A DNA stretch of 64,000 bases, from sequence record NC_070650.1. One strand, 5' to 3'. Under the pieces are notes generated by a model. The model searched no databases. It was not told the DNA's origin and worked only from the letters and a program-made list of their open reading frames with translations. Of this stretch, positions 1 through 64,000 are shown piece after piece. Made by a program: the position numbers and the translations under genes. The number at the start of each line of letters is the position of its first letter. Positions within the stretch are counted from its first letter, which is position 1.

Positions 1-138
1 TACGAGGTGATTCACCCAATCATCGGTGATGGTCCTGTTTCAGTGACTTCGGTGGAGTATGCCTACGTAGACCGCATCATTAGTTTGATGTTGGGCTCTC
101 AGGTGGATATTACCACATTCTTGACTATCGAGGATTGA
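1..138 (+). CDS. 3' end of a probable virion structural gene (partial)
   Basis: Frame 1 is open from the window edge (YEVIHPIIGDG...FLTIED) to TGA at 136-138, 1 nt before the next ATG. Confidence 0.7.
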   Translation, partial: YEVIHPIIGDGPVSVTSVEYAYVDRIISLMLGSQVDITTFLTIED

Positions 139-139
139 T

Positions 140-1816
140 ATGGCCACGGTACCTAAGTATAAACAAGACGGCATTGGGCTGTTTTGGATGATGAAAGATA
201 TTTATACCGGGCCGAATGGTACCGGGGAATACGTCCCGAATGTTGGGGATGCTATTCTGGATTGGACGGCTGGATGGTTCAAAGTCATCTCCGTTGTCGA
301 TAATATCGCCACCTGGGTTTCTTGGGAGGCTCCCAGCAATAACACATCAGAAGAAGATGTCATGTTCGGGACGGTACCTGCCGTCCCAGGGCAATCCTCA
401 AGGGTGTGGTATAACACTTCTGTAACGCCATATTCGCTGGACTTTGATGCGCGGTTGCGGATATACGGTTCTGGGTTAACCCACTTTAAGATTTTTAAAG
501 GAACTGATATCTCCGCAACTACCGGTAAAGTTATCGGGTATACCATCGATACTGGTGGTGCAAAAGACAGTGAGAATATCCCGTTCGAATTGGTGGGTAC
601 GGATAATATCACCAATATCGCTATTTGGGTCGGTGTAACCGCCTATACGTCAGAAGCCTTAACTGACGGGGATACCGTAACTGCGGTGTACTATAAAGGA
701 GAAATTCCCGCAGGATACCAGACATTTATCATCAAAGATTCTTCTCTGGTACGTACCGGTTCGGCATCCCAGAAAGCCATCCGTAGTCTGGTGTTGAATT
801 CTGCGTTCCTGTCGGATAGTGCGGATAAGCAGTTTGATGTCCCTATGGGCACCACCATTGATTCTCTGGGTATCACCGGGGTAATCACCTACAGCGATGG
901 CTCTACCAGAACACTCACCCCGGATGGTTCCAAATTAACTATTGCGGGCTTTGATGATTTCGCTGCAATGGTTATTGGTCAGCGGATTAGCATCGTTGCC
1001 ACGTATTACTTGGATTCCACCGAACAGTCCGACATCGTACAAACTAACGGCACACGTAACTTCATCACAACAACGTACAGTGCAGTAGTCACTGAAGCTG
1101 ACGGTGCGGCTACAGTTAAACTGTTCGTTGTGCCGAAATGGGTTAGTGATTCCGTCGGCTATAGCCTGGATTACTGGCTGTACCGATTGGACCGTCAGGA
1201 TTTCTACTACGTCACTCCGTTTGTGCAAATGGGAACCAACTCAGCTGATTTCCAACCAAAACTGTATGGTACCCGCCAACGACTGACCGTTGTTATTGAT
1301 TTGAATAACGTCAGTACGACATATAAAGAAATCAGACATTCCCAGACCTTTGAGATTACATTGGCTCAAGATGGTCTGAGTGCTGGAGACCCATGGTTCC
1401 TTCGTTGGACTATTGGCCAGAACCCGGCATATGGTCAAGGTGTTTCTGCCAAATTCAAATTTGGTAGTGTCGGTAACTGGGGTCTTAAAGTGGATTGTGG
1501 GGCAACAACCTACAATCAATGGCTTGATGCGCTGTATTATCGTTGCCAACCACTGTACTACCCAGGCACAGAAACCAAAGCACCAGCGCCTACCCACTTT
1601 AACGTGTACATCAGTGATACCTATCAGGTGGAATATCCGATTTCCCAATGGAACCAGGAACTCACCTTCCAGTCTGGCGGCGTAGAAGGGCAAAGCGCAG
1701 TCATTCAATGGATCTATCGCGATGGCACTACGGGCAATGCACTGTACCTTGGCGCAAGCCCGATGGTTATTCGTCACGTAACGGATTATAGTGATGGCAC
1801 AAGTCTGACCAGTTAA
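140..1816 (+). CDS. Jumbo-phage virion structural protein (probable tail/baseplate), 558 aa
   Basis: Long beta-rich ORF directly upstream of TerL, the position of structural genes in phiKZ-like phages; family inferred from synteny. Confidence 0.65.
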   Translation: MATVPKYKQDGIGLFWMMKDIYTGPNGTGEYVPNVGDAILDWTAGWFKVISVVDNIATWVSWEAPSNNTSEEDVMFGTVPAVPGQSSRVWYNTSVTPYSLDFDARLRIYGSGLTHFKIFKGTDISATTGKVIGYTIDTGGAKDSENIPFELVGTDNITNIAIWVGVTAYTSEALTDGDTVTAVYYKGEIPAGYQTFIIKDSSLVRTGSASQKAIRSLVLNSAFLSDSADKQFDVPMGTTIDSLGITGVITYSDGSTRTLTPDGSKLTIAGFDDFAAMVIGQRISIVATYYLDSTEQSDIVQTNGTRNFITTTYSAVVTEADGAATVKLFVVPKWVSDSVGYSLDYWLYRLDRQDFYYVTPFVQMGTNSADFQPKLYGTRQRLTVVIDLNNVSTTYKEIRHSQTFEITLAQDGLSAGDPWFLRWTIGQNPAYGQGVSAKFKFGSVGNWGLKVDCGATTYNQWLDALYYRCQPLYYPGTETKAPAPTHFNVYISDTYQVEYPISQWNQELTFQSGGVEGQSAVIQWIYRDGTTGNALYLGASPMVIRHVTDYSDGTSLTS

Positions 1817-1908
1817 TGATAATGTGGTGGGTATGCTATCCATTAGTGGGTGGCATACCTGCCCATTATGTATGCTCTTTTCTTTTTTCGGACGCTGAGG
1901 AAGTCATT

Positions 1909-4848
1909 ATGTCTATTTTGTTTGCCAGTGACTGGAGTAAATTCCCCAGAGCCATCCCCGACTATAAAACAAAAAATGAAAGTTTTTTGAAGATGGCTAT
2001 TCTCCTAAACAAAATGGGGATTAAGAACTGTTTATTTCCACTAGCTTTATTGCAACCTGAATTACAAGGCGTAGACCCTCACGATGTTGCTAATTTAACT
2101 GATGAACAAAAAACAGCAATCTTGTTTGAGGTGCAATATAATCCGTGGTATTTCTTTCGCGAAATCGTAAAAATACCACCAAAAGCAGGTAGCAAGCCAA
2201 TAGATTTTAGAATCAACCGAGCGACGCTTGCAACCTATTGGTTGTTCTTTAACCACGTTCGTTCTTATCTGATTCTTTGCCGTCAGGTGGGTAAAGACCA
2301 GCCACTAAACGCACAGGCACGCACTCCAACGGGGTGGAAAAAGAACGGCGACTTAATCCCTGGCGATTTAGTTATTACTCCGTCTGGCCTTCCTAGTAAG
2401 GTATTGGCCACATACCCACAGGGATTGAAAGATGTTTATCGCATTACCCTGGATGATGGTCGCAGTACGTTATGCGGCCTAGAACACATGTGGGATGTTT
2501 GGACAGATGAAAATCAAAACTGGACTACGGTAGATACGGGCGACATTATTAAAAGACTGACTGCCGGTGAAAGTGTTTATGTTCCATTGGCAAGCCCAGA
2601 ACAAACTTCGGATGTGGAATTTATTGTCCCTCCGTATGTTGCCGGTTCCAACATCAATCTTAGTGCGAATATCGTGGAGCTGAACGATGAGTATTTACGT
2701 GGCTCACATAAACAACGTTTGGAACTATTACAAGGCATACTGGATAACAATGCCCTCATCACACCAGAAGGCATCCTACTGGATGTACAAAACGATGAAC
2801 TTCGTAAAACAATTACGTATCTCATTCGTTCTATTGGTGGGGCTGCATACCTTGATGGTTCTATTATCGATGTTAGGTATCACACACCTACCGTGTTGTT
2901 TCAACACCCGTACATGAAAGAATGTGCTGAGGGCATTCTCTCAGTAAATGCAGATAAATTGCGGGTTAGTACAATAGTTCCAGAAGGAAAAACCCAGACG
3001 CTTTGTATCGAGATAGACCATCCAGACCATCTTTACGTAACCGATGATTTTATCGTAACGCATAACACGGTAGGGATGTCGGCGTTAGTGCAAGGGGTGA
3101 TGAAATTCTGGGCGAACAACACCCTGTTTCAGCAGATCACCAAAGATACTAAACTGAAACTGGAAACCATCGATACCATCAAAGAAATCGGTTCATTGCT
3201 TCCATCTTACTTAACGTCGATTAATGTTGAGTTGGATAACCCAGAAAGTAAGACCGAAATAAAATACAGTTTGAAGAATAACCTCTTCAAATCCATGGTG
3301 GGTCGTAACGATAGAAAGGCCGCTAACAACCTGGGTCGTGGTGCGACATCTCCGATTCTCTGGTTTGACGAACCCCCCTTTACTCCGTTTATTGGTGAGA
3401 CAGTCCCGGCGGCCTTGGGGTCAATGTCTGCAGCGGTAGAAGAAGCGGCTAAATCTGGAAACCCGTATGGTGTTGTGTTCACTACGACGGCGGGTAAGAT
3501 TGATGACCGTGACGGTGGTTTTATCTATGGGTTAGTGCAAGCGGCAGCCCCGTGGTCTGAACACATGTATGATTGTCTTGACCGCGATGATCTTATCTCC
3601 ATGATAAGAATGAACATGGCTGACAGTGAATCCGCTATTGCAGTAAATTGCACTTTTACTCATAACCAATTGGGTTATAGTGACGAATGGCTAAAACGCA
3701 AAATTGCGGAATCATCAGGTAGTAAAGAACAGGCTGATATGGACTGGAGGGTTATTTGGGCATCGGGCGGTGCATATAGCCCACTGACCGCAGACCAATT
3801 AGAAGCTATTCGTCAAAGTGAGATGGAGCCAACCCACACGGAAAGAACCAAAGATAACTATTTGATTCGCTGGTATGATGACCCAGAAATGCATGAAGAG
3901 AATTTGCAACAGGGCAATTACGTCCTGGGCATAGACTCCTCAGAAGCGGTGGGTCGAGATGCGATTGCGATGGTTATCACTGATGTCAGGGATTTATCGG
4001 TGGTCGGTGTGGCAACCGTCAATGATACTAACCTTACTCGCTATGCAGTCTGGTTATGTGATTTGTTAATTAAGTATCCAAAAATCACCGGCATCATCGA
4101 ACGTAAATCGAGCGGGGTCGGCATTTTAGACCATCTCCTGTACGTTATGCAAGCTAAAGGAATAGACCCCTTCAAACGCCTGTATAACAAGTTAGTCGAT
4201 GAACAGAATTTGCGCATTGATGAATACAAGGAAGTAAAAGGCACCCCCGTTGCGAGAAGGGATGCGTTCTTCTACGATAAATTCCGTCGAGATTTTGGGT
4301 TTATTACCGATAAGAAATCACGTCAAGAATTGTATCGTGACGTGATGGCTGAGGCGGTTCGTCGAGGGGCGCGTAAACTCCGCGATAAAATGCTGGCTGG
4401 GGAATTGAAGAAATTGGAGATTCGCAAAAATCGCGTAGACCACCCAGAAGGCGGCCATGATGACCATGTTATTGCCTGGCTGATGACCGCGTGGTTTCTT
4501 CTTAACTCCAGACACCATCAGGTCTATGGTATTCCGGCTAATGCAGTATTTGCAAGCATCACGGATAATGGCGGTGATATCACGGAAGAAGACCGTAAAC
4601 TGGGCGAACAAATTGAACAGTTACATGAGGAGATGAACGAAGCATTTACTGAATTACGTAAGACCGAAAACCCATACGCCATTGTGCAGTTAGAACAACG
4701 CATTCGTAATTTAAATGCTAGGATTGGCCAATCAGGTGGGGTTGCAAATAACGTCGATACATTAATTCAGCAAGCTATGTTCGAACGCCGTCGCAAATAT
4801 CTGGACCGAGCAAAAACACCAAACTACTTAGGTCGGTGGAACGGGTAA
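1909..4848 (+). CDS. terL: Terminase large subunit (intein-containing precursor, 979 aa; 722 aa after splicing)
   Basis: Walker A RQVGK|T split by an intein, Walker B ILWFDE, nuclease motifs VLGIDSS and GGHDDHVIAW; start moved to ATG 1909 (GAGG RBS 1897-1900). Confidence 0.93.
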   Translation: MSILFASDWSKFPRAIPDYKTKNESFLKMAILLNKMGIKNCLFPLALLQPELQGVDPHDVANLTDEQKTAILFEVQYNPWYFFREIVKIPPKAGSKPIDFRINRATLATYWLFFNHVRSYLILCRQVGKDQPLNAQARTPTGWKKNGDLIPGDLVITPSGLPSKVLATYPQGLKDVYRITLDDGRSTLCGLEHMWDVWTDENQNWTTVDTGDIIKRLTAGESVYVPLASPEQTSDVEFIVPPYVAGSNINLSANIVELNDEYLRGSHKQRLELLQGILDNNALITPEGILLDVQNDELRKTITYLIRSIGGAAYLDGSIIDVRYHTPTVLFQHPYMKECAEGILSVNADKLRVSTIVPEGKTQTLCIEIDHPDHLYVTDDFIVTHNTVGMSALVQGVMKFWANNTLFQQITKDTKLKLETIDTIKEIGSLLPSYLTSINVELDNPESKTEIKYSLKNNLFKSMVGRNDRKAANNLGRGATSPILWFDEPPFTPFIGETVPAALGSMSAAVEEAAKSGNPYGVVFTTTAGKIDDRDGGFIYGLVQAAAPWSEHMYDCLDRDDLISMIRMNMADSESAIAVNCTFTHNQLGYSDEWLKRKIAESSGSKEQADMDWRVIWASGGAYSPLTADQLEAIRQSEMEPTHTERTKDNYLIRWYDDPEMHEENLQQGNYVLGIDSSEAVGRDAIAMVITDVRDLSVVGVATVNDTNLTRYAVWLCDLLIKYPKITGIIERKSSGVGILDHLLYVMQAKGIDPFKRLYNKLVDEQNLRIDEYKEVKGTPVARRDAFFYDKFRRDFGFITDKKSRQELYRDVMAEAVRRGARKLRDKMLAGELKKLEIRKNRVDHPEGGHDDHVIAWLMTAWFLLNSRHHQVYGIPANAVFASITDNGGDITEEDRKLGEQIEQLHEEMNEAFTELRKTENPYAIVQLEQRIRNLNARIGQSGGVANNVDTLIQQAMFERRRKYLDRAKTPNYLGRWNG
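2296..3066 (+). mobile_element. Intein (257 aa), class-3 signature, degenerate LAGLIDADG remnant
   Basis: Starts DQPLNAQARTPTGW; block B CGLEHMW; block F TLCIEID; ends IVTHN followed by +1 Thr; endonuclease-like block LQGILDNNA lacks the DG. Confidence 0.9.
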
Positions 4849-4904
4849 CTCCATGCTATGGGATGTGCGCCCAAACCCCCCAATATAAGAAGCAGAGGTG
4901 TATC

Positions 4905-5387
4905 ATGGCAATATCGGAGGTAATTGACCAAGACGGCTATCGATTGGAGACGAACCCACACATTCGTCTCCTTGACCCGGCCGGAAATATACTCATCCAA
5001 CTTGTCCCTGGAATTAGTTCTTTGGGTGGTGGGGTTGTTATGGTGCGAGACAGTGCCGGGGATTTTCGTTCTCTCGGGGTTTATATTAATCCCGAGTTTA
5101 CGGACATCGCCCAAGAGAGCAACATTCGCATTTTGGATAGCCTATTTGAGCGCCTACGTCGTGAGACGAAAGCGTTAATTCATATTGCTGCATACGGCCC
5201 ATTTTTTGGTCTGGACCCAGAAGGTCGTCGGCAGGTGCTATATCTGGGTGGGATGGATATTGCTCTGTTGACTATTTCTAAAAGTAAAGTTACTGATGTC
5301 ATGCTACTCGATCCATTTGATTCAGGCAGTCAACATTTTTCTGCGTTGGTTGAACGCATTACGGGAACACTTATTCAGGGCCATTAG
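4905..5387 (+). CDS. Hypothetical protein, 160 aa
   Basis: ATG 4905 with GAGGTG RBS, in the 4836-5387 frame. Confidence 0.7.
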   Translation: MAISEVIDQDGYRLETNPHIRLLDPAGNILIQLVPGISSLGGGVVMVRDSAGDFRSLGVYINPEFTDIAQESNIRILDSLFERLRRETKALIHIAAYGPFFGLDPEGRRQVLYLGGMDIALLTISKSKVTDVMLLDPFDSGSQHFSALVERITGTLIQGH

Positions 5388-5395
5388 GCCGGCAA

Positions 5396-5790
5396 GGGTT
5401 TTGGCCACATAAACCACGGGTGGGGATTACCCCACCCCTTTATGCCGTCGACGGCATAACGGTCCACGTACGGGATTACCCCGTACGTGGACGCCACCCG
5501 AAACACGGTCGGGGCTATGCTGTGTTTTTCATTGGTATTTAATGGCGTGTCCACGGGACACTCATCCGTTACAATCCCACGGGATGGGGTTCTACATACG
5601 TAAAGCCGTATGTGAGAGCTTGAAAAAATAAAATACGCGTAGATGAAAAATAAGGAGACGAACGACTTGGCCCATTCGTCTCCTTGGACGCTCGCAAGGC
5701 GCGAGAAAGCTACATGTAAGGTGAGGGTATCTTCCTTACTGAGGCTCAGCTTTTACCAATCCCGGTTTCAGCTAACGCACATTATACTGC
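5396..5790. repeat. Hairpin/palindrome-dense intergenic region between convergent genes (includes bidirectional terminators)
   Basis: Stems 5418-5437, 20-bp palindrome 5440-5459, 13-bp stem 5462-5492, 5547-5561, 5594-5613, 11-bp stem 5652-5685 and others. Confidence 0.8.
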
Positions 5791-5791
5791 A

Positions 5792-7162
5792 TCACGTAGC
5801 ATAGTGGTTAGCAACCAATGCTCGAATCAATACATAGAGGATTACTGCGGTACGTTCCGACGCCGCTAATGCTGGTGAACGTTCCTTACCGTGACTCGCC
5901 ACAATTGCCGCTGCCATTTCTTTAAGCTGCAACATTGCGGGGTCCGACATTTTCGCTGCCATGTATAACCCTTTCATTCGGGTGATAATAAGCTGCAAAT
6001 CCGTCGTACGTAATCGATTCGATTTGATATAATCAAAAGCATGGATAAGTACCTCATCTAAAAATTGAGGTAACCAGGGTAGTTGCGAGGTCCCGTAACA
6101 TTCAGACATGTGTCCAAGCGTTACTACAAACCGCGGTACTGAAAGGGTGTGGATGGCGTCCGCTACGATGGAGACAAGTTCCGGTCGCACAAAACTATTT
6201 TTATCAGAAATGACCGTATGAATGTACCGTTTGTATTTGGTTAATTCTCGAGTCACGTCTTTAACAATAGCTTCACCATCTACCGTCATTACATTGCTCA
6301 CGGATGTAATTTTAGCATTTGATGCCAGCGCGTCATAGAGAGAGGAAGTTAACCGATTGACCATATCACGTAAACGAGTTTGAATATCGTTAATCATTGA
6401 AATGATACCGGCATCATCTCTAAACGTTTCTATGGTCTTACGATGAATCCCACGGGGTCCGATGATGTCTTCACAGCGTGCTCGCAGTAAAGCCAGCCAG
6501 GTCCCGTATTGTTTTAATGCATAGCGTTTGGTCAAATCATTGAATGCCGCCATTTCGGTTTCACGGTCCGATGCATATTTAAATCGACGGGCTAATAAAG
6601 AAGTCAGCAATTTAAAATGCAGATTCAACAACACGTCGACTTTTGCGGCATGTTTCAATGATTCGGGTAATTTCGAGGTATGGATGGCATGAACCAGATA
6701 TAAACACGATAAGTTATAGGTATCGCTCGATACCACCCAATCCGTGTTGATGGCTTTTAATGAGTGGAGGTCATCCTCTAAAGCGATATCGTCGGTTTGT
6801 AGGATATCATCATACCAGGTTTCTCGGTCTTGATCCGACCACCTAATTTGATACACTCCGAGGAAATGCCCACCAAAGAACTTTACGTGGTTATCATTTT
6901 TGGTGATAAAGCCATTAGTTATACTGCGTAAAGTTTTAACCCACTTCTGGTCAATGGATAACGAGATTAAGTGTTTTTGGAAACAATTAAGTATTGTTCC
7001 GTGACTACCAGGTAATCTGCGGATTTCGATAGTTTCATCGTCATCGATTGCTTCCATCGCTACAGACAACTGATAAAAAGCATTACCTGTTGTTGGGGAG
7101 AAATAAGCATGATGTAAATCTGTTGGCCATCCGCGTTGTTCGATGAGTCCGGAGGTTGACAT
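5792..7162 (-). CDS. Hypothetical protein, 456 aa (alpha-helical)
   Basis: Long minus-strand ORF; start moved to MSTSG at 7162 (AAGGA RBS upstream). Confidence 0.8.
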   Translation of the reverse strand: MSTSGLIEQRGWPTDLHHAYFSPTTGNAFYQLSVAMEAIDDDETIEIRRLPGSHGTILNCFQKHLISLSIDQKWVKTLRSITNGFITKNDNHVKFFGGHFLGVYQIRWSDQDRETWYDDILQTDDIALEDDLHSLKAINTDWVVSSDTYNLSCLYLVHAIHTSKLPESLKHAAKVDVLLNLHFKLLTSLLARRFKYASDRETEMAAFNDLTKRYALKQYGTWLALLRARCEDIIGPRGIHRKTIETFRDDAGIISMINDIQTRLRDMVNRLTSSLYDALASNAKITSVSNVMTVDGEAIVKDVTRELTKYKRYIHTVISDKNSFVRPELVSIVADAIHTLSVPRFVVTLGHMSECYGTSQLPWLPQFLDEVLIHAFDYIKSNRLRTTDLQLIITRMKGLYMAAKMSDPAMLQLKEMAAAIVASHGKERSPALAASERTAVILYVLIRALVANHYAT

Positions 7163-7244
7163 AATGGATTCCTTTTTTACTAAATAGTAAACGCTATACC
7201 ATAACAGGCAAAATATTATTATTGATTCAAAATATCTATGCACG

Positions 7245-7252
7245 TATATTAC
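7245..7252 (+). promoter_or_regulatory. Early-promoter-like motif TATATTAC
   Basis: Matches the phiKZ early consensus TATTAC with an upstream A-run; recurs at 33660, 45681 and 61043, each upstream of an operon start. Confidence 0.65.
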
Positions 7253-7286
7253 TAATCAGACTACTTACCCATGGAGTTATTTTAAA

Positions 7287-7760
7287 ATGACTGACGGAAT
7301 CGAAATGCAATACAGCCTACGTTACCATCAAACTGTCGATGGTAACCTGACCAACTTCGCGGTGTATGATGAATTAACGAATGAAAAAATCATCTCTCTT
7401 ATACCGGACGTGTCATTAGATGACCATGCCATTATTGTGCGCATTAAGCGAAAATACTTTTTTCTAAAGTCGGTGATTTTATTTGACAGCTACCCCCTTC
7501 CGATTGTCGACATCTTGGAACGTTGCATTGATGTTCAGGCCGGCGATTTGTTCTGTGGGTATGGTCGCGTGTATCGCCGGAACAAAAAGAACCCGACGGG
7601 TAAAGTCTGTCAGACTATCTTTTTAGATTCCAAACCGATCGTCAGGCGTGATGGTCAGCTTCGATTTTATTCGATTGGTATCCGTGGCGTAGGTAATATC
7701 GATTTAGAAGCTACAGGGGATATTGATTCCCTGTATGTTCAGTTCAATTCGCTGGTGTGA
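7287..7760 (+). CDS. Hypothetical protein, 157 aa
   Basis: ORF with GGAG RBS, just downstream of TATATTAC. Confidence 0.75.
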   Translation: MTDGIEMQYSLRYHQTVDGNLTNFAVYDELTNEKIISLIPDVSLDDHAIIVRIKRKYFFLKSVILFDSYPLPIVDILERCIDVQAGDLFCGYGRVYRRNKKNPTGKVCQTIFLDSKPIVRRDGQLRFYSIGIRGVGNIDLEATGDIDSLYVQFNSLV

Positions 7761-7798
7761 TAACACCTCAGCGACAGGTTTTCCCGTAATGAAGTTCT

Positions 7799-7826
7799 TT
7801 GGGGGCTCCGTGCCCCCAATTTTTTT
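7799..7826 (+). terminator. Intrinsic terminator
   Basis: TTGGGGGC-tccgt-GCCCCCAA followed by a T-tract. Confidence 0.7.
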
Positions 7827-7851
7827 CATACTCTTTTTTGGGGATCAAAAC

Positions 7852-9273
7852 ATGCAAATTACTCCGTATGCCGAAATTCAGTACTATCATGATGGCCGCC
7901 CTAAATTTAAAGTGGTTGGCTTTGATGAAGAAAAGATGTTCACCACCACCGATAAAATCACTATCGACCAAGCGATGCGTAATGCGGTGCGCTGGCGCAA
8001 TCTGCAGTTGGGGTTGGAGGTTGGTGCGAAGGATGAAGCTACCATTGCCCGGTTTATCAAATCCCTGGAAGAAGACGATAAACCAAAACCCGTTAAGGTT
8101 GAGCCAACCAAACCCAAGACAATCATTCCGGAAGGCGTAAAGGTTACTCAACTTCCCTCCGGCGTAGTTAGAACGAGTGAAGAGTTGGACAAGCGCGGCT
8201 GGAATGATGGGGTCGGGTTTCCCGCAAGCATTCCGTCAGAATCAAAAAAGCAGCGATACAGTGAAGATCTTCCTACTGGCGGAAAGATCATCAAAACAGT
8301 ATCAGCTATATCCATACAAAAGCCGCGTAAAGTTCGTCAGGCTAACGCACCTACGGTAGCATCATTAATCAATGCCCGTAATGCCGAATATCCTTCATTA
8401 CCTGGTGGGGTGAATATCATCCGGTGTAAGGCGGATACTAGCATTCGATTTAGTGTAGCCATACCACCATACATCCCCGGCAATAAAGCTAAAAACCGGG
8501 TATTCCACGTTTCCACTGTGTCAAAATTTACATTATCGCAGTATCGCATGGTGCGGCATATCGCTATTTGCTTTAGGAAAGAGGTGATTGCTGCCTATGC
8601 CGAAAAACGCGAAATCGATTTAGATGCATTTGTGGATGCAAAACGTAAAGTCCTGGAAAATGATTTCCGGTGGCCTTTCACTGGAACGCTTCCTAAAAAT
8701 CCGAGCCTGGTAAAAGGAACGGTTATTGAACCTAAACCCTCACCGCTGGCTTTGCGCAATCGTCGGTTTCCAAATCTGCCATCCGGTTTGACTGTTCGGC
8801 GCATCACCAAACAAGATTCCGATCCGCAGGTTATTTTTCAGGTTAATCTAAACGACCGTAAAACGCGTCAGTTTTATGTCGGGGAAGCAGGTTCATTTAG
8901 CCTGGCTGAGTATCGAGTCATCCGACACGTGGCTATTGCCTATCGAGTCGAATTCCTCGAGGCTAAACTGGAAGGGCGTGAAATGCGGCTGGAGCTGTTT
9001 GAGGACTGGCGTAAGAAAATGCAATTGGGTGAGTTTTTCAAACCATTCAAAGGCACTTTACCACCCAACATCTCCAAGCCTAAAGTGGTTCCAAACGGAA
9101 GTCATGGCGGGGTAACCCGAGCTAATGCGGCGACTAAAGAAATCATTGAATACTTGATGTCCTTTCCGGAATTAGCTCCGGGATTTATTCAACTCGATGA
9201 TTTGTCTGCCGCCAAAATACAGTCCAAGGTAAATGACATTGTGCATAATGCCATTTATCCATATCGCCAATAA
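7852..9273 (+). CDS. Putative DNA-binding protein with tandem AP2-like repeats, 473 aa
   Basis: Two ~100-aa internal repeats (PxLPxG...F.V...YR..RH.AI.(F/Y)R...PFxGTLPxN) plus an N-terminal A.RWRN motif; start moved to ATG 7852. Confidence 0.6.
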   Translation: MQITPYAEIQYYHDGRPKFKVVGFDEEKMFTTTDKITIDQAMRNAVRWRNLQLGLEVGAKDEATIARFIKSLEEDDKPKPVKVEPTKPKTIIPEGVKVTQLPSGVVRTSEELDKRGWNDGVGFPASIPSESKKQRYSEDLPTGGKIIKTVSAISIQKPRKVRQANAPTVASLINARNAEYPSLPGGVNIIRCKADTSIRFSVAIPPYIPGNKAKNRVFHVSTVSKFTLSQYRMVRHIAICFRKEVIAAYAEKREIDLDAFVDAKRKVLENDFRWPFTGTLPKNPSLVKGTVIEPKPSPLALRNRRFPNLPSGLTVRRITKQDSDPQVIFQVNLNDRKTRQFYVGEAGSFSLAEYRVIRHVAIAYRVEFLEAKLEGREMRLELFEDWRKKMQLGEFFKPFKGTLPPNISKPKVVPNGSHGGVTRANAATKEIIEYLMSFPELAPGFIQLDDLSAAKIQSKVNDIVHNAIYPYRQ

Positions 9274-9296
9274 ACAAAATAAGGGGTCTTATCATT

Positions 9297-10139
9297 ATGG
9301 GAAATATTGAAAGCTTCAGAATCGCGTTGCTTAGCAATATTGCTAAGCAAGTGAAACCACAACAGCCGGTGTTTAAAGTTAAACCCAGCCGCCCACTGAC
9401 CCACGTCTGGAAAGAAACTGTTCCGGACCAGCGTATCGGCGGGTATTTTAAAAAGCTGCTCAGCGAAGAGGCGCTCTGGGCCACCATCGATGAAGAGACC
9501 TTCGCCCTTCGCCCCGTTTTATTCGGGGAAATGTCCTTACAGTTAATTGACTACTTTAATTTCTTCCAACGGGCAAAAGAAGCGGTACGTCAGGGTACCA
9601 TTACTACGCCGGTTTATCTACGGGGCGAGGCGCACGCAACTTCAGTGTATCAAAATATGCAAATTACGCCACTACAAACTACGTTCAACTTTACCCACTG
9701 GCAGAACTCTAGTTGCGGATTTGGTGATTGGAAAGAACAACATTTTCGTCAGCGGGTATTCAATGCACTTAAACGTGAGCGTTTGTGGTTGACTCAAGAA
9801 GTTTTGGACCAATTACAAAAAGTCATTAACCATCTGGGAAAACTCCCCATCAAAGACAGCGTCCCCGGCCTGTTGGATTATCTGGGGGATGTTCACGCCA
9901 TTTACACTGGCATTCAAGGCGCACCGGATAATAAACTCTGGTTATTATCCGCCAGCACCGATCTTAACATTTCGGCGGCGATGTTACGCGATAATGTTGC
10001 GTTGCGCTCGGTATTAGATATTTGCTGCTACAGCCTGCAGAGCCAATACCATATCGAAGATCTAATTAATCTCGATGATACCGAACTTCTGTACCGTCAA
10101 GTGGGTTCGAGATTCTCGTTGTCGCACGGGTCACTGTAA
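9297..10139 (+). CDS. Hypothetical protein, 280 aa
   Basis: ORF with AGGGG RBS. Confidence 0.75.
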   Translation: MGNIESFRIALLSNIAKQVKPQQPVFKVKPSRPLTHVWKETVPDQRIGGYFKKLLSEEALWATIDEETFALRPVLFGEMSLQLIDYFNFFQRAKEAVRQGTITTPVYLRGEAHATSVYQNMQITPLQTTFNFTHWQNSSCGFGDWKEQHFRQRVFNALKRERLWLTQEVLDQLQKVINHLGKLPIKDSVPGLLDYLGDVHAIYTGIQGAPDNKLWLLSASTDLNISAAMLRDNVALRSVLDICCYSLQSQYHIEDLINLDDTELLYRQVGSRFSLSHGSL

Positions 10140-10430
10140 ATGTCGTACGACCCGATGCTGGAGATGCTTGTCCGTGCGGAGTTGTCGGATATCATCAGCA
10201 CCTTAAAACTCCACCTTCTGACGCATGATAGTCCGGATATCGAAACCCTCAGGGATTCCCTGAGGGCGATGTTGCCACGCATGCAAACCACCACCTGCAG
10301 AAAAATAGTTGAGGACTGCATTGCTGCTAAAAATCCAATTACGTTATTGGAAATGATTTTAGTATCACATATGCAATCCAAGACGACATCGCCGAATACC
10401 CCGGTCGTAAACCGTAAGGAACGTAAATGA
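10140..10430 (+). CDS. Hypothetical protein, 96 aa
   Basis: Abuts the previous stop and overlaps the next start. Confidence 0.65.
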   Translation: MSYDPMLEMLVRAELSDIISTLKLHLLTHDSPDIETLRDSLRAMLPRMQTTTCRKIVEDCIAAKNPITLLEMILVSHMQSKTTSPNTPVVNRKERK

Positions 10431-11152
10431 AATATAAAGAAATTGTGATTGCCATGGATTGGGATGATACCATTGTGGACACCACCCCGACCCTGGCAAG
10501 TATGATTCACGCAAGTACGGGGTGGCATCCGGGCGATGATGTTTATTTGAATAACAACAATGACCGGGGGCATTTAAAACCGTTATTGGATTCTGGCGAA
10601 TTCATGGCTTTAACCAAACTCCGGCCTGAGCACGTGGGGTTAATTGATTGGATGTATGCTGCGAAAGACAGATTCCCGGTGCGATTTGTGGTGGCAACCC
10701 ACCGCGGATATCATACTGAGGCGGAACGATTGACCGCCGATAATGTTACCCGCACAGGCTTGCCTTTTTCTGACATCATCTATATCGATCCTAAAAACCA
10801 TGCCGATAAAACAGCCTATTTGTCGGCGATGTTTCCCAGGGTGGTATTAACGGATGACCGCCCGATGTTTGATGGACACGGCCCGTTGCCGCCGAACGTA
10901 ATTCTTTATAATCAACCCTGGAACCAACATATGGCTCCATTTAAAGAACGTTATCGGGTGACTAACAGTATCCGCATGCGCACTGAATTAGAGCGGTTTA
11001 TTCGCATGACGTATCTCATCGAAGAAACGATCGACGAACAGAGCGCTTTACCCTTAGCAGAAACACCGTTTAGTCATTACGACTCTACTAGTTTATCTGC
11101 AACGATAAAGGCTCGCGCGCCGGGAGGACGGATTAATGACCGACGTTTCTGA
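10427..11152 (+). CDS. HAD-superfamily phosphatase, 5'(3')-nucleotidase-like
   Basis: Motif I DWDDT, motif II VATHR, motif IV LTDD, followed by YNQPWN. Confidence 0.75.
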   Translation: MKYKEIVIAMDWDDTIVDTTPTLASMIHASTGWHPGDDVYLNNNNDRGHLKPLLDSGEFMALTKLRPEHVGLIDWMYAAKDRFPVRFVVATHRGYHTEAERLTADNVTRTGLPFSDIIYIDPKNHADKTAYLSAMFPRVVLTDDRPMFDGHGPLPPNVILYNQPWNQHMAPFKERYRVTNSIRMRTELERFIRMTYLIEETIDEQSALPLAETPFSHYDSTSLSATIKARAPGGRINDRRF

Positions 11153-11498
11153 TTTAACTGTTGTTCAAAACCTGGTGATTGAAGCATTAGGAAAATTACC
11201 TGGGATGGTTTATAAGTTAATTGAGACTTATAAACCAGAAGAGCTGGCTAAGGTAACTGCTCAGTTAGAGGGGCAGTTACCATTAGCAGCATTAGGCGAT
11301 GTTTTGCAATCTTATCTTCAAAAGGAATTGGGTGAAGATTACGCGGCGTGGGTAAGATGTATAGCCGAAGAGGGTGTCGTGGATGTTGTACTTATGTCGC
11401 CTGGCGATGAAGTCGCAACGATGCCTCTGACTATCCTGGACGAGAAACTCGTACGTGGGTGGTGTGTGGGGTTGCTCCATTCAGAAGGTGAATCATAA
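11136..11498 (+). CDS. Hypothetical protein, 120 aa
   Basis: GGAGG RBS; overlapping operon arrangement. Confidence 0.75.
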   Translation: MTDVSDLTVVQNLVIEALGKLPGMVYKLIETYKPEELAKVTAQLEGQLPLAALGDVLQSYLQKELGEDYAAWVRCIAEEGVVDVVLMSPGDEVATMPLTILDEKLVRGWCVGLLHSEGES

Positions 11499-11965
11499 TG
11501 CGGCCACTGGAATTTGTTTATAAGGGGGTGAAACTCACCCTCGATACAAAGTCATTTAACCCAACCCAGCCATTCATTCTATTGAATGATGAAGCGGAAG
11601 AAAGTTATCTGCTTAACGTAACCAACCTATCCGAAGAGTGGGCCACCAAACCCGCGGTTATCCGTAAGCTCGGCAAACTGGCATCGCCTTACGGGGTCAT
11701 TCAATTGATTGTTACGGGATTGACTAAACCGTGGAAATTAACTGGCCGCAGAGCTACACTTCACGGTGTTGAATTCCAGGAAGGGGTGTTCGATATCGGC
11801 AATGACCTTGTCGGAGCCTGGATGCCGATAGGGGACGTTAATCAACATGTCCCGGTCCAGACCTATACGGTGGACAATAAACATCCCAGACTGTATGGCA
11901 AACTCCTGGGGCGGGCGTTTGTTCATGTGAAAGTCGATGATGGTTATCGATTCGTGTTTGGGTAA
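11498..11965 (+). CDS. Hypothetical protein, 155 aa
   Basis: TAATG stop/start coupling. Confidence 0.75.
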   Translation: MRPLEFVYKGVKLTLDTKSFNPTQPFILLNDEAEESYLLNVTNLSEEWATKPAVIRKLGKLASPYGVIQLIVTGLTKPWKLTGRRATLHGVEFQEGVFDIGNDLVGAWMPIGDVNQHVPVQTYTVDNKHPRLYGKLLGRAFVHVKVDDGYRFVFG

Positions 11966-12012
11966 TGTCGTGGACGCCAGTCCGGTTTTAGTCAAGTTGA
12001 TCGAAACACTTA

Positions 12013-12153
12013 ATGGATAGTTATGACTTTATTCGGGCGGGAGTTATGTTGTCTGTTCGCGCAGTGCGTGCTGGCGATATTCCATGGTATGAATGTTTGT
12101 ATTTGGTCCCTAGCCACGGTGATGGATATGAAGGCCTTATACACATCGTTTAA
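12013..12153 (+). CDS. Small ORF (46 aa) or gene remnant sharing GDxPWYECLY with the 13159 gene
   Basis: Manual translation MDSYDFIRAGVMLSVRAVRAGDIPWYECLYLVPSHGDGYEGLIHIV; ends just before a terminator. Confidence 0.45.
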   Translation: MDSYDFIRAGVMLSVRAVRAGDIPWYECLYLVPSHGDGYEGLIHIV

Positions 12154-12157
12154 ATCC

Positions 12158-12208
12158 GATGAGGGTGGCAAATGCCACCCTCATCACCCACTTTATTTTT
12201 TCTTTTTC
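12158..12208 (+). terminator. Intrinsic terminator
   Basis: 12-bp stem GATGAGGGTGGC-aaat-GCCACCCTCATC with a downstream T-rich run. Confidence 0.75.
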
Positions 12209-12223
12209 TGAGAGGATTCAGGG

Positions 12224-13144
12224 ATGTCAAGAATTAGACTGCATACCTATGTTCAAAGTTCGGTGAGTATGGAGGGGTTGGTGGATACCCTCAAAAAACT
12301 GTTTACTACCAAAAGTAAAACTAAAAAGGCCGACACTCCTTTTTCTCCGGAAGTAGACAAATTCAAATGGCTCAAAGAAGCCCAAAGTCAAGCAGCTACC
12401 ACCTATGCCAACCAGGATTGGGTTACCAAGAACCTTAATTCTCGGGAGCTTGCAGCCCCTAAATTGGCACAGGAATTAAGTTATAAAGGAAAGGTACCCA
12501 AAACACCAACCGAAGCATTGGCTAATGTTTCGACCATTTTAAATTCCATCCGAACCAAAGTGCCCGCCATCGAGAAATATACGGCGGCCCTACGCAACCT
12601 GGAAAACGAGGCTGAGTCGTGGCCCGGTGATGCAGAAACCATCGGTAATCGCATGCTTGCGGCCGCAAGTAAAATCAATACCGTTTACAAGTCAGGTGAT
12701 ACAACCCCGGAATTGTTCAACGGACGGCTTTATCAGGTGACTAAGCATTACACCGTAGCTAAGCGGAACAACGATAACTATAAGGCCGATAGTGATTCCC
12801 TTCCGGCGTTGACCGCAGAAGAAATCGTCAAGGCCGTAAAAACCCTATTCTCACTGTTGGAAGACATCCTTCAGCTTGAAGATGACCGTGGTTTATATCC
12901 GGGTAGTGGGTGTGACTCCGGGGTATGGGATAAATTTGATTATGAGGACCATGAAGAGTTGTGGGAATTGATGTATTTTCAATCGCGTCCAGGAGTAGCA
13001 AAAAACATGATTATGTATCCGCTATGGGACCTGTACGAAGATACCCTGTTCTCGATTATGAAATGGATTTATTCTCAAGTGTCCAAGGACGCAGTGAGTG
13101 TGGAATCCATAGACGGCAACGATAGCTGGGTTAGCTACTTGTAA
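12224..13144 (+). CDS. Probable virion head (inner-body-type) protein, 306 aa
   Basis: N-terminal VSMEG and C-terminal VSVES resemble the S/A-x-E prohead-protease cleavage sites of phiKZ-like head proteins. Confidence 0.55.
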   Translation: MSRIRLHTYVQSSVSMEGLVDTLKKLFTTKSKTKKADTPFSPEVDKFKWLKEAQSQAATTYANQDWVTKNLNSRELAAPKLAQELSYKGKVPKTPTEALANVSTILNSIRTKVPAIEKYTAALRNLENEAESWPGDAETIGNRMLAAASKINTVYKSGDTTPELFNGRLYQVTKHYTVAKRNNDNYKADSDSLPALTAEEIVKAVKTLFSLLEDILQLEDDRGLYPGSGCDSGVWDKFDYEDHEELWELMYFQSRPGVAKNMIMYPLWDLYEDTLFSIMKWIYSQVSKDAVSVESIDGNDSWVSYL

Positions 13145-13158
13145 TAGAGGTGGGGGTT

Positions 13159-13518
13159 ATGGAACTCGAACGTGTGGTTTATCATCCGGCGGGGATGATT
13201 GCTTATTATTCCGATGGTACGGTAGGGGTGCCGACTCAGGAAGATTTGGATAACGCCGTCGGGGAGATTCTGCTTTATACTAAACACCGCGCTAAAAGAA
13301 TTATTACGGATGTTTTAACTCACGGATATGATGAACTTAAATTTCGTAACAATCCTACCAAGGATCAATGTGGGGTTGTCGCGTTTCAGTTATTATGGCA
13401 CGCACAAGACCACCTGAACGTGTTTCCTATTTTGTGGAAACCTTCCGGGGATAAACCGTGGTACGAATGCCTGTATATGTCGGTCTGGGGAAATGGTTCT
13501 GATTTACGTCCGGTATAA
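13159..13518 (+). CDS. Hypothetical protein, 119 aa
   Basis: ATG 13159 after GAGGTGGGG RBS. Confidence 0.7.
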   Translation: MELERVVYHPAGMIAYYSDGTVGVPTQEDLDNAVGEILLYTKHRAKRIITDVLTHGYDELKFRNNPTKDQCGVVAFQLLWHAQDHLNVFPILWKPSGDKPWYECLYMSVWGNGSDLRPV

Positions 13519-13520
13519 AA

Positions 13521-13544
13521 AGGGAGAGGCTTCGGCCTCTCCCT
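13521..13544 (+). terminator. Intrinsic terminator
   Basis: AGGGAGAGGC-ttcg-GCCTCTCCCT, then TATG and a T-tract. Confidence 0.85.
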
Positions 13545-13611
13545 GGTTATGTTGCTTTTTTTATTTGTTGGGTCAAAAATATGTCGAGTTTAGCGCATGG
13601 GGTATAGTAAC

Positions 13612-13728
13612 ATGGCTGTTTTGAAAAAAAAAAGAGCTATTATAAATAACGTTATGGTGTTTGATAGATCACTGGCCGATATTGGGCCCATTTCGGTTCC
13701 AGGATTAACTGCGGAGGTGAAGTCATGA
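13612..13728 (+). CDS. Small ORF, 38 aa, containing an A10 tract
   Basis: MAVLKKKRAIINNVMVFDRS...; GGGG RBS; ATGA overlap with the next ORF. Confidence 0.4.
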   Translation: MAVLKKKRAIINNVMVFDRSLADIGPISVPGLTAEVKS

Positions 13729-13886
13729 TTGAATGGGGTGGTGTGGTAGACGCAATTGGTCGCAAGGGTGCGTCAGTTGAGTGGTCTGGGCTACGCCCGC
13801 CAAGTGGACGCTCCGCACCGCCGTACATCGTTATGGCTGGGGGCGGCTCTTTAGGATGTTGGGAGATAGGGCAAAAGACGGTCTAG
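13725..13886 (+). CDS. Small ORF, 53 aa
   Basis: MIEWGGVVDAIGRKG...; strong GGAGGTG RBS at 13713-13719. Confidence 0.45.
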   Translation: MIEWGGVVDAIGRKGASVEWSGLRPPSGRSAPPYIVMAGGGSLGCWEIGQKTV

Positions 13887-14010
13887 AATTGGGGATTTAT
13901 GCTTGCGGTTCTATGACCTCAGAAGGACTCGGGATAGAATTGAGATTCAGACCTAAGAATAAAGCACTTTAATCCAAACATTGTAATCGACAACCCACAA
14001 TAAAATTAAA

Positions 14011-14041
14011 CATACATGGGGGCGAAAGCCCCCCATGTATG
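14011..14041. terminator. Bidirectional terminator hairpin
   Basis: CATACATGGGGGC-gaaa-GCCCCCCATGTATG between convergent genes. Confidence 0.85.
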
Positions 14042-14051
14042 GTGTTACTTA

Positions 14052-17000
14052 TTAATTAGTACCGGCCAAACGCAAAACCAAAAACTCCTCCATTCGCATC
14101 ATGTACGTGCCTCTGGTGATGACCACTCTACCATCAGACTCTTCATCTATGGTATCGGCACCATCAATAATCTCAATGATACCCTCAGTCGTTACCGGTA
14201 ATGCACTGGTTTCACCCTCGGCCAGAACCGGAACATACCCACTACTGGTCATCTCGGCGGTCTGAGAAACTTCTTCGTATGTAATCAAACCATATTTAGT
14301 CCAATCCAGGCCTGCAGCCACGATAGCGTCCTTGACATGTTGTGCGATGACCCCCACATGCCAGCGGGCGTTGTCTGCTCCTTTAGTGGCTATGGCGGTT
14401 TTGAGCTGCCATGCACTTAACTCTACCGATTTTACCGCAGTTGCCAATTTCTGAAATTCGACATCAGAAGATATGGTCTTGATATTATCTTTAAAATGTA
14501 CGTCTGAAATAACAGTAACTGCATTTTGGGAATATATATTAGCCGGATACGCCGTTGAACTCCCAAATGAGTAGGTTGTAGAAGTTAGTAGAGTCCCATT
14601 TATGGTTATTCCGCCGGTACCTGTTAAATATAATGTCGAGTTACCTGAAGAACCAATGCCCGCGGATACATTAGTACCGTCGTAATAAAATCTCAGTTGC
14701 TTTGTTCCGCTAGTGCCGCCGAACCCGGTTCTAAGATCCCCACCGGTTGGCCCCATCCAGCCATCAGAACTAAACGAGTTGCTGGTGCCGGTTAGGGCGC
14801 TTGATTTCCCCGTTTTTACGGAATAACTACGGGTTGTGGATGCGGTCAATGTACCACCAACCTCCCCCAATACTCCCTTCAAAACATATTGCCTTGATAA
14901 GGTGCCGTCAGTATTACTCACTCTCCTGATGATATTTATTAACCCTGTACTACCACCCCCAGAATTTGCGGTAATGTAAATTGGCATACCGGAAAAGACA
15001 TAAGGTAGATACTCAGAAGCAACACTGACCGTTGTCCAACTATTGGCTGAATCTACCGAGTCAATGGTCAAGGAAAAGGTAGCTCCAGCCATTCCAGCCC
15101 CCCAGGAACACCCACCAGTGACTGTCCTTGGTTCAAAACCGCTACCGAAAGACCCAGACATGTCGGAATAACTTGATGGGTCGGTAAGGGATGAATGATT
15201 GTACGGAACAAATGGAGCCACAAGGTCGCCAGGCTTAAATATCCCACCGCCAATTTCTTGAGAATAGTAAGCCCCAGAGTCCGTACTGCTGGCCGACATG
15301 GTCCCCCAAACACGGTCTAATTGAGATTTTGGTGTGTATTCAGATAACCTAGGGGGAAATATCGGAACACCCCCCACGAATGCCTGAATTGCTTTTAATA
15401 TAATCGGTGCATCCGATGTTACGGTAATTTTTAGCTTACCGGCCGCTGAAGAAACCAAACGCCCATCAAGAGATCTGGGGTTTACATAAGGCACAAGTGC
15501 CGCTTTATACCCATTACCGTAGTCAAACAGGCTAACACCGTTAGTTGAATATAGGTTTATGGAGCTGTCGTCACTGGTATTTATATTGTCCGATAAACCA
15601 ACCAGTATTTTGCGGTGGTCGTAATTTCCTGTGAGGTCTTTATACCAGACAACTATATTGCTTTGGTGTGACGGTGATTTCAATGGAAAAAGTAGGACAC
15701 CAGTATTAACTGAAAGACCATATGGTGAAAGAAACTCATTTCCTTCCAACGTATCACGCAATGAATCTACGTCTGGGACGGAACCGGAATAATGTATTCC
15801 GTAGGTACCATATTTAAAATCATAGCCACCATTAGGGAACGCCCCATGGTCCACCGTAGGCTGCCCGACTGACCACGTACTTGGTCCGGCAAAATAAGAA
15901 TATGCCGTTTCCCAACCAGCACGTACGTATTTACCCGTAGCATCATAGCTCCCAAAAAATGATTCTTCGAAAGCAACTAACGGGAATCCTTTCGAGTTGC
16001 TAAGATAATAACTACCCAGTGAACTAATGAATAGCCCGGTACCCCGATAGCTGCCGCTATTTGATGGCGTAGATATGGTCCATCCTGGTCCCGTAGCATT
16101 TTCATAATACATCCCAATAAATGCCGCACCTCTGGCGCTATCTTTAATGAAGCCTTTTATTGGTCCAGCGGCCATGGTATTTGCTTCCACAACACCGCTG
16201 GTAAAAACAACCCCAGCCCCGCTATTTTCGACGAAATAATTAAATTGACTACCATCTGGACTTGATGACCAATCGGAGTATGTACCAAATTTACATTTGT
16301 CAAATTTACCCCAATTGCTAACTGTCCTTAAATGAAGATAACGACAACCATACGAGGTAACATCAATTTCATGAACCCCCTCATACGAACCGGTACTTGC
16401 TGAGGATACTTCCGGTACTATAGTGCCGGTTATTTTGTTACCCAGATTATCATAATAGTAACCCGACGTTGTCCTTAAATATTGTCGACCTACCGCGAAG
16501 TCTTGAATCCAAGTCCCTGTAATCGATGAGTTTTCCATGTTGTACGTCATGATACCGGTGCCGGTATTGCAGGCATCATTGCTTTTTGTTGTTTTATGGT
16601 CCCCGTAAAATTTACCGCCCACTACGTGAAAGTCAGACAACGTCATATTGCCGTATGACGCCGACCCAGAGTATAAATCAGATATTTTTTGTACGTCTTC
16701 GATTCCACGCTCAATTGCGTTCATCCAGACACCAGTAACGCTATGTTTGTTACTTGGGCTTGGCCGAACGTAAATGGATGCCTGTTGGAAATTGAGTTTT
16801 AATCTAGAAAATGCTTTTATCGACAACTTGCCCACCCGCAGGGGGTAATCTGAGGGAACCGTTATTTCTAGGTAAGACGATAGGTCATCCTCACTTTTCA
16901 TGGTCTTAACTAACGTAGATATTCCATATAGAACCTCCCCCACACAAATAAAATCTTCTGTCTCATCATCGACGGTAGAACCAGAAGCTATGGCTTTTAA

Positions 17001-17603
17001 CCCATTACTGCGGGCATTAACGACATCCCCCGATTTTACCGACAAAACATATTCATGACCCGCGGCATCGTATATCTTGGCCACTTTAGGAATATGAGTT
17101 CCAGCCTTTGATTGATTGACTTCACCGGTTGGATACCACACCCCATCACCACCATCGTTAGCCGTATAAAAACCACGGCTACGAATTTCAGCATGGACGG
17201 TCGATAAATTAAAGATGTTAATGGTAGAATCAACCCAAAAACCAAGACCGTATACGAGTGTCGCACCCTCTTCACTTGAACGGAGGTTTTCGCGAAGCAC
17301 CGAATCATTGCTGTATGCCCAAGCTCCAGATCCGATGCCTCCGGTGGTGTCCGGAGTGCTTCCAGAAGGTACTGTTTTTGGGTAGGTGCCAGTCCAAACT
17401 AGGCGTTGCCCACCATAAACAATCTCTTCTTTTATAGATGTAATGGTAAAACCAACATCAAAAGATTTGCTGGCAGTCAGGAAATTCGTCATTGGGATCT
17501 GATAATTACTCCCATCCTCACTATACAGCAACGCCCCGGTGTTATAACCCAACCCGTAGGTCGGCAGGTCACCCAGGCGCTTTGCGATTACTCTACTGGT
17601 CAT
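14052..17603 (-). CDS. RBP1: tailspike/tail fibre, 1183 aa, with C-terminal peptidase S74-type intramolecular chaperone
   Basis: Shared anchor KRLGDLPTY; tailspike N-domain motif WTGTYPKTVPSGSTPDTTGGIGSGAW; beta-helix-like body; SDVHFKDNIK...HVGVIAQ chaperone; start moved to 17603 (GAGGT RBS). Confidence 0.88.
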   Translation of the reverse strand: MTSRVIAKRLGDLPTYGLGYNTGALLYSEDGSNYQIPMTNFLTASKSFDVGFTITSIKEEIVYGGQRLVWTGTYPKTVPSGSTPDTTGGIGSGAWAYSNDSVLRENLRSSEEGATLVYGLGFWVDSTINIFNLSTVHAEIRSRGFYTANDGGDGVWYPTGEVNQSKAGTHIPKVAKIYDAAGHEYVLSVKSGDVVNARSNGLKAIASGSTVDDETEDFICVGEVLYGISTLVKTMKSEDDLSSYLEITVPSDYPLRVGKLSIKAFSRLKLNFQQASIYVRPSPSNKHSVTGVWMNAIERGIEDVQKISDLYSGSASYGNMTLSDFHVVGGKFYGDHKTTKSNDACNTGTGIMTYNMENSSITGTWIQDFAVGRQYLRTTSGYYYDNLGNKITGTIVPEVSSASTGSYEGVHEIDVTSYGCRYLHLRTVSNWGKFDKCKFGTYSDWSSSPDGSQFNYFVENSGAGVVFTSGVVEANTMAAGPIKGFIKDSARGAAFIGMYYENATGPGWTISTPSNSGSYRGTGLFISSLGSYYLSNSKGFPLVAFEESFFGSYDATGKYVRAGWETAYSYFAGPSTWSVGQPTVDHGAFPNGGYDFKYGTYGIHYSGSVPDVDSLRDTLEGNEFLSPYGLSVNTGVLLFPLKSPSHQSNIVVWYKDLTGNYDHRKILVGLSDNINTSDDSSINLYSTNGVSLFDYGNGYKAALVPYVNPRSLDGRLVSSAAGKLKITVTSDAPIILKAIQAFVGGVPIFPPRLSEYTPKSQLDRVWGTMSASSTDSGAYYSQEIGGGIFKPGDLVAPFVPYNHSSLTDPSSYSDMSGSFGSGFEPRTVTGGCSWGAGMAGATFSLTIDSVDSANSWTTVSVASEYLPYVFSGMPIYITANSGGGSTGLINIIRRVSNTDGTLSRQYVLKGVLGEVGGTLTASTTRSYSVKTGKSSALTGTSNSFSSDGWMGPTGGDLRTGFGGTSGTKQLRFYYDGTNVSAGIGSSGNSTLYLTGTGGITINGTLLTSTTYSFGSSTAYPANIYSQNAVTVISDVHFKDNIKTISSDVEFQKLATAVKSVELSAWQLKTAIATKGADNARWHVGVIAQHVKDAIVAAGLDWTKYGLITYEEVSQTAEMTSSGYVPVLAEGETSALPVTTEGIIEIIDGADTIDEESDGRVVITRGTYMMRMEEFLVLRLAGTN

Positions 17604-17627
17604 GTTATTATACCTCATGCAGTGGCG

Positions 17628-17659
17628 TCTTGTAGAAAATGATAAGCATAAAATGAGGC
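17628..17659 (-). repeat. 32-bp perfect inverted repeat, copy 1 (upstream of RBP1)
   Basis: Reverse complement GCCTCATTTTATGCTTATCATTTTCTACAAGA is identical to 26812-26843. Confidence 0.95.
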
Positions 17660-17721
17660 CAACCTTCAATCTGATAAAAAACCTTCTTTATCGTATGCAC
17701 TTTTATAAAGGAGGGCACCAC

Positions 17722-18285
17722 ATGGGCTTTACCCCTAATTTCACCCTGTCCTCATATTACGTGGTTAATATCGGACTGCCATCTTCAGAATTAGTATTTG
17801 GGTTAATTAACCACGATAACCATTCTACTTTTACTGCCGACGATGTGTTTTTTGGCGTACCTACAAGTACGGCACCGGGCAGTTTAAGAAACTCACAAAT
17901 AACGCTTTATCGCCAACCACCCTACGACTATGATTCGATGGTGGTAACTTACGATAGGCTAGACCTCGATGAGGCGTTAGAAAAACACCTACCTATTATT
18001 TTGTCCCTCGAAGAAACGGATCTTAACCTCACCGATCTCATCGCTTATTTTAATGATACTTATAACCTGTCTTTAAGTGATGGTGAAGTTGTGGGGGGGC
18101 TTATTGATACGGTTGCAGACACAAATCCGTTGACTATCTCTGATTCCAGTTTGGCGTGGCGCGGTACGATAGATTTCACGGCACTTGCTTTAGGTCACTC
18201 CCTAATGGTTGACGACACCGGAGAATACATCACGGTCGGAAATGGTCTCTTATTGGAAATCACGCCACCACCAACAAGTGAGTAA
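17722..18285 (+). CDS. Adaptor-like paralog A1 (probable tailspike attachment protein), 187 aa
   Basis: Family motifs YxV(N/D)xxLPSxELVxGLINxDN, YDRL, SSLAWxG; start moved to ATG 17722 (GGAGGG RBS). Confidence 0.75.
   Translation: MGFTPNFTLSSYYVVNIGLPSSELVFGLINHDNHSTFTADDVFFGVPTSTAPGSLRNSQITLYRQPPYDYDSMVVTYDRLDLDEALEKHLPIILSLEETDLNLTDLIAYFNDTYNLSLSDGEVVGGLIDTVADTNPLTISDSSLAWRGTIDFTALALGHSLMVDDTGEYITVGNGLLLEITPPPTSE
18133..18159 (+). repeat. 27-bp perfect direct repeat, copy 1 (inside A1)
   Basis: ACTATCTCTGATTCCAGTTTGGCGTGG is identical to 20459-20485. Confidence 0.95.
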
Positions 18286-18291
18286 AATAAC

Positions 18292-20067
18292 ATGGCACAG
18301 ACAGTTGCGAAAAAAGGCCTTGCCGCCCTCCCGGATTTAGGGAGTGTTATGGGTGAAAATGGTTACCTTCATTATAATGAAGATGGGGTGGACTATCGTT
18401 TTCCCGTAGCACTTTTAAGTCGAATTTCCGTACTTGCCACCGCTACCGGCGCAAAAAGTATTGGACTTGATTTAACGACCGTTTGGAATGTTCTTTCTGG
18501 ACGTACCAGAAACTTTTTCGAATTTTTAAGTGACGATAAAATTGATTCAGTCAAATCCGGCGAAGACGTGGATATCACCACAGAACTTCAAGCCGCTATG
18601 GATGCCAACTGCGCCATCAAACTTCCCGACGGTAGCTATTATGTTACTCAGGCGATTGTCACTTCAGTGAGTTCTAGTTTGATTGGTGATGGCCCTAGAA
18701 ACTGCGTGATTGATAACCGCGGCATCGACCATCTCTTTAAATTCCCCTCCGGGTATAATCGTGGTTGGAAGGTGTGGTGTGGATTTAAAGTTAAATCCAG
18801 TAATCAGGCCGCCCTTAAAAAATATGCATTTTATTTCATGGGTTCGGCAACGACCGGGTACTTGGATTATGCCGCATCCCAGTGGTTTCAGCTGATTGAA
18901 TTCGACGGAACCGGCATGGGCGGTGGGTGGTATCTCCAGGATTGTTTCCGGGTCACCATCCGCGATTGCGGAGCATCCGGCCATGGAAACCCATTCTACA
19001 TTGCTGGGTCTGTGGTGCAGCTTACCGTAGATAACTATGTTAACAATGGCGATAGCGCACCATCAATGGATGTCGGGTCATATGGCGTGTATATGGCCAA
19101 TAAAAGCTACACCGATGGTAACGGAACTAAAACACCAGAAGGGGTGAACTTCACCCATTGTAAATTTGTACGTCAAGCTATCGGCGCTACGGCGGTTGGT
19201 TTGTTCGTCAATTTCTCTAAGTGTGAGTTTGATTACTGCTGGCAATACGGTGGGTATTACGGTGGTGGTAGTCAAGTAACATTCGACATGTGCTATGTTG
19301 GGGTGCAAGCAAATAGGCCAAATAACTTTGTTGGGTTTATGGTGCCAGCACAAGCTTCCGGTGTTGCTGAAAAAGTTGTTATCCATAAATGCACCGTCAA
19401 CATGCAGACGAACACCAATACCAACGCCGCGATTTACACGTCCAAAGGCATTCAGGTCGGTAACTCAACAGTTAACCCTATTGCAACAGATATCGTCAGC
19501 AATACCTTCAGGGGCGTTGGTTTTGATATAGGAATCCACGTCGTTCGCGGGCTCGGAATTAAAGTTGATGCGAATGCCTTCCTTTATACCGGGGTTAACA
19601 TCCAGGTGGACGAATGTCGTACCCTCTGGATGACCAACAACAGCACCAGCCTTGACGGCTCTAATAATCCAAGAGGCACTTACAATCTGACGACTGCAGA
19701 TACGTCGGCAGAATGGTTTGTTGTGGGTAATGATGGTACCTTCGTTACGAAAAGTATCGTCAACCCGGCGCGATGCATTATCATGAACCGATACTGGACC
19801 CCGTACGTGACCAGAACATCCTGGTCGCCTTCAGCAGCAATTAATGTCAGTATTGCCGCCGGTGCTACGTATGGGTTCACCATCGCCGCCACCGCAGATT
19901 CTACGGCAACGTATAGCTTAGCTGGGGTAAACGTATCCGGGTTACAGTGGAGTATCGTTTATTCGAACGCTGCTGCCGTCAGGGTCACGTTCTATAACCC
20001 AACGGCATCTGCTATTACTCTTAACACTTCCCTGAGAGTGAAAACAGAGTGGCCACCTGTGGGGTGA
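18292..20067 (+). CDS. RBP2: tailspike/putative polysaccharide depolymerase, 591 aa
   Basis: Anchor KKGLAALPDL; DITTELQAAMDA...LPDGSYYV...LIGDG beta-helix entry; parallel beta-helix-like repeats. Confidence 0.85.
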   Translation: MAQTVAKKGLAALPDLGSVMGENGYLHYNEDGVDYRFPVALLSRISVLATATGAKSIGLDLTTVWNVLSGRTRNFFEFLSDDKIDSVKSGEDVDITTELQAAMDANCAIKLPDGSYYVTQAIVTSVSSSLIGDGPRNCVIDNRGIDHLFKFPSGYNRGWKVWCGFKVKSSNQAALKKYAFYFMGSATTGYLDYAASQWFQLIEFDGTGMGGGWYLQDCFRVTIRDCGASGHGNPFYIAGSVVQLTVDNYVNNGDSAPSMDVGSYGVYMANKSYTDGNGTKTPEGVNFTHCKFVRQAIGATAVGLFVNFSKCEFDYCWQYGGYYGGGSQVTFDMCYVGVQANRPNNFVGFMVPAQASGVAEKVVIHKCTVNMQTNTNTNAAIYTSKGIQVGNSTVNPIATDIVSNTFRGVGFDIGIHVVRGLGIKVDANAFLYTGVNIQVDECRTLWMTNNSTSLDGSNNPRGTYNLTTADTSAEWFVVGNDGTFVTKSIVNPARCIIMNRYWTPYVTRTSWSPSAAINVSIAAGATYGFTIAATADSTATYSLAGVNVSGLQWSIVYSNAAAVRVTFYNPTASAITLNTSLRVKTEWPPVG

Positions 20068-20071
20068 TATA

Positions 20072-20593
20072 ATGGCAACTTACGTTCCAGATATTTCATT
20101 GGCTTCTGATGAGTTGGTATACCAACTCATCAATAACGACAACGGTACTTATTATGACGCAGCCCATTTAACGTTGGGCACGCCGTCAGTTAACACCACT
20201 GATTATCTAGATAAAAATACACGCATTACTGTCTCTCATCCGAAATACGGCACAATAGATGGCGCACTTCTTTATTACAATCGAATGAATATTCAGCAAG
20301 TGTTTGATAACACTTTTCCGTTATTTGTTTGTTTGAATGGAGAAAATGACGCTAACGCTTTGGGTGCATATTTTCAATCAACCTATGGCGTGGGTCTGGG
20401 TACCTCCGATATATCCTCGATGGTGATTGCAAACACTACCAATACAGAGCTGGTTTTCACTATCTCTGATTCCAGTTTGGCGTGGTATGGACAAACCCCA
20501 ATGATGGTGTTGAGTAAAAGCAAATATTTTTACGGTACTCCGGATACTTTGGGGTATTATGTTTTATCTGATGGTAGTCTATTGACTGCTTAG
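20072..20593 (+). CDS. Adaptor-like paralog A2, 173 aa
   Basis: DISLASDELVYQLINNDN, YYNRM, SDSSLAWYG. Confidence 0.75.
   Translation: MATYVPDISLASDELVYQLINNDNGTYYDAAHLTLGTPSVNTTDYLDKNTRITVSHPKYGTIDGALLYYNRMNIQQVFDNTFPLFVCLNGENDANALGAYFQSTYGVGLGTSDISSMVIANTTNTELVFTISDSSLAWYGQTPMMVLSKSKYFYGTPDTLGYYVLSDGSLLTA
20459..20485 (+). repeat. 27-bp perfect direct repeat, copy 2 (inside A2)
   Basis: Identical to 18133-18159; both encode TISDSSLAW. Confidence 0.95.
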
Positions 20594-20604
20594 CGAGGGC
20601 TATC

Positions 20605-21270
20605 ATGGCGGGATTTTACATCGTTGATTTGTCCTTGCCATCTGACGAGATGGTATTAGGATTAATCAATAATGACAATGATCTAGAGTTGAGGATGGAT
20701 GAGGTTAATTTGGGGGAAGCCCAGGTTAATACTGACGTCATACGCCATCCCCGAGATACTACCATGCTTGTAACCAATGGAAAATACGCCAGAGATACAT
20801 TGCGAGTCTATTATGACCGCCTTAGTATCGAGGAAGTTATTTCCATGAAATACCCCATCATTGTTCGCGGCGTGGAAGATGGGAACGTGTCCGACTTATT
20901 GACCTACGTCAATTCAGAGTACGGATTGGGTTTGGTCCCGGCGGATATTGTCGATGCGGCATTAACTGACTTGACTGAAGAAATATCAAGCGCTGAGTTG
21001 GATATGCAAACCACCAACCGTGCGTGGTTGGGTTCGGTGCCGATTCTTATTCTCGGTGAAGGGATGTCGGTGCTACGTCAAGAAGACGATGACAGTATAC
21101 TGCTGGTATATGACGAGGATGATAGTTATGTGGCTATTGGTAGTCGGGCGTTCGCCATAGCCGATATGGTTACTTTAGGTGACGGGCAATCGGTACTAGT
21201 CACTCAAGCACAAAACCCCATTACTTCCACTGCCGGAGAATACTATTTGCTCCGCGGTAAGACATCATAA
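20605..21270 (+). CDS. Adaptor-like paralog A3, 221 aa
   Basis: YIVDLSLPSDEMVLGLINNDN, YYDRL, NRAWLG; acidic C-terminal extension. Confidence 0.75.
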   Translation: MAGFYIVDLSLPSDEMVLGLINNDNDLELRMDEVNLGEAQVNTDVIRHPRDTTMLVTNGKYARDTLRVYYDRLSIEEVISMKYPIIVRGVEDGNVSDLLTYVNSEYGLGLVPADIVDAALTDLTEEISSAELDMQTTNRAWLGSVPILILGEGMSVLRQEDDDSILLVYDEDDSYVAIGSRAFAIADMVTLGDGQSVLVTQAQNPITSTAGEYYLLRGKTS

Positions 21271-21282
21271 AGGAGAGCCGCT

Positions 21283-23028
21283 ATGGCGCAGACGCCCGTA
21301 ACAAAAACATTAACGGATTTGCCAGTCTATGCCGATACTGGATATGCCGGACATCTACTGTATACGGACAGTAATGTCGAATATCGGCTACCATTAAATC
21401 AAATTGCTTTATTGAAAGACCTACGGTCTACCTCGACAACCATGGGGGTGGATTTAGTTTCTGGATCAAAGAAAGTTTTTCGGGTAACCGATTATGGCGC
21501 GGTAGCTGATTATGTTCGCTCTAGTGGTACCGTTGGAACCAACAGTACGTCTGCTTTCCAGGCGGCGATCGCCGCAGCGCAGGCCGTTAATGGCGTGGTT
21601 TATGTACCCTCAGCGCCACAGGGTTACGCTTATTACATAAACCAGACTTTATATCCAATAATTAGTAGTGGTAGCGGACTTTGGCGCGGAGCCAGTATAC
21701 TTGGTGACGGCCTATACGCCAGTTCAATTTATTGTGATTGTGGGGTTAATCCCGGGATACATGTATTGGGTACTTCTGGGTGGCCCTCAAATATTAATAT
21801 TTCGGGCATTTCTTTATATAGCCATATCAAATATACTGGGATTGGTATCAAAGAGCAAGGGGTATGCATATATTCGGTGCATGACGTTGGGATTTATGAA
21901 TTTGATACTAACTTATACATCAGTAATGGGTCGGCTGCCGGTATTTTCTCTGAATTTATTAACCATGAAAGATTGTGGCTTAAAGATGGTAATACTAACA
22001 TTAAATTTAGCCGCGATGGTGGCGATTCTTCTTTTCATGGAATTAATTTCAACCATTGTGTGTTAAATAACATTTCTGGTCAAACCGGAATAAACATTTC
22101 TTCAGGTTGTGTTGTTTATAACTCAGATTGGAAACAACTAACTTTATTTGGTAATTCATCAGTTAATTGGATCGTCAATAACGGTTCTAGGAACGGGTTT
22201 GAAACCCTGTTTTTTGAAGGCGATGGTATTATAACCAATAACGGTAGTTGGTATACCGGTGGAACCTGGAGAATACAAAATAGCACCGGAGTGTGGACGG
22301 ATACCTCTACAGTCCCATTTACCACCGAAACATATATAACCCCCCAAACCCCCACTGATTCAAATTTTTCTTCCGTTGGGTTTACTTCAATATCCGCCCC
22401 AAACGTACCGTCCACATCGCAGACTTATCGAGGTATGGTTAGGCTGAGAGGAAATAATTCGGAAGGGATGGGTATTATTGGGTATGATTCGGGTACGTTT
22501 GAACGGCAAGGATTGGCATTATTAAGTGCTAGTGCGGGCGATACCTTTAAAGATTTGGTGATGCGGTCGTTATGGCATTTAAACGGCATAACTTCATTCA
22601 GACCCAGTTTCGGATTATCTTATGGCTCTTCCGGTACCGCCCAATTAAGCATTAATTCTACTGGTCGAGCATCTGGGGTTATGGGTAGGACAACCACTGG
22701 GACTATAACGGCAAACGCTTCATCGCAAACCATAACAACGACATCATTTTATTTTCCCGAATCAGCATCGCCATCATTGGTGTCTTTAAAATGTATGGGA
22801 CCATCCAATCAATTAGTGTGGGCTGGTTTGTACGTAGGGGCGTCATCACCAATTGGCGGCACCACAATGGTGTCCTTGGGAGTACCAGTAAACGTTGTCG
22901 GTTCCGGGGTTACCTATACCCCACCTACGGCATTAACGGTTGATTCGTCAGGAAACATCTCATTTACATTAACTACGTCGGTAGACATCACATATCGTAT
23001 AAACATTATTGGTTTGGGAGTTTATTAA
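21283..23028 (+). CDS. RBP3: tailspike/putative depolymerase, 581 aa
   Basis: Anchor KTLTDLPVY; FRVTDYGAVAD...SAFQAAIAAA...VVYVP pectate-lyase-3-like start. Confidence 0.88.
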   Translation: MAQTPVTKTLTDLPVYADTGYAGHLLYTDSNVEYRLPLNQIALLKDLRSTSTTMGVDLVSGSKKVFRVTDYGAVADYVRSSGTVGTNSTSAFQAAIAAAQAVNGVVYVPSAPQGYAYYINQTLYPIISSGSGLWRGASILGDGLYASSIYCDCGVNPGIHVLGTSGWPSNINISGISLYSHIKYTGIGIKEQGVCIYSVHDVGIYEFDTNLYISNGSAAGIFSEFINHERLWLKDGNTNIKFSRDGGDSSFHGINFNHCVLNNISGQTGINISSGCVVYNSDWKQLTLFGNSSVNWIVNNGSRNGFETLFFEGDGIITNNGSWYTGGTWRIQNSTGVWTDTSTVPFTTETYITPQTPTDSNFSSVGFTSISAPNVPSTSQTYRGMVRLRGNNSEGMGIIGYDSGTFERQGLALLSASAGDTFKDLVMRSLWHLNGITSFRPSFGLSYGSSGTAQLSINSTGRASGVMGRTTTGTITANASSQTITTTSFYFPESASPSLVSLKCMGPSNQLVWAGLYVGASSPIGGTTMVSLGVPVNVVGSGVTYTPPTALTVDSSGNISFTLTTSVDITYRINIIGLGVY

Positions 23029-23030
23029 TT

Positions 23031-23309
23031 ATGGTTATTTCTGAGTATACGGCCGAAAATGGGGTAGTATTATCTGCGGCAGCATTTATTTTATCAAACG
23101 CAACCATACACTCCCATACGGTTACGGTGGACTCCACCGTAACCGAGAAAAAAGATATGGAATGTATTTTTTGTATCTATGCGTCCGAGGAAGCATACAC
23201 ATCAAAGAAACCATATTTTGAACAATTGCAATTAATTACCTCTTACGATCCAAAATTACTTCTTGAAGACCAGGCATATCAGGCATTAAAATTAGAATTG
23301 GGTATATAG
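23031..23309 (+). CDS. Small protein after RBP3 (possible fibre assembly factor), 92 aa
   Basis: 2 nt after the RBP3 stop and followed by a terminator. Confidence 0.65.
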   Translation: MVISEYTAENGVVLSAAAFILSNATIHSHTVTVDSTVTEKKDMECIFCIYASEEAYTSKKPYFEQLQLITSYDPKLLLEDQAYQALKLELGI

Positions 23310-23313
23310 TCGG

Positions 23314-23350
23314 CATAGAGGGAGGGCGAAAGCCCTCCCAAATATGTTGT
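23314..23350 (+). terminator. Terminator hairpin followed by TATG
   Basis: CATAGA-GGGAGGGC-gaaa-GCCCTCCC-AAATATGTTGT; near-identical copies at 26589 and 52235. Confidence 0.8.
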
Positions 23351-23366
23351 CTGTATTGTAGGTATG

Positions 23367-23558
23367 TTATTTAGAGATAAAGTCAAACTCTACCCACCCC
23401 CACCCAATAATACCGCAATCCTTAGCATTAAAAACATCGCTTAAACGTGACGTCGGGGTTCTGGTAACTAGAGCGGCATTTTGCGTGGTAAACGGCACCA
23501 TGGTTGCGCCTTCGTTTGAACTCGGGTTTGAAAGACACTCATCTAGAATCGGCCCATT
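23367..23558 (-). pseudogene. Inverted tailspike gene fragment
   Basis: Minus-strand frame reads LSNPSSNEGATMVPFTTQNAALVTRTPTSRLSDVFNAKDCGIIG, like the anchor/beta-helix junction of tailspikes (cf. RBP1 LRSSEEGATLV); no anchor, no catalytic body. Confidence 0.65.
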
Positions 23559-23565
23559 TTATGCT
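23555..23565 (+). promoter_or_regulatory. CATTTTATGCT late-promoter-like motif upstream of RBP4
   Basis: Same core as the 32-bp repeat; the G of TATG lies 29 nt before the ATG, as for RBP5. Confidence 0.6.
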
Positions 23566-23591
23566 GATACAACTTTACTTAGGGGCCTGCT

Positions 23592-26054
23592 ATGGCAACG
23601 TTACCGTCTTTGAAAAAACTTTCGGATTTACCGACTTACAGCAATTCATCACCCAACTCTGGAACGATGCTATATACCGAAGGTGGGGTTGATTACAAGT
23701 TACCAATAAACGCGGTAACACTGACCTCGGATCTCGCGTCGACAAATTCAGGAAAAGGTGCGGCATTAGTTGGATTAGAGCAGGGTAGCAATGTGCAATC
23801 GGCTCTACGGGGGTATATTAACGCCGCAGCATTTGGTTATGTTGCCGATTATAACCCAACAACCAATACCGGTACGGATAACACCATAGCCCTCAGGGCC
23901 GCCGCCACCTATTGTTTACAATATGGAATTAGGAAACTGGTCATTCCGCCGGGAATGGGGTTAATTTCCGACTATATCCCAATAGATGTGGGTACTGTTG
24001 GAGAAGCAGTGGCTGACAGATTTAAAGGCTGCCAGGATGGTTTCCATATCCAGGGAGCCGGAATGTATTCGAGTTTATTGGTTTTTGATGCTCCAGATGC
24101 AGATACCCCAGCGATAAAAGCAACTGGAGATTGGGGGACCCACACGGCGCGCGCAATCAGTGATTTAGCGATCGTCCCCCGTACTACCGCCGCGTATAAC
24201 GTAGATACGCTAGGTCAAGGCATCCAATTTATTGGCGGGTGTTTCATCCCAATCAGAAACGTGGTGATTGGTAGATTCCATAAAGGGATTTGTTTTTGGA
24301 ATAAAAACAAAGGTGTTAACGACACCGCAAATACATTCACTGCCGGGGATTTTACAGAGTTTATTCGGGGCAACAATATACGCATATTCAACTGTGATAT
24401 CGGTATCGATTTCATGGTTACTTTGGGCAACAATTCATTTCACGGCATTAACTTTACCCAAACCCAAGTGCAGATTAGAAAATATGGCGGTATTGGGGTT
24501 CGTTTTTATGATGATGGTTCAAGGGCCGCTATCGTCACACCTTCAAGCAATTACCAATTCATTGCTAACGTGTACAATGCTAAATTAGATATAAATCTAT
24601 TTGGTGATGACTCATCTACGTGCTATGGGCTCTATTTAAGCGGCGCCCAGGGTAGGGGGATGTCGGGAGACATTACTTGCGAAGGGGCCATGACCCTCAA
24701 AACAAACAGTTTTGAATGGTATCAGAGTTTCGGTAGCCTACACTCCATATCTGCCATAAATCTTGAAATTGGAGCTACTGATACTTCAACCAGACCTGTA
24801 GCATTTATGTTTTCTAATGCGGCATATCCCCAAACTTACTTTGATGGCAGTGATCCTACTTTATTAAATACGTCATACCCCCGCCAGTTTGATGGAAATA
24901 ATCACGGCAATACCGGTATGGATTTATTAAATATTCGCGGGGCGCAATCTGGAAGTATCTGGTCCCAGGTCGCAAGCAACGTGTCGGTAGGGTGGATTTT
25001 TTCGACGCGCACCACTGGTGGAAGCCGGCCAGCCCAGCGCACCGTCTGGCAATTTTCTTATGATGGTACTCGCATATCTTCAGCCGGTACGTCAGTTGGA
25101 CTGTACAATTCAACGGTGGGTCTTGACCTAACCGCTGCAGCATTAGTCCCTTCTGGTAATAATACCTTGAATATTGGTTCGGCATCGTATCGATTCAACA
25201 ATGGTTATTTTAATGGTTGGAATATAGGTGCTAGTGGTATTGTTCCTACTACTGATGTGAGTTTTAACGTTGGTAGCTCTACTTTCCGAGTTAACCGGTC
25301 TTATGTTGCCTCGCGATATTACACTTCGACTGTATTTGATTCATCGGGAGCTGGTTCTCCGGAAGGAGTGGTTGCGGCAGCAATCGGTTCTACTTATCGC
25401 AGGACAGATGGTGGTGTAAGTACATCGTTCTACGTGAAGGAATCGGGTACCGGCACTTCTGGATGGGTATCTACCGGCTCAGTTAGGCCGTACGTTTCAG
25501 GTATGTTCGTAAGTCCAGGAAATATAGTGTTATCCGGAAACTACCTATATCGGTATCTGGGTACCGCTGGAACAATCAGTACTGCCCCGGTTCCAGGTAC
25601 GCTGTGGAACTTAATGACGTCAGGGGCTTCATGTAAGCTTAGAGCCACAACGACTCAAACAATCGCCACGGGAGTCAATACGGCCCTAACTTGGGCCTCA
25701 GCCACCACCGAATATAATAGTAGCAGTATTTATACGGTCGCTACTGCTGGAATAACCGTCCCGGTTGCCGGGATTTATCGTATTGCCGGTAGGGTGGCTT
25801 TTGCATCCAACAACACCGGTACCCGTTCTGCAGGACTGTTCGTTAACGGCACTTACTACGCAGGATCACAGGCCAGGTTCGTCGCCAAATCCGGCGGGTA
25901 TGCAACTACCGCAGATTACAATGATACGTTATCTCTCGCGGCAGGTTCAGTTATCACGCTATCTGGGTTCCAAGATTCAGGGGGTAGCCTAGATACTGTC
26001 GCTACAGCACCTGATGTATCCTTCCTGACAATCAGTTTGGTAAGTTACGTTTAA
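23592..26054 (+). CDS. RBP4: tailspike/putative depolymerase, 820 aa, with extra C-terminal domains
   Basis: Anchor KKLSDLPTY; NTIALRAAA...LVIPPG; GSPEGVVAAAIGSTYRRTDGG...YVKESGTG motif; beta-sandwich-like C-terminus. Confidence 0.88.
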   Translation: MATLPSLKKLSDLPTYSNSSPNSGTMLYTEGGVDYKLPINAVTLTSDLASTNSGKGAALVGLEQGSNVQSALRGYINAAAFGYVADYNPTTNTGTDNTIALRAAATYCLQYGIRKLVIPPGMGLISDYIPIDVGTVGEAVADRFKGCQDGFHIQGAGMYSSLLVFDAPDADTPAIKATGDWGTHTARAISDLAIVPRTTAAYNVDTLGQGIQFIGGCFIPIRNVVIGRFHKGICFWNKNKGVNDTANTFTAGDFTEFIRGNNIRIFNCDIGIDFMVTLGNNSFHGINFTQTQVQIRKYGGIGVRFYDDGSRAAIVTPSSNYQFIANVYNAKLDINLFGDDSSTCYGLYLSGAQGRGMSGDITCEGAMTLKTNSFEWYQSFGSLHSISAINLEIGATDTSTRPVAFMFSNAAYPQTYFDGSDPTLLNTSYPRQFDGNNHGNTGMDLLNIRGAQSGSIWSQVASNVSVGWIFSTRTTGGSRPAQRTVWQFSYDGTRISSAGTSVGLYNSTVGLDLTAAALVPSGNNTLNIGSASYRFNNGYFNGWNIGASGIVPTTDVSFNVGSSTFRVNRSYVASRYYTSTVFDSSGAGSPEGVVAAAIGSTYRRTDGGVSTSFYVKESGTGTSGWVSTGSVRPYVSGMFVSPGNIVLSGNYLYRYLGTAGTISTAPVPGTLWNLMTSGASCKLRATTTQTIATGVNTALTWASATTEYNSSSIYTVATAGITVPVAGIYRIAGRVAFASNNTGTRSAGLFVNGTYYAGSQARFVAKSGGYATTADYNDTLSLAAGSVITLSGFQDSGGSLDTVATAPDVSFLTISLVSYV

Positions 26055-26063
26055 GGAGTTACC

Positions 26064-26582
26064 ATGCCAGCAAGTATGTATGTAGTGGATACGTCCCTAC
26101 CCTCTGTTGATTTGGTCTACGGGCTTATCAACAATGATAACAATACGGTCTATAGTAAATCTACGCTGAATCTGGCCACGCCGGAGACCAACACCAACCC
26201 AGCAATCGACCGCAACAGTAAAATCCTGGCTTCGAACATCAAATACAGTAACAACACACTGATGTTGTATTACGATAGACTGGATATTGCTGATGTATTG
26301 CGCATGGAATTACCTATCATTTTGTCGAATGTAACCGAAACCACGGTAGACCAGATGATGTGGTTTTTTAATTCCACGTACAAAATGGGGTTGACTAAAG
26401 CCGAAATCTCTGCATCGGTCGTTGACCTAACTGGCAATACAACTACGTGGACAATTGCGGATAGCTCGATGGCATGGGTGGGAAATCTACCATTAACCAT
26501 ATTGCCTACGGGGTATGGTCTACTGGTTGATGAAACAGACAACCAATTACTGGATGAAGATGGGTCATATTTGATTTTATAA
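26064..26582 (+). CDS. Adaptor-like paralog A4, 172 aa
   Basis: YVVDTSLPSVDLVYGLINNDN, YYDRL, DSSMAWVG. Confidence 0.75.
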   Translation: MPASMYVVDTSLPSVDLVYGLINNDNNTVYSKSTLNLATPETNTNPAIDRNSKILASNIKYSNNTLMLYYDRLDIADVLRMELPIILSNVTETTVDQMMWFFNSTYKMGLTKAEISASVVDLTGNTTTWTIADSSMAWVGNLPLTILPTGYGLLVDETDNQLLDEDGSYLIL

Positions 26583-26588
26583 ATACGG

Positions 26589-26627
26589 CATAAAAGGGAG
26601 GGCTTTCGCCCTCCCAATATGTTGTCT
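26589..26627 (+). terminator. Terminator hairpin followed by TATG
   Basis: GGGAGGGC-tttc-GCCCTCCC-AATATGTTGTC. Confidence 0.8.
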
Positions 26628-26811
26628 AACTATTAAATGAAACCACATAATCGAAATCAGCGTAGAGCGTAAAATCAAAAGTACCCGTGGGATGTTGGTA
26701 TGTGGCACCTGAAGAATCAGACAATATCGTCAATATATTGGTTTCGGAAGTCACTAATGACATCAAAGTTTTTCCAGTCAATTCATGATTTTTTGATGTG
26801 GTGGCTTAGTC

Positions 26812-26843
26812 GCCTCATTTTATGCTTATCATTTTCTACAAGA
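26812..26843 (+). repeat. 32-bp perfect inverted repeat, copy 2 (upstream of RBP5; contains TATG)
   Basis: GCCTCATTTTATGCTTATCATTTTCTACAAGA is the reverse complement of 17628-17659. Confidence 0.95.
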
Positions 26844-26852
26844 GGGGCTATC

Positions 26853-28523
26853 ATGGCCAACAGAGCGATTACGAAGAAAATTAGTGCTTTGCCGACCTAC
26901 GCACTGAACAACAATAACGGCAATTTACTGTATAGTGAAGGTGGTGCAAATTACCAATTTCCACTAAGTAATATTGCCCTTCTTTCAAACCTGGGTTCTA
27001 GCGAAACGGGTTTGGGTGCATCTCTGAGCATGACTGAGCAGGGGATCACAGTACAGGATGCCCTGCGCTATCTGACAATTTCGGCAACCGGATTGGCAGC
27101 TACAGATGAGGCCATAAAAAACGCTGCAATAGCTAAATGTGAATTACTGGGAATGGATTTAGTTATTAACCCAGGCAGCTATAAATTCATCACGCCACTG
27201 GTCTGGAACGCTAAGCGATACAGCATTCGCGGTACTGGTAATACGATTATAGATTTCACTGGGCTTCCTGCTGGCTCCTACGCTATTACAGTCAAGCCGG
27301 AGGCGACAAGTGCTGGTACAATCTGGAATGCCGCTGCGCACTCGTTATCAGGACTGATATTTAAAGGCGCGTCCGGCATTCATGGAATTAAAATTTCACA
27401 GGAGATAAACTTCGATTCCCCACAAATTACGGTTAGGGATTGTTTATTCAACGAGTTTGATGACCATGTTACGTTTGGTGATAACGAATGGTGTTGCTCA
27501 TTTGAGCGAGTAAAGTTTCGGGCAAATACCAATGGCAGCAGCAGATTTGTTGTCATTGATAAGGCATATAACGGGTGTGAAAATCAGAGATTTTTGGGGT
27601 GTAACTTTAATGGCAGTAATAGCGGGATGGGGATAAAACATATTGCGGGGTCGTGTGAACTGACATTTGACGGATGCTCATTCGACTACTGTCATCAGGT
27701 CTTATCGTCAGTTGGGGCAGGAGCGCGCGGAGTATGGCGTTTTAATGATACGCATTTTGAAGATGATGGCACTATGCGTCAGTTCGATATCAGCTCAGGT
27801 AACGCAACGTTTTATGTGGATTTAAACCAATGCGACTGGGCGTATATAACTAAAGATGAAAGCGGAAATAACCGTATACCAACATCAATCGGAGCGTTTG
27901 AAAGCACTAACCAGAAATCCACGCTACGGCTCTCTGGCTGCAAATTTCCCATTTATGATGAAGTATCCGATCGGTCAAAATCATATTTATGGGTGATAAA
28001 TAATAGTGCAGTACGCATTCTTGCTAATGGTAATGTTATTGAGCACTTAACCAATCAGTATTTCAATATGTTTTCATTTGGCCTGAACAAGTTTCTTGCA
28101 CTAACGGACGCTAATCGTAACAGCCCTGCACTGGTTACTAATGGTCTGGGCTCGATTACATACGATACCAGCGACCTGCCAGCGAACAGGATTAACGATA
28201 ATACCTGGTGTATTACTGGCATTATTTCCGGAAACGTCATGATACCGATTGACCCCAGCAACAGAGAAATAAATCTGTCAGGTAACCTCAAACGTACATC
28301 AAGCGAATACTATATCGATGTCCGTTTCTTTACTGCGTTAAATGTCCAGTTAAGTGCAATTTCGCTTGGTGTTCCTGGCAATATTAATACGTGGGTTCAT
28401 TTCGGACAGACAATCAGAGCACCGACAGGCGCGGCATTTATCCGAGTTGGCTGGGCGTATGCCGCAGCACCGTCAACAACTGATACGTTACGGCTGAATA
28501 GCATTTGCGTGGAGCAATACTAA
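26853..28523 (+). CDS. RBP5: tailspike/putative depolymerase, 556 aa
   Basis: Anchor KKISALPTY; DEAIKNAAIA...LVINPGSYK beta-helix entry; start moved to ATG 26853 (GAGGGG RBS). Confidence 0.87.
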   Translation: MANRAITKKISALPTYALNNNNGNLLYSEGGANYQFPLSNIALLSNLGSSETGLGASLSMTEQGITVQDALRYLTISATGLAATDEAIKNAAIAKCELLGMDLVINPGSYKFITPLVWNAKRYSIRGTGNTIIDFTGLPAGSYAITVKPEATSAGTIWNAAAHSLSGLIFKGASGIHGIKISQEINFDSPQITVRDCLFNEFDDHVTFGDNEWCCSFERVKFRANTNGSSRFVVIDKAYNGCENQRFLGCNFNGSNSGMGIKHIAGSCELTFDGCSFDYCHQVLSSVGAGARGVWRFNDTHFEDDGTMRQFDISSGNATFYVDLNQCDWAYITKDESGNNRIPTSIGAFESTNQKSTLRLSGCKFPIYDEVSDRSKSYLWVINNSAVRILANGNVIEHLTNQYFNMFSFGLNKFLALTDANRNSPALVTNGLGSITYDTSDLPANRINDNTWCITGIISGNVMIPIDPSNREINLSGNLKRTSSEYYIDVRFFTALNVQLSAISLGVPGNINTWVHFGQTIRAPTGAAFIRVGWAYAAAPSTTDTLRLNSICVEQY

Positions 28524-28681
28524 TGTACGAATATTTTACCGATGGGACACTAACTGGATGCACATACACACCAGACAGCGGAGTACAGTATACTGGGATG
28601 GTGGTAACAGCAGAGTACAGTTCAGATGAAATGGCTCAGGATGCTGCTAAGGAAAAAGCAGAGTTACTCAGCGCTGGTTAA
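28523..28681 (+). CDS. Small protein after RBP5, 52 aa (below the ORF-track cutoff)
   Basis: TAATG coupling; MYEYFTDGTLTGCTYTPDSG...KAELLSAG. Confidence 0.6.
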   Translation: MYEYFTDGTLTGCTYTPDSGVQYTGMVVTAEYSSDEMAQDAAKEKAELLSAG

Positions 28682-28740
28682 AATAGCCCAGACATTCAAT
28701 TTCTAAATAGTATGCCTGTTCTAACCCATAAACAACATAT

Positions 28741-28772
28741 GAGGCAGGGCTTTCGCCCTGCCTCTTTTATTT
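28741..28772 (+). terminator. Intrinsic terminator
   Basis: GAGGCAGGGC-tttc-GCCCTGCCTC-TTTTATTT. Confidence 0.85.
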
Positions 28773-28821
28773 CGCCAGTTCCGTAGTCGGTGAGCTACGT
28801 CAAAACCAAAGGATACTGATT

Positions 28822-30672
28822 ATGGTCGCACGCGCAGTCACAAAAAAGATTACTGATTTACCAAAATATGACTTAGCCAACAATACAGGTAATTTTCTCT
28901 ACAATGAAAGTGGGACGGCTTATCAGTATCCCATCAATGAGTTGGTTTTAAAAAGTGAGTTGGCGTCTACTGATGTCGGGGATGGGGCGTCATTAATATC
29001 TTTGGAGCAAGAAGTTTCGGTTCAAAGCGCGATGAATTACTTGCTAAACACAGGTAATGTTGTTCGTTTGTCGCTATATAGCCAACTTTCCTCTACGGAT
29101 GACGTCGCGTTCTCGTTAGCGTTAGCCGCAAGTAAAGACGCAGCCGGATATTCAAAAAGGATTGTCGTTAATGACTTGGGTAGGCCCCTTATCCTCACAG
29201 AGCGTTATGTGTTTCAGTCGGTTGCACAAACCAGCGTACTAGGTGATAAATATAATGAGAATTTATGTGGTGTGGTCGGGGAATATGAGTTAATATCTGG
29301 GGGTGGCTTCGATTTTATTTCGTGTTATTCGCCATACATAAATATAGTCATTACTGATGGCGGTGAAAATACAATAGATATCGGCACCTATTCTAATAGT
29401 GATTTTGCGGTACGAATGGAATCCGGGGTTATAAATCCAGAATTTCATATTGTGGGGTATGAATATTCTGGATATTTATTTGGTACGTGTGGTGTCTGGG
29501 GTGGTGTTAGGGCGGCTGGAGTCCAGTCGGTTCATAAGTCCTCAGTCGCTGCATTCGGCGGCGGTGCAGCTATATATATCTCAGGCACAACCGGATTCGG
29601 TAATATCACTTCAGTGTGGGAAGAGGGAGTAACCGGCAATTCAATCGTAGATACTGCTTATGATGTCCAAATTGCCAGTTATGAAAACTACATTCCAACC
29701 GCCGGATCTGGACAATTAACCCTTAGGTCCTGTGGAAGCTGTCATATTGGAAAATTACTCACTGGCGCATGGGGGATACCCCAAGTTAAAATATTTGACT
29801 GTCCATCCGTAGATATTGGTACACACCTAGCCGTATTGGGCAATTCGGACAGCAATTCCATAAACACATACGCGGCTGATATCTCTGGATCTGTAGTACA
29901 TATTGGTTCATCTCAGTTACTAAAATTGGGGTGTGGTTATAGAGTGGGACATGGATCTTCAGTAACCATAGACCACATAAATGGCAATTTAATTAATCAA
30001 GCAGTCATACAAACTAATAACACCACATATGACGGCGGGTCAACTACATTAGCCTCTACCGTGATAATAAAATCTGGACGTATCTACCGCGGAAATAGTT
30101 CGATGGTTTTATCGTCACTGGATATGTTTTATGTTGATTCTACAATAACCAGTGGTAAATTAGATATTGCTTCTCTAGAAGTATTGGCCCTAAACTACGG
30201 CCGAACCAGTGATTATAAACGTTTGGTGAATGTTTTATCTCAGAACACAAATTTTAAAGTATGTCTTGACGGATTAACAATAGACTATGTTGGTAGTACC
30301 TATCCCATTTATATTTATAATTACTCATCACTAGTTAAATCGATAGGGTTGGTGTTCACCGGGGAGCTTCAATTCTTTGCTGGGAACACCGTGGGAAATG
30401 GGCGGGTATTAGAACTATCTTCCGGGTTAAATACCGGTGGAGGCACCACTACATATTCGGGCAATAAACGACTGCGGATATATGTTAATGGGACGATAGC
30501 CGCCGGCGGTAGTTTTAGTATTGTCCGTAGTGGGAAGACAGTAATGCAGAAAACATCTACGGCGGCAGAACCTTTTTCTGTAAACTTCGATGTACGGCCT
30601 GGTGACACCTTGACGGTTAATAATACAAACACCACCATCAGCTCATCCTGGTCAGAGGCCCAATTCATCTGA
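28822..30672 (+). CDS. RBP6: tailspike/putative depolymerase, 616 aa
   Basis: Anchor KKITDLPKY; LASTDVGDGASLI junction; beta-helix-like composition. Confidence 0.85.
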   Translation: MVARAVTKKITDLPKYDLANNTGNFLYNESGTAYQYPINELVLKSELASTDVGDGASLISLEQEVSVQSAMNYLLNTGNVVRLSLYSQLSSTDDVAFSLALAASKDAAGYSKRIVVNDLGRPLILTERYVFQSVAQTSVLGDKYNENLCGVVGEYELISGGGFDFISCYSPYINIVITDGGENTIDIGTYSNSDFAVRMESGVINPEFHIVGYEYSGYLFGTCGVWGGVRAAGVQSVHKSSVAAFGGGAAIYISGTTGFGNITSVWEEGVTGNSIVDTAYDVQIASYENYIPTAGSGQLTLRSCGSCHIGKLLTGAWGIPQVKIFDCPSVDIGTHLAVLGNSDSNSINTYAADISGSVVHIGSSQLLKLGCGYRVGHGSSVTIDHINGNLINQAVIQTNNTTYDGGSTTLASTVIIKSGRIYRGNSSMVLSSLDMFYVDSTITSGKLDIASLEVLALNYGRTSDYKRLVNVLSQNTNFKVCLDGLTIDYVGSTYPIYIYNYSSLVKSIGLVFTGELQFFAGNTVGNGRVLELSSGLNTGGGTTTYSGNKRLRIYVNGTIAAGGSFSIVRSGKTVMQKTSTAAEPFSVNFDVRPGDTLTVNNTNTTISSSWSEAQFI

Positions 30673-30688
30673 ATAATAGGTACTCTTT

Positions 30689-31210
30689 ATGACCTCAAAC
30701 TTCTATATTGTTGATTTATCGTTACCTGCTTCTGAGTTGGTTTACGGTCTTATCAATAATGATAACGACACGAATTACAGGCCGGACAAAGTAACTCTCG
30801 GTGAAGTATCTGCCGTTCCTAGCGATACCCCACGTAACAGTACGTTGACCCTTTCGAGGGTCAATTATCCACTCATGACCTTGGCTATTTTTTATGACCG
30901 TTTAACTTTCGAGGAAGTCATAGATTCAGACTTCCCGATTGTGATTAGTCGGGAGGTTGGGGATGTTACTACGTGGGATTTAATCAATGGGGTAAATGAA
31001 GGTTTGGGATTTGGATTAGTGTCTGCGGATATCATTAATGCTGCACTGGATTTGGGTGACCCCAACGTCATTCTTGAAGCTAACGAAAAGTCGTATGCAT
31101 GGCTTGGGCAAATACCCGTATTGTATTTGGAGCCCGGAGAAATCGCCTTCCAGATAAATGACGGTGATTTACTTTATCTTGATGACGATACCATCATGGT
31201 GGGAAATTAA
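30689..31210 (+). CDS. Adaptor-like paralog A5, 173 aa
   Basis: YIVDLSLPASELVYGLINNDN, FYDRL, SYAWLG. Confidence 0.75.
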   Translation: MTSNFYIVDLSLPASELVYGLINNDNDTNYRPDKVTLGEVSAVPSDTPRNSTLTLSRVNYPLMTLAIFYDRLTFEEVIDSDFPIVISREVGDVTTWDLINGVNEGLGFGLVSADIINAALDLGDPNVILEANEKSYAWLGQIPVLYLEPGEIAFQINDGDLLYLDDDTIMVGN

Positions 31211-31212
31211 TT

Positions 31213-33594
31213 ATGTCTACTAAAGTAGTGAAAAAGAAACTTACAGATTTACCCGTATACACCCCAGATGATACTAGTTCAGGGTCTTTGCATTATCGTG
31301 AAGGATTAACTGATTATCAGCTCCAACTAACCTCTCTTTTAACCAAAGGCAATTTAGCCAAAAAAGATGGCTATAAATACATCGGGGAAGTTTCTAGTTT
31401 TTCTGAATTAAGAAATTTAGTGCCTTCGGATAACGGCGTCAGAGTAAAGTTACGTGGCTATTCTAATAATAGCACGGCCGGTGGAGGCGACTTTATTGGC
31501 TATTTAGGAACCTTATTATCCGATGATGGTGGTTATGTTGCCTCCGGTTCTGGTTACTATTGGGTGCGGGATGAACATGAAAAATTAACTCCTCAGTATT
31601 ATGGAGCAACTCCGGAAAATACCGATAATACCGCCTATTTTCAGGCGATGTTATCCGGAGCTAGCTCATTAGGGTTACCGATATATATCTCCGCTACATT
31701 TAGCGTAAGTACTCTAAGCTATACCGGAAACGATTTGATTATTTTTGGTCCGGGTAAAATAATTTTTTCCTCAACTTCTGGATTGGTGTTTGACGGCTGC
31801 AGTCGATGCAAGATTTCTGAATTGGCTTTGCAATTTGCTGGAGTGGGTTCTACCGGAATTACTGTTAATAATTGCACCGCCATCAGTGTTGAAAAATGCA
31901 CCATATCGAATCACGGAAGAAATGGTGGGGTATATGTACTAGGATCGACCAATATAAGTGTTAGAAAAAATATGTTTATTAATGCAGCTGGAGATGCCAC
32001 ATTTGGGGCCTCAACAACAGCTGATGTTAATATTTGGGGAAGTAACTCTTTTTGTGAAATTGTAGGAAACAAATTTTTATCAGGTGGCGGGTACGGAATT
32101 CAAATACGTTCTCATTCGCTTGGTGACGTGTCAACGAACCACGTTATATCGGATAACATTATCAGCGGTTATAATAGTTATGGAATAAACTGCTATCGAA
32201 ACAAACAATCGTTAACTGACACCCAAGTGCTGACTTATATCACGGTCACCAATAACAATATTAGTAACATCAGCGGAAGTCGGCCAAGTAACCCGGCTAC
32301 CCCTACGGTGTTAATATTCGGAACTGGCATATATATGCAAGGCGCGGAATATTCTATTGTTACTGGTAATGTACTAACAAACGTTTGCACCGCGTCCAAT
32401 AATGATTTATTAGCTCCTGCAGGCATTGGGATTACTAACATTGGTAATATAACCGTTACTGATAACGTTATCGTCAATTCCGGGATGTATGGAATTAAAT
32501 CGAATGACTCCGTTGGATTGGGTGATGTGTACGGCAGGACAATCATCTCCGATAACACCATAGACACTGTCGGAACTGACGGCATTATGGTGCAGGACCG
32601 CAACAATATTAAAGTTTCTGGCAACTCGATTAAAAACACAACAAGAGATGGGATCAAAATTAATGCATCTCCATCGGCATCAACTAAACTGACTACGACC
32701 GACAAAAATGTTTCTGATAACACTGTAAGAAATGTAGTAGGAACCGGGATATATATCGAATATTCCCAAAAATACAGTGTATACGGGAATAAAATAACAA
32801 CGTGTTCCCAGGGTATTGTATTCCAATATAGTGCTTATGGTTCGGTGAACAACAATGTGGTCGATACTGCCACCACACGCGGTTATTATGCACATGTGAC
32901 AAATACGGTCGATGGGTCCATTGTATTTACGGAAAATCGGGCTTTAAATTCGACGGTAGATATATCTGTAGAGCATCCGATTGATTATTTCAATAACCCA
33001 GGGATGACCCCGGCAGGCACATATGCCGAAGGTAGAGAAATAACCTCGGATTTACCTAACGTAACAGGATGTGGTTTCTTAAATCTTAAACCTACGTCTG
33101 CAATCAATTTTACTGGTTTTTTAGGTGGTAAAATAGGCCAAAGGATAACTATTTGGGTTAATAATGGAAATGCTACGTTTGTTACTAGCGGTTCATTTAT
33201 TTTAGCTGGTTTAAAAAATAGAAACCCTGGTACAAATGGTACATTAACCTTTATTAAAACAAAAAGCGGCTGGGTAGAAACGGGACAATCGGCATATGCG
33301 ATTACTTACAGTACACCGACTACTGGAAGTACCGTTACGATTGCCGATTTTACCGGTGGCGTATATATACAGGGGAGTACTAAATTAGATACATTATCTG
33401 TTGTCCTGCCAGCGAACCCGGTAGACGACCAACAGTGCATCATCTGTGGGCAGTCTGGGGTGACCACCCTGACTTTATCGGCCAGTTCGGGGAAAACCAT
33501 ATACCCAACGTCGCTACCAACCACATTGAACACAGGTACCGCGATTATTTATAGATATCGCGCGTCAGCGACGGCGTGGTTTAGATATCAATAG
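31213..33594 (+). CDS. RBP7: tailspike/putative depolymerase, 793 aa
   Basis: Anchor KKKLTDLPVY; GGGDF...DDGGYV; LTPQYYGA...DNTAYFQA; many I.GN.I...GI right-handed beta-helix repeats. Confidence 0.9.
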   Translation: MSTKVVKKKLTDLPVYTPDDTSSGSLHYREGLTDYQLQLTSLLTKGNLAKKDGYKYIGEVSSFSELRNLVPSDNGVRVKLRGYSNNSTAGGGDFIGYLGTLLSDDGGYVASGSGYYWVRDEHEKLTPQYYGATPENTDNTAYFQAMLSGASSLGLPIYISATFSVSTLSYTGNDLIIFGPGKIIFSSTSGLVFDGCSRCKISELALQFAGVGSTGITVNNCTAISVEKCTISNHGRNGGVYVLGSTNISVRKNMFINAAGDATFGASTTADVNIWGSNSFCEIVGNKFLSGGGYGIQIRSHSLGDVSTNHVISDNIISGYNSYGINCYRNKQSLTDTQVLTYITVTNNNISNISGSRPSNPATPTVLIFGTGIYMQGAEYSIVTGNVLTNVCTASNNDLLAPAGIGITNIGNITVTDNVIVNSGMYGIKSNDSVGLGDVYGRTIISDNTIDTVGTDGIMVQDRNNIKVSGNSIKNTTRDGIKINASPSASTKLTTTDKNVSDNTVRNVVGTGIYIEYSQKYSVYGNKITTCSQGIVFQYSAYGSVNNNVVDTATTRGYYAHVTNTVDGSIVFTENRALNSTVDISVEHPIDYFNNPGMTPAGTYAEGREITSDLPNVTGCGFLNLKPTSAINFTGFLGGKIGQRITIWVNNGNATFVTSGSFILAGLKNRNPGTNGTLTFIKTKSGWVETGQSAYAITYSTPTTGSTVTIADFTGGVYIQGSTKLDTLSVVLPANPVDDQQCIICGQSGVTTLTLSASSGKTIYPTSLPTTLNTGTAIIYRYRASATAWFRYQ

Positions 33595-33601
33595 CAGCCT
33601 A

Positions 33602-33625
33602 AAGAGGGGGGCGAAAGCCCCTCTT
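33602..33625 (+). terminator. Terminator hairpin closing the RBP array
   Basis: AAGAGGGGGGC-gaaa-GCCCCTCTT then TATG. Confidence 0.75.
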
Positions 33626-33659
33626 ATGCTGTCCATTATAAATAAAAAAATATCACGCC

Positions 33660-33667
33660 TATATTAC
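33660..33667 (+). promoter_or_regulatory. Early-promoter-like motif TATATTAC upstream of tnpB
   Basis: Preceded by an A-rich run; 44 nt before the tnpB ATG. Confidence 0.65.
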
Positions 33668-33711
33668 TGATTAGATGACACAAATGAAATTACCTTGAGT
33701 GTATTCCTAAT

Positions 33712-34806
33712 ATGAAGAAAATAACAAAACAATGTAGACTATATCCAAATAGAGAGATGAAGGAAGCCTTAGATAAGTACTTTGGGTGTTGTCGTTTTGT
33801 TTGGAATTCTTTATTAGAAGAAACCTACCATTACGCTGGCATCATAAACCAACCTTATCTCAACTCACTTTTAACCGAATTGAAAACCAAACATGATTTT
33901 TTAAAGGACTGCTCTTCCGTTGCTTTGCAGCAGGTAACCTTCAGCCTAGCATCAGCTTGGAGTGCATTTTTTAATAACGTAGCCCAAAAACCCAGATTTA
34001 AATCAAGAAAGATGGGGCATAATAGCTTTAAATTAGTGGGCGATTGTGTCAATGGGGTTGGCACAAAGTACGTGCATTTTCCAAAAATAGGGGAATGTAA
34101 ATATAAAAACAGTTGGGGAAATTTATCTAAAATATCCAGTTATGTAGTCTCTAAGAAAAGAAATGGCAAGTATTATATTTCATTTTTGGTTGAAGTAGAA
34201 CTAAAACCAAAAACACAATCTGGGATGGTGGGTATAGATGTAGGGTTATCTTATTTTGCAACGTGTGCCGATAACCAAGGCAATCATTGGAAAATAAATA
34301 ATCCAAAGTTTTTACTCAAACGACAGAGGGCGTATAAGCGAGCTAGTAGGCGTTTATCCAGGAAAGTATTGGGTTCTGCTAATCGGAATAAATCACGAAA
34401 CCGTTTAGCCGCCCTAGTAGGAAAAACGGTAAATCAAAGAAATGACTATTTGCATAAGGTATCCACGGAACTTGTGAGCAAATACCAACACATAGTCATA
34501 GAAGATTTAAACATCCGCGGGCTTTTAAAAAATAATCGATTGGCCAAACATATTTCCGATACCGGTTGGGGGGAATTCTTTAGGCAATTACACTACAAAG
34601 CCCTAATGTACAATACGCCAATCCATATTATCAAAGCCCCTAGGTGGTACCCATCTACTCAAATTTGTGCCAACTGCAATTCCAAAAGAGAAGTGCGGTT
34701 ACACTTAAATGAACGTTCTTGGACCTGTAACTACTGTGGGGCATCCCATGATCGTGATATTAATGCAGCTCAGAACTTATTGAAGCAAGTTCTGAGCAGT
34801 CGTTAG
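33712..34806 (+). CDS. tnpB: TnpB RNA-guided nuclease (IS200/IS605/IS607-type), 364 aa
   Basis: HTH RLYPN...FGCCRFVWN; RuvC-I VGIDVG; RuvC-II IVIEDL; Zn finger CANC...CNYC; RuvC-III DRDINAA. Confidence 0.95.
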   Translation: MKKITKQCRLYPNREMKEALDKYFGCCRFVWNSLLEETYHYAGIINQPYLNSLLTELKTKHDFLKDCSSVALQQVTFSLASAWSAFFNNVAQKPRFKSRKMGHNSFKLVGDCVNGVGTKYVHFPKIGECKYKNSWGNLSKISSYVVSKKRNGKYYISFLVEVELKPKTQSGMVGIDVGLSYFATCADNQGNHWKINNPKFLLKRQRAYKRASRRLSRKVLGSANRNKSRNRLAALVGKTVNQRNDYLHKVSTELVSKYQHIVIEDLNIRGLLKNNRLAKHISDTGWGEFFRQLHYKALMYNTPIHIIKAPRWYPSTQICANCNSKREVRLHLNERSWTCNYCGASHDRDINAAQNLLKQVLSSR

Positions 34807-34920
34807 TGTTGTTTAATACCGGGGGGTACTCGGGAATTTACGCTTGTGGAGAGTGCGGTGCTGTTAGGCCCCTCTATGAAGCAAGAATGTTTTTATAACA
34901 ATACCAAATTACTGTACTGA
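34790..34920 (+). ncRNA. Putative omegaRNA scaffold plus guide; boundaries approximate
   Basis: GGGAATTTACGCTTGTGGAGAG (34832-34853) and TGAAGCAAGAA (34877-34887) resemble sequences typically found 3' of tnpB genes. Confidence 0.6.
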
Positions 34921-34961
34921 CGTACGGTTCTTTCTTTTATTTAACGGGATAAGTAATTAAA

Positions 34962-35465
34962 ATGAAATTAGCTATTGTAAGTGTAATGGTTATGTCTTTT
35001 GGATTAGTCGGCTGTAACGCAAACACGGATGCCGCTATTACGCAAACAGGTAAAGTAATATCAATAGCAACCTGCACCAAAACACAATGTGAAGCTCTTG
35101 TAGCAGTAAATGGCGGTGATTGGGAATACAGTATAGTAGATGCTGCCGTTACACCCAATACGGTTGTGTCTCGCACTTGCGTTGAAGAAGAGGGGTATCA
35201 GCGATGCTCTCCAGTATGGGTATCTACCGGTAAAAAAGTAGCAAGTGACGTTATGTTACATCGCAATATTGACGTAGCAAAACCAGATACAATTATTATA
35301 AATTCTGGCAATCCAAACCACGCAACTTCACGCAATCAGAAGCACCATGACTTTATGGTCCAAGTGGCCAACGATAGTAACTTCGCTGCAAAATACCATG
35401 TAGAACAACGCATAGCTCGAGATTATCTTGCGGCTGATGCTGCTGCTGGACTGTATCAAAATTAG
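34962..35465 (+). CDS. Putative lipoprotein, 167 aa
   Basis: Signal peptide with lipobox-like LVGC. Confidence 0.6.
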   Translation: MKLAIVSVMVMSFGLVGCNANTDAAITQTGKVISIATCTKTQCEALVAVNGGDWEYSIVDAAVTPNTVVSRTCVEEEGYQRCSPVWVSTGKKVASDVMLHRNIDVAKPDTIIINSGNPNHATSRNQKHHDFMVQVANDSNFAAKYHVEQRIARDYLAADAAAGLYQN

Positions 35466-35475
35466 TGAGGTAGAT

Positions 35476-35919
35476 ATGAAACCTTTAGAGGTTGGCTGTT
35501 TAGCAATCATGTTGCGGGGGGATAACTGCGGTAAGGTGGTGACTTGCTTGGCTAGAATAACCCCACCCGCAGTAGTAAATCTGCAGTTGGCCGGTACTTA
35601 TCATCATGGGGTTCAGTTTGAGGTTAGTGATACGGACTCCGATGGTAAGGTATGGGCGGTTAGCGGGGATATCACGGCTAGAGGTACTTTTCCAGGCAAT
35701 TCTGTGGAGAATCGTTTAATTGAAATCTATGCAGAAAACTTAAAATGTAATGGGATGTATCCTAGCAAATGGTTAATGCGGATTGATGATGATTCCGACG
35801 TTAATGGGGAGTCTAATCCTTATGTTCAAAAGCTCCAGGATGACGCCACAAAAAAGAAACCATTGGTACCTCTCATTTTTAGTAAATTTGGCCCACATCC
35901 CTTTTTTAAGCACCCTTAA
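35476..35919 (+). CDS. Hypothetical protein (paralog-like to the 54295 gene)
   Basis: MKPLEVGCLAI...WLMRIDDD versus MQPLKPGMLAM...NLMPLEDD; start moved to 35476 (GAGGT RBS). Confidence 0.7.
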   Translation: MKPLEVGCLAIMLRGDNCGKVVTCLARITPPAVVNLQLAGTYHHGVQFEVSDTDSDGKVWAVSGDITARGTFPGNSVENRLIEIYAENLKCNGMYPSKWLMRIDDDSDVNGESNPYVQKLQDDATKKKPLVPLIFSKFGPHPFFKHP

Positions 35920-35928
35920 GGTAAATCC

Positions 35929-36669
35929 ATGAGTAAAAAACAAAACAATGTCGGACCGAACGGACGTTCAGTGTTAACCCTACGCCCTCTAGAACAAAAA
36001 GCAGAGAAAACTCTAGATGAAGTTTCGGACCGATTAACTAAAAATTCCACGCCATCATCGGGGAGTAAATCCCCAATCCCAAAACTATCGGAACCTTTGG
36101 TTGACCAAGCACCGTCAAATTTGACCTTCGGTGAGGTGGAAAATATATTACATCCGACCGCATTAGGTGTGGGTGATTTATTGGACCGTCCAGAAACTGA
36201 AACCCCACCTCCATTTACGCCACCGGGTAAATTGGAGGTTAAAGAACCAGAACCTCAGGCCGTCGGATATGTTTATGTGATTATCCACAAAACTTCAGTG
36301 GCGGTGTTTGAAACACCCAATGAAGTCACTCCTGGTAGAATCAAATCCATCATAATCAGTTCATTATCCGGAGGTGTATTTGGACTGGATGTTGTAGGGA
36401 GATGGGCGACGTTAGCCATAGACGCTACCCGTGAGTTGACTACCGTTAAGACCGTATTGGATGGTAAGGTCGAAAGCCTAAACGGCCAATACCATATCTG
36501 GTCTAAAAACGTCGCTGAAGCAGTCATCAACGATATGGTTGCAACTGGCCAGTGGGTGAAAGTGCCGACCAACTATATGAATTCGGTGGACGATAAAGAA
36601 CTGTGTCCGGTTCTTCGATTCACCCATGTGGAGAATAAAAATGCCCTCAGTCAGCCAAAAACAACATAA
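35929..36669 (+). CDS. Hypothetical protein with Pro-rich N-terminal half, 246 aa
   Basis: ORF with AAGGT RBS. Confidence 0.75.
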   Translation: MSKKQNNVGPNGRSVLTLRPLEQKAEKTLDEVSDRLTKNSTPSSGSKSPIPKLSEPLVDQAPSNLTFGEVENILHPTALGVGDLLDRPETETPPPFTPPGKLEVKEPEPQAVGYVYVIIHKTSVAVFETPNEVTPGRIKSIIISSLSGGVFGLDVVGRWATLAIDATRELTTVKTVLDGKVESLNGQYHIWSKNVAEAVINDMVATGQWVKVPTNYMNSVDDKELCPVLRFTHVENKNALSQPKTT

Positions 36670-36799
36670 TTTGATGGAGGCCGTAGCACACTCAAAAGAG
36701 TTTGCTAAAAAGGTTGGCATTCCTCAATCGGTAGGTAAGGACTTCGTTGCTGCCGATGAAAAGAAAGCCAAAAAGAAAAACGGCTCTAAGAAGTGGTAA
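36641..36799 (+). CDS. Small basic protein, 52 aa (MPSVSQKQHNLMEAVAHSKEFAKKVGIPQSVGKDF...GSKKW)
   Basis: GGAG RBS; ends at a terminator; resembles a phage small-protein family recalled from memory; missed by the ORF track. Confidence 0.75.
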   Translation: MPSVSQKQHNLMEAVAHSKEFAKKVGIPQSVGKDFVAADEKKAKKKNGSKKW

Positions 36800-36803
36800 A
36801 TCC

Positions 36804-36831
36804 TGGGAGGGTCAAAGCCCTCCCAAATATG
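36804..36831 (+). terminator. Terminator hairpin followed by TATG
   Basis: TGGGAGGGT-caaa-GCCCTCCCA-AATATG. Confidence 0.75.
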
Positions 36832-36887
36832 CCGTATATTTTTTACGGATGGTTTTGATATTCTGTAATCTAGCCGGAGTAATACAA

Positions 36888-38138
36888 ATGACAGAAGAGA
36901 TAACGTACAACGAAGAGATTGAAAACTTCTATCTCGATGAATTGATTCGCATGCCTGATGGGTGGTTCACCGAAACCGAATTGAATTTGCTGACATCGTG
37001 GCTGGCAAAGCACGCAGCAGAAATTGATTCCAACACCATCATGGCATCTGATGACTGGTTAGTGTTGGGTGAACGTAGTCGTTATGTGCAGCGTGGTGGG
37101 TGGATTACTGAGGATTACAATCCCCGATTGCTATCTGCGTTCTTCAATATCGTTCGCGGTGAAGGTATTTCCCCTATCTATGATGAACCGGGAAACTGGA
37201 TAGATGATAGCAATACCCCATACCTCAGTGGTTCTGGACACCATAAACATTTTCCGGCCATCAAATATCACGCCACCATGGACGGTGTAGTCAGAACGTG
37301 GCCCTTCGGTGCTTTGCGAGCATTCCCTAGCCGGAATAACTATTTCTGGCATACCGTATGGACACATGCTAATCCGGCACCGGAATTTCCATTCAATCCG
37401 TTGACCCGGCCGGAAGTAACTTTCTTTACTGATCAAAGCATGACTGAAGAAATTCACCTGAGTTTCGGTGGCAGCCCGGCACAGTGGTTATCCGATCGCT
37501 TTGCTCGTTTATGTCGTGGTTACATAAGCGACACAGGGGGTATCCCGATCGCCAATCGGGTTGGTACTTATCAGGCCGTCGTCATCGTCCGTAAAACGAT
37601 GTATGAGTTGATTGATGAAGGGCATTTTCAAACAACTGAATCCAGGGAAGAATTCATGGCGACGATGCTGAATGCCATGTTGATGGAAATCCCTGAGGAG
37701 GAATTATCAAACACTCCTCTGAAAACGGTTTATGATAAACTGGGTTCACCTCGAATATCGCGCCAGGCGTGGGGTAAGCTACTGGCAGTTATTTCTAGAT
37801 TACCCGCGGGCTTGCGAATTGAAGGCAATGGCATGATCAGCGCGGCCGGTACTAAAGCAACCTACGACATTACCGTCAACCCGGTGATGTTTTATGTTGA
37901 TAAAGTAGACGGCGTACATGTGTTATCGGAAGGTAATTTCAGGGAACATGGTAAAATGTATACGCTGACGGTAAACAACCGGTCGATACCTTCCCAGTTC
38001 CCCCCGTTCACGCAATTCAAGATCGTGAATGGCAGTTATCAACTCGAACCTTTTGCTTATCTCGGTCCGGCTTATTCGGTCACTGCAGAACCGCATCCAA
38101 TCTTTAACGGTAAATTACTTGATGCTTGGCCTTGGTAA
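36888..38138 (+). CDS. Hypothetical protein, 416 aa
   Basis: Start moved to MTEEITY (GGAG RBS); the upstream extension spans a terminator. Confidence 0.75.
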   Translation: MTEEITYNEEIENFYLDELIRMPDGWFTETELNLLTSWLAKHAAEIDSNTIMASDDWLVLGERSRYVQRGGWITEDYNPRLLSAFFNIVRGEGISPIYDEPGNWIDDSNTPYLSGSGHHKHFPAIKYHATMDGVVRTWPFGALRAFPSRNNYFWHTVWTHANPAPEFPFNPLTRPEVTFFTDQSMTEEIHLSFGGSPAQWLSDRFARLCRGYISDTGGIPIANRVGTYQAVVIVRKTMYELIDEGHFQTTESREEFMATMLNAMLMEIPEEELSNTPLKTVYDKLGSPRISRQAWGKLLAVISRLPAGLRIEGNGMISAAGTKATYDITVNPVMFYVDKVDGVHVLSEGNFREHGKMYTLTVNNRSIPSQFPPFTQFKIVNGSYQLEPFAYLGPAYSVTAEPHPIFNGKLLDAWPW

Positions 38139-38199
38139 TTTACGGTAATGCTCACGTAGTTATATTTATTTCATTTTCGAACATATAAAGGAAATCACC

Positions 38200-38571
38200 A
38201 TGACTTACGCTCGCGACGCACTCCTCAAACAAGCCCACAATGCCGCTATCGACATCGCATCCGATCCGGACATCTCTACCGTGGAAAAATGCCACACGGT
38301 GGTGCAGTCTGTATTTGATATCATCGACGGTAAAACGACAGAATTCCCGCAGTGCGACCTGGTGGTCAATCTGACCCCAACCAACAATCCGCCGGTAGAT
38401 GCTTTTTTCCAAGAGCATTTTGTTGCAGGCGATATCGTTAACGCCGATCGCAATCTGAGCGAAAGCTATATTCATCTGGTAGCCGAAGCAGCATCTGCGG
38501 TCGCTGACGACGATGAAGATGGCCCGACGCCATCTGGCGATGAATTCCAAGACGACGCAATCCCATTCTGA
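38200..38571 (+). CDS. Acidic hypothetical protein, 123 aa
   Basis: AAGGA RBS; D/E-rich C-terminus. Confidence 0.75.
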   Translation: MTYARDALLKQAHNAAIDIASDPDISTVEKCHTVVQSVFDIIDGKTTEFPQCDLVVNLTPTNNPPVDAFFQEHFVAGDIVNADRNLSESYIHLVAEAASAVADDDEDGPTPSGDEFQDDAIPF

Positions 38572-38648
38572 TAATGGTATCCTTCTCCCAGGTATTTTAG
38601 TACCTGGGAGAGTTAAGATATACTCTTTGTCATCACTGGGAAGTCATT

Positions 38649-39317
38649 ATGGAACCAGCATTAATCGTACCACTATTTACCATGGACATGATAAACGCCA
38701 TCAATGAACCTCATTTGATGGTTGATTTAGAAACCATGGGTATTACCACAAGAGCCCCGATCGTTGCTATCGCGGCGGTGTTGTTTATTCCCCAAACCGG
38801 GGAGGTTCTGGATAAATTCTATATCAAGATTGATTTGACGTCCAGCGTGCAGGCGGGGGCTTTGTTAGACCCAGAGACCGTGAAGTTTTGGCTGGCTCAG
38901 TCAGATGAAGCACGTAAAGAAATTTGGGGTACTGTGGGGCGCAACGATGATGTATTTACGCTCGATCAGGGGCTTCGTGAATTCGGTCAATTCGTCCATC
39001 GGTCACAGCCTAGACCCAACGCACTGAAACACTGGGCTAACGGAGCTAACTTCGATCCTCCTATTCTTGATACCGCTTATCAGTCCCTGGGCCTAAGATC
39101 ACCTCTGGCATTCTGGAAATCACTGGACGTCAGAACCATCGTGGAACTGGGGCGCCAGATCGGCATTAACCCCAAACAGGAGTTAAATCCGCTGGGTACT
39201 CCACATAAGGCGATGGCTGATTGTTTGATGCAGTGTGAGTATGTGTCCAATATATGGCAGACACTGCTTGCCCCACACACTCGGCAATATGCCCTACCTC
39301 CACGCAATACAAGGTAA
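38649..39317 (+). CDS. DEDDh 3'-5' exonuclease (exonuclease VIII/RNase T-like)
   Basis: VDLETMG, ANGANFDPPIL, HKAMADC motifs. Confidence 0.85.
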   Translation: MEPALIVPLFTMDMINAINEPHLMVDLETMGITTRAPIVAIAAVLFIPQTGEVLDKFYIKIDLTSSVQAGALLDPETVKFWLAQSDEARKEIWGTVGRNDDVFTLDQGLREFGQFVHRSQPRPNALKHWANGANFDPPILDTAYQSLGLRSPLAFWKSLDVRTIVELGRQIGINPKQELNPLGTPHKAMADCLMQCEYVSNIWQTLLAPHTRQYALPPRNTR

Positions 39318-39871
39318 TGATAATGGAAATGTATACCCGTAAAGAAGACTATTGGGCAATGTTGGCCAGTACCGTAACTGACCCCGTTCTTTCTCCGGTT
39401 TATAAAGCCATCTCATCTTCCGTTGCTTATTTCAGCAACGTATGTGTTCGAATCAATGCAACGGAGTATGACCTGTCGACGCATACTGAGTTTTCCGTGG
39501 AATACGCATTCGGCGATTTAACGTTAGAGCCGCCGACCCGACATCCATATGCTTCCATCAGACTCGTTACCGAGCCTACTGATGAAGTCATCGAAAACTC
39601 TACTGAAGCAGAAGTGGCTGATGCGTGGCGATTAGTTACTGCATCCAATTCGCATCTATCGTTTGGGTACAGCCCACTGTTTATTTTTTATCGTCACATG
39701 GTAAAAAATGGGCTGCCGCAACCCAGAGCAAAAGTCCATGAAAACTCAACTGGGCTTACTTTGGAATGGATGCTATCGAGTGGGGCCCGGGTTGTAATGG
39801 ACTACAACAACCTCTCGATGGAAGCCTGGTGGGCGGAGTGTAACGGTGAAGTGAACTCACTTCAAAACTAA
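39317..39871 (+). CDS. Hypothetical protein, 184 aa
   Basis: TAATG coupling to the exonuclease gene. Confidence 0.7.
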   Translation: MIMEMYTRKEDYWAMLASTVTDPVLSPVYKAISSSVAYFSNVCVRINATEYDLSTHTEFSVEYAFGDLTLEPPTRHPYASIRLVTEPTDEVIENSTEAEVADAWRLVTASNSHLSFGYSPLFIFYRHMVKNGLPQPRAKVHENSTGLTLEWMLSSGARVVMDYNNLSMEAWWAECNGEVNSLQN

Positions 39872-39897
39872 TCGTCATGTAACTGTGGAGACTTATC

Positions 39898-40464
39898 GTG
39901 AATACCAACTTACTACTGAGTCATCTGTTTGCAATGCATCCGTATAAACTCTGTATTGATGTAGATATGCACCGCCGAGATAAGGATAGTTTAGCTTCGT
40001 ATTTACGTTACTCCACAGCTCCGGGTAGTGAAGTGAACACCATCTTACAGGGAGACACCTACGCCATGGTCGCAGTAGATTGGCATATTGGTCGTGGTGA
40101 GTATGCGCATTACGAGGTCTGGGCCGCCACGTTACATGAGGCACTCACCGCGACAGTCAACCATCTACAGGCATTTGGTGTGGAGTCCGACGTTCTAGTG
40201 GACGTCACAGCCGGGCATGGGTTGGATACACTCATACCCAAATGTAAGCGGGGACTATCTATCTGTCGTTGGGATTTTACTCACACGGCGGGGTGCGATA
40301 AGTGGGATGTACTTCACGAATATGGGGATGAGCTATCAGCTGAATTGTTGGAGGACATACTTGAAACAAATTGTTTCGTGGATGTGGACTTCGGCGTAGT
40401 AGGTACCCGCAATCGTGGGGTTGAGTTAGGGTCATCTCTGGACGTATTGATAGAAAACGTATAA
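39898..40464 (+). CDS. Hypothetical protein, 188 aa
   Basis: GTG start with GGAG RBS. Confidence 0.7.
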   Translation: MNTNLLLSHLFAMHPYKLCIDVDMHRRDKDSLASYLRYSTAPGSEVNTILQGDTYAMVAVDWHIGRGEYAHYEVWAATLHEALTATVNHLQAFGVESDVLVDVTAGHGLDTLIPKCKRGLSICRWDFTHTAGCDKWDVLHEYGDELSAELLEDILETNCFVDVDFGVVGTRNRGVELGSSLDVLIENV

Positions 40465-40466
40465 TC

Positions 40467-40497
40467 GGGAGGGCAAATGCCCTCCCTTTATTTTTTT
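40467..40497 (+). terminator. Intrinsic terminator
   Basis: GGGAGGGC-aaat-GCCCTCCC plus T-tract. Confidence 0.85.
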
Positions 40498-40509
40498 GGA
40501 GATATCAAA

Positions 40510-40845
40510 ATGGGTTTATATGTGCGCGATGGTTTTATTGCTGAAATTGCCAACAGTATTGCGGGGCAACATAGCGACTATGACGAATCAAATGAGCTGC
40601 CAAGTGTATTTGCGTACAATATTGCCAAATATACTGCTGAAACCGTCCTTCCTACCGAAGAGCAATTGATTGATTGTAGCAAAGAAATTATTGCTATGAT
40701 TCAATTATCGGGGTCGAAAGCCGATCCTGATAATGAAGAATACGTCCAATCAATTGCAGATACTTTAACCGGTTCACTGTTTCCGTATTTCAAACCAACT
40801 GCGGTACAAGACCCAGAACGTGGGTTTGAATTACCGGATGTCTAA
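40510..40845 (+). CDS. Acidic hypothetical protein, 111 aa
   Basis: Start moved to MGLYV (GGAG RBS). Confidence 0.7.
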   Translation: MGLYVRDGFIAEIANSIAGQHSDYDESNELPSVFAYNIAKYTAETVLPTEEQLIDCSKEIIAMIQLSGSKADPDNEEYVQSIADTLTGSLFPYFKPTAVQDPERGFELPDV

Positions 40846-41205
40846 ACCCGCTTCTTGCTTCTCGGCGAAATGACTACCACCAAACAACCTCACAAATACC
40901 CACATGACCAACCAATAACGCCAAGACATCTTTAACCGATACCGGATGTTGTCTCGCAATGTAGCATCCGCATCTTTACGCGATACGGTACCTACCGTGT
41001 ACATGTAATCGTGAACTGCTGCAGCTGGGAAATAAAAATAATAAGGAGGATATAAGTTTTGGATGAATCGTGGAATGCTCGCCCCATCTGTTACGAACCC
41101 CTTTGGGATAGTAACTTCTGGCGTGACATAATCCTCAAGAAACTGAAACTGGTCTTCTTTTACTAAGTATTTTACCGGCATATCAGCAAACTGAAATTCT
41201 GTCAT
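40831..41205 (-). CDS. DUF1353-family protein
   Basis: IPKGFVTDGASIPR...AAAVHDYMY...RKDAD signature. Confidence 0.8.
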   Translation of the reverse strand: MTEFQFADMPVKYLVKEDQFQFLEDYVTPEVTIPKGFVTDGASIPRFIQNLYPPYYFYFPAAAVHDYMYTVGTVSRKDADATLRDNIRYRLKMSWRYWLVMWVFVRLFGGSHFAEKQEAGLDIR

Positions 41206-41266
41206 TTTTTATTCCCCCCAAGTAAAGTGTGACACAAAATTCGCTAACCACGTGAGTCTCTTAACT

Positions 41267-41638
41267 ATGAGTGAAACTATTCTTGGTGGTAAGACCTACC
41301 ACACGGCTGTTTATTATGCACTACAGTCAGAAGTGTTGCAGCGCTTTTCTGATCGGGTTCTGCCCCTGGTGCGCATGAACAATAAGCCCATAGAAAAACT
41401 CCCCTTGGAAATTACGGGGGTCGCTTACGGGCTTATCAACAACATCCCGGTGTTGTATGTTGAAGTTCATGCCTACGGGAAACCTAAAGACGACGACAAC
41501 ACCAAAGTGGTTATCGTTTATAACCCGGGAAATTTATTGGATTATCTGACGGATGATGCAATCACTTATAAGGGTGAAGTGTATTATGCCGGTGATAACT
41601 TCTGGCGGCTATGCGCCGAAGGAGAACGTCCATGGTAG
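41267..41638 (+). CDS. Hypothetical protein (start 41252 or 41267)
   Basis: ORF track; overlaps the next start. Confidence 0.65.
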   Translation: MSETILGGKTYHTAVYYALQSEVLQRFSDRVLPLVRMNNKPIEKLPLEITGVAYGLINNIPVLYVEVHAYGKPKDDDNTKVVIVYNPGNLLDYLTDDAITYKGEVYYAGDNFWRLCAEGERPW

Positions 41639-42012
41639 ATTCTATCTCTAAACCGTTAGCTCAGGAAGATGAAGCACTTATTCAGGAGCTTTTGGAAAAA
41701 CAGGCTGCCGAATATATCGTTGAAATAGTAAATGTAGCGGTGCCAGCCTTCCACAAAAATGCGGTCGTGGGTATGAGTCAAAAAGATTTTGCTCGTAGCC
41801 TGGCAGCTATCATGCATGCGGCAGTTTTTCCTCTAATGAAAGAGAAGCAAGACAGCGCTCTGAAATTAGCCGATTGCTATGCCATGTTTAACGAACTGGC
41901 CGTATTGACTGGAGTAGTGCCTCCAGGTACTCCGGCAACCGCAAACCATCGCCGAGCTATCGGTGCGTTCACCGCCGCGGTAGAAGCCATCAAACAAAAG
42001 GATGCGTCATGA
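41632..42012 (+). CDS. Hypothetical protein, 126 aa
   Basis: Start moved to MVDS (GGAG RBS). Confidence 0.7.
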   Translation: MVDSISKPLAQEDEALIQELLEKQAAEYIVEIVNVAVPAFHKNAVVGMSQKDFARSLAAIMHAAVFPLMKEKQDSALKLADCYAMFNELAVLTGVVPPGTPATANHRRAIGAFTAAVEAIKQKDAS

Positions 42013-42401
42013 GTCTTGAAGTTACTTATGGGGAATATAAAAAACCCCAGGTCGGCGTGAAATACCCGGTCCTGATTTGGGAAATCAGCGACGCCGCTAA
42101 GCAGTATATGTTTGATCATTTGCGTAAAGTGGTCGCCGTAACTTGTTTTAAAAACGCCGATGACGCAAAACGAGCAATGGATGTTATTGTTATCGACAAT
42201 GTGGCCACTGGCGAAATAGATGGTAATACTGTCCTGTGGGTCAATTGCTCCATTGATGGTGTTTATCGCCGAATACTGGTCAATACCCCGCAACTGAAAA
42301 CTTTTGAACCTTATTTCATCGACGGCAAAGTGACGGTAGAAGCCACAGCGCTACTGTCACCGAGTGGTACCTGGGGGTTCTATAACCTGGAAGATGTATA
42401 A
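42009..42401 (+). CDS. Hypothetical protein, 130 aa
   Basis: ATGA overlap. Confidence 0.7.
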   Translation: MSLEVTYGEYKKPQVGVKYPVLIWEISDAAKQYMFDHLRKVVAVTCFKNADDAKRAMDVIVIDNVATGEIDGNTVLWVNCSIDGVYRRILVNTPQLKTFEPYFIDGKVTVEATALLSPSGTWGFYNLEDV

Positions 42402-42655
42402 TGAATATCTATCTGGTGGAAAATAGGAATACTCGGCTTAATCTCGGGGCGTTCTATGAGTGCTACAGTGCGGTAGTTATTGCGGAAAATGAAAATGCAG
42501 CACGTCTAATTACTACTCCTCATCCGGAATTACAGCCAATGAAAACATCATTTCTGGAATGGAGTTGTTCGCCTGATGAACTCATTGTGACTAAAATTGG
42601 TAACACTGATTCACCAACGACTGGAGTTATCGTGGTTGACAGTGAGCGCAATTAA
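42401..42655 (+). CDS. Hypothetical protein, 84 aa
   Basis: TAATG coupling; SAVVIAENENAA resembles SAAVVVATDKAEA in the 52691 gene. Confidence 0.7.
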   Translation: MNIYLVENRNTRLNLGAFYECYSAVVIAENENAARLITTPHPELQPMKTSFLEWSCSPDELIVTKIGNTDSPTTGVIVVDSERN

Positions 42656-42667
42656 ATAGGGGGCAAT

Positions 42668-42922
42668 ATGTCAGAACAAGCAGATGCTTCTGTATTACAC
42701 ATGGGCGATGCATTCAATGTATTTAATTCCCTAAAGAGAACTCAACTTGATGCATTTCTCATCAATGGTCATTTGGGTGCAATGGGGGCTACTCGGGTTG
42801 AGGTGTACGACTCCAAGGTTGGAGATAGTATATTGGTTATGGAAATGGCCAATGGCGGTGCCAGCCTGCACATTTATAGTAATCTCGACCATTACCTGGC
42901 AAATAAAGAAAGACACAAATAA
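42668..42922 (+). CDS. Hypothetical protein, 84 aa
   Basis: AGGGGG RBS. Confidence 0.7.
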   Translation: MSEQADASVLHMGDAFNVFNSLKRTQLDAFLINGHLGAMGATRVEVYDSKVGDSILVMEMANGGASLHIYSNLDHYLANKERHK

Positions 42923-42954
42923 ATCATATTAGTGTGGGTGGGGTAAACATAAAG

Positions 42955-43335
42955 ATGAATTTATTGTCTGAACTGTTTAATAGGGTAGGTGCAGTTGGTG
43001 AATCGTGGGCTGACATTGAATCGGTACATTTAACCATACAAGACCAAACCGGAATGGAGCAAACATTTCAATGTCCTTACATACCAGAAAACATGGGTCA
43101 TGTGTTGGAATTGTATTTCGAACACATTGATAGCCAAGACGGTTTGACTCAAGTAGTGGTTGGCTGTATTTGGTTTAAATCTGGGAATATATTGCGATTT
43201 ATTCCCAACCAGCCGTTAGAAAAAATACTGGCACTGAGTGGGGATTGGGAGTTAGTGGAGCTTCCACCCAATCCCAAAGATGCTGATGACGGTCCAGGAT
43301 TGACCTGGTTTTATTCGGCATTAATTGGCGACTAA
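42955..43335 (+). CDS. Hypothetical protein, ~126 aa
   Basis: ORF in operon followed by a hairpin at 43346-43372. Confidence 0.65.
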   Translation: MNLLSELFNRVGAVGESWADIESVHLTIQDQTGMEQTFQCPYIPENMGHVLELYFEHIDSQDGLTQVVVGCIWFKSGNILRFIPNQPLEKILALSGDWELVELPPNPKDADDGPGLTWFYSALIGD

Positions 43336-43426
43336 AAATAACCATAGGGTGGGGATTCCCCCACCTTTTATGCCATTTTTTATATTTGGTTTAAAAACTA
43401 TGTAATCAATTCATGGGGATTAGAAA

Positions 43427-44140
43427 ATGTCTAAGAAACGCAAAGGCGTAAAAGATGCTGACGCTAAACGCATCGCGATGGCTAAGAAGCGCGGTGAGTG
43501 GGTAGAAACTCAATGTCCGGCAGTTTCTGAAATCGAGGTATCGGAGGATAAAGTCGATTACGATACTTTCCTTAAAATGCTAGACGCTGAACGTCGAGCT
43601 AATGTTGGTGGCGAAGATGAGTTCATCTGGAAAGAGGGGTTTAACTACCATCCGGCACATCCTGGTATTTGGGTGCCTTATAACGGCTGGCGCGTAAAAT
43701 TCCAACACGATATCCGGTTACGTGATGGCCGGGTGATTGAGAACTGCTACCCCAACGCCACCGCCTGGCACGGTAAAGAAGGGCGTTTCACCGATGAAGA
43801 GGTCGTTGAAATCAGACTCTGCCCACCTGACGAGCAACTATTCGCTGATTTGGATTATCTGGTTTCTCACAGTCTGGAGTCTTTCGGTGAGCACTGTTTC
43901 CCAGAGATTATCATTTCTGAAGGCGGGGTAATTTCATTCAAACCTAAACGCTATCGCTATTTCGAAAAAGGGATTATCGATGAGCGGGGTGATGTGGCTT
44001 ATATCCTCTGGGAAGGAACACATACGGCAGTTGAAGCGGCAGCTAGTAAGGTGCATAAAAACTTCATCGACCATAAACTGTATCTACTGAACGCAAACAA
44101 AGCGACGGATGACAACATCGACGATTTATATTTGGAGTAA
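43427..44140 (+). CDS. Hypothetical protein, 237 aa
   Basis: GGGGA RBS. Confidence 0.75.
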   Translation: MSKKRKGVKDADAKRIAMAKKRGEWVETQCPAVSEIEVSEDKVDYDTFLKMLDAERRANVGGEDEFIWKEGFNYHPAHPGIWVPYNGWRVKFQHDIRLRDGRVIENCYPNATAWHGKEGRFTDEEVVEIRLCPPDEQLFADLDYLVSHSLESFGEHCFPEIIISEGGVISFKPKRYRYFEKGIIDERGDVAYILWEGTHTAVEAAASKVHKNFIDHKLYLLNANKATDDNIDDLYLE

Positions 44141-44145
44141 GAAGT

Positions 44146-44760
44146 ATGTCCCCTATCACCAAAGAACAGTTATACGAACAGATTCTATTTTTATCTAATG
44201 AAGACATCATCTTTGCCAGGAAAAAAGCAGATAGTCCCAGAGGCTTTCGTTTGTCAGTGATCTGTAATGATGTCTTTACCTATGCCAGCTCCGACTCCAA
44301 AGCTATCGATGATAGTCAGATACCGCTAATTCACCATCTGTATAAAACGTACTCTTTTTATGGGGTGATTGCGTGGTTGGCATATGTCCGAAAACAAAAA
44401 CCACTGAAAGTGCACATTACCGAGAATTACAAGCGGGCTTTCCGGGAGTTAAAGGAGCACAGATTTGCGCTGCCCGAAATCATCGGTGAATCTACTAAGT
44501 TAACCGATGAGCTTGACCTTTTATTATTGGCTGATGCTCTAGGTATCGTTGATTGGTGTATCGAAGAAGGGCAGTGCCCGATACGACCTCAGTGGGGGCA
44601 GTATGTATTGTCGAATGGACAAATAATCGACATGCTATTCTCTAAAGACTATCGGGCCAGTATAAGAACTAAATCAGAAGTAACCGAGTATGTTTCAATC
44701 TATAAACAATCTGGGTTGCAGGCCTGTATCGATAAATTAAACTTGGAACAAACATCATGA
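44146..44760 (+). CDS. Hypothetical protein, 204 aa
   Basis: ORF in operon. Confidence 0.7.
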   Translation: MSPITKEQLYEQILFLSNEDIIFARKKADSPRGFRLSVICNDVFTYASSDSKAIDDSQIPLIHHLYKTYSFYGVIAWLAYVRKQKPLKVHITENYKRAFRELKEHRFALPEIIGESTKLTDELDLLLLADALGIVDWCIEEGQCPIRPQWGQYVLSNGQIIDMLFSKDYRASIRTKSEVTEYVSIYKQSGLQACIDKLNLEQTS

Positions 44761-45551
44761 CCAAACAAGAATACATCGACCAGTACGTAGCATTGAATGG
44801 CCCCATCCCACCTCATTGTTCGGTTATTCCATCTCCGTTAGGGTGGCAAATAATCGATGATGGATATCACGCAAATATCGTGGTCTGTTCAGCGAAAGAA
44901 GATATTGAATCGTCTATATCTAAATCACTGCTTCCAGAACACATAACCCAGTTCCATCAATTCATGCACGATTATCGGGATACCATCGACTGGGTGTTGT
45001 GGAATAATGAAACTGATCCTAATACCACTACACCATCTTACCACAATAGTCGTCATTTGATTGGCGCTGCGTTTATTGCGCGGTTATTGAGTGATGGTGA
45101 CCCTAAATGTATTCAGGCCATGTTCATTCATGATTTTCAACACCCAAAAGCAGCGAGTGATTTAGATAATATTATCCACTCACTTAGTGTAGCAAAACAA
45201 TGCGATTATCCTCACGAAATTGATGATGTATTAACGACATTGGTTTTCGGCACCCAATACAACCCTCAAGACCCATATCCCGCGGTTGAAGATCCGAAGA
45301 TTGCCTTATGTCGAGATGCTGACCAAATCTACGCTACTATGATGTTTAATTTGGGGGTTTACTTGGGCCTCGAACATGAAGTAGGAGGTAAGTTGGGTTT
45401 GTCTGGGTCCGATTTTCTTCTGCGCAATATGAATTATGTCAGAAATATCGGGGATAATCTGTATTTGCCCCAAAGCAAAGATCTACATAAACAATATCGG
45501 CAGAAATGCCTGAACGAACATCTCGTATTTTCTTCAATTTATATTAACTAA
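44757..45551 (+). CDS. HD-domain phosphohydrolase
   Basis: YHNSRH, MFIHDFQH, RDADQ motifs. Confidence 0.75.
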   Translation: MTKQEYIDQYVALNGPIPPHCSVIPSPLGWQIIDDGYHANIVVCSAKEDIESSISKSLLPEHITQFHQFMHDYRDTIDWVLWNNETDPNTTTPSYHNSRHLIGAAFIARLLSDGDPKCIQAMFIHDFQHPKAASDLDNIIHSLSVAKQCDYPHEIDDVLTTLVFGTQYNPQDPYPAVEDPKIALCRDADQIYATMMFNLGVYLGLEHEVGGKLGLSGSDFLLRNMNYVRNIGDNLYLPQSKDLHKQYRQKCLNEHLVFSSIYIN

Positions 45552-45609
45552 TTTATCATAGTGGGGATGGAAATGAGTATAGTCATCAAGCAGGGAAACG
45601 CATAATAAC

Positions 45610-45641
45610 GGGAGACTTCGGTCTCCCCCCTTATTTTTTTT
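45610..45641 (+). terminator. Intrinsic terminator
   Basis: GGGAGAC-ttcg-GTCTCCC plus T-tract. Confidence 0.85.
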
Positions 45642-45680
45642 GCTTTTTTTATTTGTTCCTAAATAAAACATTTATACCTT

Positions 45681-45688
45681 TATATTAC
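45681..45688 (+). promoter_or_regulatory. Early-promoter-like motif TATATTAC
   Basis: Upstream AAATAAAA run; 41 nt before the 45730 ATG. Confidence 0.65.
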
Positions 45689-45729
45689 TTACGGGACTAA
45701 GTAACATCCCACAACTGAGGAATTTTAAA

Positions 45730-46188
45730 ATGGCAGATTGCAGCATTGGTCCAGTATCTACCCTCCCTGGTTCCATCCGTGCAGTTCCTGAAGGAACCGA
45801 GTGCGATAACCACCCTGGGGTATTGGCGGTGAAACGCGTCCAAGGCGAAACAGATTCTTTTGGATGTGAGTATTTGGATATGTGTCAGGAGTGTTACGAT
45901 GCATTTAAGGATGAGGTGAGTAACACTGATATGTCGGGTATCTGTGACTGGTGCAAGAAAAGCGCAGACCGGGTGTTTAATCACCGGGATATAGAAGAAG
46001 GGACCTGCGGGCGGGTCTACCAAGTATGTCAAGCGTGCATCGATGCCGAAAAGAAAGAATGGGCCGAAGAGCGTGATTGTCTGGATGACGATGAATGGTG
46101 GGATTCTCGGGACCTGGATGATGAGTTGGGTCCCGACGATTTTGATGACGATGCTGACGATAAATACGCTGAACGGCTGGGGGAATAG
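45730..46188 (+). CDS. Cys-rich (Zn-binding) protein with highly acidic tail, 152 aa
   Basis: CDNH, CQEC, CDWC, CQAC; C-terminal DDDEWWDSRDLDDELGPDDFDDDADD. Confidence 0.75.
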   Translation: MADCSIGPVSTLPGSIRAVPEGTECDNHPGVLAVKRVQGETDSFGCEYLDMCQECYDAFKDEVSNTDMSGICDWCKKSADRVFNHRDIEEGTCGRVYQVCQACIDAEKKEWAEERDCLDDDEWWDSRDLDDELGPDDFDDDADDKYAERLGE

Positions 46189-46191
46189 TAA

Positions 46192-46392
46192 ATGTCAGAA
46201 CTCATAGCCGTCAGCAAAGAACAATTTATCGAGCACATGTCGCAACTTAATAAAACTACCCGAATCGGTAAACGCCTTACTGATTTTGCCGATGGTAGTC
46301 ATGGGGTACAATACCCGGATGATGCCGGCACGGTACTCGGTGAGGTTTTTCATAGCCGTGAATTCGGTACTATCTGGAGAATAAAAAGGTGA
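46192..46392 (+). CDS. Hypothetical protein, 66 aa
   Basis: ORF in operon. Confidence 0.6.
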   Translation: MSELIAVSKEQFIEHMSQLNKTTRIGKRLTDFADGSHGVQYPDDAGTVLGEVFHSREFGTIWRIKR

Positions 46393-46730
46393 ATCAAAAG
46401 ATACTAATGGCATTATTTAGAACACAGATGTTTATTACAGATGCTCTATTTGGGTATCCTGAAGAGTATGCCGTCTACCCCGACGGAAAAATGGTAGATA
46501 TCAGACATGTGGGCGGGTTGTGGCGATTAAAACCTACGTACACCTATACCCGCCGTCGCCTATCCCCATTTAAAAATAATTTTAGGTATGGGTGGGAAAT
46601 AGTATCTGCGCCCCCAGAATACAGTGATTGTGTAGGTATCGCTAATTTAACCGAAGACCCAGGAACAGCAATCTATAACCTGTTAAAGGGTAGGGAATTA
46701 ATCAACAATCTACCCTTCAAACACTTTTGA
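46389..46730 (+). CDS. Hypothetical protein, 113 aa
   Basis: GTGA overlap. Confidence 0.6.
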   Translation: MNQKILMALFRTQMFITDALFGYPEEYAVYPDGKMVDIRHVGGLWRLKPTYTYTRRRLSPFKNNFRYGWEIVSAPPEYSDCVGIANLTEDPGTAIYNLLKGRELINNLPFKHF

Positions 46731-47230
46731 TGGACGGGATCATGTTACTTCATCTTAGTTTTAAAAATAATCTTTCTGGGACGGTAATCCCCAGAGCCGT
46801 AGCGGGTAGTGAATTAGGTTTAGACGCTATCTATCCAGAACCCAATACACCGAGAGTTTGTTTTGGGCCATCGGTAATAAAATGCTTCCAGGCGATATAC
46901 CCCAACATCTCTGATTTTTTTGAAGTTAAAAAATATCCGTACATGGATTTTTACGTATACCGAACAAAAAGTAACAGTCCAGCGGGTTTGATCCCAAATG
47001 CTGAAATAGTGGCCAATCATTGGGTTCATGATGCACACGTAACTGGTGAATCTTGGGTAGTTAAGCCAGTTGAAGTATATTTATACCAAAAGGTGCGAAT
47101 TAAAAACACGAATTCAATTGGTAGTTTAAACTACCATCCATTTGGCGATCAAAAAGAGCCTCTACGTACATTAGCTCCAAAAACAGCCGTTATAGAACTT
47201 CTACCATTAAACGGTAGCGACGAGTGGTAA
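46727..47230 (+). CDS. Possible ADP-ribosyltransferase-fold protein, 167 aa; ends GSDEW
   Basis: LLHLS, PRVCFGPSV, DAHVTGESW pattern resembles H/S/E ART motifs. Confidence 0.45.
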   Translation: MMDGIMLLHLSFKNNLSGTVIPRAVAGSELGLDAIYPEPNTPRVCFGPSVIKCFQAIYPNISDFFEVKKYPYMDFYVYRTKSNSPAGLIPNAEIVANHWVHDAHVTGESWVVKPVEVYLYQKVRIKNTNSIGSLNYHPFGDQKEPLRTLAPKTAVIELLPLNGSDEW

Positions 47231-47246
47231 TCAATCAGGGGTATGT

Positions 47247-47681
47247 ATGGGTACGTTCTTAGAATTTTATAAAGTAGATAAAAACAAAGTCTCAGAGAAA
47301 ATGTTGAAGTATCTCAACATGGACCAGATTGAGAGCAATATAGCATCAGACGAAGATGCCAGTTTCTTTGATTTGACCATAGACTGGGAGTTCCCGGCCA
47401 TCATTGAACTTGTTAAATTTTCTCGCACGGGGCAAATACGCCAGGTCATGAACGCCTTTATGTCGAGTAAGGGCATTGTTGACGATATTTACAACACCAG
47501 TATGGTCATGTCAAAACAGCTGGTCGCGGAGCTAATAACATATCTAAATAGTGTCGCGATATGGGATACTGAGGATGTATGGTTCTCCCCCGGGGAAAAA
47601 GAATTTGCGGTGGCCTTCTTCCAACGTACTTTAAATACCCATGATTTCGATAATGAGTATTTCTTTTATACTTACTACTAA
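47247..47681 (+). CDS. Hypothetical acidic protein, 144 aa
   Basis: AGGGG RBS; lies between two ART-like genes. Confidence 0.7.
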   Translation: MGTFLEFYKVDKNKVSEKMLKYLNMDQIESNIASDEDASFFDLTIDWEFPAIIELVKFSRTGQIRQVMNAFMSSKGIVDDIYNTSMVMSKQLVAELITYLNSVAIWDTEDVWFSPGEKEFAVAFFQRTLNTHDFDNEYFFYTYY

Positions 47682-47693
47682 TGCGGAGAATTT

Positions 47694-48212
47694 ATGGATG
47701 TCAGTAAATATTACCATATAGATGAACAGGCTATTCAGGAATATTTGAAATATGAATCAATACTAGAAATATCGGCAAAATGGTTAATGAGAGATGGACA
47801 TCAAACATTCTCTGAACTTCAAGAAATTAATAAACTGGTTCAAAAAATTCAACAAATACCACAACCCAAAAAATTATATCGGGGGGTTAACTTTAATGTA
47901 TTTAGTAATACGGTCGGATTACCCAAAAACCCGAATTTGGGATACGCGTACGACGTAACATTTGATGTGGCAACCAGTTTCACCACCGAAATAAAAGTAG
48001 CCTCTGCTTTTGGTAAAACTATACTAGAGACTGTCGACCCAATAGACCGAAATATATTCTTGTGTATTCCACAAGAATTATCATTAGCGGTACAAAGGAA
48101 ATTTAAATTCCCGCTACCAAACATGCATGAATGGGTACTAATGAAAGAAAATACCACATTGAAAATAAAAATTATAAAGACGAAGGCATCATTAGGATCA
48201 CTTAAATGGTAA
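47694..48212 (+). CDS. ADP-ribosyltransferase-like protein (R-S-E clade), 172 aa; ends GSLKW
   Basis: KLYRGV, ATSFTTEIKVASAFG, HEWVL motifs. Confidence 0.65.
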   Translation: MDVSKYYHIDEQAIQEYLKYESILEISAKWLMRDGHQTFSELQEINKLVQKIQQIPQPKKLYRGVNFNVFSNTVGLPKNPNLGYAYDVTFDVATSFTTEIKVASAFGKTILETVDPIDRNIFLCIPQELSLAVQRKFKFPLPNMHEWVLMKENTTLKIKIIKTKASLGSLKW

Positions 48213-48301
48213 TCAATCAAACTAACGACATATTTCCTGTCTCGTTAGCGAAAAAGATTTTAGTTTTTTCTCAAAAGATAGATTAGACCGATAAAAATAA
48301 T

Positions 48302-48330
48302 CCCACCAGTTTTTACTGGTGGGCAATATG
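48302..48330 (+). terminator. Hairpin followed by TATG
   Basis: CCCACCAGT-tttt-ACTGGTGGG-CAATATG. Confidence 0.7.
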
Positions 48331-48359
48331 CTGTAACTTACCTGTGGGGAGCAAATAAA

Positions 48360-48569
48360 ATGAAGTGGTTTCTTATTGCAGCTTACGTTATCGGGGCGTT
48401 AATTACTTACACCATCATGGTTGGGTTTAAACCAAAAAGCATCAAGTTGGTGTTGGTGGGTTGTTTGCTTTCAGTGTTGTGGTTTTTCGTACTGCTTGAA
48501 TTAATAAGCAAAGCAGTGAACTACTATACGTTCAAATTGTGGAGAACGATGAATGGAAGGAAAAAATAA
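48360..48569 (+). CDS. Small membrane protein (2 TM), 69 aa
   Basis: Two hydrophobic stretches; GGGGAG RBS. Confidence 0.7.
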   Translation: MKWFLIAAYVIGALITYTIMVGFKPKSIKLVLVGCLLSVLWFFVLLELISKAVNYYTFKLWRTMNGRKK

Positions 48570-49023
48570 TAACGTGGATTGTGGGGTGGGTCCGAATATC
48601 ACATCCGGGTGTGTGGAGGGGGATTGCTTAAAGTCTTTCGTCAGAAAAGTGCTGTTGACATCACCCTCACCGCTAAGACCGCGGCTCTGCTCACTGGACT
48701 TCCGTGATGACGAACTCAGATTAAACTATCACGATTGGGGGTTGCCGTATCCTGAAAGTGTTCGCCTACTCACGTCTACCGGGAAGCCCATCAAAGTGTG
48801 GAATACCGAATACCTGAGAAAGGCTAGGCTATACTTTAAAGAGTTAGCCCAGTTTAGTGAAAACGGATATGAAATCGTCTTAATCGAGTATCTAGCCCCT
48901 GAAGACGTCTGGCAATCTTTACGTGCCGGTGCCGGTAGTATTAACATCCATACCTTCAGATCGGTGGAACATAAATGCATGTTTAACATCGATGATGGTG
49001 AACTTCAGATTACTCGATTTTAA
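48553..49023 (+). CDS. Hypothetical protein, 156 aa
   Basis: Overlapping operon ORF. Confidence 0.65.
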   Translation: MEGKNNNVDCGVGPNITSGCVEGDCLKSFVRKVLLTSPSPLRPRLCSLDFRDDELRLNYHDWGLPYPESVRLLTSTGKPIKVWNTEYLRKARLYFKELAQFSENGYEIVLIEYLAPEDVWQSLRAGAGSINIHTFRSVEHKCMFNIDDGELQITRF

Positions 49024-49039
49024 AGAAGGAGTTATAGTT

Positions 49040-49216
49040 ATGCCCAATTTACATGTTGAGGTCATTCCACGCGATGATGGCCTGGAAGATATAGAAGTCA
49101 CGCTGACCAATGCAACAAAAGAAGAAGCGGAAGCATTCTATTCCGACTTAGCCGCCAAGGCTAAAGAACTAGGAGTTTCCATGGACCCACAATCCGGCAT
49201 CTATCGAGCCAATTAG
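49040..49216 (+). CDS. Small hypothetical protein, 58 aa
   Basis: MPNLHVEVIP with AAGGAG RBS. Confidence 0.65.
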   Translation: MPNLHVEVIPRDDGLEDIEVTLTNATKEEAEAFYSDLAAKAKELGVSMDPQSGIYRAN

Positions 49217-49293
49217 GGGTGAACCCAATTAAATTAATCGATCTTGATTTTTGCCACCACAAAGTCACCCATGATTGATACGGAAAATTGAAA

Positions 49294-49467
49294 ATGACTA
49301 AAACACAGAAGCGCATCCTGGAGCTAGCCAAACGAATGCATTCTGATGGCGTTACAAAATGGGATTTGCAAATGCGTGGAATTTCTATTTCTGCGGCTGA
49401 TGCTTTGGTCAATAAAGGTCATTTGACCAAAGTCAATGATGTTTACCACATACCCCAGGAGCAATAA
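49294..49467 (+). CDS. Small protein, 57 aa, winged-HTH-like
   Basis: Manual translation MTKTQKRILELAKRMHSDGVTKWDLQMRGISISAADALVNKGHLTKVNDVYHIPQEQ. Confidence 0.5.
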   Translation: MTKTQKRILELAKRMHSDGVTKWDLQMRGISISAADALVNKGHLTKVNDVYHIPQEQ

Positions 49468-49468
49468 C

Positions 49469-49843
49469 ATGAAAAATACACGTACCAAAGGGTGCCATCA
49501 CCTCACCACCAAGGAAGAACTTTTCAGTCAATCAAATGAACTGCTGATGCATGCCTTTGTAGAAACCGGATTGCGCAAAGGTAAAAAGGTGGTTATCCTT
49601 GCCGACAAGAATATCCGGGAATGGATGGAAGCAGCAAAACTGATGTCATTTATTTTACCTGATGTTACTCTCAAGGCCATGCCTATCGATCGTAAAGGCG
49701 CCATCAATTTTGGTCGCGGGATGACGGACCTGCACGTGCTGATAGTAAGTACCCGCCCGAGTGCACTGATAAAAGATCTGATAATGTCTGCAGCGGTCTG
49801 TTTTAATGCTAACATCCTGGTGGTACATACCGATCCGATGTGA
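49469..49843 (+). CDS. Hypothetical protein, 124 aa
   Basis: Start moved to MKNT (AGGAG RBS). Confidence 0.65.
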   Translation: MKNTRTKGCHHLTTKEELFSQSNELLMHAFVETGLRKGKKVVILADKNIREWMEAAKLMSFILPDVTLKAMPIDRKGAINFGRGMTDLHVLIVSTRPSALIKDLIMSAAVCFNANILVVHTDPM

Positions 49844-49894
49844 TTATTTTTTATGGGTGGTTTCCACCACCCATCCACATTAAGGTAACAGTCC

Positions 49895-50092
49895 GTGATT
49901 AATACAGTGCTACACCCAATGCTGAAGTATTACCGTAATTGTTCCAACGCTCAGAAAAAGATATTGAAGTTGATGTTATTTTTATTTCTTTTTCAAACAG
50001 CCATCGGTTGGGGCGACTGGGTATGGTTGACGACTCATACTGTCGGGATGCTTGGCACCTTCTACGTAGGTTATCGATTATCTCGCATTTAA
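49895..50092 (+). CDS. Small membrane protein, ~65 aa
   Basis: Two hydrophobic segments. Confidence 0.55.
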   Translation: MINTVLHPMLKYYRNCSNAQKKILKLMLFLFLFQTAIGWGDWVWLTTHTVGMLGTFYVGYRLSRI

Positions 50093-50139
50093 TGGACTAA
50101 AAAAAGAAGCGGCTGGGCAAATACCAAATAGGAAGAATA

Positions 50140-50994
50140 ATGAAACAATATTTAAATGCAGTAAAGCGCATCGTGGATGAGGGCGTTTGGGTAGAAAACA
50201 AACGTACTGGCGAACGCTGTCTTACGGTAGTCAATGTCGACATGGAATATAATGTCGGTGCAGGTGATTGCCCTATAGTGACCACTCGCAAGGTCAACCC
50301 ACGTCCCGCTATTGCGGAACTACTGGGATATTTGCGCGGTTGCAGTAGCGCTGCCGAATTCCGTGCTCTCGGTACTCGGACTTGGGATGCTAACGCCAAT
50401 GAAAATAATGCATGGCTGAACAATCCCAACCGGAAAGGTACCGACGATATGGGTCGGGTATATGGGGTTCAAATGCGTAACTGGACCCGCCCCGATGGGT
50501 CTCAAGTGGACCAACTCCAGAAAGTCTACGACCATCTCAAAGCAGGTGTTGATGACCGTGGGGAAATCCTCTCGATGTGGAATCCCGGCGAGTTTCATTT
50601 AGGTTGCCTACGCCCCTGCATGTACGAACATCAATTCTCATTGCTGGGCGACACCCTCTTCCTGAATTCCACCCAGCGCAGTAATGACATTTTATTGGGT
50701 GGTGTCTTTAATGCTATTCAGGTTTATACCCTGCTGGCACTCATGGCACAAATCACAGGCCATAAACCTGGGATTGCCAGACATCGCAGTGTAAACACCC
50801 ACATCTATGAACCGCAATATACGGTGCTGATGCGGGAAGGTCAACTGGATCGTGAACCATACCCCTCCCCTACTTTGAAAATCAATCCCTCCATTAAAAC
50901 GTTGGAAGACGTACTTACGTGGGTAACGGTTGATGACTTTGTGGTTGAAGGGTATCAACACCATCCAGCCATTGTTTATCCGTTTAGTGTATAA
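50140..50994 (+). CDS. thyA: Thymidylate synthase
   Basis: [19 protein letters not shown](Y), QRSND, FNAIQ, THIYE motifs. Confidence 0.95.
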
Positions 50995-51005
50995 GGTTTA
51001 ATAAA

Positions 51006-51464
51006 ATGACTGAGTCAGTATTCGTCGGCAAACCCAGACAATTATTGCCGAGTAACTACACACGAGATTTGATTAATGGCGATTGTATTACGTGGTGGAG
51101 AGATGACCCATACCGCATTTCCCTAGCCAAACGTAATGATGGGCGCCCAGGGTTCCGAGCATCGACTGAGTTTGATGGGTGGATAGATACCATTACCTAC
51201 GATGAAGTGGGTTTCTTTGTAAAAGAGGACGGAGTAATTAGGTTTGCCCGAGTTTCACACGCCGATCTGGAGTGTGGTGACCTTCATGCTCAAGCAATGG
51301 TAGAAATATGGAACGTATGTTCAGGTAAGAAATACGAACTGGTGGGTGAAGGTATTGGATGGGCCGCATGTAAACGTAACCGTAATGATGTTCCTCCTGG
51401 GGTTGACTTAAAAGAAGTATGTCGGTTTTATTACCTTGATGAGAATCTAAATCCTATTCCATAA
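51006..51464 (+). CDS. Hypothetical protein, 152 aa
   Basis: ORF in operon. Confidence 0.7.
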   Translation: MTESVFVGKPRQLLPSNYTRDLINGDCITWWRDDPYRISLAKRNDGRPGFRASTEFDGWIDTITYDEVGFFVKEDGVIRFARVSHADLECGDLHAQAMVEIWNVCSGKKYELVGEGIGWAACKRNRNDVPPGVDLKEVCRFYYLDENLNPIP

Positions 51465-51477
51465 TTGGAGGTTTAAA

Positions 51478-51852
51478 ATGACGGAATCTATTTCAGAATA
51501 CCCACTGGCCCTAGAAGGCCAGACTTTTATTTACGTCATGCATATGGCTTTTCCAACCAATCCCCGTGGTAAACACACCCCAGTTAACGCTGCTGAACTT
51601 AAAGCAACTAATGTTATTCAGACTGCTGAAAATACCTGGGAGTTTGACCTGACTGGACTACCTGGTCGATATGAAACCCACTACGGTTGGTCGCTGTGTC
51701 CCGATACCCCAGAAAACCGAATCCACATTCACGAGTATCTGGAACTTAGACAGAAACAACTGCAGCTAGCAGGGCAGTGTGCTGCGGCGCATAGGCGGAT
51801 TGTATCTTTAAATGTGAGAGAAGATATATCCGACGTTTTCGGAGAAGTTTAG
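51478..51852 (+). CDS. Hypothetical protein, 124 aa
   Basis: GGAGGT RBS. Confidence 0.75.
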   Translation: MTESISEYPLALEGQTFIYVMHMAFPTNPRGKHTPVNAAELKATNVIQTAENTWEFDLTGLPGRYETHYGWSLCPDTPENRIHIHEYLELRQKQLQLAGQCAAAHRRIVSLNVREDISDVFGEV

Positions 51853-51865
51853 TACCGGCGGTTAT

Positions 51866-52231
51866 ATGCATATAGCTTCTTGTCCTACCTGCCACAAACA
51901 CACATGCATTTGTGGTAAACAATATTGCCTTCTATCCGATGAAGACTTAGAGTCACTCATCAATGCTCTGCGAGACCTACGGCGTACCCGTCAAGGTGAT
52001 GGGGCTAACATGGTAGAAGTAAGTCCAGAAATGTACGTGGTGCGCACCCAAGCTGGATTTAAGCAAGCGTTACGACACTACGTCGACGACGATGTAAAAT
52101 TTAAATCCCTGTTGGAATACCCCCACAACTACCCGACCTCTTATCCATCACTGGTTAGTATCTCTATCGGGTATCGTGGTTACGAATATTTCAAAGTCAA
52201 TACCGTACACCTTAATTCCATAGTGGGTTAA
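51866..52231 (+). CDS. Hypothetical protein with N-terminal CxxC..CxC, 121 aa
   Basis: CPTCHKHTCIC. Confidence 0.7.
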   Translation: MHIASCPTCHKHTCICGKQYCLLSDEDLESLINALRDLRRTRQGDGANMVEVSPEMYVVRTQAGFKQALRHYVDDDVKFKSLLEYPHNYPTSYPSLVSISIGYRGYEYFKVNTVHLNSIVG

Positions 52232-52234
52232 CAC

Positions 52235-52272
52235 CATAAAAGGGAGGGTGAAAGCCCTCCCAATATGTTGTC
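52235..52272 (+). terminator. Terminator hairpin followed by TATG
   Basis: CATAAAA-GGGAGGGT-gaaa-GCCCTCCC-AATATGTTGTC. Confidence 0.8.
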
Positions 52273-52319
52273 ACTTTTTTATAGTCGTGATTTAAAATAT
52301 AATTCCGAGGAAAAAAAGA

Positions 52320-52673
52320 ATGTCATTTAAACTGAAGCAGGCTGAAGTCAACGCACAGAAAATCACTGATATTTCCCCAACCTTCTCTGGGCACGACATA
52401 ACGTTGGAAGACGGTTCAACTTACTACGCCCACAGCGTCCCCGATGACATCGGACCCGGGGATTATTTCATCCCCCTAGAAAATGTAGTTTATGACGGAT
52501 ACGACAGTGACTTTGTTCTCATGGAGAAACGCCAGTTTGAATCCATGTTTGTTGAAAAACAAACCAAAACAATCTGCCGGCGGTGTGGGTATGACATTTC
52601 TCCAGTGTCTGATATTAACAGCAGGTGCCGATGCCACCCCAGCAAAGTCCAGCCATTTACCATTGACGAATAA
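52320..52673 (+). CDS. Hypothetical protein with C-terminal Zn ribbon, 117 aa
   Basis: GDYF..LE...Y...FV..K..FE motif; CRRC...CRC. Confidence 0.7.
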   Translation: MSFKLKQAEVNAQKITDISPTFSGHDITLEDGSTYYAHSVPDDIGPGDYFIPLENVVYDGYDSDFVLMEKRQFESMFVEKQTKTICRRCGYDISPVSDINSRCRCHPSKVQPFTIDE

Positions 52674-52690
52674 AAAACTAAGGAGTAGGT

Positions 52691-52915
52691 ATGTCGGACG
52701 CACCACTCAAAGTGTTTGTTTGCATTAAATTTAAAGGATATTTTCCGGTAGGGAGCGCTGCCGTCGTGGTTGCAACAGATAAGGCCGAGGCCTGTGAGTT
52801 ATTAATGGTTGAACTGGCCAAATATGGGTTAAAGCAAGATATCACCGAAGACATGATAATCGAACTTAATACCTTAACCCGAAAGGCCGTTATTTTAGTC
52901 GATGGGGATTATTAA
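52691..52915 (+). CDS. Hypothetical protein, 74 aa
   Basis: AAGGAG RBS. Confidence 0.7.
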   Translation: MSDAPLKVFVCIKFKGYFPVGSAAVVVATDKAEACELLMVELAKYGLKQDITEDMIIELNTLTRKAVILVDGDY

Positions 52916-52933
52916 ATAAAAGGTAACACAATA

Positions 52934-53287
52934 ATGATTAATTTACGTGATGACTACCCCAACATTAAAGCTACACAGATCCGGGAATTGGAACATGCAT
53001 TAAATTCCACAAACTTAAAAGCTTATTCATGGCATCTTTTTACTAAGACCTACGCGGCAAATCCAACGGCAACCTTAGATTGTCGCCGGGTTTCAGTTTC
53101 TAGGTCGGGAGAATTGATACTCTGGGGTGGGGCGCCGTACGGTCATGTGGACCTTACATTTACGCATGGAGGGGTTGAGTCATCTGCTTCCAGGAATGTC
53201 TATATGTCTCCTGAAGAAGCTGCGGTATATTTAGATGTCAACACCAATACTTATTTTGTCACCGTTACACCAACTTCTTGGAGCTAA
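52934..53287 (+). CDS. Hypothetical protein, 117 aa
   Basis: AAAGGT RBS. Confidence 0.7.
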   Translation: MINLRDDYPNIKATQIRELEHALNSTNLKAYSWHLFTKTYAANPTATLDCRRVSVSRSGELILWGGAPYGHVDLTFTHGGVESSASRNVYMSPEEAAVYLDVNTNTYFVTVTPTSWS

Positions 53288-53289
53288 AA

Positions 53290-53841
53290 ATGCACATTGA
53301 TAAATATGTAAAATTAATCACGTCAGGAAGTTCAAATAACGAATTGACCGTAGACATCGATAGTGGTAAGTTCAGGGTCTATGGCGGGTGGAATTGGGAC
53401 ACTAGAAATCCACCCATGCCCGGACATGTAGAGTGTCTGATTCGTGCACGCCATGCATTAATTGCTAATCACGTGGATGCAATTACTACTTGCGATGGTG
53501 ACCCACGACATGCTATTTGGTATCTTGATGGGGCAATCGATGCACTTCTGGGAAGAAATATGTTTCCCGAATGCATACCCAACGAAGTGTGGGCTGAAGT
53601 TACAATTAAGCACGACGAAAAATTAGTTGACGTCTTTAAAACCACGACCTGGAAAAACTGGGAAGCGGGGTTTATTACCACCCGCTTCGAGTATATTCCT
53701 CAGGCGCAAGAGGGGTTACGTTTAAAAATATCCACCGCTGTTACAATGGATTATAAATTTGACGAATGGATAGAATACGTAGCAGGTAGAAAAACCAAGG
53801 AACTGGCGCTGGATGTACTAACTCAAGTGATGGAGCGTTAA
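53290..53841 (+). CDS. Hypothetical protein, 183 aa
   Basis: Start moved to MHID (GGAG RBS). Confidence 0.7.
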   Translation: MHIDKYVKLITSGSSNNELTVDIDSGKFRVYGGWNWDTRNPPMPGHVECLIRARHALIANHVDAITTCDGDPRHAIWYLDGAIDALLGRNMFPECIPNEVWAEVTIKHDEKLVDVFKTTTWKNWEAGFITTRFEYIPQAQEGLRLKISTAVTMDYKFDEWIEYVAGRKTKELALDVLTQVMER

Positions 53842-53843
53842 CA

Positions 53844-54203
53844 ATGTCAACGCACATGTATATCTGCTCTTACCCTAAAGAAAAACTACCCCCAGAAATA
53901 TGCACCTCATGGAACCTGTATCTGGGAATAGACCATTATTCTATTCCTAGCGTTTGTATAGCCCGGAGTGTTTACCTGTGGGGGCACCGATTAAGTTACG
54001 TGTGCGAAGCGTTTGTTAAGTCCTTTCCTAAGCATACTGTACTTTCTCCGGATATGGAATTTTCAGTCAATGAAATGATGATACGCAAATTCATCTTGGA
54101 AATGGAAGCCACATACTCAAACGCCGGCGGTATTGCTGAATTAAAAAGCATAGTTCGAAAATTTAATTTTGAAACGCACTACATGACCGTTTGGTGCGAT
54201 TGA
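53844..54203 (+). CDS. Hypothetical protein, 119 aa
   Basis: ORF in operon. Confidence 0.7.
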   Translation: MSTHMYICSYPKEKLPPEICTSWNLYLGIDHYSIPSVCIARSVYLWGHRLSYVCEAFVKSFPKHTVLSPDMEFSVNEMMIRKFILEMEATYSNAGGIAELKSIVRKFNFETHYMTVWCD

Positions 54204-54294
54204 TAAAATTCAAACAATGGGTGGGGGGGGTATCATCCCCTTTATGCCGTTATCCAAAATTAACAGGTAAATTGAATAATAGAGGAGGTGGTCT

Positions 54295-54630
54295 ATGCAA
54301 CCATTAAAACCAGGTATGTTGGCAATGGTAATCGGGTTGAAAAAGGACGCACAGCTAAATGGTACTTGCGTTACTTTGGTTGAATTGGTCAATCCGAATC
54401 AAAATTTTACTATCCCGGGCAGTGAGTACGTTAGTCGCATGCATCGTGATTGGGCTCCAAGCTGGGTATGCGTCGGCAAACTACCCAAGCGCATTCCATC
54501 ACCAGTAGGTGGATGGGGGCTTTTCAAACCCGAAAATTTGATGCCTCTGGAAGATGACGGCCATCAATTTTGGGATGACACTGGCATTTATTTTACTGTA
54601 CTTCGAATAAACCCAAGGGCATCATTATAA
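54295..54630 (+). CDS. Hypothetical protein, 111 aa (paralog-like to the 35476 gene)
   Basis: GGAGGT RBS; shared N- and C-terminal motifs. Confidence 0.75.
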   Translation: MQPLKPGMLAMVIGLKKDAQLNGTCVTLVELVNPNQNFTIPGSEYVSRMHRDWAPSWVCVGKLPKRIPSPVGGWGLFKPENLMPLEDDGHQFWDDTGIYFTVLRINPRASL

Positions 54631-55209
54631 ATGAATGAAATAACTTCCCTGAAGGAATATTTTTGTGGGGGAGAATATCTACAAAATATTCTTTTTTATA
54701 GAAAATGGTGCCATCACGGAACTGGGTTTGAGCAATTCATTTCTGAGCACGTTTACCCTAAAGTGCCTTATGGCGAATTAAATTACGACTCCATTATCGA
54801 TTCCCCAGAATTTATTGACCGATTAACTAAATGGATACCCAATCGTTTTCAGTTTGTTTGCACTATGCTACTTCAAGATTTAAATAAATGCAAAGTAACT
54901 GAGTCTACTTGGGAAATCAACCGGGTAATAAGATGCCCTTCTACAGGTATAGAAACGTTATTTAGTAAGCCGAAATATTACGGAAAATATTGGTCTGCCG
55001 GTATAGTTCCTTCACCGTGGGGTATCGGAGAATCGGTAGTAAATGACGCGACCATCTGGATTACAGCCATCGCACACGCCAAAGACATAAATTGGTTAGA
55101 GACGGTACGTTCTAGAATGGACTTCGACAATGGTGATGATGAGCACGAAATCCAGTTATTTGAAGGTACTATATTACCCGACTTCACTTATGCAGTAATA
55201 GCGCGTTAA
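54631..55209 (+). CDS. Possible ADP-ribosyltransferase-like protein, 192 aa
   Basis: EINRVI, GKYWS, DEHEIQL match R / aromatic-S / ExE ART motifs. Confidence 0.5.
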   Translation: MNEITSLKEYFCGGEYLQNILFYRKWCHHGTGFEQFISEHVYPKVPYGELNYDSIIDSPEFIDRLTKWIPNRFQFVCTMLLQDLNKCKVTESTWEINRVIRCPSTGIETLFSKPKYYGKYWSAGIVPSPWGIGESVVNDATIWITAIAHAKDINWLETVRSRMDFDNGDDEHEIQLFEGTILPDFTYAVIAR

Positions 55210-55218
55210 GGAGCTATC

Positions 55219-55377
55219 ATGAAAATATGGCATAGGTTATTTTCTACGCTGGTGGCGATACTGATGGTTCTTGTCGTCATCGTGGGCTGGTATGACTGGC
55301 CATGGATTGCCCAAAACATCGGCGTCATTACCTTTGCGTTAGCTATCGGGTATGGTGCAAGCAAATTCACTTCTTAA
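55219..55377 (+). CDS. Small membrane protein, 52 aa (below the ORF-track cutoff)
   Basis: AAGGAG RBS; MKIWHRLFSTLVAILMVLVVIVGWYDW...; two hydrophobic segments. Confidence 0.65.
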   Translation: MKIWHRLFSTLVAILMVLVVIVGWYDWPWIAQNIGVITFALAIGYGASKFTS

Positions 55378-55387
55378 GGGGGTAATA

Positions 55388-55639
55388 ATGACGCACGAAA
55401 TCGAGTTAATCCGATATCAAAAAGGCCTTCCACACCCCTGGGTGGGAGTACCCCGCAAGAAGCGTCCGCGAGGTACTGCAGTAACGGTTGAACTTCAACG
55501 TGCCTGGTATCGGATTTATAAGGAAGAGCTGCATAAAAAGAAATACCACATTTTCGATAAAACGCCGGAAGGTAAACGTTTGCGTAAATTGCGTAAATCG
55601 CAGATAGCAGCAACCAAAAACAAACTGAATTTTAGTTAA
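55388..55639 (+). CDS. Basic hypothetical protein, 83 aa
   Basis: Start moved to MTHE (GGGGGT RBS); K/R-rich. Confidence 0.65.
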   Translation: MTHEIELIRYQKGLPHPWVGVPRKKRPRGTAVTVELQRAWYRIYKEELHKKKYHIFDKTPEGKRLRKLRKSQIAATKNKLNFS

Positions 55640-55651
55640 AGGGGAAATACC

Positions 55652-56050
55652 ATGAGCAATAAATTTACCAAACAAAAATTCAACCCACTGGAACTAATTG
55701 AAAAAATGACGGGGGTAAATTCATCCCAAATACCCCATGTCGTGTATGACCCAACTCTGCGACGTGCAGATTGCGATTATCGCATCATCCGCCAACAATC
55801 CAACGACGGGACGCTGATCTTTACCCACGACCTTCTTTTGAAAACGTTGGCTCCCGTGGTAGAAAAAACGTCGTATTTTAAAGGTAATCCCCCAGAAGAA
55901 GGCCGCACATTAAAAGATATCAAATATACCGTAGGGCCGCTTTGGTTATCCACGGTGTTTGGTACGGTAGATCTTCCGGCGGGGCACTATCCGGGGCAGC
56001 GTGAACGCACCCGCATGCCGGTTAAAGTTGAATATATTTACGCGGAGTGA
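55652..56050 (+). CDS. Hypothetical protein, 132 aa
   Basis: AGGGGA RBS. Confidence 0.7.
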   Translation: MSNKFTKQKFNPLELIEKMTGVNSSQIPHVVYDPTLRRADCDYRIIRQQSNDGTLIFTHDLLLKTLAPVVEKTSYFKGNPPEEGRTLKDIKYTVGPLWLSTVFGTVDLPAGHYPGQRERTRMPVKVEYIYAE

Positions 56051-56054
56051 GATC

Positions 56055-56693
56055 ATGGAAACTGGAAAAAGACAAACCATCATTATGGAAGCGGCGCTTG
56101 CCGATGGCGGAAAATTGCTGATGTTCGTCGATCGTCCGATTTACGACCATACCGATACTACGTTGAAAGGTGTGGGGGGTGATTTCTATTACTACGATAT
56201 GCACACCTGCCCCATCAACTGGTTGCGTGAGGTAAGGCAGATTGCGTATGTTACCCCAGAAGGTCAAGTAGAGATGGACCCTCACGGGGTATTGCATTTT
56301 GCTGGGGCAATCCACAATACCGAAGCCCCTGACGAATGCATGGAGCGCGATGACTATTACTTGGATATGGCGAATGAATATATCCAAAATGAAAAATTGG
56401 CGAATGACTTTCTTAATGTAGCTAGTGCAGCAGAATCCGATGAAAAAATACTCCAGCTATGGCTGCAGGTTATTTCCTCCGGATCAGCATTGACCTCCGT
56501 CGCCAAAAACCTTGTATCTCGCGATGAAACATTAGACCTGGTGGTGGGTAAAAGGGGATATACGTTGCATTATTCTGGATATTTGGGTGGATACCCGTGC
56601 ATAGAACGCGCCTCACCAGAAGCTTCTGAATTTGCGCGGGTGAAAGAAATAGCCGAATCTGAAATATTGCAGGCAGGGTGGCGGGGACAGTAA
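56055..56693 (+). CDS. Hypothetical protein, 212 aa
   Basis: Start moved to METG (GGAG RBS). Confidence 0.7.
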   Translation: METGKRQTIIMEAALADGGKLLMFVDRPIYDHTDTTLKGVGGDFYYYDMHTCPINWLREVRQIAYVTPEGQVEMDPHGVLHFAGAIHNTEAPDECMERDDYYLDMANEYIQNEKLANDFLNVASAAESDEKILQLWLQVISSGSALTSVAKNLVSRDETLDLVVGKRGYTLHYSGYLGGYPCIERASPEASEFARVKEIAESEILQAGWRGQ

Positions 56694-56694
56694 T

Positions 56695-57054
56695 GTGGAA
56701 AGTAAAGATTGGAAAATCAATGCGGGGAGCTATCAAGCAGACTGGTTGAAACTCCACAAAGGATTGAAAAAGCTAATCGACCCAGTCGCAAATATCTCGG
56801 TAGTGCGGTGGATTGCTTACGACACCACCAATGGCGGCCACATAACCAAAGGCCATGACTTGAACGCTAATACTAACATCTCTGATTTTTTCACCGTGCC
56901 TAACATCATCCCTAATCTATCCGACATCATTCGACACATCGACCAATCCGGCGGTGTTCGGGTACCGATGTGGAATGGTAGCATTAAAATGGATTTGGTT
57001 GTTCGGGTGACTTATGGCGCACAAAAAATCAAGAAAGGGAAACAAACAAAATGA
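56695..57054 (+). CDS. Hypothetical protein, ~119 aa
   Basis: ORF in operon. Confidence 0.6.
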   Translation: MESKDWKINAGSYQADWLKLHKGLKKLIDPVANISVVRWIAYDTTNGGHITKGHDLNANTNISDFFTVPNIIPNLSDIIRHIDQSGGVRVPMWNGSIKMDLVVRVTYGAQKIKKGKQTK

Positions 57055-57293
57055 TTGAATTAGAACCGAATGACCTGCAAGACATGAAAGATACGCTGAA
57101 TGACGTACTTCTCGATATGGGTCTTGACCCCGATAAATTCCTTGAACGTGCGACAAATATCGTATTAAATAAAGTCCCACTGCATATCGTCGCAACTGCC
57201 ATTGAATGGGGGTGGAACGATACGGTAGTGGGTGATGAACTGCTGGAATTCATGCGTGGTCAGAAACAAGCATTGATTTCCCCAGCCCATTAA
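57051..57293 (+). CDS. Acidic hypothetical protein, 80 aa
   Basis: ATGA overlap. Confidence 0.65.
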   Translation: MIELEPNDLQDMKDTLNDVLLDMGLDPDKFLERATNIVLNKVPLHIVATAIEWGWNDTVVGDELLEFMRGQKQALISPAH

Positions 57294-57310
57294 TAGTCTC
57301 GGACGATAGC

Positions 57311-57814
57311 ATGAAAAGAACCCGCGATATCAGGCATGTTCGGTTTAGAAAATGTCATAAAGTGGTACTCATCATTGGGGCTTTAGGTTTGGCCGGATGT
57401 GATGATAGTCCAACCACCCCATTTTCAACAATCAGCCAATGCCAACAAACCTACCAATATAGTGCAGCACAGTGCCGCTCTATTTATGGACAAGCAGTAG
57501 ACCGGGCTAAAATAGACGGTAAACAATACCGTAGTCGCCAAGACTGCTTGGATGACAACCGTAATGAAACAGACAAATACCAACGATGCCAATATACGGT
57601 ACACGGGTCTTCTCCACATTACTTTTACGTACCCAAGTATTATAGCTATCGTCCCGGGTCTTACGCACAGCCGTTTTACCGGTCCAGAAACAGCAGTGAA
57701 TTCACGTCGGCCACGGGTAAATCATTTACCTCAAAGTCAGGTGGGTTTAAAAGTACTAGCGTGCGTGGTGGGTTTGGCCGTTCAGTAAGTAGTCATGCTT
57801 CTTTTGGTGGATAA
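57311..57814 (+). CDS. DUF1190 (YgiB-like) lipoprotein
   Basis: LAGCD lipobox; paired Cys helices; C-terminal S.RGGFGRS.S. Confidence 0.75.
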   Translation: MKRTRDIRHVRFRKCHKVVLIIGALGLAGCDDSPTTPFSTISQCQQTYQYSAAQCRSIYGQAVDRAKIDGKQYRSRQDCLDDNRNETDKYQRCQYTVHGSSPHYFYVPKYYSYRPGSYAQPFYRSRNSSEFTSATGKSFTSKSGGFKSTSVRGGFGRSVSSHASFGG

Positions 57815-57818
57815 ACCG

Positions 57819-57844
57819 GTGGGGGCAATTGCCCCCACTTTATG
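57819..57844 (+). terminator. Hairpin followed by TATG
   Basis: GTGGGGGC-aatt-GCCCCCAC-TTTATG. Confidence 0.7.
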
Positions 57845-57857
57845 TTGAGGTAGTGTT

Positions 57858-58643
57858 ATGAGTATTCCAAAAATACACGCAGTTCTTGAGCAATTGGAGC
57901 ATGAGCACAACATCAGGATTTTATATGCGTGTGAGTTAGGTAGCCGTGTTTGGGGATTTTCTTCACCGAATAGCGATTACGATATTCGTTTCATTTATGT
58001 TCGTCGTCCTGAAGACTATCTGTTAATACAGCCAAAGAAAGACACCATCACAACGTTTGCTGAAAACAACACGTTAGACTTGGTGGGCTGGGATTTACGT
58101 AAAGTCCTCCATGAACTGTCTAAGAGTTCAATGGCTATCTTTGAATGGATTCATAGCCCCACCATATATCGTCGTTCCGATCTTCATGCCGATCTGGTAT
58201 TACAGTCCTCACAATGGTTCTCCAGTATTCGGGCAGAATACTACTATAAAAATCTAGTCAAAACAAATGTGGTCAGATACACTAACAATAAAGATGCAGT
58301 TATCTGGAAAAAGTATTTTACAGTAATACGTCTTATTTTGGCTGCAATGTGGATAGAGCAATACAAGGTGCCGCCCCCGTACTCCATCGATGCTTTATTG
58401 ACTATTTTACCTGAGGCTGAAAGTGACATGGTGGATGTCATCCAAGGGTTGGTCGTGGCTTTATCATCCAATCCGTACAATCACGTTCTTGTCGGCCCTG
58501 CAATCAAATCGATCCACGAGTTCACTGATAGATATCTAAATGGTCAGTTGGGCGGTACATATACCCTACCCGAGGTTATTCCGCACAACGTTGATATTAG
58601 TCAATTAGATGCCATTGCTGCAAAATACATACTGGAGAAATAA
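57858..58643 (+). CDS. Nucleotidyltransferase (DNA pol beta superfamily, YcgL-like)
   Basis: GSRVWGFSSPNSDYDIRF, DLVGWDLRK, KKYF motifs. Confidence 0.85.
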   Translation: MSIPKIHAVLEQLEHEHNIRILYACELGSRVWGFSSPNSDYDIRFIYVRRPEDYLLIQPKKDTITTFAENNTLDLVGWDLRKVLHELSKSSMAIFEWIHSPTIYRRSDLHADLVLQSSQWFSSIRAEYYYKNLVKTNVVRYTNNKDAVIWKKYFTVIRLILAAMWIEQYKVPPPYSIDALLTILPEAESDMVDVIQGLVVALSSNPYNHVLVGPAIKSIHEFTDRYLNGQLGGTYTLPEVIPHNVDISQLDAIAAKYILEK

Positions 58644-58645
58644 AA

Positions 58646-59164
58646 ATGTTCGACATTGGTGCTGGACAACATATTGCTTCTGGGCGAATGACCTTTACCG
58701 CAGATGCAGAAGAGATTGTGGAATACATTCGATTGGTTGTGGATTGGCCATACACCGAAAAATCTATGGCTAAATTAAAATCAAACCATCCGTTTTTTTC
58801 AGACCCCCATTCTAAAGTTCTATTTAGAACCAGTACAGCCATTCCATCGATAATCCCGACACATGCAAGAGACCTTACTTTACTTGCATCTGGCGAATGG
58901 CTGTTTCAATTTGTGGCGGTATCTCAGGCCACATTGGAAACATACGAATTATTTTTAGATTGGGTGCGACCACACCTTACTGCCGATAGTATCGAAACCC
59001 CATTAATTCGTTTCACCGATCTAAAACGTAATTTTTGGGGGACTAAATATAAGTGGCATCAGGTATTTATCTCTGGCACGGATATGATTGTAGAAAAGAA
59101 ATATTATCCGGTTGAAGATGATAGCTGGGAGCGGCCGTGGAATCTGTACATTAGTAATTATTGA
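58646..59164 (+). CDS. Hypothetical protein, 172 aa
   Basis: GGAG RBS. Confidence 0.7.
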   Translation: MFDIGAGQHIASGRMTFTADAEEIVEYIRLVVDWPYTEKSMAKLKSNHPFFSDPHSKVLFRTSTAIPSIIPTHARDLTLLASGEWLFQFVAVSQATLETYELFLDWVRPHLTADSIETPLIRFTDLKRNFWGTKYKWHQVFISGTDMIVEKKYYPVEDDSWERPWNLYISNY

Positions 59165-59177
59165 GGGGGATAAATAA

Positions 59178-59519
59178 ATGGGTATTATGGTGACTGAAAC
59201 TCAACGAAAGACAGAAATGTGTGTAAGGATGTATACTTTGAGCGCAGGTAAATTGGGGGAAATATTTGCTTTTTCCCGAGGTCTGGACGAATTGATATCA
59301 CCGATGGTATTTTACCATTTCCATCATTTCTTTCAAGCAAAGATATCGGATGCTGGATTATCTTCACGACTTAAGCATCCACTAAGAAAAGTAATACGTA
59401 TTCTGATACAGGAAGAAAGGTCTCGTGACCGACCAGATTATCTAGAGCATGAGATAGTTGTAGACGATCTTATTTTGCGATATAATTACAGAACAGTATC
59501 CGCGACACGATTTGTATAA
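59178..59519 (+). CDS. Hypothetical protein, 113 aa
   Basis: GAGGGGG RBS. Confidence 0.7.
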   Translation: MGIMVTETQRKTEMCVRMYTLSAGKLGEIFAFSRGLDELISPMVFYHFHHFFQAKISDAGLSSRLKHPLRKVIRILIQEERSRDRPDYLEHEIVVDDLILRYNYRTVSATRFV

Positions 59520-59600
59520 AGCGATGTGAAACAAACTAAAAAATCCCGGCATGAAATGTGGTACAGCAAACCCTGGGATTCGTTTGACTAGCGGCATATA

Positions 59601-59620
59601 GGGAGGGCAATTGCCCTCCC
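59601..59620. terminator. Bidirectional terminator
   Basis: GGGAGGGC-aatt-GCCCTCCC between convergent genes. Confidence 0.8.
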
Positions 59621-59639
59621 TCATTTATATTGGCTTTTT

Positions 59640-60080
59640 TTATTTCAGTGCATGTACTGTTTTGCCATTGCTATTGACAATGTAGAGTTCATCGCCCGGG
59701 TAAAAGAACTCATAATCCACAGTACATTCTTCAGGGCCGTTGATATGGGTCACTAATACCCCGATGGCGTCAGTAACCTCGTTGATGCCTGGGGATGCAC
59801 CTAACAGCACCGTTTCTTTACCATATACGTTGTCGCGATATACGGTAACACCAGAAATCTGAAATGATTCCATACCACCCAACTCAACCGTCTCACCCTG
59901 AACTTCACGGACTGATTCTGCTGTCCGTAGAATTTCATCAAAATCGTCTGGGTCAGTAGGATTTTTGGTGTAGTTAATGGCTTCGTTGTAGGCTTTCCCA
60001 TTTCGGGTGCCAATGGTAATGTCTTCATCGTGTTCTGATAAATGGATATCACCATTGATAATGCGTTTTACTGTTAACAT
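59640..60080 (-). CDS. Hypothetical protein, 146 aa
   Basis: AGGA RBS on the minus strand; C-terminal YIVNSNGKTV. Confidence 0.7.
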   Translation of the reverse strand: MLTVKRIINGDIHLSEHDEDITIGTRNGKAYNEAINYTKNPTDPDDFDEILRTAESVREVQGETVELGGMESFQISGVTVYRDNVYGKETVLLGASPGINEVTDAIGVLVTHINGPEECTVDYEFFYPGDELYIVNSNGKTVHALK

Positions 60081-60232
60081 AGTTTATATTCCTGTTGCTA
60101 TTAATAGTGCTAGTAGTGGTGAGTTGTGGCAATAAACCACATAGTATTGTGTGGTTTTAATGATGGAGTTATTTTTTACTGGGTTGTGGTATCACATGAC
60201 ATATCCAACATTCCTCTGAGGGGAGCACTAAC

Positions 60233-61027
60233 ATGTCTCTTATTTCTTATGTTGTTGATTTTTTCACTCCAGCGTCGGTTAAGAAAAGACGTGCAGATGC
60301 CGAATTACGCCGCGACACTTATTCCATTTTGGAAAGTATTAAGTTTCTATGTGGGGTTGCTATCGGTAAGGCTAAACGAGATGGTGGTTTGGTTTATGCG
60401 GCTTGGGATGAAACCCACGGCACTATACATTCCAGAGGTATGTTTACCGAAATAGAACCGGGGGTTATTCTGGTGACACAAACAGCTGGTTCGGTTGATG
60501 GTGTGCTGGACCAACACACACTTAGGGAAACCCTAAAACAATACGCGGCTGGGTTTGACCGTTATATGTTTCAACAATTTCCAGGGCTCGCACCGCTGTA
60601 CATAACTGGGGTTTTCGGCGAATATAATGCCCAAACGGTGGGATACATCATCGACCTCGATAAACGCCAGGCCTTCTTCAAGCGCGCACCAAACAAAGGA
60701 TTGCAGGTATCGGTGCGTCGGGCACATATCGCCGCCCTGTTAAAACAGATTAGGGGGTGCAAGACACCTCTCCCATTTATGTTGGAAGTATGTTCAGTAA
60801 GTGGCCTCTCCCAGAGAACAGCATTTTGCTACACTGACGATACACTGCCCTACTGTGACGCTCAGGCTACAGAGCGCGTCCTGACGCAGTATATTGCTGA
60901 CCTACACCCCAATGACGTTCTGGTAGGTACTACCCATGCGCGTGATCATCATGGGGAACTTTGGAGATTTACTCTCAGACCGAGATATAACGCCATATTA
61001 ACCGATACCTCAACGCATTGTGATTGA
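60233..61027 (+). CDS. Hypothetical protein, 264 aa
   Basis: GGGGAG RBS. Confidence 0.75.
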   Translation: MSLISYVVDFFTPASVKKRRADAELRRDTYSILESIKFLCGVAIGKAKRDGGLVYAAWDETHGTIHSRGMFTEIEPGVILVTQTAGSVDGVLDQHTLRETLKQYAAGFDRYMFQQFPGLAPLYITGVFGEYNAQTVGYIIDLDKRQAFFKRAPNKGLQVSVRRAHIAALLKQIRGCKTPLPFMLEVCSVSGLSQRTAFCYTDDTLPYCDAQATERVLTQYIADLHPNDVLVGTTHARDHHGELWRFTLRPRYNAILTDTSTHCD

Positions 61028-61042
61028 AAATAATTATGCGGC

Positions 61043-61050
61043 TATATTAC
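61043..61050 (+). promoter_or_regulatory. Early-promoter-like motif TATATTAC
   Basis: Upstream GAAAATAAT; precedes the 61083 gene. Confidence 0.6.
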
Positions 61051-61082
61051 TGTAATGATAACCAGTAATGAGGTATAGCCCC

Positions 61083-61328
61083 ATGAGTAACCAAAATTAT
61101 TTTCCGTGGATGCAATCTAAAGTCGCTAAATTATATCCCGTTCTTACCGCAAAACAAGTAAGGCATATTTGCAATATTATCACCAACTACCTCAGATCCT
61201 TTAAAGGAGACATCTGGGGAGTGGATGTGGCAAATATGCCGTTCAATCAAAATGACCCTGGTTACTTTTCCTATCATGAAGTATTAGGGTGCGAAGTTGT
61301 TGTGTTTATAAGAATAACGGTGGATTAA
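61083..61328 (+). CDS. Hypothetical protein, 81 aa
   Basis: Start moved to MSNQ (GAGGT RBS). Confidence 0.65.
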   Translation: MSNQNYFPWMQSKVAKLYPVLTAKQVRHICNIITNYLRSFKGDIWGVDVANMPFNQNDPGYFSYHEVLGCEVVVFIRITVD

Positions 61329-61330
61329 AG

Positions 61331-61930
61331 ATGGATGCTATCACGGAATTAAAAATTGAATATTTCTTTATGGGTTTGGTAAAGGAATATCGTAGAACAT
61401 TCAAACCGTGTAGTGACCCCTCATGGAGGCAGATTTCTGTATGGCAGTACGCCCCTCACCTGAAACCTAGTCGAGCGTGGGAGCGTAGTCTGGCAGAAAT
61501 GAACGGCGTGTGCTGGAACGACCCATGGCATACTGGGGTTTGTTTGCCGATAGCCTTGTTTGCCAAGGCTTGGTTTAAAGATGTTTTGGGATTGTCCGCC
61601 GAACTCTGCGCAATTAAAACCAGAATGGATTTATGTGGGATTATATTACCCAACATGCCCTGGTCATTTTTACATGCGGTGATTAAATGTAATGGGCGGT
61701 TTTATGACACTTTCATCCCCCGGGGAACAACGTCATTTAAAAAAGTCTATGGTGGAAATGTAGCCCATCAAGGTATGTCGTCCAAAATAGTACCGCACAG
61801 TCATGCTGAGTTTAATGTAGGCCAGATGAAATCCATATTCCAAGATTTTATTTTACCGATGAAACAGAAGATGTATCCGGAAAATACTGCAGGTGCTGAA
61901 TTCCAATCCATATTTAAGGAACTATTATGA
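61331..61930 (+). CDS. Hypothetical protein, 199 aa
   Basis: Start moved to MDAI; GVC...H...YD pattern is weakly papain-fold-like. Confidence 0.65.
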   Translation: MDAITELKIEYFFMGLVKEYRRTFKPCSDPSWRQISVWQYAPHLKPSRAWERSLAEMNGVCWNDPWHTGVCLPIALFAKAWFKDVLGLSAELCAIKTRMDLCGIILPNMPWSFLHAVIKCNGRFYDTFIPRGTTSFKKVYGGNVAHQGMSSKIVPHSHAEFNVGQMKSIFQDFILPMKQKMYPENTAGAEFQSIFKELL

Positions 61931-62235
61931 CTAACAAACGCAGTGTTTCTCTCGAAACATCCATCCAACTTAGAAAGGCTATCAATACAAGCATTGACTC
62001 AATTAAACAAGAAGTGTTGGAATTAGAAACTGAACATAAAAAAGAAACATTCCTGCATTATGAAATAATGGGAAATAAATTACACTTGGTTTCGGAACAG
62101 ATAAAACAATTAAAAAAGATACTCATATGGGAAGGACACCTCAATGGAATGACTAACAAAAAGTTAGCTGAAATTTTTCAATATTCCCCGGCTAGAATAT
62201 GTCAGATTTTGAAAGAGGTCAAGGGTCAAAAATGA
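61927..62235 (+). CDS. HTH DNA-binding protein, 102 aa
   Basis: C-terminal MTNKKLAEIFQYSPARICQILK. Confidence 0.7.
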   Translation: MTNKRSVSLETSIQLRKAINTSIDSIKQEVLELETEHKKETFLHYEIMGNKLHLVSEQIKQLKKILIWEGHLNGMTNKKLAEIFQYSPARICQILKEVKGQK

Positions 62236-62510
62236 TCGAATGGTTCTTTTTAAAAACGTATATTTCTGAGGCGTACCAGGCAATCAGAAAGTGGTTTCGC
62301 AAAGATACTAAAGTAAAGAATATCTTTGCCCACAGTGCAAATGGCGAGTTATGTCGTCATTGCCATCAACCGATGTACACTAAGCAGGGTATTATAAAAA
62401 CCCCGGCCTCTGGAAAAATCCATCAGGCCTGTTACTCTGGTTTTCTTGAGGGCTATGTCGATGAGATAATAGCTAAACGTAAAGAAAAGGAAAAGACAAA
62501 TGCCGATTAA
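62232..62510 (+). CDS. Small Cys/His protein, 92 aa
   Basis: CRHC...HQAC; ATGA overlap. Confidence 0.65.
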   Translation: MIEWFFLKTYISEAYQAIRKWFRKDTKVKNIFAHSANGELCRHCHQPMYTKQGIIKTPASGKIHQACYSGFLEGYVDEIIAKRKEKEKTNAD

Positions 62511-62688
62511 ACTAACTGGGTGTAATTTTACTGGGAATGACACCAATTCAATCAATATGACTCTTCCTGCAGGAACCAAGATCAAGTGCGATTCTTGCGG
62601 CAAAACAACCACGGTTGAAAAAGGAGGAACTACAGACGTCAGATGTGCTGAATGCCAATCCACCAATGTTACTGTCACCACTCCATGA
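62500..62688 (+). CDS. Zn-ribbon protein, 62 aa
   Basis: CDSCG...CAEC. Confidence 0.7.
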   Translation: MPIKLTGCNFTGNDTNSINMTLPAGTKIKCDSCGKTTTVEKGGTTDVRCAECQSTNVTVTTP

Positions 62689-62695
62689 GGTATTT

Positions 62696-63001
62696 ATGCC
62701 AAACCTTAAATTAGCGGGATGTCATGTTAGTCTCTATGACTACGACCATACTGGGCATCCACAAAAATACATGAAATCACTGGGTATCGATGTTGGGCTT
62801 GCCGTACCTCAAAGCCTGTACGATTCATGGTGGTTTTTCATGTGCAGCAATGTACCCGATCCACTGCCGGAATACATCACCGAAATGAAACCATTCAACC
62901 CATTGGATTATGTTGGGTACGGGTTGTCTCAAGAAGATGCCGAAAAGATAACCAGTTGGATGGTTGAAAATCAAATCGAAGTGCCGCCAAGAAAAGCGTA
63001 A
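62696..63001 (+). CDS. Hypothetical protein, 101 aa
   Basis: Start moved to MPNL (GAGGT RBS). Confidence 0.7.
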   Translation: MPNLKLAGCHVSLYDYDHTGHPQKYMKSLGIDVGLAVPQSLYDSWWFFMCSNVPDPLPEYITEMKPFNPLDYVGYGLSQEDAEKITSWMVENQIEVPPRKA

Positions 63002-63079
63002 TTACCCATCGCGGTGTAATAACCCATAAGCCACTCCATTATCGGTTTGTTGGCTTCTACCTATAGAGGAAAGAAAATC

Positions 63080-63742
63080 ATGTTGAATTTAAACGATGTA
63101 CTGCCAGATACCCCAGTCCGTTCTGATTACGACAAATATAAAAACGGCAAAGATTTGCATTTATCCGGTTTCCCGTCCCCGCTGGACCGGACTATTAATG
63201 ATCCACTTTACTTCATTTCAGCGGATATCGCTTTACGCTATTTCAAAGCCATCGCCACTCGGTTTGACTACGACCCGGTACACACTGCCGAACACGTCAC
63301 CAAAAGCCTGCAGGTTGAGTTTCTGAAGTACGCCCGCCGGGTGGGTTGGTGGACTGCCCATGTGTGCGGTGGCATGATTGTGTTGGAAGCCCGTATTGAG
63401 CATAACGGGAAGCGGGTGGCCGTGTATCCAGAAACCTTACGCCAGACCAAGGTGTATCGCGGGTTAACTGTAAGTTTGACTGGTTCTGGTAGCTCTTCGT
63501 TGCATGAACTCATCACCGCAGGCGATTTCCATAAATATATTTATCCAGAAGGTTCCTTTATTCTGGGTATCAATAATACAGCCTGTAATGGCGAAGTACT
63601 CGGTAACCGAGACGGGTTGTGGACCAACGGCCGCGATTGTGTGGAGTTCGATTTGGCCGCAGGTAATTTTGGCTGGAATGTTTCCGCTGATAGGGTAGTA
63701 GAACTGACCTTTGATCTGTTGATTGATGGACAAGTGGAGTAA
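63080..63742 (+). CDS. Hypothetical protein, 220 aa
   Basis: Start moved to MLNL (GAGGA RBS). Confidence 0.7.
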   Translation: MLNLNDVLPDTPVRSDYDKYKNGKDLHLSGFPSPLDRTINDPLYFISADIALRYFKAIATRFDYDPVHTAEHVTKSLQVEFLKYARRVGWWTAHVCGGMIVLEARIEHNGKRVAVYPETLRQTKVYRGLTVSLTGSGSSSLHELITAGDFHKYIYPEGSFILGINNTACNGEVLGNRDGLWTNGRDCVEFDLAAGNFGWNVSADRVVELTFDLLIDGQVE

Positions 63743-63747
63743 AAAGC

Positions 63748-64000
63748 ATGACGACATTATCGGTAGTAATTGGACGCTTCGGCGTACCTAATCGCAATGG
63801 GCGTATTTTCAAAATCGATGAAGCTTCTCTTCGGTCTCGCCTGGATGAGTTGGTAGGTAAGACCATCGGGGAAGTTAGTCAAAATGAAATCTCTCAAGAG
63901 ATGGCGCAATTAGGTGATTTCGCTGACGCAATATGTAGGGCGGAAACGGTGGATGTTTCTAAAGGTGCTGGGATTTTGACCGGCTACCAAATTGACTGTG
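63748..64000 (+). CDS. 5' part of a hypothetical protein with a PNRNGRIF motif (partial)
   Basis: GGAG RBS; open to the window edge: MTTLSVVIGRFGVPNRNGRIFK...IGE; N.NGR.(Y/F) recalls prohead-protease-like families. Confidence 0.6.
   Translation, partial: MTTLSVVIGRFGVPNRNGRIFKIDEASLRSRLDELVGKTIGEVSQNEISQEMAQLGDFADAICRAETVDVSKGAGILTGYQIDC

Follow-up and report, generated by a model that had tools for sequence, protein, structure and literature searches.

The perfect 32-bp inverted repeat upstream of two divergent tailspike genes of the phiKZ-like Klebsiella jumbo phage vB_KvM-Eowyn is probably a pair of late-promoter/leader copies, the relics of a Gin-type switch with two invertible cassettes. 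The switch appears to be frozen in Eowyn and to be kept intact in its sister phages KpGz_1 and KpHz_2. The window analysed is a 64,000-nt stretch of the 265,389-bp genome (NC_070650.1), and the positions given here and in Table 1 are those of the window.

Table 1. Features of the Eowyn tailspike locus
Feature	Position	Strand	Remarks
gp225 / RBP1 tailspike	14052..17603	-	anchor A1 at 17297-17603, body below 17271
Orphan TC-class gix-like 26-bp site (12-2-12)	17271..17296	-	inside gp225, encodes ..NLRSS..
Left arm, P1	17628..17659	-	putative promoter/leader block, -12 to +20 around predicted start G17647; heads gp225 (RBP1)
Deletion scar adjoining P1	17660..17683	.	relatives hold extra DNA here
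Inter-arm block	17660..26811	+	adaptors gp226, gp228, gp229 and gp234; tailspikes gp227, gp230 and gp233; gp231
Antisense fossil annotated as gp232	23367..23536	-	decayed TG-class site, then ~52 codons of promoterless body
P4, diverged third copy	23551..23582	+	predicted start G23563; heads gp233 (RBP4)
Invertase-gene 3' remnant	26756..26788	+	last ~32 nt, reads ..FPVNS then stop
Right arm, P5	26812..26843	+	same 32-bp block, predicted start G26824; heads gp235 (RBP5)
gp235 / RBP5 tailspike	26853..28523	+	anchor A5 at 26853-26979
Drifted TG-class gix-like site	26980..27005	+	inside gp235, encodes ..SNLGSS..

The two arms show no mismatch and both lie where the first-pass annotation had placed them, with 9152 nt between them; the interval of about 9.15 kb that it had described does carry RBP2-4 (gp227, gp230 and gp233) and four adaptors. 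Exactly two copies are present in the whole Eowyn genome, even when up to three mismatches are allowed. The short coding blocks said to be shared by the anchor DNA of the two genes are also present, although the two paralogous cassettes are only 58.7% identical over the first 150 coding nt and 50% identical over the 60 nt upstream of the repeat. Against surroundings that are only ~50-59% identical, the 32/32 island is sharp-edged and far beyond chance. In the eight copies that could be compared (from three genomes and two metagenome contigs), both edges are sharp and variation is confined to positions 1 and 25, with position 25 matching within a genome (C/C in Eowyn, T/T in KpGz_1). Chance or faulty assembly is scarcely credible as the source of the repeat, since 100 shuffles lead one to expect no 32-mer repeat at all, and since two genomes assembled independently, as well as metagenome contigs, also contain both copies.

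The genome contains the 11-nt core of the repeat, CATTTTATGCT, at three places only: in both arms and, as had been noticed earlier, at 23555-23565 before gp233. This third copy, P4, matches the arms at 19/32 positions, with the core from -8 to +3 identical. Each core contains a TATG (17650-17647 on the minus strand, 26821-26824 and 23560-23563 on the plus strand), and the distance from its G to the ATG is indeed the same 29 nt for gp235 (26824 to 26853) and gp233 (23563 to 23592); for gp225 it is 44 nt (17647 to 17603).

For the 32-mer, the most fitting interpretation is a portable late promoter of the phiKZ type, with a TATG core, to which the first 20 nt of the leader are attached. Late promoters in phiKZ itself have the form T(-3)ATG(+1), in which the G is +1, and also depend on downstream DNA (PMC4666361); this agrees with the earlier recognition of TATG as the phiKZ late-promoter core. 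The Eowyn record fits a phage of this kind, with a nuclear shell protein, PhuZ and split RNAP genes among its annotations. The TATG is suitably placed upstream of genes for virion proteins, the tailspikes gp225, gp235 and gp233, and the 118-nt divergent intergenic region of gp225 holds a single TATG on the minus strand, inside P1. The transcription starts are predicted ones, and the case for a putative promoter is made from motif, position and elimination. Host sigma-70 promoters were rejected, matches being no more frequent than in shuffles and the -10 hexamers overlapping or abutting start codons. The 11-nt core was likewise rejected as a general late promoter, because it is restricted to the three spike genes. 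The general upstream word in Eowyn is TTTATGCC, usually after a GC hairpin, and words of this type are over-represented before Eowyn genes, at 10 against 1.1 expected; since hairpin and TTTATGCC occur together on both strands, part of this motif may be a terminator tail rather than a promoter. A weak hairpin (26800-26814) also precedes P5, and the repeat supplies its T-rich tail.

Compared with phiKZ late promoters such as P119L, which are served by the non-virion RNAP (nvRNAP), the Eowyn block shares the TATG core and a T-rich upstream stretch. However, the phiKZ promoters show little conservation outside TATG, whereas the two paralogous copies in Eowyn agree at all 32 nt, which hardly vary between phages. 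Since the core alone seems to be enough at P4, a promoter role cannot by itself explain why P1 and P5 are fully identical. This identity is likely to have been kept by transplantation or gene conversion of a discrete block, combined with selection downstream of +1. The block could instead be an operator or leader element, that is a regulator site or a means of translational control, with transcription starting elsewhere, for example at the TATG at 26617-26620, which follows a terminator hairpin upstream of gp235. In keeping with this, most of the block (20 of its 32 nt) follows the predicted +1, and this part is shared by P1 and P5 but not by P4. Such a role is nevertheless unlikely, because the divergent intergenic region of gp225 offers no other TATG and because the non-coding DNA of the 0.4-kb cassette in the relatives consists of the block and 34 nt only. 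The requirement of the phiKZ nvRNAP for sequence past +1 explains the conservation of that part of a promoter.

The relatives KpGz_1 and KpHz_2 keep both 32-mer copies in the same places and orientation, and directly upstream of the plus-strand copy they carry a Gin/Pin-like serine invertase. This protein of ~183 aa has Resolvase and HTH_7 domains and resembles Gin and Pin most closely; among solved structures, Mu Gin is the best match, over the full length (E 2e-44). The anchor-coding DNA contains gix-like 26-bp sites, four in KpGz_1 (2 TC and 2 TG, classed by central dinucleotide) and six in KpHz_2 (3 TC and 3 TG), which share the 12-2-12 layout of Mu gix as read from NC_000929. The pinL region of phi80 was discarded as a site reference: its annotated IR3 is a plain hairpin, and Mu was therefore used for the comparison. 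The invertible units of the relatives are cassettes of 0.4 and 0.8 kb, and all six simulated flips give open in-frame fusions, of 551-711 aa. No record holds a cassette in the flipped state and the complete genomes are colinear, so that we infer the activity of the switch in the relatives.

These parts suggest how the arrangement in Eowyn could have arisen. In the ancestor, as in the sister phages, the 32-bp block would be the built-in promoter (P) of two small invertible cassettes, one of about 0.4 kb with the order site, anchor A1, P, site, and one of about 0.8 kb with the order site, invertase, P, anchor A5, site. The serine invertase would flip each cassette at the in-frame gix-like sites. 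Two or three tailspike bodies, which face outward and have no promoter, would be available to each cassette, and a flip would fuse promoter and anchor to one of them. Crossing between the circuits should be prevented by their different central dinucleotides (TC and TG). The cassettes of the Eowyn lineage would thus have flipped in the past, until loss of the invertase, of the alternative bodies and of the partner sites froze both of them. With A1 frozen on the left and A5 on the right, the shared promoter would appear as an inverted repeat 9.15 kb apart, and it would now serve solely as the promoter of gp225 and gp235. The first-pass annotation had proposed that a promoter-plus-anchor cassette is reused with new RBP bodies, and the three complete genomes support this: the repeat and the N-terminal anchor are conserved, and the bodies differ past a fixed point.

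Remains of such a switch are spread along the Eowyn locus. The gix-like sites are the exact points at which Eowyn and its relatives cease to share DNA homology, which stops at 17265/6 on the gp225 side and at 27011 on the gp235 side. In gp225, which has Tail_spike_N and Peptidase_S74 domains (Pfam) and is a minus-strand gene within a plus-strand genome, protein identity to the relatives ends at aa 113-118. The TC site of Eowyn is identical to those of the relatives, but its inverted partner is absent; at the position of the scar beside P1, the relatives hold the partner TC site, a promoterless plus-strand body of ~510 aa and a hairpin/TTTTATGCC unit. The TG site differs from those of the relatives by two changes, both synonymous, and what faces it is the fossil site at 23511-23536, with five changes and a CG centre, followed by a fossil body that resembles the KpGz_1 B514 tailspike body. 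Upstream of the invertase remnant, 127 nt of unmatched filler (26629-26755) replace the remainder of the invertase gene, its site and the neighbouring antisense body. Both Eowyn sites are in frame within gp225 and gp235, and the sole alternative body gives a product of 98 aa. There is thus no valid matched inverted pair of 26-bp sites in Eowyn, the TC site being an orphan and the drifted TG site facing a CG-centred fossil. A site-specific recombinase had been reported as not visible in the window, and this extends to the whole genome: neither tblastn with the invertase nor searches with PF00239 and PF00589 found a serine or tyrosine recombinase. The annotation can be corrected at three points accordingly: gp232 is an antisense fossil, the start given at 26700 for gp235 is spurious, and a leftover 3' end of the invertase gene is present.

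The earlier suggestion that the repeat pair could mediate inversion of 17660-26811 finds no support. Recombination between the 32-bp arms themselves, whether site-specific or homologous, is very improbable, even though a perfect, unique repeat of this length would allow rare homologous exchange, Eowyn encodes a UvsX-like recombinase, and the within-genome match at position 25 hints at exchange between the copies. Alignment of the locus across relatives shows Eowyn, KpGz_1, KpHz_2 and metagenome contig L026 all to be colinear. Eowyn lacks a site-specific recombinase, the invertase of the relatives has its own crossover sites elsewhere, and the 32-mer does not have the 12-2-12 dyad of such sites. 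Moreover, the arms lie upstream of outward-facing genes, so that inversion of the block would change no coding sequence and no pairing of promoter and gene. Readings of the 32-mer as a gix-like or Fis site were rejected by inspection: it is too short for two Fis sites, and no good match to the 15-bp G...C pattern was seen by eye. The 9-kb block might also be taken for the cargo of a mobile element, with the arms as its terminal inverted repeats, given that perfect inverted repeats bracket a set of genes and that a TnpB gene lies 7 kb away. However, the genes between the arms are structural only, with no transposase among them; there is no target-site duplication and the outer flanks differ; and the relatives conserve the arms as gene-proximal upstream elements, 12.7 and 15.8 kb apart. 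The chance that they delimit a mobile element is accordingly negligible.

A metagenome scan gave two relevant short contigs, L026 and L027. L027 has the A1 cassette set against the left flank, with no gix-like site at the junction, an arrangement that the switch model does not account for. Three other contigs from the scan (L023-L025) are unrelated and have neither the repeat nor the sites nor the invertase. A search of the invertase cluster gave one more related contig, L030, which is also short. Its repeat breaks off after 21 nt and continues into the middle of another spike's body, whether through a deletion or through chimeric assembly, and the contig says nothing about orientation. The same search gave P0005, a prophage in a bacterial chromosome that is irrelevant here. 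Queries of IMG/VR with the repeat, the invertase and the adaptor protein found no further relatives.

Din-family serine invertases switch the ends of tail fibres, and the Min system of p15B is a multiple-inversion system with several sites and bodies, as in KpHz_2. The relatives share a Resolvase-plus-HTH serine invertase with the Gin/G-segment system of Mu, Cin of P1 and Pin of e14; their 26-bp sites have a core of the AAACC-NN-GGTT type similar to that of Mu gix and, as in Din-family systems, lie in frame at the junction between constant and variable parts of a receptor-binding protein. The Din-family systems belong to temperate phages or a plasmid, whereas here the host of the switch is a lytic-type, nucleus-forming, phiKZ-like jumbo phage. 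Relative to the Gin type, the layout is ‘inside-out’: promoter and anchor lie on the piece that flips, in one cassette together with the invertase, and the variable bodies are fixed outside. It also differs from the Gin type in having two circuits with different central dinucleotides and, in Eowyn, in being dead, with neither an invertase nor a valid site pair. The H segment of Salmonella, acted on by Hin, is an invertible promoter with the recombinase gene inside the segment, and the invertible piece of the relatives likewise carries promoter and invertase gene. In contrast to Hin, a flip in the relatives also moves the 5' coding part, so that it creates protein fusions rather than merely turning an operon on or off. 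Several depolymerase spikes with common N-terminal anchors and adaptors are likewise found in the CBA120 TSP1-4 array and in the branched spikes of RaK2 and phiK64-1, and gp225 carries the TSP1/Gp66 N-terminal domain. Those arrays are static, whereas the Eowyn lineage appears to have gained site-specific shuffling of bodies, which Eowyn then lost.

The switch model explains both why one spike gene runs against the direction of the genome and why an identical block lies upstream of two spikes. A natural before-and-after pair may be at hand: in the sisters the invertase-driven tailspike switch is apparently complete, and Eowyn, which is a candidate for phage therapy, would be locked in one tailspike state. 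For practical purposes, the 26-bp sites would show precisely where depolymerase bodies are exchanged naturally behind the anchor, and the compact 32-bp block could serve as a late promoter in Klebsiella phages of the phiKZ type. Whether the array is in full a frozen, two-circuit, inside-out Gin-type switch, still live in the sisters, in which promoter and anchor exon flip between fixed bodies, is an evenly balanced question. In the searchable literature, no account of Din-type inversion in a nucleus-forming jumbo phage came to light. If the proposal is correct, a lytic nucleus-forming jumbo phage diversifies its host range by site-specific inversion within the phage nucleus, possibly without host Fis, and gene conversion keeps the promoter block identical in both circuits.

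In Eowyn, the 32-bp repeat is best read as the most conspicuous trace of a Din-type tailspike switch, unusual in its inside-out layout, that has since decayed. The inverted pair reported in the first-pass annotation was confirmed in every detail: its arms, P1 before the tailspike gene gp225 (RBP1) and P5 before gp235 (RBP5), lie 9152 nt apart and match without a single mismatch, whilst no such match would be expected in shuffled sequence, and a search of the complete genome allowing up to three mismatches gave no additional copy. Genome-wide there are exactly three occurrences of the 11-nt core, in the two arms and before gp233 (RBP4), and the equal spacing claimed for RBP4 and RBP5 also holds, the distance from the G of TATG to the ATG being 29 nt for gp235 and gp233 and 44 nt for gp225. 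The gp225 and gp235 cassettes share only 58.7% identity over the first 150 coding nt and 50% over the 60 nt that precede the repeat, so the 32/32 match is a sharp-edged island of identity within otherwise old paralogues. P4, the diverged third copy before gp233, agrees with the block at no more than 19 of 32 positions. Basic promoter function therefore does not by itself account for P1 and P5 being fully identical, which calls for transplantation, gene conversion or some further regulatory requirement common to both.

The window corresponds to bases 186001-250000 of Klebsiella phage vB_KvM-Eowyn (NC_070650/LR881104, 265,389 bp; 100% identity over the query). Judged by the genes annotated in this record for a nuclear shell protein, for PhuZ tubulin and for a split RNA polymerase, Eowyn is probably a phiKZ-like, nucleus-forming jumbo phage, and over 90% of its ORFs are on the + strand. 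The adaptor genes gp226 and gp228 are diverged paralogues outside a common 30-nt block that is 97% identical.

Matching DNA was found in only two other complete genomes, those of the 'Serratia' phages KpGz_1 and KpHz_2, whose isolation host is K. pneumoniae. In each, the minus copy precedes the gp225 homologue and the plus copy the gp235 homologue, with arm separations of 12.7 and 15.8 kb. Both are colinear with Eowyn throughout. Variation amongst eight aligned copies, taken from the three genomes and from two metagenome contigs, is confined to positions 1 and 25, and the flanks diverge directly beyond positions 1 and 32. At position 25 the pair reads C/C in Eowyn, T/T in KpGz_1 and C/T in KpHz_2, a pattern suggestive of some exchange, now and then, between the copies of one genome.

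The phiKZ late promoter is T(-3)ATG(+1) (PMC4666361); taking the G as +1, the 32-bp block covers -12 to +20. Upstream of Eowyn genes there are 10 TTTATGCC-type words against 1.1 expected, mostly directly 3' of GC hairpins. In the relatives a hairpin precedes the plus copy, its 3' arm being formed by the first bases of the block. A weakened form persists before the Eowyn plus copy, and the minus copy retains the 3'-arm bases without the 5' arm, as would be expected for a transplanted piece. The block's TATG is the only one on the gp225 strand in the 118 nt between gp225 and its + strand neighbour, the relatives' 0.4-kb cassette has almost no other non-coding DNA, and sigma-70-like matches are at chance level, with -10 hexamers that abut or overlap start codons. 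From the motif, the hairpin, the sole TATG, the cassette content and the lack of a sigma-70 excess, we infer that the block is the cassette's own putative late promoter plus leader.

Two other intergenic elements were seen. One is a recurring GC hairpin (GGGAGGGC-loop-GCCCTCCC type) with near-palindromic arms and TATG on both strands (..CATAT / TTTATGCCG..), which may be a bidirectional terminator-promoter. The other, TATATTAC(T), lies upstream of genes 16-17 times in the whole Eowyn genome (~0.9 expected), and 16 of its 18 intergenic copies point the same way as the gene that follows; it is a candidate promoter word of the early or middle class.

Features of the tailspike locus in Eowyn and of the gix-like sites in its sister phages
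Feature	Position in window	Strand	Remark
32-bp repeat, P1	17628-17659	-	
32-bp repeat, P5	26812-26843	+	
Third core copy	23555-23565		before gp233
gp225 (RBP1) tailspike	14052-17603	-	among few minus-strand genes
TC site inside gp225	17271-17296		intact, without partner
Deletion scar beside minus arm	17660-17683		starts at first base outside repeat
30-nt block, gp226 and gp228	18130-18159; 20456-20485	+	
Decayed TG site, ~52 codons of KpGz_1 B514-like body, stop	23367-23536	-	annotated gp232
Invertase gene 3' remnant	26756-26788		
TG site inside gp235	26980-27005		two changes, both synonymous
Long ORF in gp235 frame	26700-28523	+	
Hairpin-TATG unit	23313-23352; 26589-26628; 28732-28765		also genome-wide; either orientation to genes
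Annotated transposase gene	33712-34806	+	
TC class sites			2 in KpGz_1, 3 in KpHz_2
TG class sites			2 in KpGz_1, 3 in KpHz_2

Directly upstream of the plus copy, KpGz_1 and KpHz_2 both encode a 183-aa protein with Resolvase and HTH_7 domains. Of its relatives with a solved structure, the Mu Gin invertase is the best match (E 2e-44, full length), and its nearest phage homologues are the Pin-like invertases of lambdoid phages (~62% identity). These phages also carry promoterless tailspike bodies, each starting at a 26-bp site of 12-2-12 layout; the sites, classed as TC or TG by their central dinucleotide, share layout and core with Mu gix (NC_000929, annotated G-segment boundaries). The 0.4-kb piece between TC sites contains nothing but A1 (the gp225 anchor) with its 24-nt leader, the 32-bp block and a further 10 nt, and the 0.8-kb piece between TG sites contains A5 (the gp235 anchor) together with the 32-bp block and the gene for the invertase. 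When crossover at the central dinucleotide was simulated, 6/6 alternative bodies yielded fusions with an open frame, 551-711 aa in length; one body has K1-lyase and beta-helix domains. No flipped cassette was present in any record examined. Bodies B512 of KpGz_1 (L021 8408-9940 +) and B474 of KpHz_2 (L022 6463-7997 +) are 92% identical and oppositely placed, the former right of the A1 cassette and the latter left of the gp225-type body; tailspike bodies have shifted position in the array.

Genes for a serine or tyrosine recombinase are absent from Eowyn, bearing out the earlier remark that no site-specific recombinase is visible in the window; the annotated transposase is no site-specific invertase and has no part in the repeat finding. 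Where KpHz_2 has the antisense body with its site and the invertase gene, Eowyn has 127 nt of unmatched DNA and just the final ~32 nt of that gene, and at the minus-arm scar the relatives' partner TC site and + strand body are gone. The synonymous-only drift of the gp235 TG site fits relaxed constraint on the DNA and not on the protein. The annotated gp232 is an antisense leftover from a tailspike body without a promoter, lying behind a decayed gix-like site, and is probably not a real gene. A long ORF carries the gp235 frame upstream over the invertase remnant and promoter block (26700-26852); the true gp235 start is 26853, in agreement with the annotation. Eowyn-relative DNA homology in gp225 and gp235 stops 5-6 nt past the gix-like sites, which makes these sites the points of body exchange; protein identity stops at aa 113-118 and aa 68, respectively.

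The suggestion that the repeat mediates inversion of the intervening 9.15-kb block is unsupported: because the arms point outward, flipping 17660-26811 would leave every gene and every promoter-gene pairing as it is. The locus does concern inversion, but through other sites, of other segments and by an enzyme since lost. The first-pass interpretation is right in part, and the repeat is read as a duplicated block with a putative late-promoter role. The two cassettes are frozen facing opposite ways, A1 leftward and A5 rightward, which is why this shared block appears as an inverted repeat.

L026 and L027, two metagenome contigs of a single project, have private SNPs in the anchor in common. The former is arranged as in Eowyn. 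The latter (OGVK01003465.1, 1-300) has the A1 cassette abutting, by its gp225-type promoter side, the terminator of the left-flank gp222 homologue; the relative orientation is the reverse of that in Eowyn, and the joint lacks a gix-like site. It shows that the block has been rearranged in nature at its outer edge, but the joint is outside the products predicted by the invertase model. A third contig, L030 (JGI Ga0490018_002396, 2700-2760), has an intact invertase gene, and the promoter block 3' of it breaks off after 21 nt and runs into a gp239-like spike body partway along its length; the contig is a deletion variant or else a chimeric assembly.

No description of a Din-type tailspike switch of such design in nucleus-forming jumbo phages was found in the searchable literature. 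The relatives' invertase has R and Y at residues 106 and 114, where the aligned Gin has H106 and M114. Gin becomes Fis-independent upon substitution at these positions, and the R and Y could matter for an enzyme that needs to work within the phage nucleus.

Follow-up and report, generated by a model that had tools for sequence, protein, structure and literature searches.

A shared C-terminal G-S-x-x-W tail on the prohead protease and accessory proteins of jumbo phage vB_KvM-Eowyn, a candidate prohead-loading peptide

Proteins ending in G-S-x-x-W

The window analyzed here, a stretch of 64,000 nucleotides, corresponds to positions 186001-250000 of Klebsiella phage vB_KvM-Eowyn (NC_070650.1), a 265 kb nucleus-forming jumbo phage. 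Three proteins encoded in the window, gp244, gp265, and gp267 (Table 1), have C-termini of the form G-S-x-x-W, and two more, gp189 and gp190, are encoded outside it. The three ends in the window had been given in the original prediction as NGSKKW, NGSDEW, and LGSLKW, exactly as we find them. For gp265, we use the annotated ATG at 46742 instead of the TTG at 46727 used previously.

Table 1. Tailed genes of the window and a tail-less paralogue (positions are those of the window).
Gene	Length	Position	Strand	Description	C-terminus	Tail codons
gp241		34962..35465	+	paralogous to the gp244 domain over the C-terminal 45 residues	AAAGLYQN	
gp244	52 aa	36641..36799	+	basic; annotated 'structural protein'	N-G-S-K-K-W	36782-36796
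gp265	162 aa	46742..47230	+	weakly ART-like fold	N-G-S-D-E-W	47213-47227
gp267	172 aa	47694..48212	+	R-S-E-type ADP-ribosyltransferase (Alt/C3-like)	L-G-S-L-K-W	48195-48209

All 336 annotated CDS of Eowyn were rebuilt and then compared with the annotation tables. Five of the 336 proteins end in G-S-x-x-W, compared with 0.02 expected, an excess over amino-acid frequencies that is stronger than originally claimed. The genome-wide count against controls that had been proposed was performed as an unbiased scan of the last six residues, covering all patterns that fix three positions. This de novo scan ranked xGSxxW as the top C-terminal motif of Eowyn, with a binomial P = 3.5e-11, which was reached by 0/300 internal 6-mer nulls, the best null being 1.6e-7. 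Apart from the motif carriers, five Eowyn proteins end in W, with 4.8 predicted by chance, and the W-ending genes at 36888 and 41267, once listed as further cases, do not fit the motif. Eowyn gp131 ends GSSQLW, with a terminal W that is not kept in close relatives.

Searching both strands of the entire genome for the DNA pattern Gly-Ser-N6-TGG-stop gives six occurrences, of which five are annotated gene ends. The Gly-Ser codons are GGC-TCT in gp244, GGT-AGC in gp265, and GGA-TCA in gp267, as had been noted, and the Ser of the tail is written with TCN as well as AGY codons. Since the codons differ among the genes, selection acts at the protein level. The G-S-x-x-W motif is conserved in the genome G001 at about 50% protein identity.

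The gp244 protein consists of a conserved 40-aa domain, followed by A-D-E, a basic linker, and the tail; the A-D-E is a possible cleavage site ahead of the tail. Its PHROG matches are PHROG 16759 and, through their N-termini, two PHROGs of virion structural proteins. The tail is retained in KpGz_1 and KpHz_2, while the phiKZ (gp165.1) and PhiPA3 homologues have residues 1-42 in common with gp244 and no W tail; 12/120 family members end in W. Within the window, gp241 offers an internal contrast, as it is paralogous to the gp244 domain (BLASTP E = 4e-6; PHROG 16759 matches gp241 residues 123-161) but has no W tail.

The gp189 gene adjoins the protease gene, gp190, and its product ends RGSELW, with S-V-E as a possible cleavage site ahead of the tail. 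The carriers had been described as otherwise unrelated. This holds to the extent that at least four folds are represented, but gp265 and gp189 have a domain in common (hhalign to the gp189 family, probability 96.7%), and gp265 is a distant paralogue of the gp189 N-terminal domain. The AF2 model of gp265 has a pLDDT of 91.5, with the last four residues disordered, below pLDDT 50. Foldseek matches to the ART fold are weak, with the cholera/LT A subunit at probability 0.9, E 0.04, and TM 0.41-0.44. The KpHz_2 homologue of gp265 (75% identity) ends SGSAKW, so that G, S, and W are kept with the x-x positions changed, and the family alignment (A2) contains tailed members (LSGSAKW, VPGSRRW+5, ALPPSASW) as well as members without a tail.

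Both gp265 and gp267 had been called ART-like, and the assignment is the firmer one for gp267. Its family has R63, S95, and E146 invariant (alignment A3), in the consensus LYRG / SFTTD / TQxEVILLPP, which gives the R-S-E ART signature of Arg in strand 1, S-x-T, and the catalytic Glu of a [Q/E]-x-E motif. Eowyn gp267 has Met, not Gln or Glu, two residues ahead of the catalytic Glu. The top Foldseek matches are all R-S-E ARTs, though weak. The AF2 model has a pLDDT of 89, and that of the C-terminal tail is low, with block means of 72 and 49 over residues 161-172. Tail-bearing and tail-less members also occur in this family, and 16/34 representatives end in W, with tails that include KKPLWGMW, ALPPSSRW, and LLGSIDW. 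The gene is not present in KpGz_1 or KpHz_2. There is no Glu ahead of the tail in Eowyn gp267, which may make removal of this tail impossible. The mixture of tailed and tail-less members in the gp265 and gp267 families suggests that the tail is an appended module.

The tail in the protease and helicase families

The fifth carrier, gp190, which ends IGSQLW, is the S80 prohead (head maturation) protease of Eowyn. Its catalytic domain matches Pfam PF20034 with E = 3e-72 (residues 12-223 of 253), and it matches PHROG 3014, 'head maturation protease', with E = 1e-73. A terminal W is found in 112/120 S80 protease homologues and is invariant in the protease alignment (A1). Among 142 unique protease tails, P occupies position -6 in 121, and 135 have S, Y, W, or F at position -4. 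The wider tail consensus is [K/R]-P-x-[S/Y/W/F]-x-x-W-COOH, of which G-S-x-x-W is the local form in the Eowyn lineage. The gp189 family likewise bears this wider tail type. The tail was missing from the gp189 homologues of SPN3US and RAY, both of which were examined; in these phages the protease is essentially the sole tail carrier, and thus the sharing of the tail is lineage-dependent.

The protease C-terminus has been studied in SPN3US, where it is a 64-residue propeptide that is self-cleaved, and the 245(am66) protease, truncated by 26 residues at its C-terminus, retains in vitro activity but is missing from proheads (PMC7411985, PMC5694885, PMC10052503). The C-terminal region has been implicated in prohead incorporation (PMC7411985, PMC5694885). 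The 26-residue truncation is wider than the terminal motif alone. In gp190, the putative self-cleavage sites E197 (S-L-E) and E223 (A-M-E) do not vary in alignment A1, and on visual comparison the conserved motif that contains E197 is also that of the SPN3US AQE-203 cleavage site (PMC5694885). The other SPN3US head proteins rely on N-terminal propeptides (PMC10052503).

The wider tail type also ends the SNF2-like helicases, a family that includes phiKZ gp203, RAY gp131, and, as the RAY gp131 homologue, Eowyn gp057. The phiKZ protein is proteolytically processed and head-packaged (10.1101/2025.11.23.690004). As far as the few independent lineages available can indicate, helicase and protease tail variants change together within genomes: the helicase and protease tails are TPRSTEW and IGSQLW in Eowyn, RPRSSMW and RPGSSAW in G001, QPAYMRF and RPGFMR in phiKZ, and VPAYMRFGG and IPHYMRKR in PhiPA3. 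Furthermore, the phiKZ proteome has only two instances of P-x-[FYW]-M-R, one at the C-terminus of gp175 and the other at that of gp203. The gp189-family neighbour and the protease of the same phage end alike in IMG/VR loci, with the pairs RPGSSAW / RPGSAYW, VPAYTKW / PPAYTKW, TPAYLKW / KPIYSTW, and LPPSARW / EPPSARW; two more downstream genes share the last ending in locus L119. Recombination between adjacent genes could account for part of the similarity of protease and neighbour tails. The covariation is imperfect, and contig IMGVR_UViG_3300038443_002533 combines an ART tail that has W at -4 with a protease that has S.

Could the shared ends arise by chance, from paralogue ancestry, or from a DNA-level element at gene ends? 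The distant paralogy of gp189 and gp265 is in keeping with common ancestry, and C-terminal motifs of other genomes in the scan, ExxGFx in SPN3US and xxFHWx in RP31, are suspected to come from paralogues. However, the tail is found on at least four unrelated folds (S80 protease, SNF2 helicase, R-S-E ART, and small basic protein), the scan statistics are far from those of the nulls, the codons differ even between TCN and AGY, and the motif is kept in G001 and across 120 protease homologues. We give such an origin almost no weight; the counts, the codons, the conservation in the protease family, and the genomic distribution of the DNA pattern effectively refute it.

Proposed role in prohead loading

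We think it probable that the tail is a C-terminal prohead-loading peptide that has also been acquired by accessory enzymes. In the proposed mechanism, a short disordered C-terminal peptide, employed across nucleus-forming jumbo phages, would dock its carrier on the assembling prohead, with the portal, the core or scaffold, or the internal surface of the major capsid protein as the receiving component, and the docked carrier would thereby become enclosed in the head. The ancestral carriers would be the S80 prohead protease, the head-packaged SNF2-like helicase, and the protease-adjacent gp189 family, and the protease propeptide would later be self-cleaved at the conserved Glu sites. The tail itself would then be the loading signal, and gp244, gp265, and gp267 would be packaged and then delivered with the DNA, as T4 Alt is by means of an N-terminal capsid-targeting sequence. 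The original suggestion of capsid loading or ejection, or of binding to a common partner, thus gains support for loading through a shared partner from the protease tail and the head-packaged helicase family. More tentatively, and with slightly more doubt than belief on our part, the single code [K/R]-P-x-[S/Y/W/F]-x-x-W-COOH may be a general cargo-loading signal of Chimalliviridae heads with lineage dialects. The dialects in such a reading are G-S-x-x-W in Eowyn and P-x-[F/Y]-M-R in phiKZ.

Alternatively, the tail may bind a shared partner other than the prohead interior, such as a chaperone or adaptor, an inner-membrane site of prohead assembly, or the catalytic domain of the protease, in which case the tail would serve as an exosite or auto-inhibitory plug, and the remaining carriers would be regulators or substrates. 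The sequence data by themselves establish a shared, co-evolving C-terminal peptide, and many family tails are Lys/Arg-Pro-x-Trp-x-x-Trp, a composition typical of membrane-interface peptides too. However, each Eowyn tail has one Trp and a polar or acidic character (NGSDEW) that is ill suited to a membrane, the two best-studied carrier families both finish inside heads, and the C-terminally truncated protease is missing from proheads rather than mis-regulated (PMC7411985). We consider such a partner rather unlikely.

C-terminal degrons are established in bacteria, and most of the carriers (protease, ARTs, helicase) are enzymes able to harm the producing cell. A degron or quality-control tag that keeps such enzymes scarce in the cytoplasm unless sequestered is nevertheless very unlikely, since gp244 is a non-enzymatic 52-aa basic protein, and the co-evolution of the motif within phage genomes, over a host range from Pseudomonas to Klebsiella, favours a phage-encoded receptor over a host protease. 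We know of no degron with the tail sequence.

Trafficking to or into the phage nucleus, which had also been suggested, seems to us highly improbable. Eowyn does encode chimallin and PhuZ, so proteins must be sorted between compartments. However, proheads are where the prohead protease acts, the tail is absent from the replication and transcription proteins of Eowyn, and the tail-bearing RAY gp131 helicase is virion-associated and found with capsids, not inside the nucleus, whereas a different RAY helicase is nuclear (10.1101/2023.02.24.529968).

Relation to known loading systems

The prohead-loading reading has a close relative in the giant-phage prohead protease itself (Peptidase S80; SPN3US gp245, phiKZ gp175), of which gp190 is a member with the tail at the end of the equivalent propeptide. 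The S80 C-terminal region has been inferred to target the protease into the prohead before self-cleavage (PMC7411985, PMC5694885). The S80 papers cited here treat the propeptide as a property of the protease alone, and neither name the terminal motif nor mention it on other proteins, whereas the terminal peptide is also found on helicases, ARTs, the small basic protein, and the gp189 family. We found no paper describing the shared motif, but the 'undescribed sorting signal' of the original prediction is only partly right, as a role for the protease C-terminus had already been hypothesised in print.

The T4 capsid-targeting sequence of IPI-III and Alt is also a short peptide on unrelated proteins, an ART included, which loads them into the prohead core; the carriers are delivered with the DNA, and the prohead protease removes the peptide. 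The jumbo-phage carriers are similarly diverse, including the gp189/gp265 domain. By contrast, the T4 sequence sits at the N-terminus, spans about 10 residues, and has no sequence relation to the jumbo-phage tag, which every carrier has at its extreme C-terminus and whose terminal Trp is obligatory. Tail removal can be inferred only in the protease and, going by the literature, in the helicase.

In herpesvirus UL26/UL26.5, lambda C/Nu3, and the HK97 gp4 tail, the protease enters the procapsid via a C-terminal segment that is common to a second assembly protein of the same locus, through nested in-frame genes or a longer helical segment. In the jumbo phage, the genes are separate and unrelated, with only a 6-8-residue motif in common. 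Encapsulin cargo-loading peptides are short, disordered, mostly C-terminal, and modular, and when appended they bring diverse cargo to the inner face of an HK97-fold shell. The phage tail is likewise a short appended terminal peptide, with low pLDDT at the C-termini of gp265 and gp267. Encapsulins are, however, bacterial nanocompartments and not viruses, their consensus is Gly/Ser/Leu-rich with no terminal Trp, and the binding of the phage tail to a capsid protein is putative.

About 50 head proteins and a large mass of ejected protein must be selected for packaging in phiKZ-like phages, and only long N-terminal propeptides and an undefined protease 'C-terminal region' have been implicated so far. 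A short, sequence-readable terminal motif common to the protease, the packaged helicase, and accessory enzymes would provide a testable rule for injected cargo, and because it is visible in the model phage phiKZ (gp175 and gp203), it can be tested in existing genetic systems. The shared motif points to a putative single receptor site in the prohead, and could be used as a compact tag by which proteins of choice are brought into jumbo-phage heads. If the general code is true, the injected proteins of jumbo phages, including ADP-ribosyltransferases, could be listed from sequence, and the tail would be portable onto foreign cargo. For Eowyn, the predicted cargo comprises two ART-like enzymes and a small basic protein, which may act earliest in infection, before the nucleus forms.

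A shared C-terminal motif in the Eowyn proteome

The window is identical to positions 186001-250000 of record NC_070650.1, the 265,389 bp genome of Klebsiella phage vB_KvM-Eowyn. Because a nuclear shell protein (chimallin), a PhuZ tubulin, and split multisubunit RNA polymerases are annotated in the record, Eowyn is a nucleus-forming jumbo phage. The protein set covers the whole genome from the public record, with gene calls made by script and corrected to the annotation tables to give exactly 336 CDS.

The ends claimed in the original prediction for gp244, gp265, and gp267 were all found as described, and G-S-x-x-W also ends gp189 and the adjoining head maturation protease, gp190, both encoded outside the window. 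The shared motif is thereby confirmed and generalised beyond the three window proteins. Such ends occur in 5 of 336 proteins against 0.02 expected, which bears out the claim that they lie far above amino-acid expectation; W-ending proteins number 11 of 336, with 4.8 expected. When the last six residues were scanned for every pattern that fixes three positions, xGSxxW ranked first in Eowyn (binomial P = 3.5e-11), compared with 1.6e-7 for the best of 300 internal 6-mer nulls. The Gly (GGA, GGT, or GGC) and Ser (AGT, AGC, TCT, or TCA) codons vary among the carriers, and six sites genome-wide match the Gly-Ser-x-x-Trp-stop DNA pattern, of which five are gene ends; the tail is therefore conserved at the protein level, as had been proposed, and is not a DNA repeat. 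The carriers had also been taken as unrelated. BLASTP among the five showed no paralogy except for a weak gp189-gp265 match, but profile comparison shows that this one homology is real (hhalign 96.7%, E = 3.3e-10). Chance, paralogy, and a DNA-level element are effectively excluded as the source of the shared ends.

Eowyn gp131 (GSSQLW) was dropped as a carrier, since its terminal W is not conserved in close relatives, as were gp068 (HGSW), gp098, gp245, and gp252, which end in W outside the motif. The W-ending genes at 36888 and 41267, suggested earlier as further cases, lie outside the motif, and W-ending non-carriers are about as many as chance would give. The de novo C-terminal scan of other genomes returned ExxGFx (four proteins, SPN3US) and xxFHWx (three proteins, RP31), which we suspect stem from paralogue families.

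Locations of the tail carriers and of features near them
Feature	Location	Strand	C-terminal end
gp244	window 36641-36799	+	NGSKKW
gp265	window 46742-47230	+	NGSDEW
gp267	window 47694-48212	+	LGSLKW
gp189	record 170562-171272		RGSELW
gp190, head maturation protease	record 171290-172051		IGSQLW
gp188 (outside window)	record 169822-170550		
gp241	window 34962-35465	+	
Transposase gene (annotated)	window 33712-34806	+	
123-aa acidic protein	window 38200-38571	+	DEFQDDAIPF
DnaQ-like exonuclease gene	window 38649-39317		
Hairpin 3' of gp244	window 36806-36830		
Hairpin 3' of protease gene	record 172058-172085		
phiKZ protein with acidic-(I/L)PF end	205607-205969		
RAY protein with acidic-(I/L)PF end	195308-196078		
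Three genes downstream of protease	L119:10863-12605		QPKSSEW, EPPSSNW, EPPSAHW

The tail in the prohead protease, its neighbours, and the helicase

gp190 belongs to Peptidase S80 (PF20034, E = 3e-72), and its catalytic domain ends near residue 223 of 253. The terminal W is present in 112 of 120 homologues. Counting from the C-terminus, the 142 unique protease tails have Pro at position -6 in 121, mostly Ala, Pro, or Gly at -5 (100 tails), and Ser, Tyr, Trp, or Phe at -4 in 135, with Lys or Arg frequent at -7 and -8. A PSSM built from these tails under-scores the Eowyn dialect, which is without Pro at -6, and served as a side check only. In protease alignment A1, the invariant residues are the terminal W and the linker residues E197 and E223, and E197 of gp190 aligns by eye with the conserved motif of the SPN3US self-cleavage site, AQE-203 (PMC5694885). 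The SPN3US prohead protease, also numbered gp245, removes its own 64-residue C-terminal propeptide by self-cleavage; the am66 protease, truncated by 26 residues at the C-terminus, shows in vitro activity and is absent from proheads, from which the SPN3US authors inferred a prohead-targeting signal in the C-terminal region (PMC5694885, PMC7411985, PMC10052503). No mention of a shared terminal motif was found in the literature searched.

Across 80 IMG/VR loci around the protease, the adjoining gp189-family gene matches the protease tail of its own phage, as in RPGSSAW and RPGSAYW (L116), LPPSARW and EPPSARW (about ten loci), and APPSNRW and APPSAAW (L174). Two protease neighbours outside this family match too (VPAYTKW with PPAYTKW at L180; TPAYLKW with KPIYSTW at L181). 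The gp189 homologues of RAY and SPN3US are without the tail. Since each of three successive genes downstream of the protease gene bears the tail at L119, multi-cargo use of the tail is not unique to Eowyn.

In nearly all relatives (loci L116-L195), the gene directly upstream of the protease gene encodes a head protein, in Eowyn gp188 (a homologue of phiKZ gp176), with a conserved C-terminal end of its own, V-E-x-I-E-x-L-L-R-x. This head protein is a candidate partner, or its end a candidate second terminal motif. Near-identical terminator-like hairpins (GGGAGGG-N4-CCCTCCC) lie directly 3' of gp244 and of the protease gene.

The SNF2-like helicase has the tail TPRSTEW in Eowyn (gp057) and RPRSSMW in G001, the closest complete outgroup (IMG/VR, 278,524 bp, about 50% protein identity to Eowyn). 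The helicase tails of phiKZ (gp203) and PhiPA3 are QPAYMRF and VPAYMRFGG, and the protease tails of these phages are RPGFMR and IPHYMRKR, so that W is lost and P-x-[F/Y]-M-R kept; the string occurs in the phiKZ proteome only at these two C-termini. phiKZ gp203 is reported to undergo proteolytic processing and to be packaged in the head (10.1101/2025.11.23.690004). RAY gp131, the homologue of gp057, is virion-associated and co-localises with capsids, and another helicase is nuclear (10.1101/2023.02.24.529968). That the tail is a nuclear trafficking signal is very improbable.

G001 was fetched and gene-called in full for tail comparison. G-S-x-x-W is found there on the protease, on the homologue of gp189, and on a further, unrelated protein of 159 aa, and P-R-S-x-x-W on the helicase. 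Tail sharing among carriers varies by lineage, and independent lineages are few. An any-frame DNA pattern scan of IMG/VR relatives found the tail pattern no commoner than in the reversed control. A narrow pattern search for ART-protease covariation gave seven loci, only two of them on contigs whose protease was in the set compared, and position -4 agrees in one pair and differs in the other; the ART-family alignment is too divergent for back-translated patterns in a wider search.

The carriers in the window

Two of the window carriers had been described as ART-like. This holds for gp267, in whose family an invariant Arg (LYRG), an invariant Ser (SFTT), and a catalytic Glu in TQxEVILLPP constitute an R-S-E ADP-ribosyltransferase signature. 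Its matches to Pfam and PHROG ARTs are weak, and the top Foldseek matches of its AF2 model (pLDDT 89) are all R-S-E ARTs, with weak E-values. The likeness of gp265 to ART-fold toxins is weak; in its AF2 model (pLDDT 91.5), the last four residues are disordered.

In the gp267 family, 16 of 34 representatives end in W (e.g., KKPLWGMW, KKPVWLRW, ALPPSSRW, LLGSIDW), and in members without this end the chain stops straight after the last strand. The gp265 family also has tailed and tail-less members, and the orthologue in KpHz_2, at 75% identity, has the end SGSAKW. Small basic proteins of the gp244 family are widespread, and in the homologues from phiKZ and PhiPA3 residues 1-42 are retained without the W tail. 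Judged by these comparisons, the tail in all three families behaves like a module appended to the protein. That such a module is a degron seems highly improbable.

gp241 ends in a 45-residue paralogue of the gp244 domain (E = 4e-6), without the W tail, and two PHROGs annotated 'virion structural protein', 22033 and 25121, match this 50-aa module at their N-termini. The annotated transposase gene lies between the tail-fibre genes and the accessory block with the three carriers. The end of the 123-aa acidic protein, encoded directly upstream of the DnaQ-like exonuclease gene, is similar to the C-terminal tip of E. coli SSB (DDDIPF). This acidic-(I/L)PF end is kept in KpHz_2, KpGz_1, and G001, is found on proteins of phiKZ and RAY, and is perhaps a second docking motif at the C-terminus, one that mimics the SSB tail.

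Proposed role of the tail

The most economical reading is that the tail is probably a C-terminal prohead-loading peptide that has also been acquired by accessory enzymes. Recognition would be via a free Trp at the C-terminus, the side chain at position -4, and the Pro or small residues that precede it. This peptide would serve the protease, the helicase, and gp189-family proteins, and ARTs and small proteins would have gained it in Eowyn's lineage and in others. In its proposed working, it is like the encapsulin cargo-loading peptides and the T4 capsid-targeting sequence, although the T4 sequence is N-terminal. The earlier suggestion of capsid loading is thus supported indirectly, through the protease and helicase literature, and packaging of the three window proteins is a prediction. 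It is rather unlikely that the tail instead binds another shared partner outside the prohead interior, such as one at the membrane-assembly site. The role of a prohead-loading peptide is open to direct test in phiKZ and SPN3US, besides Eowyn.
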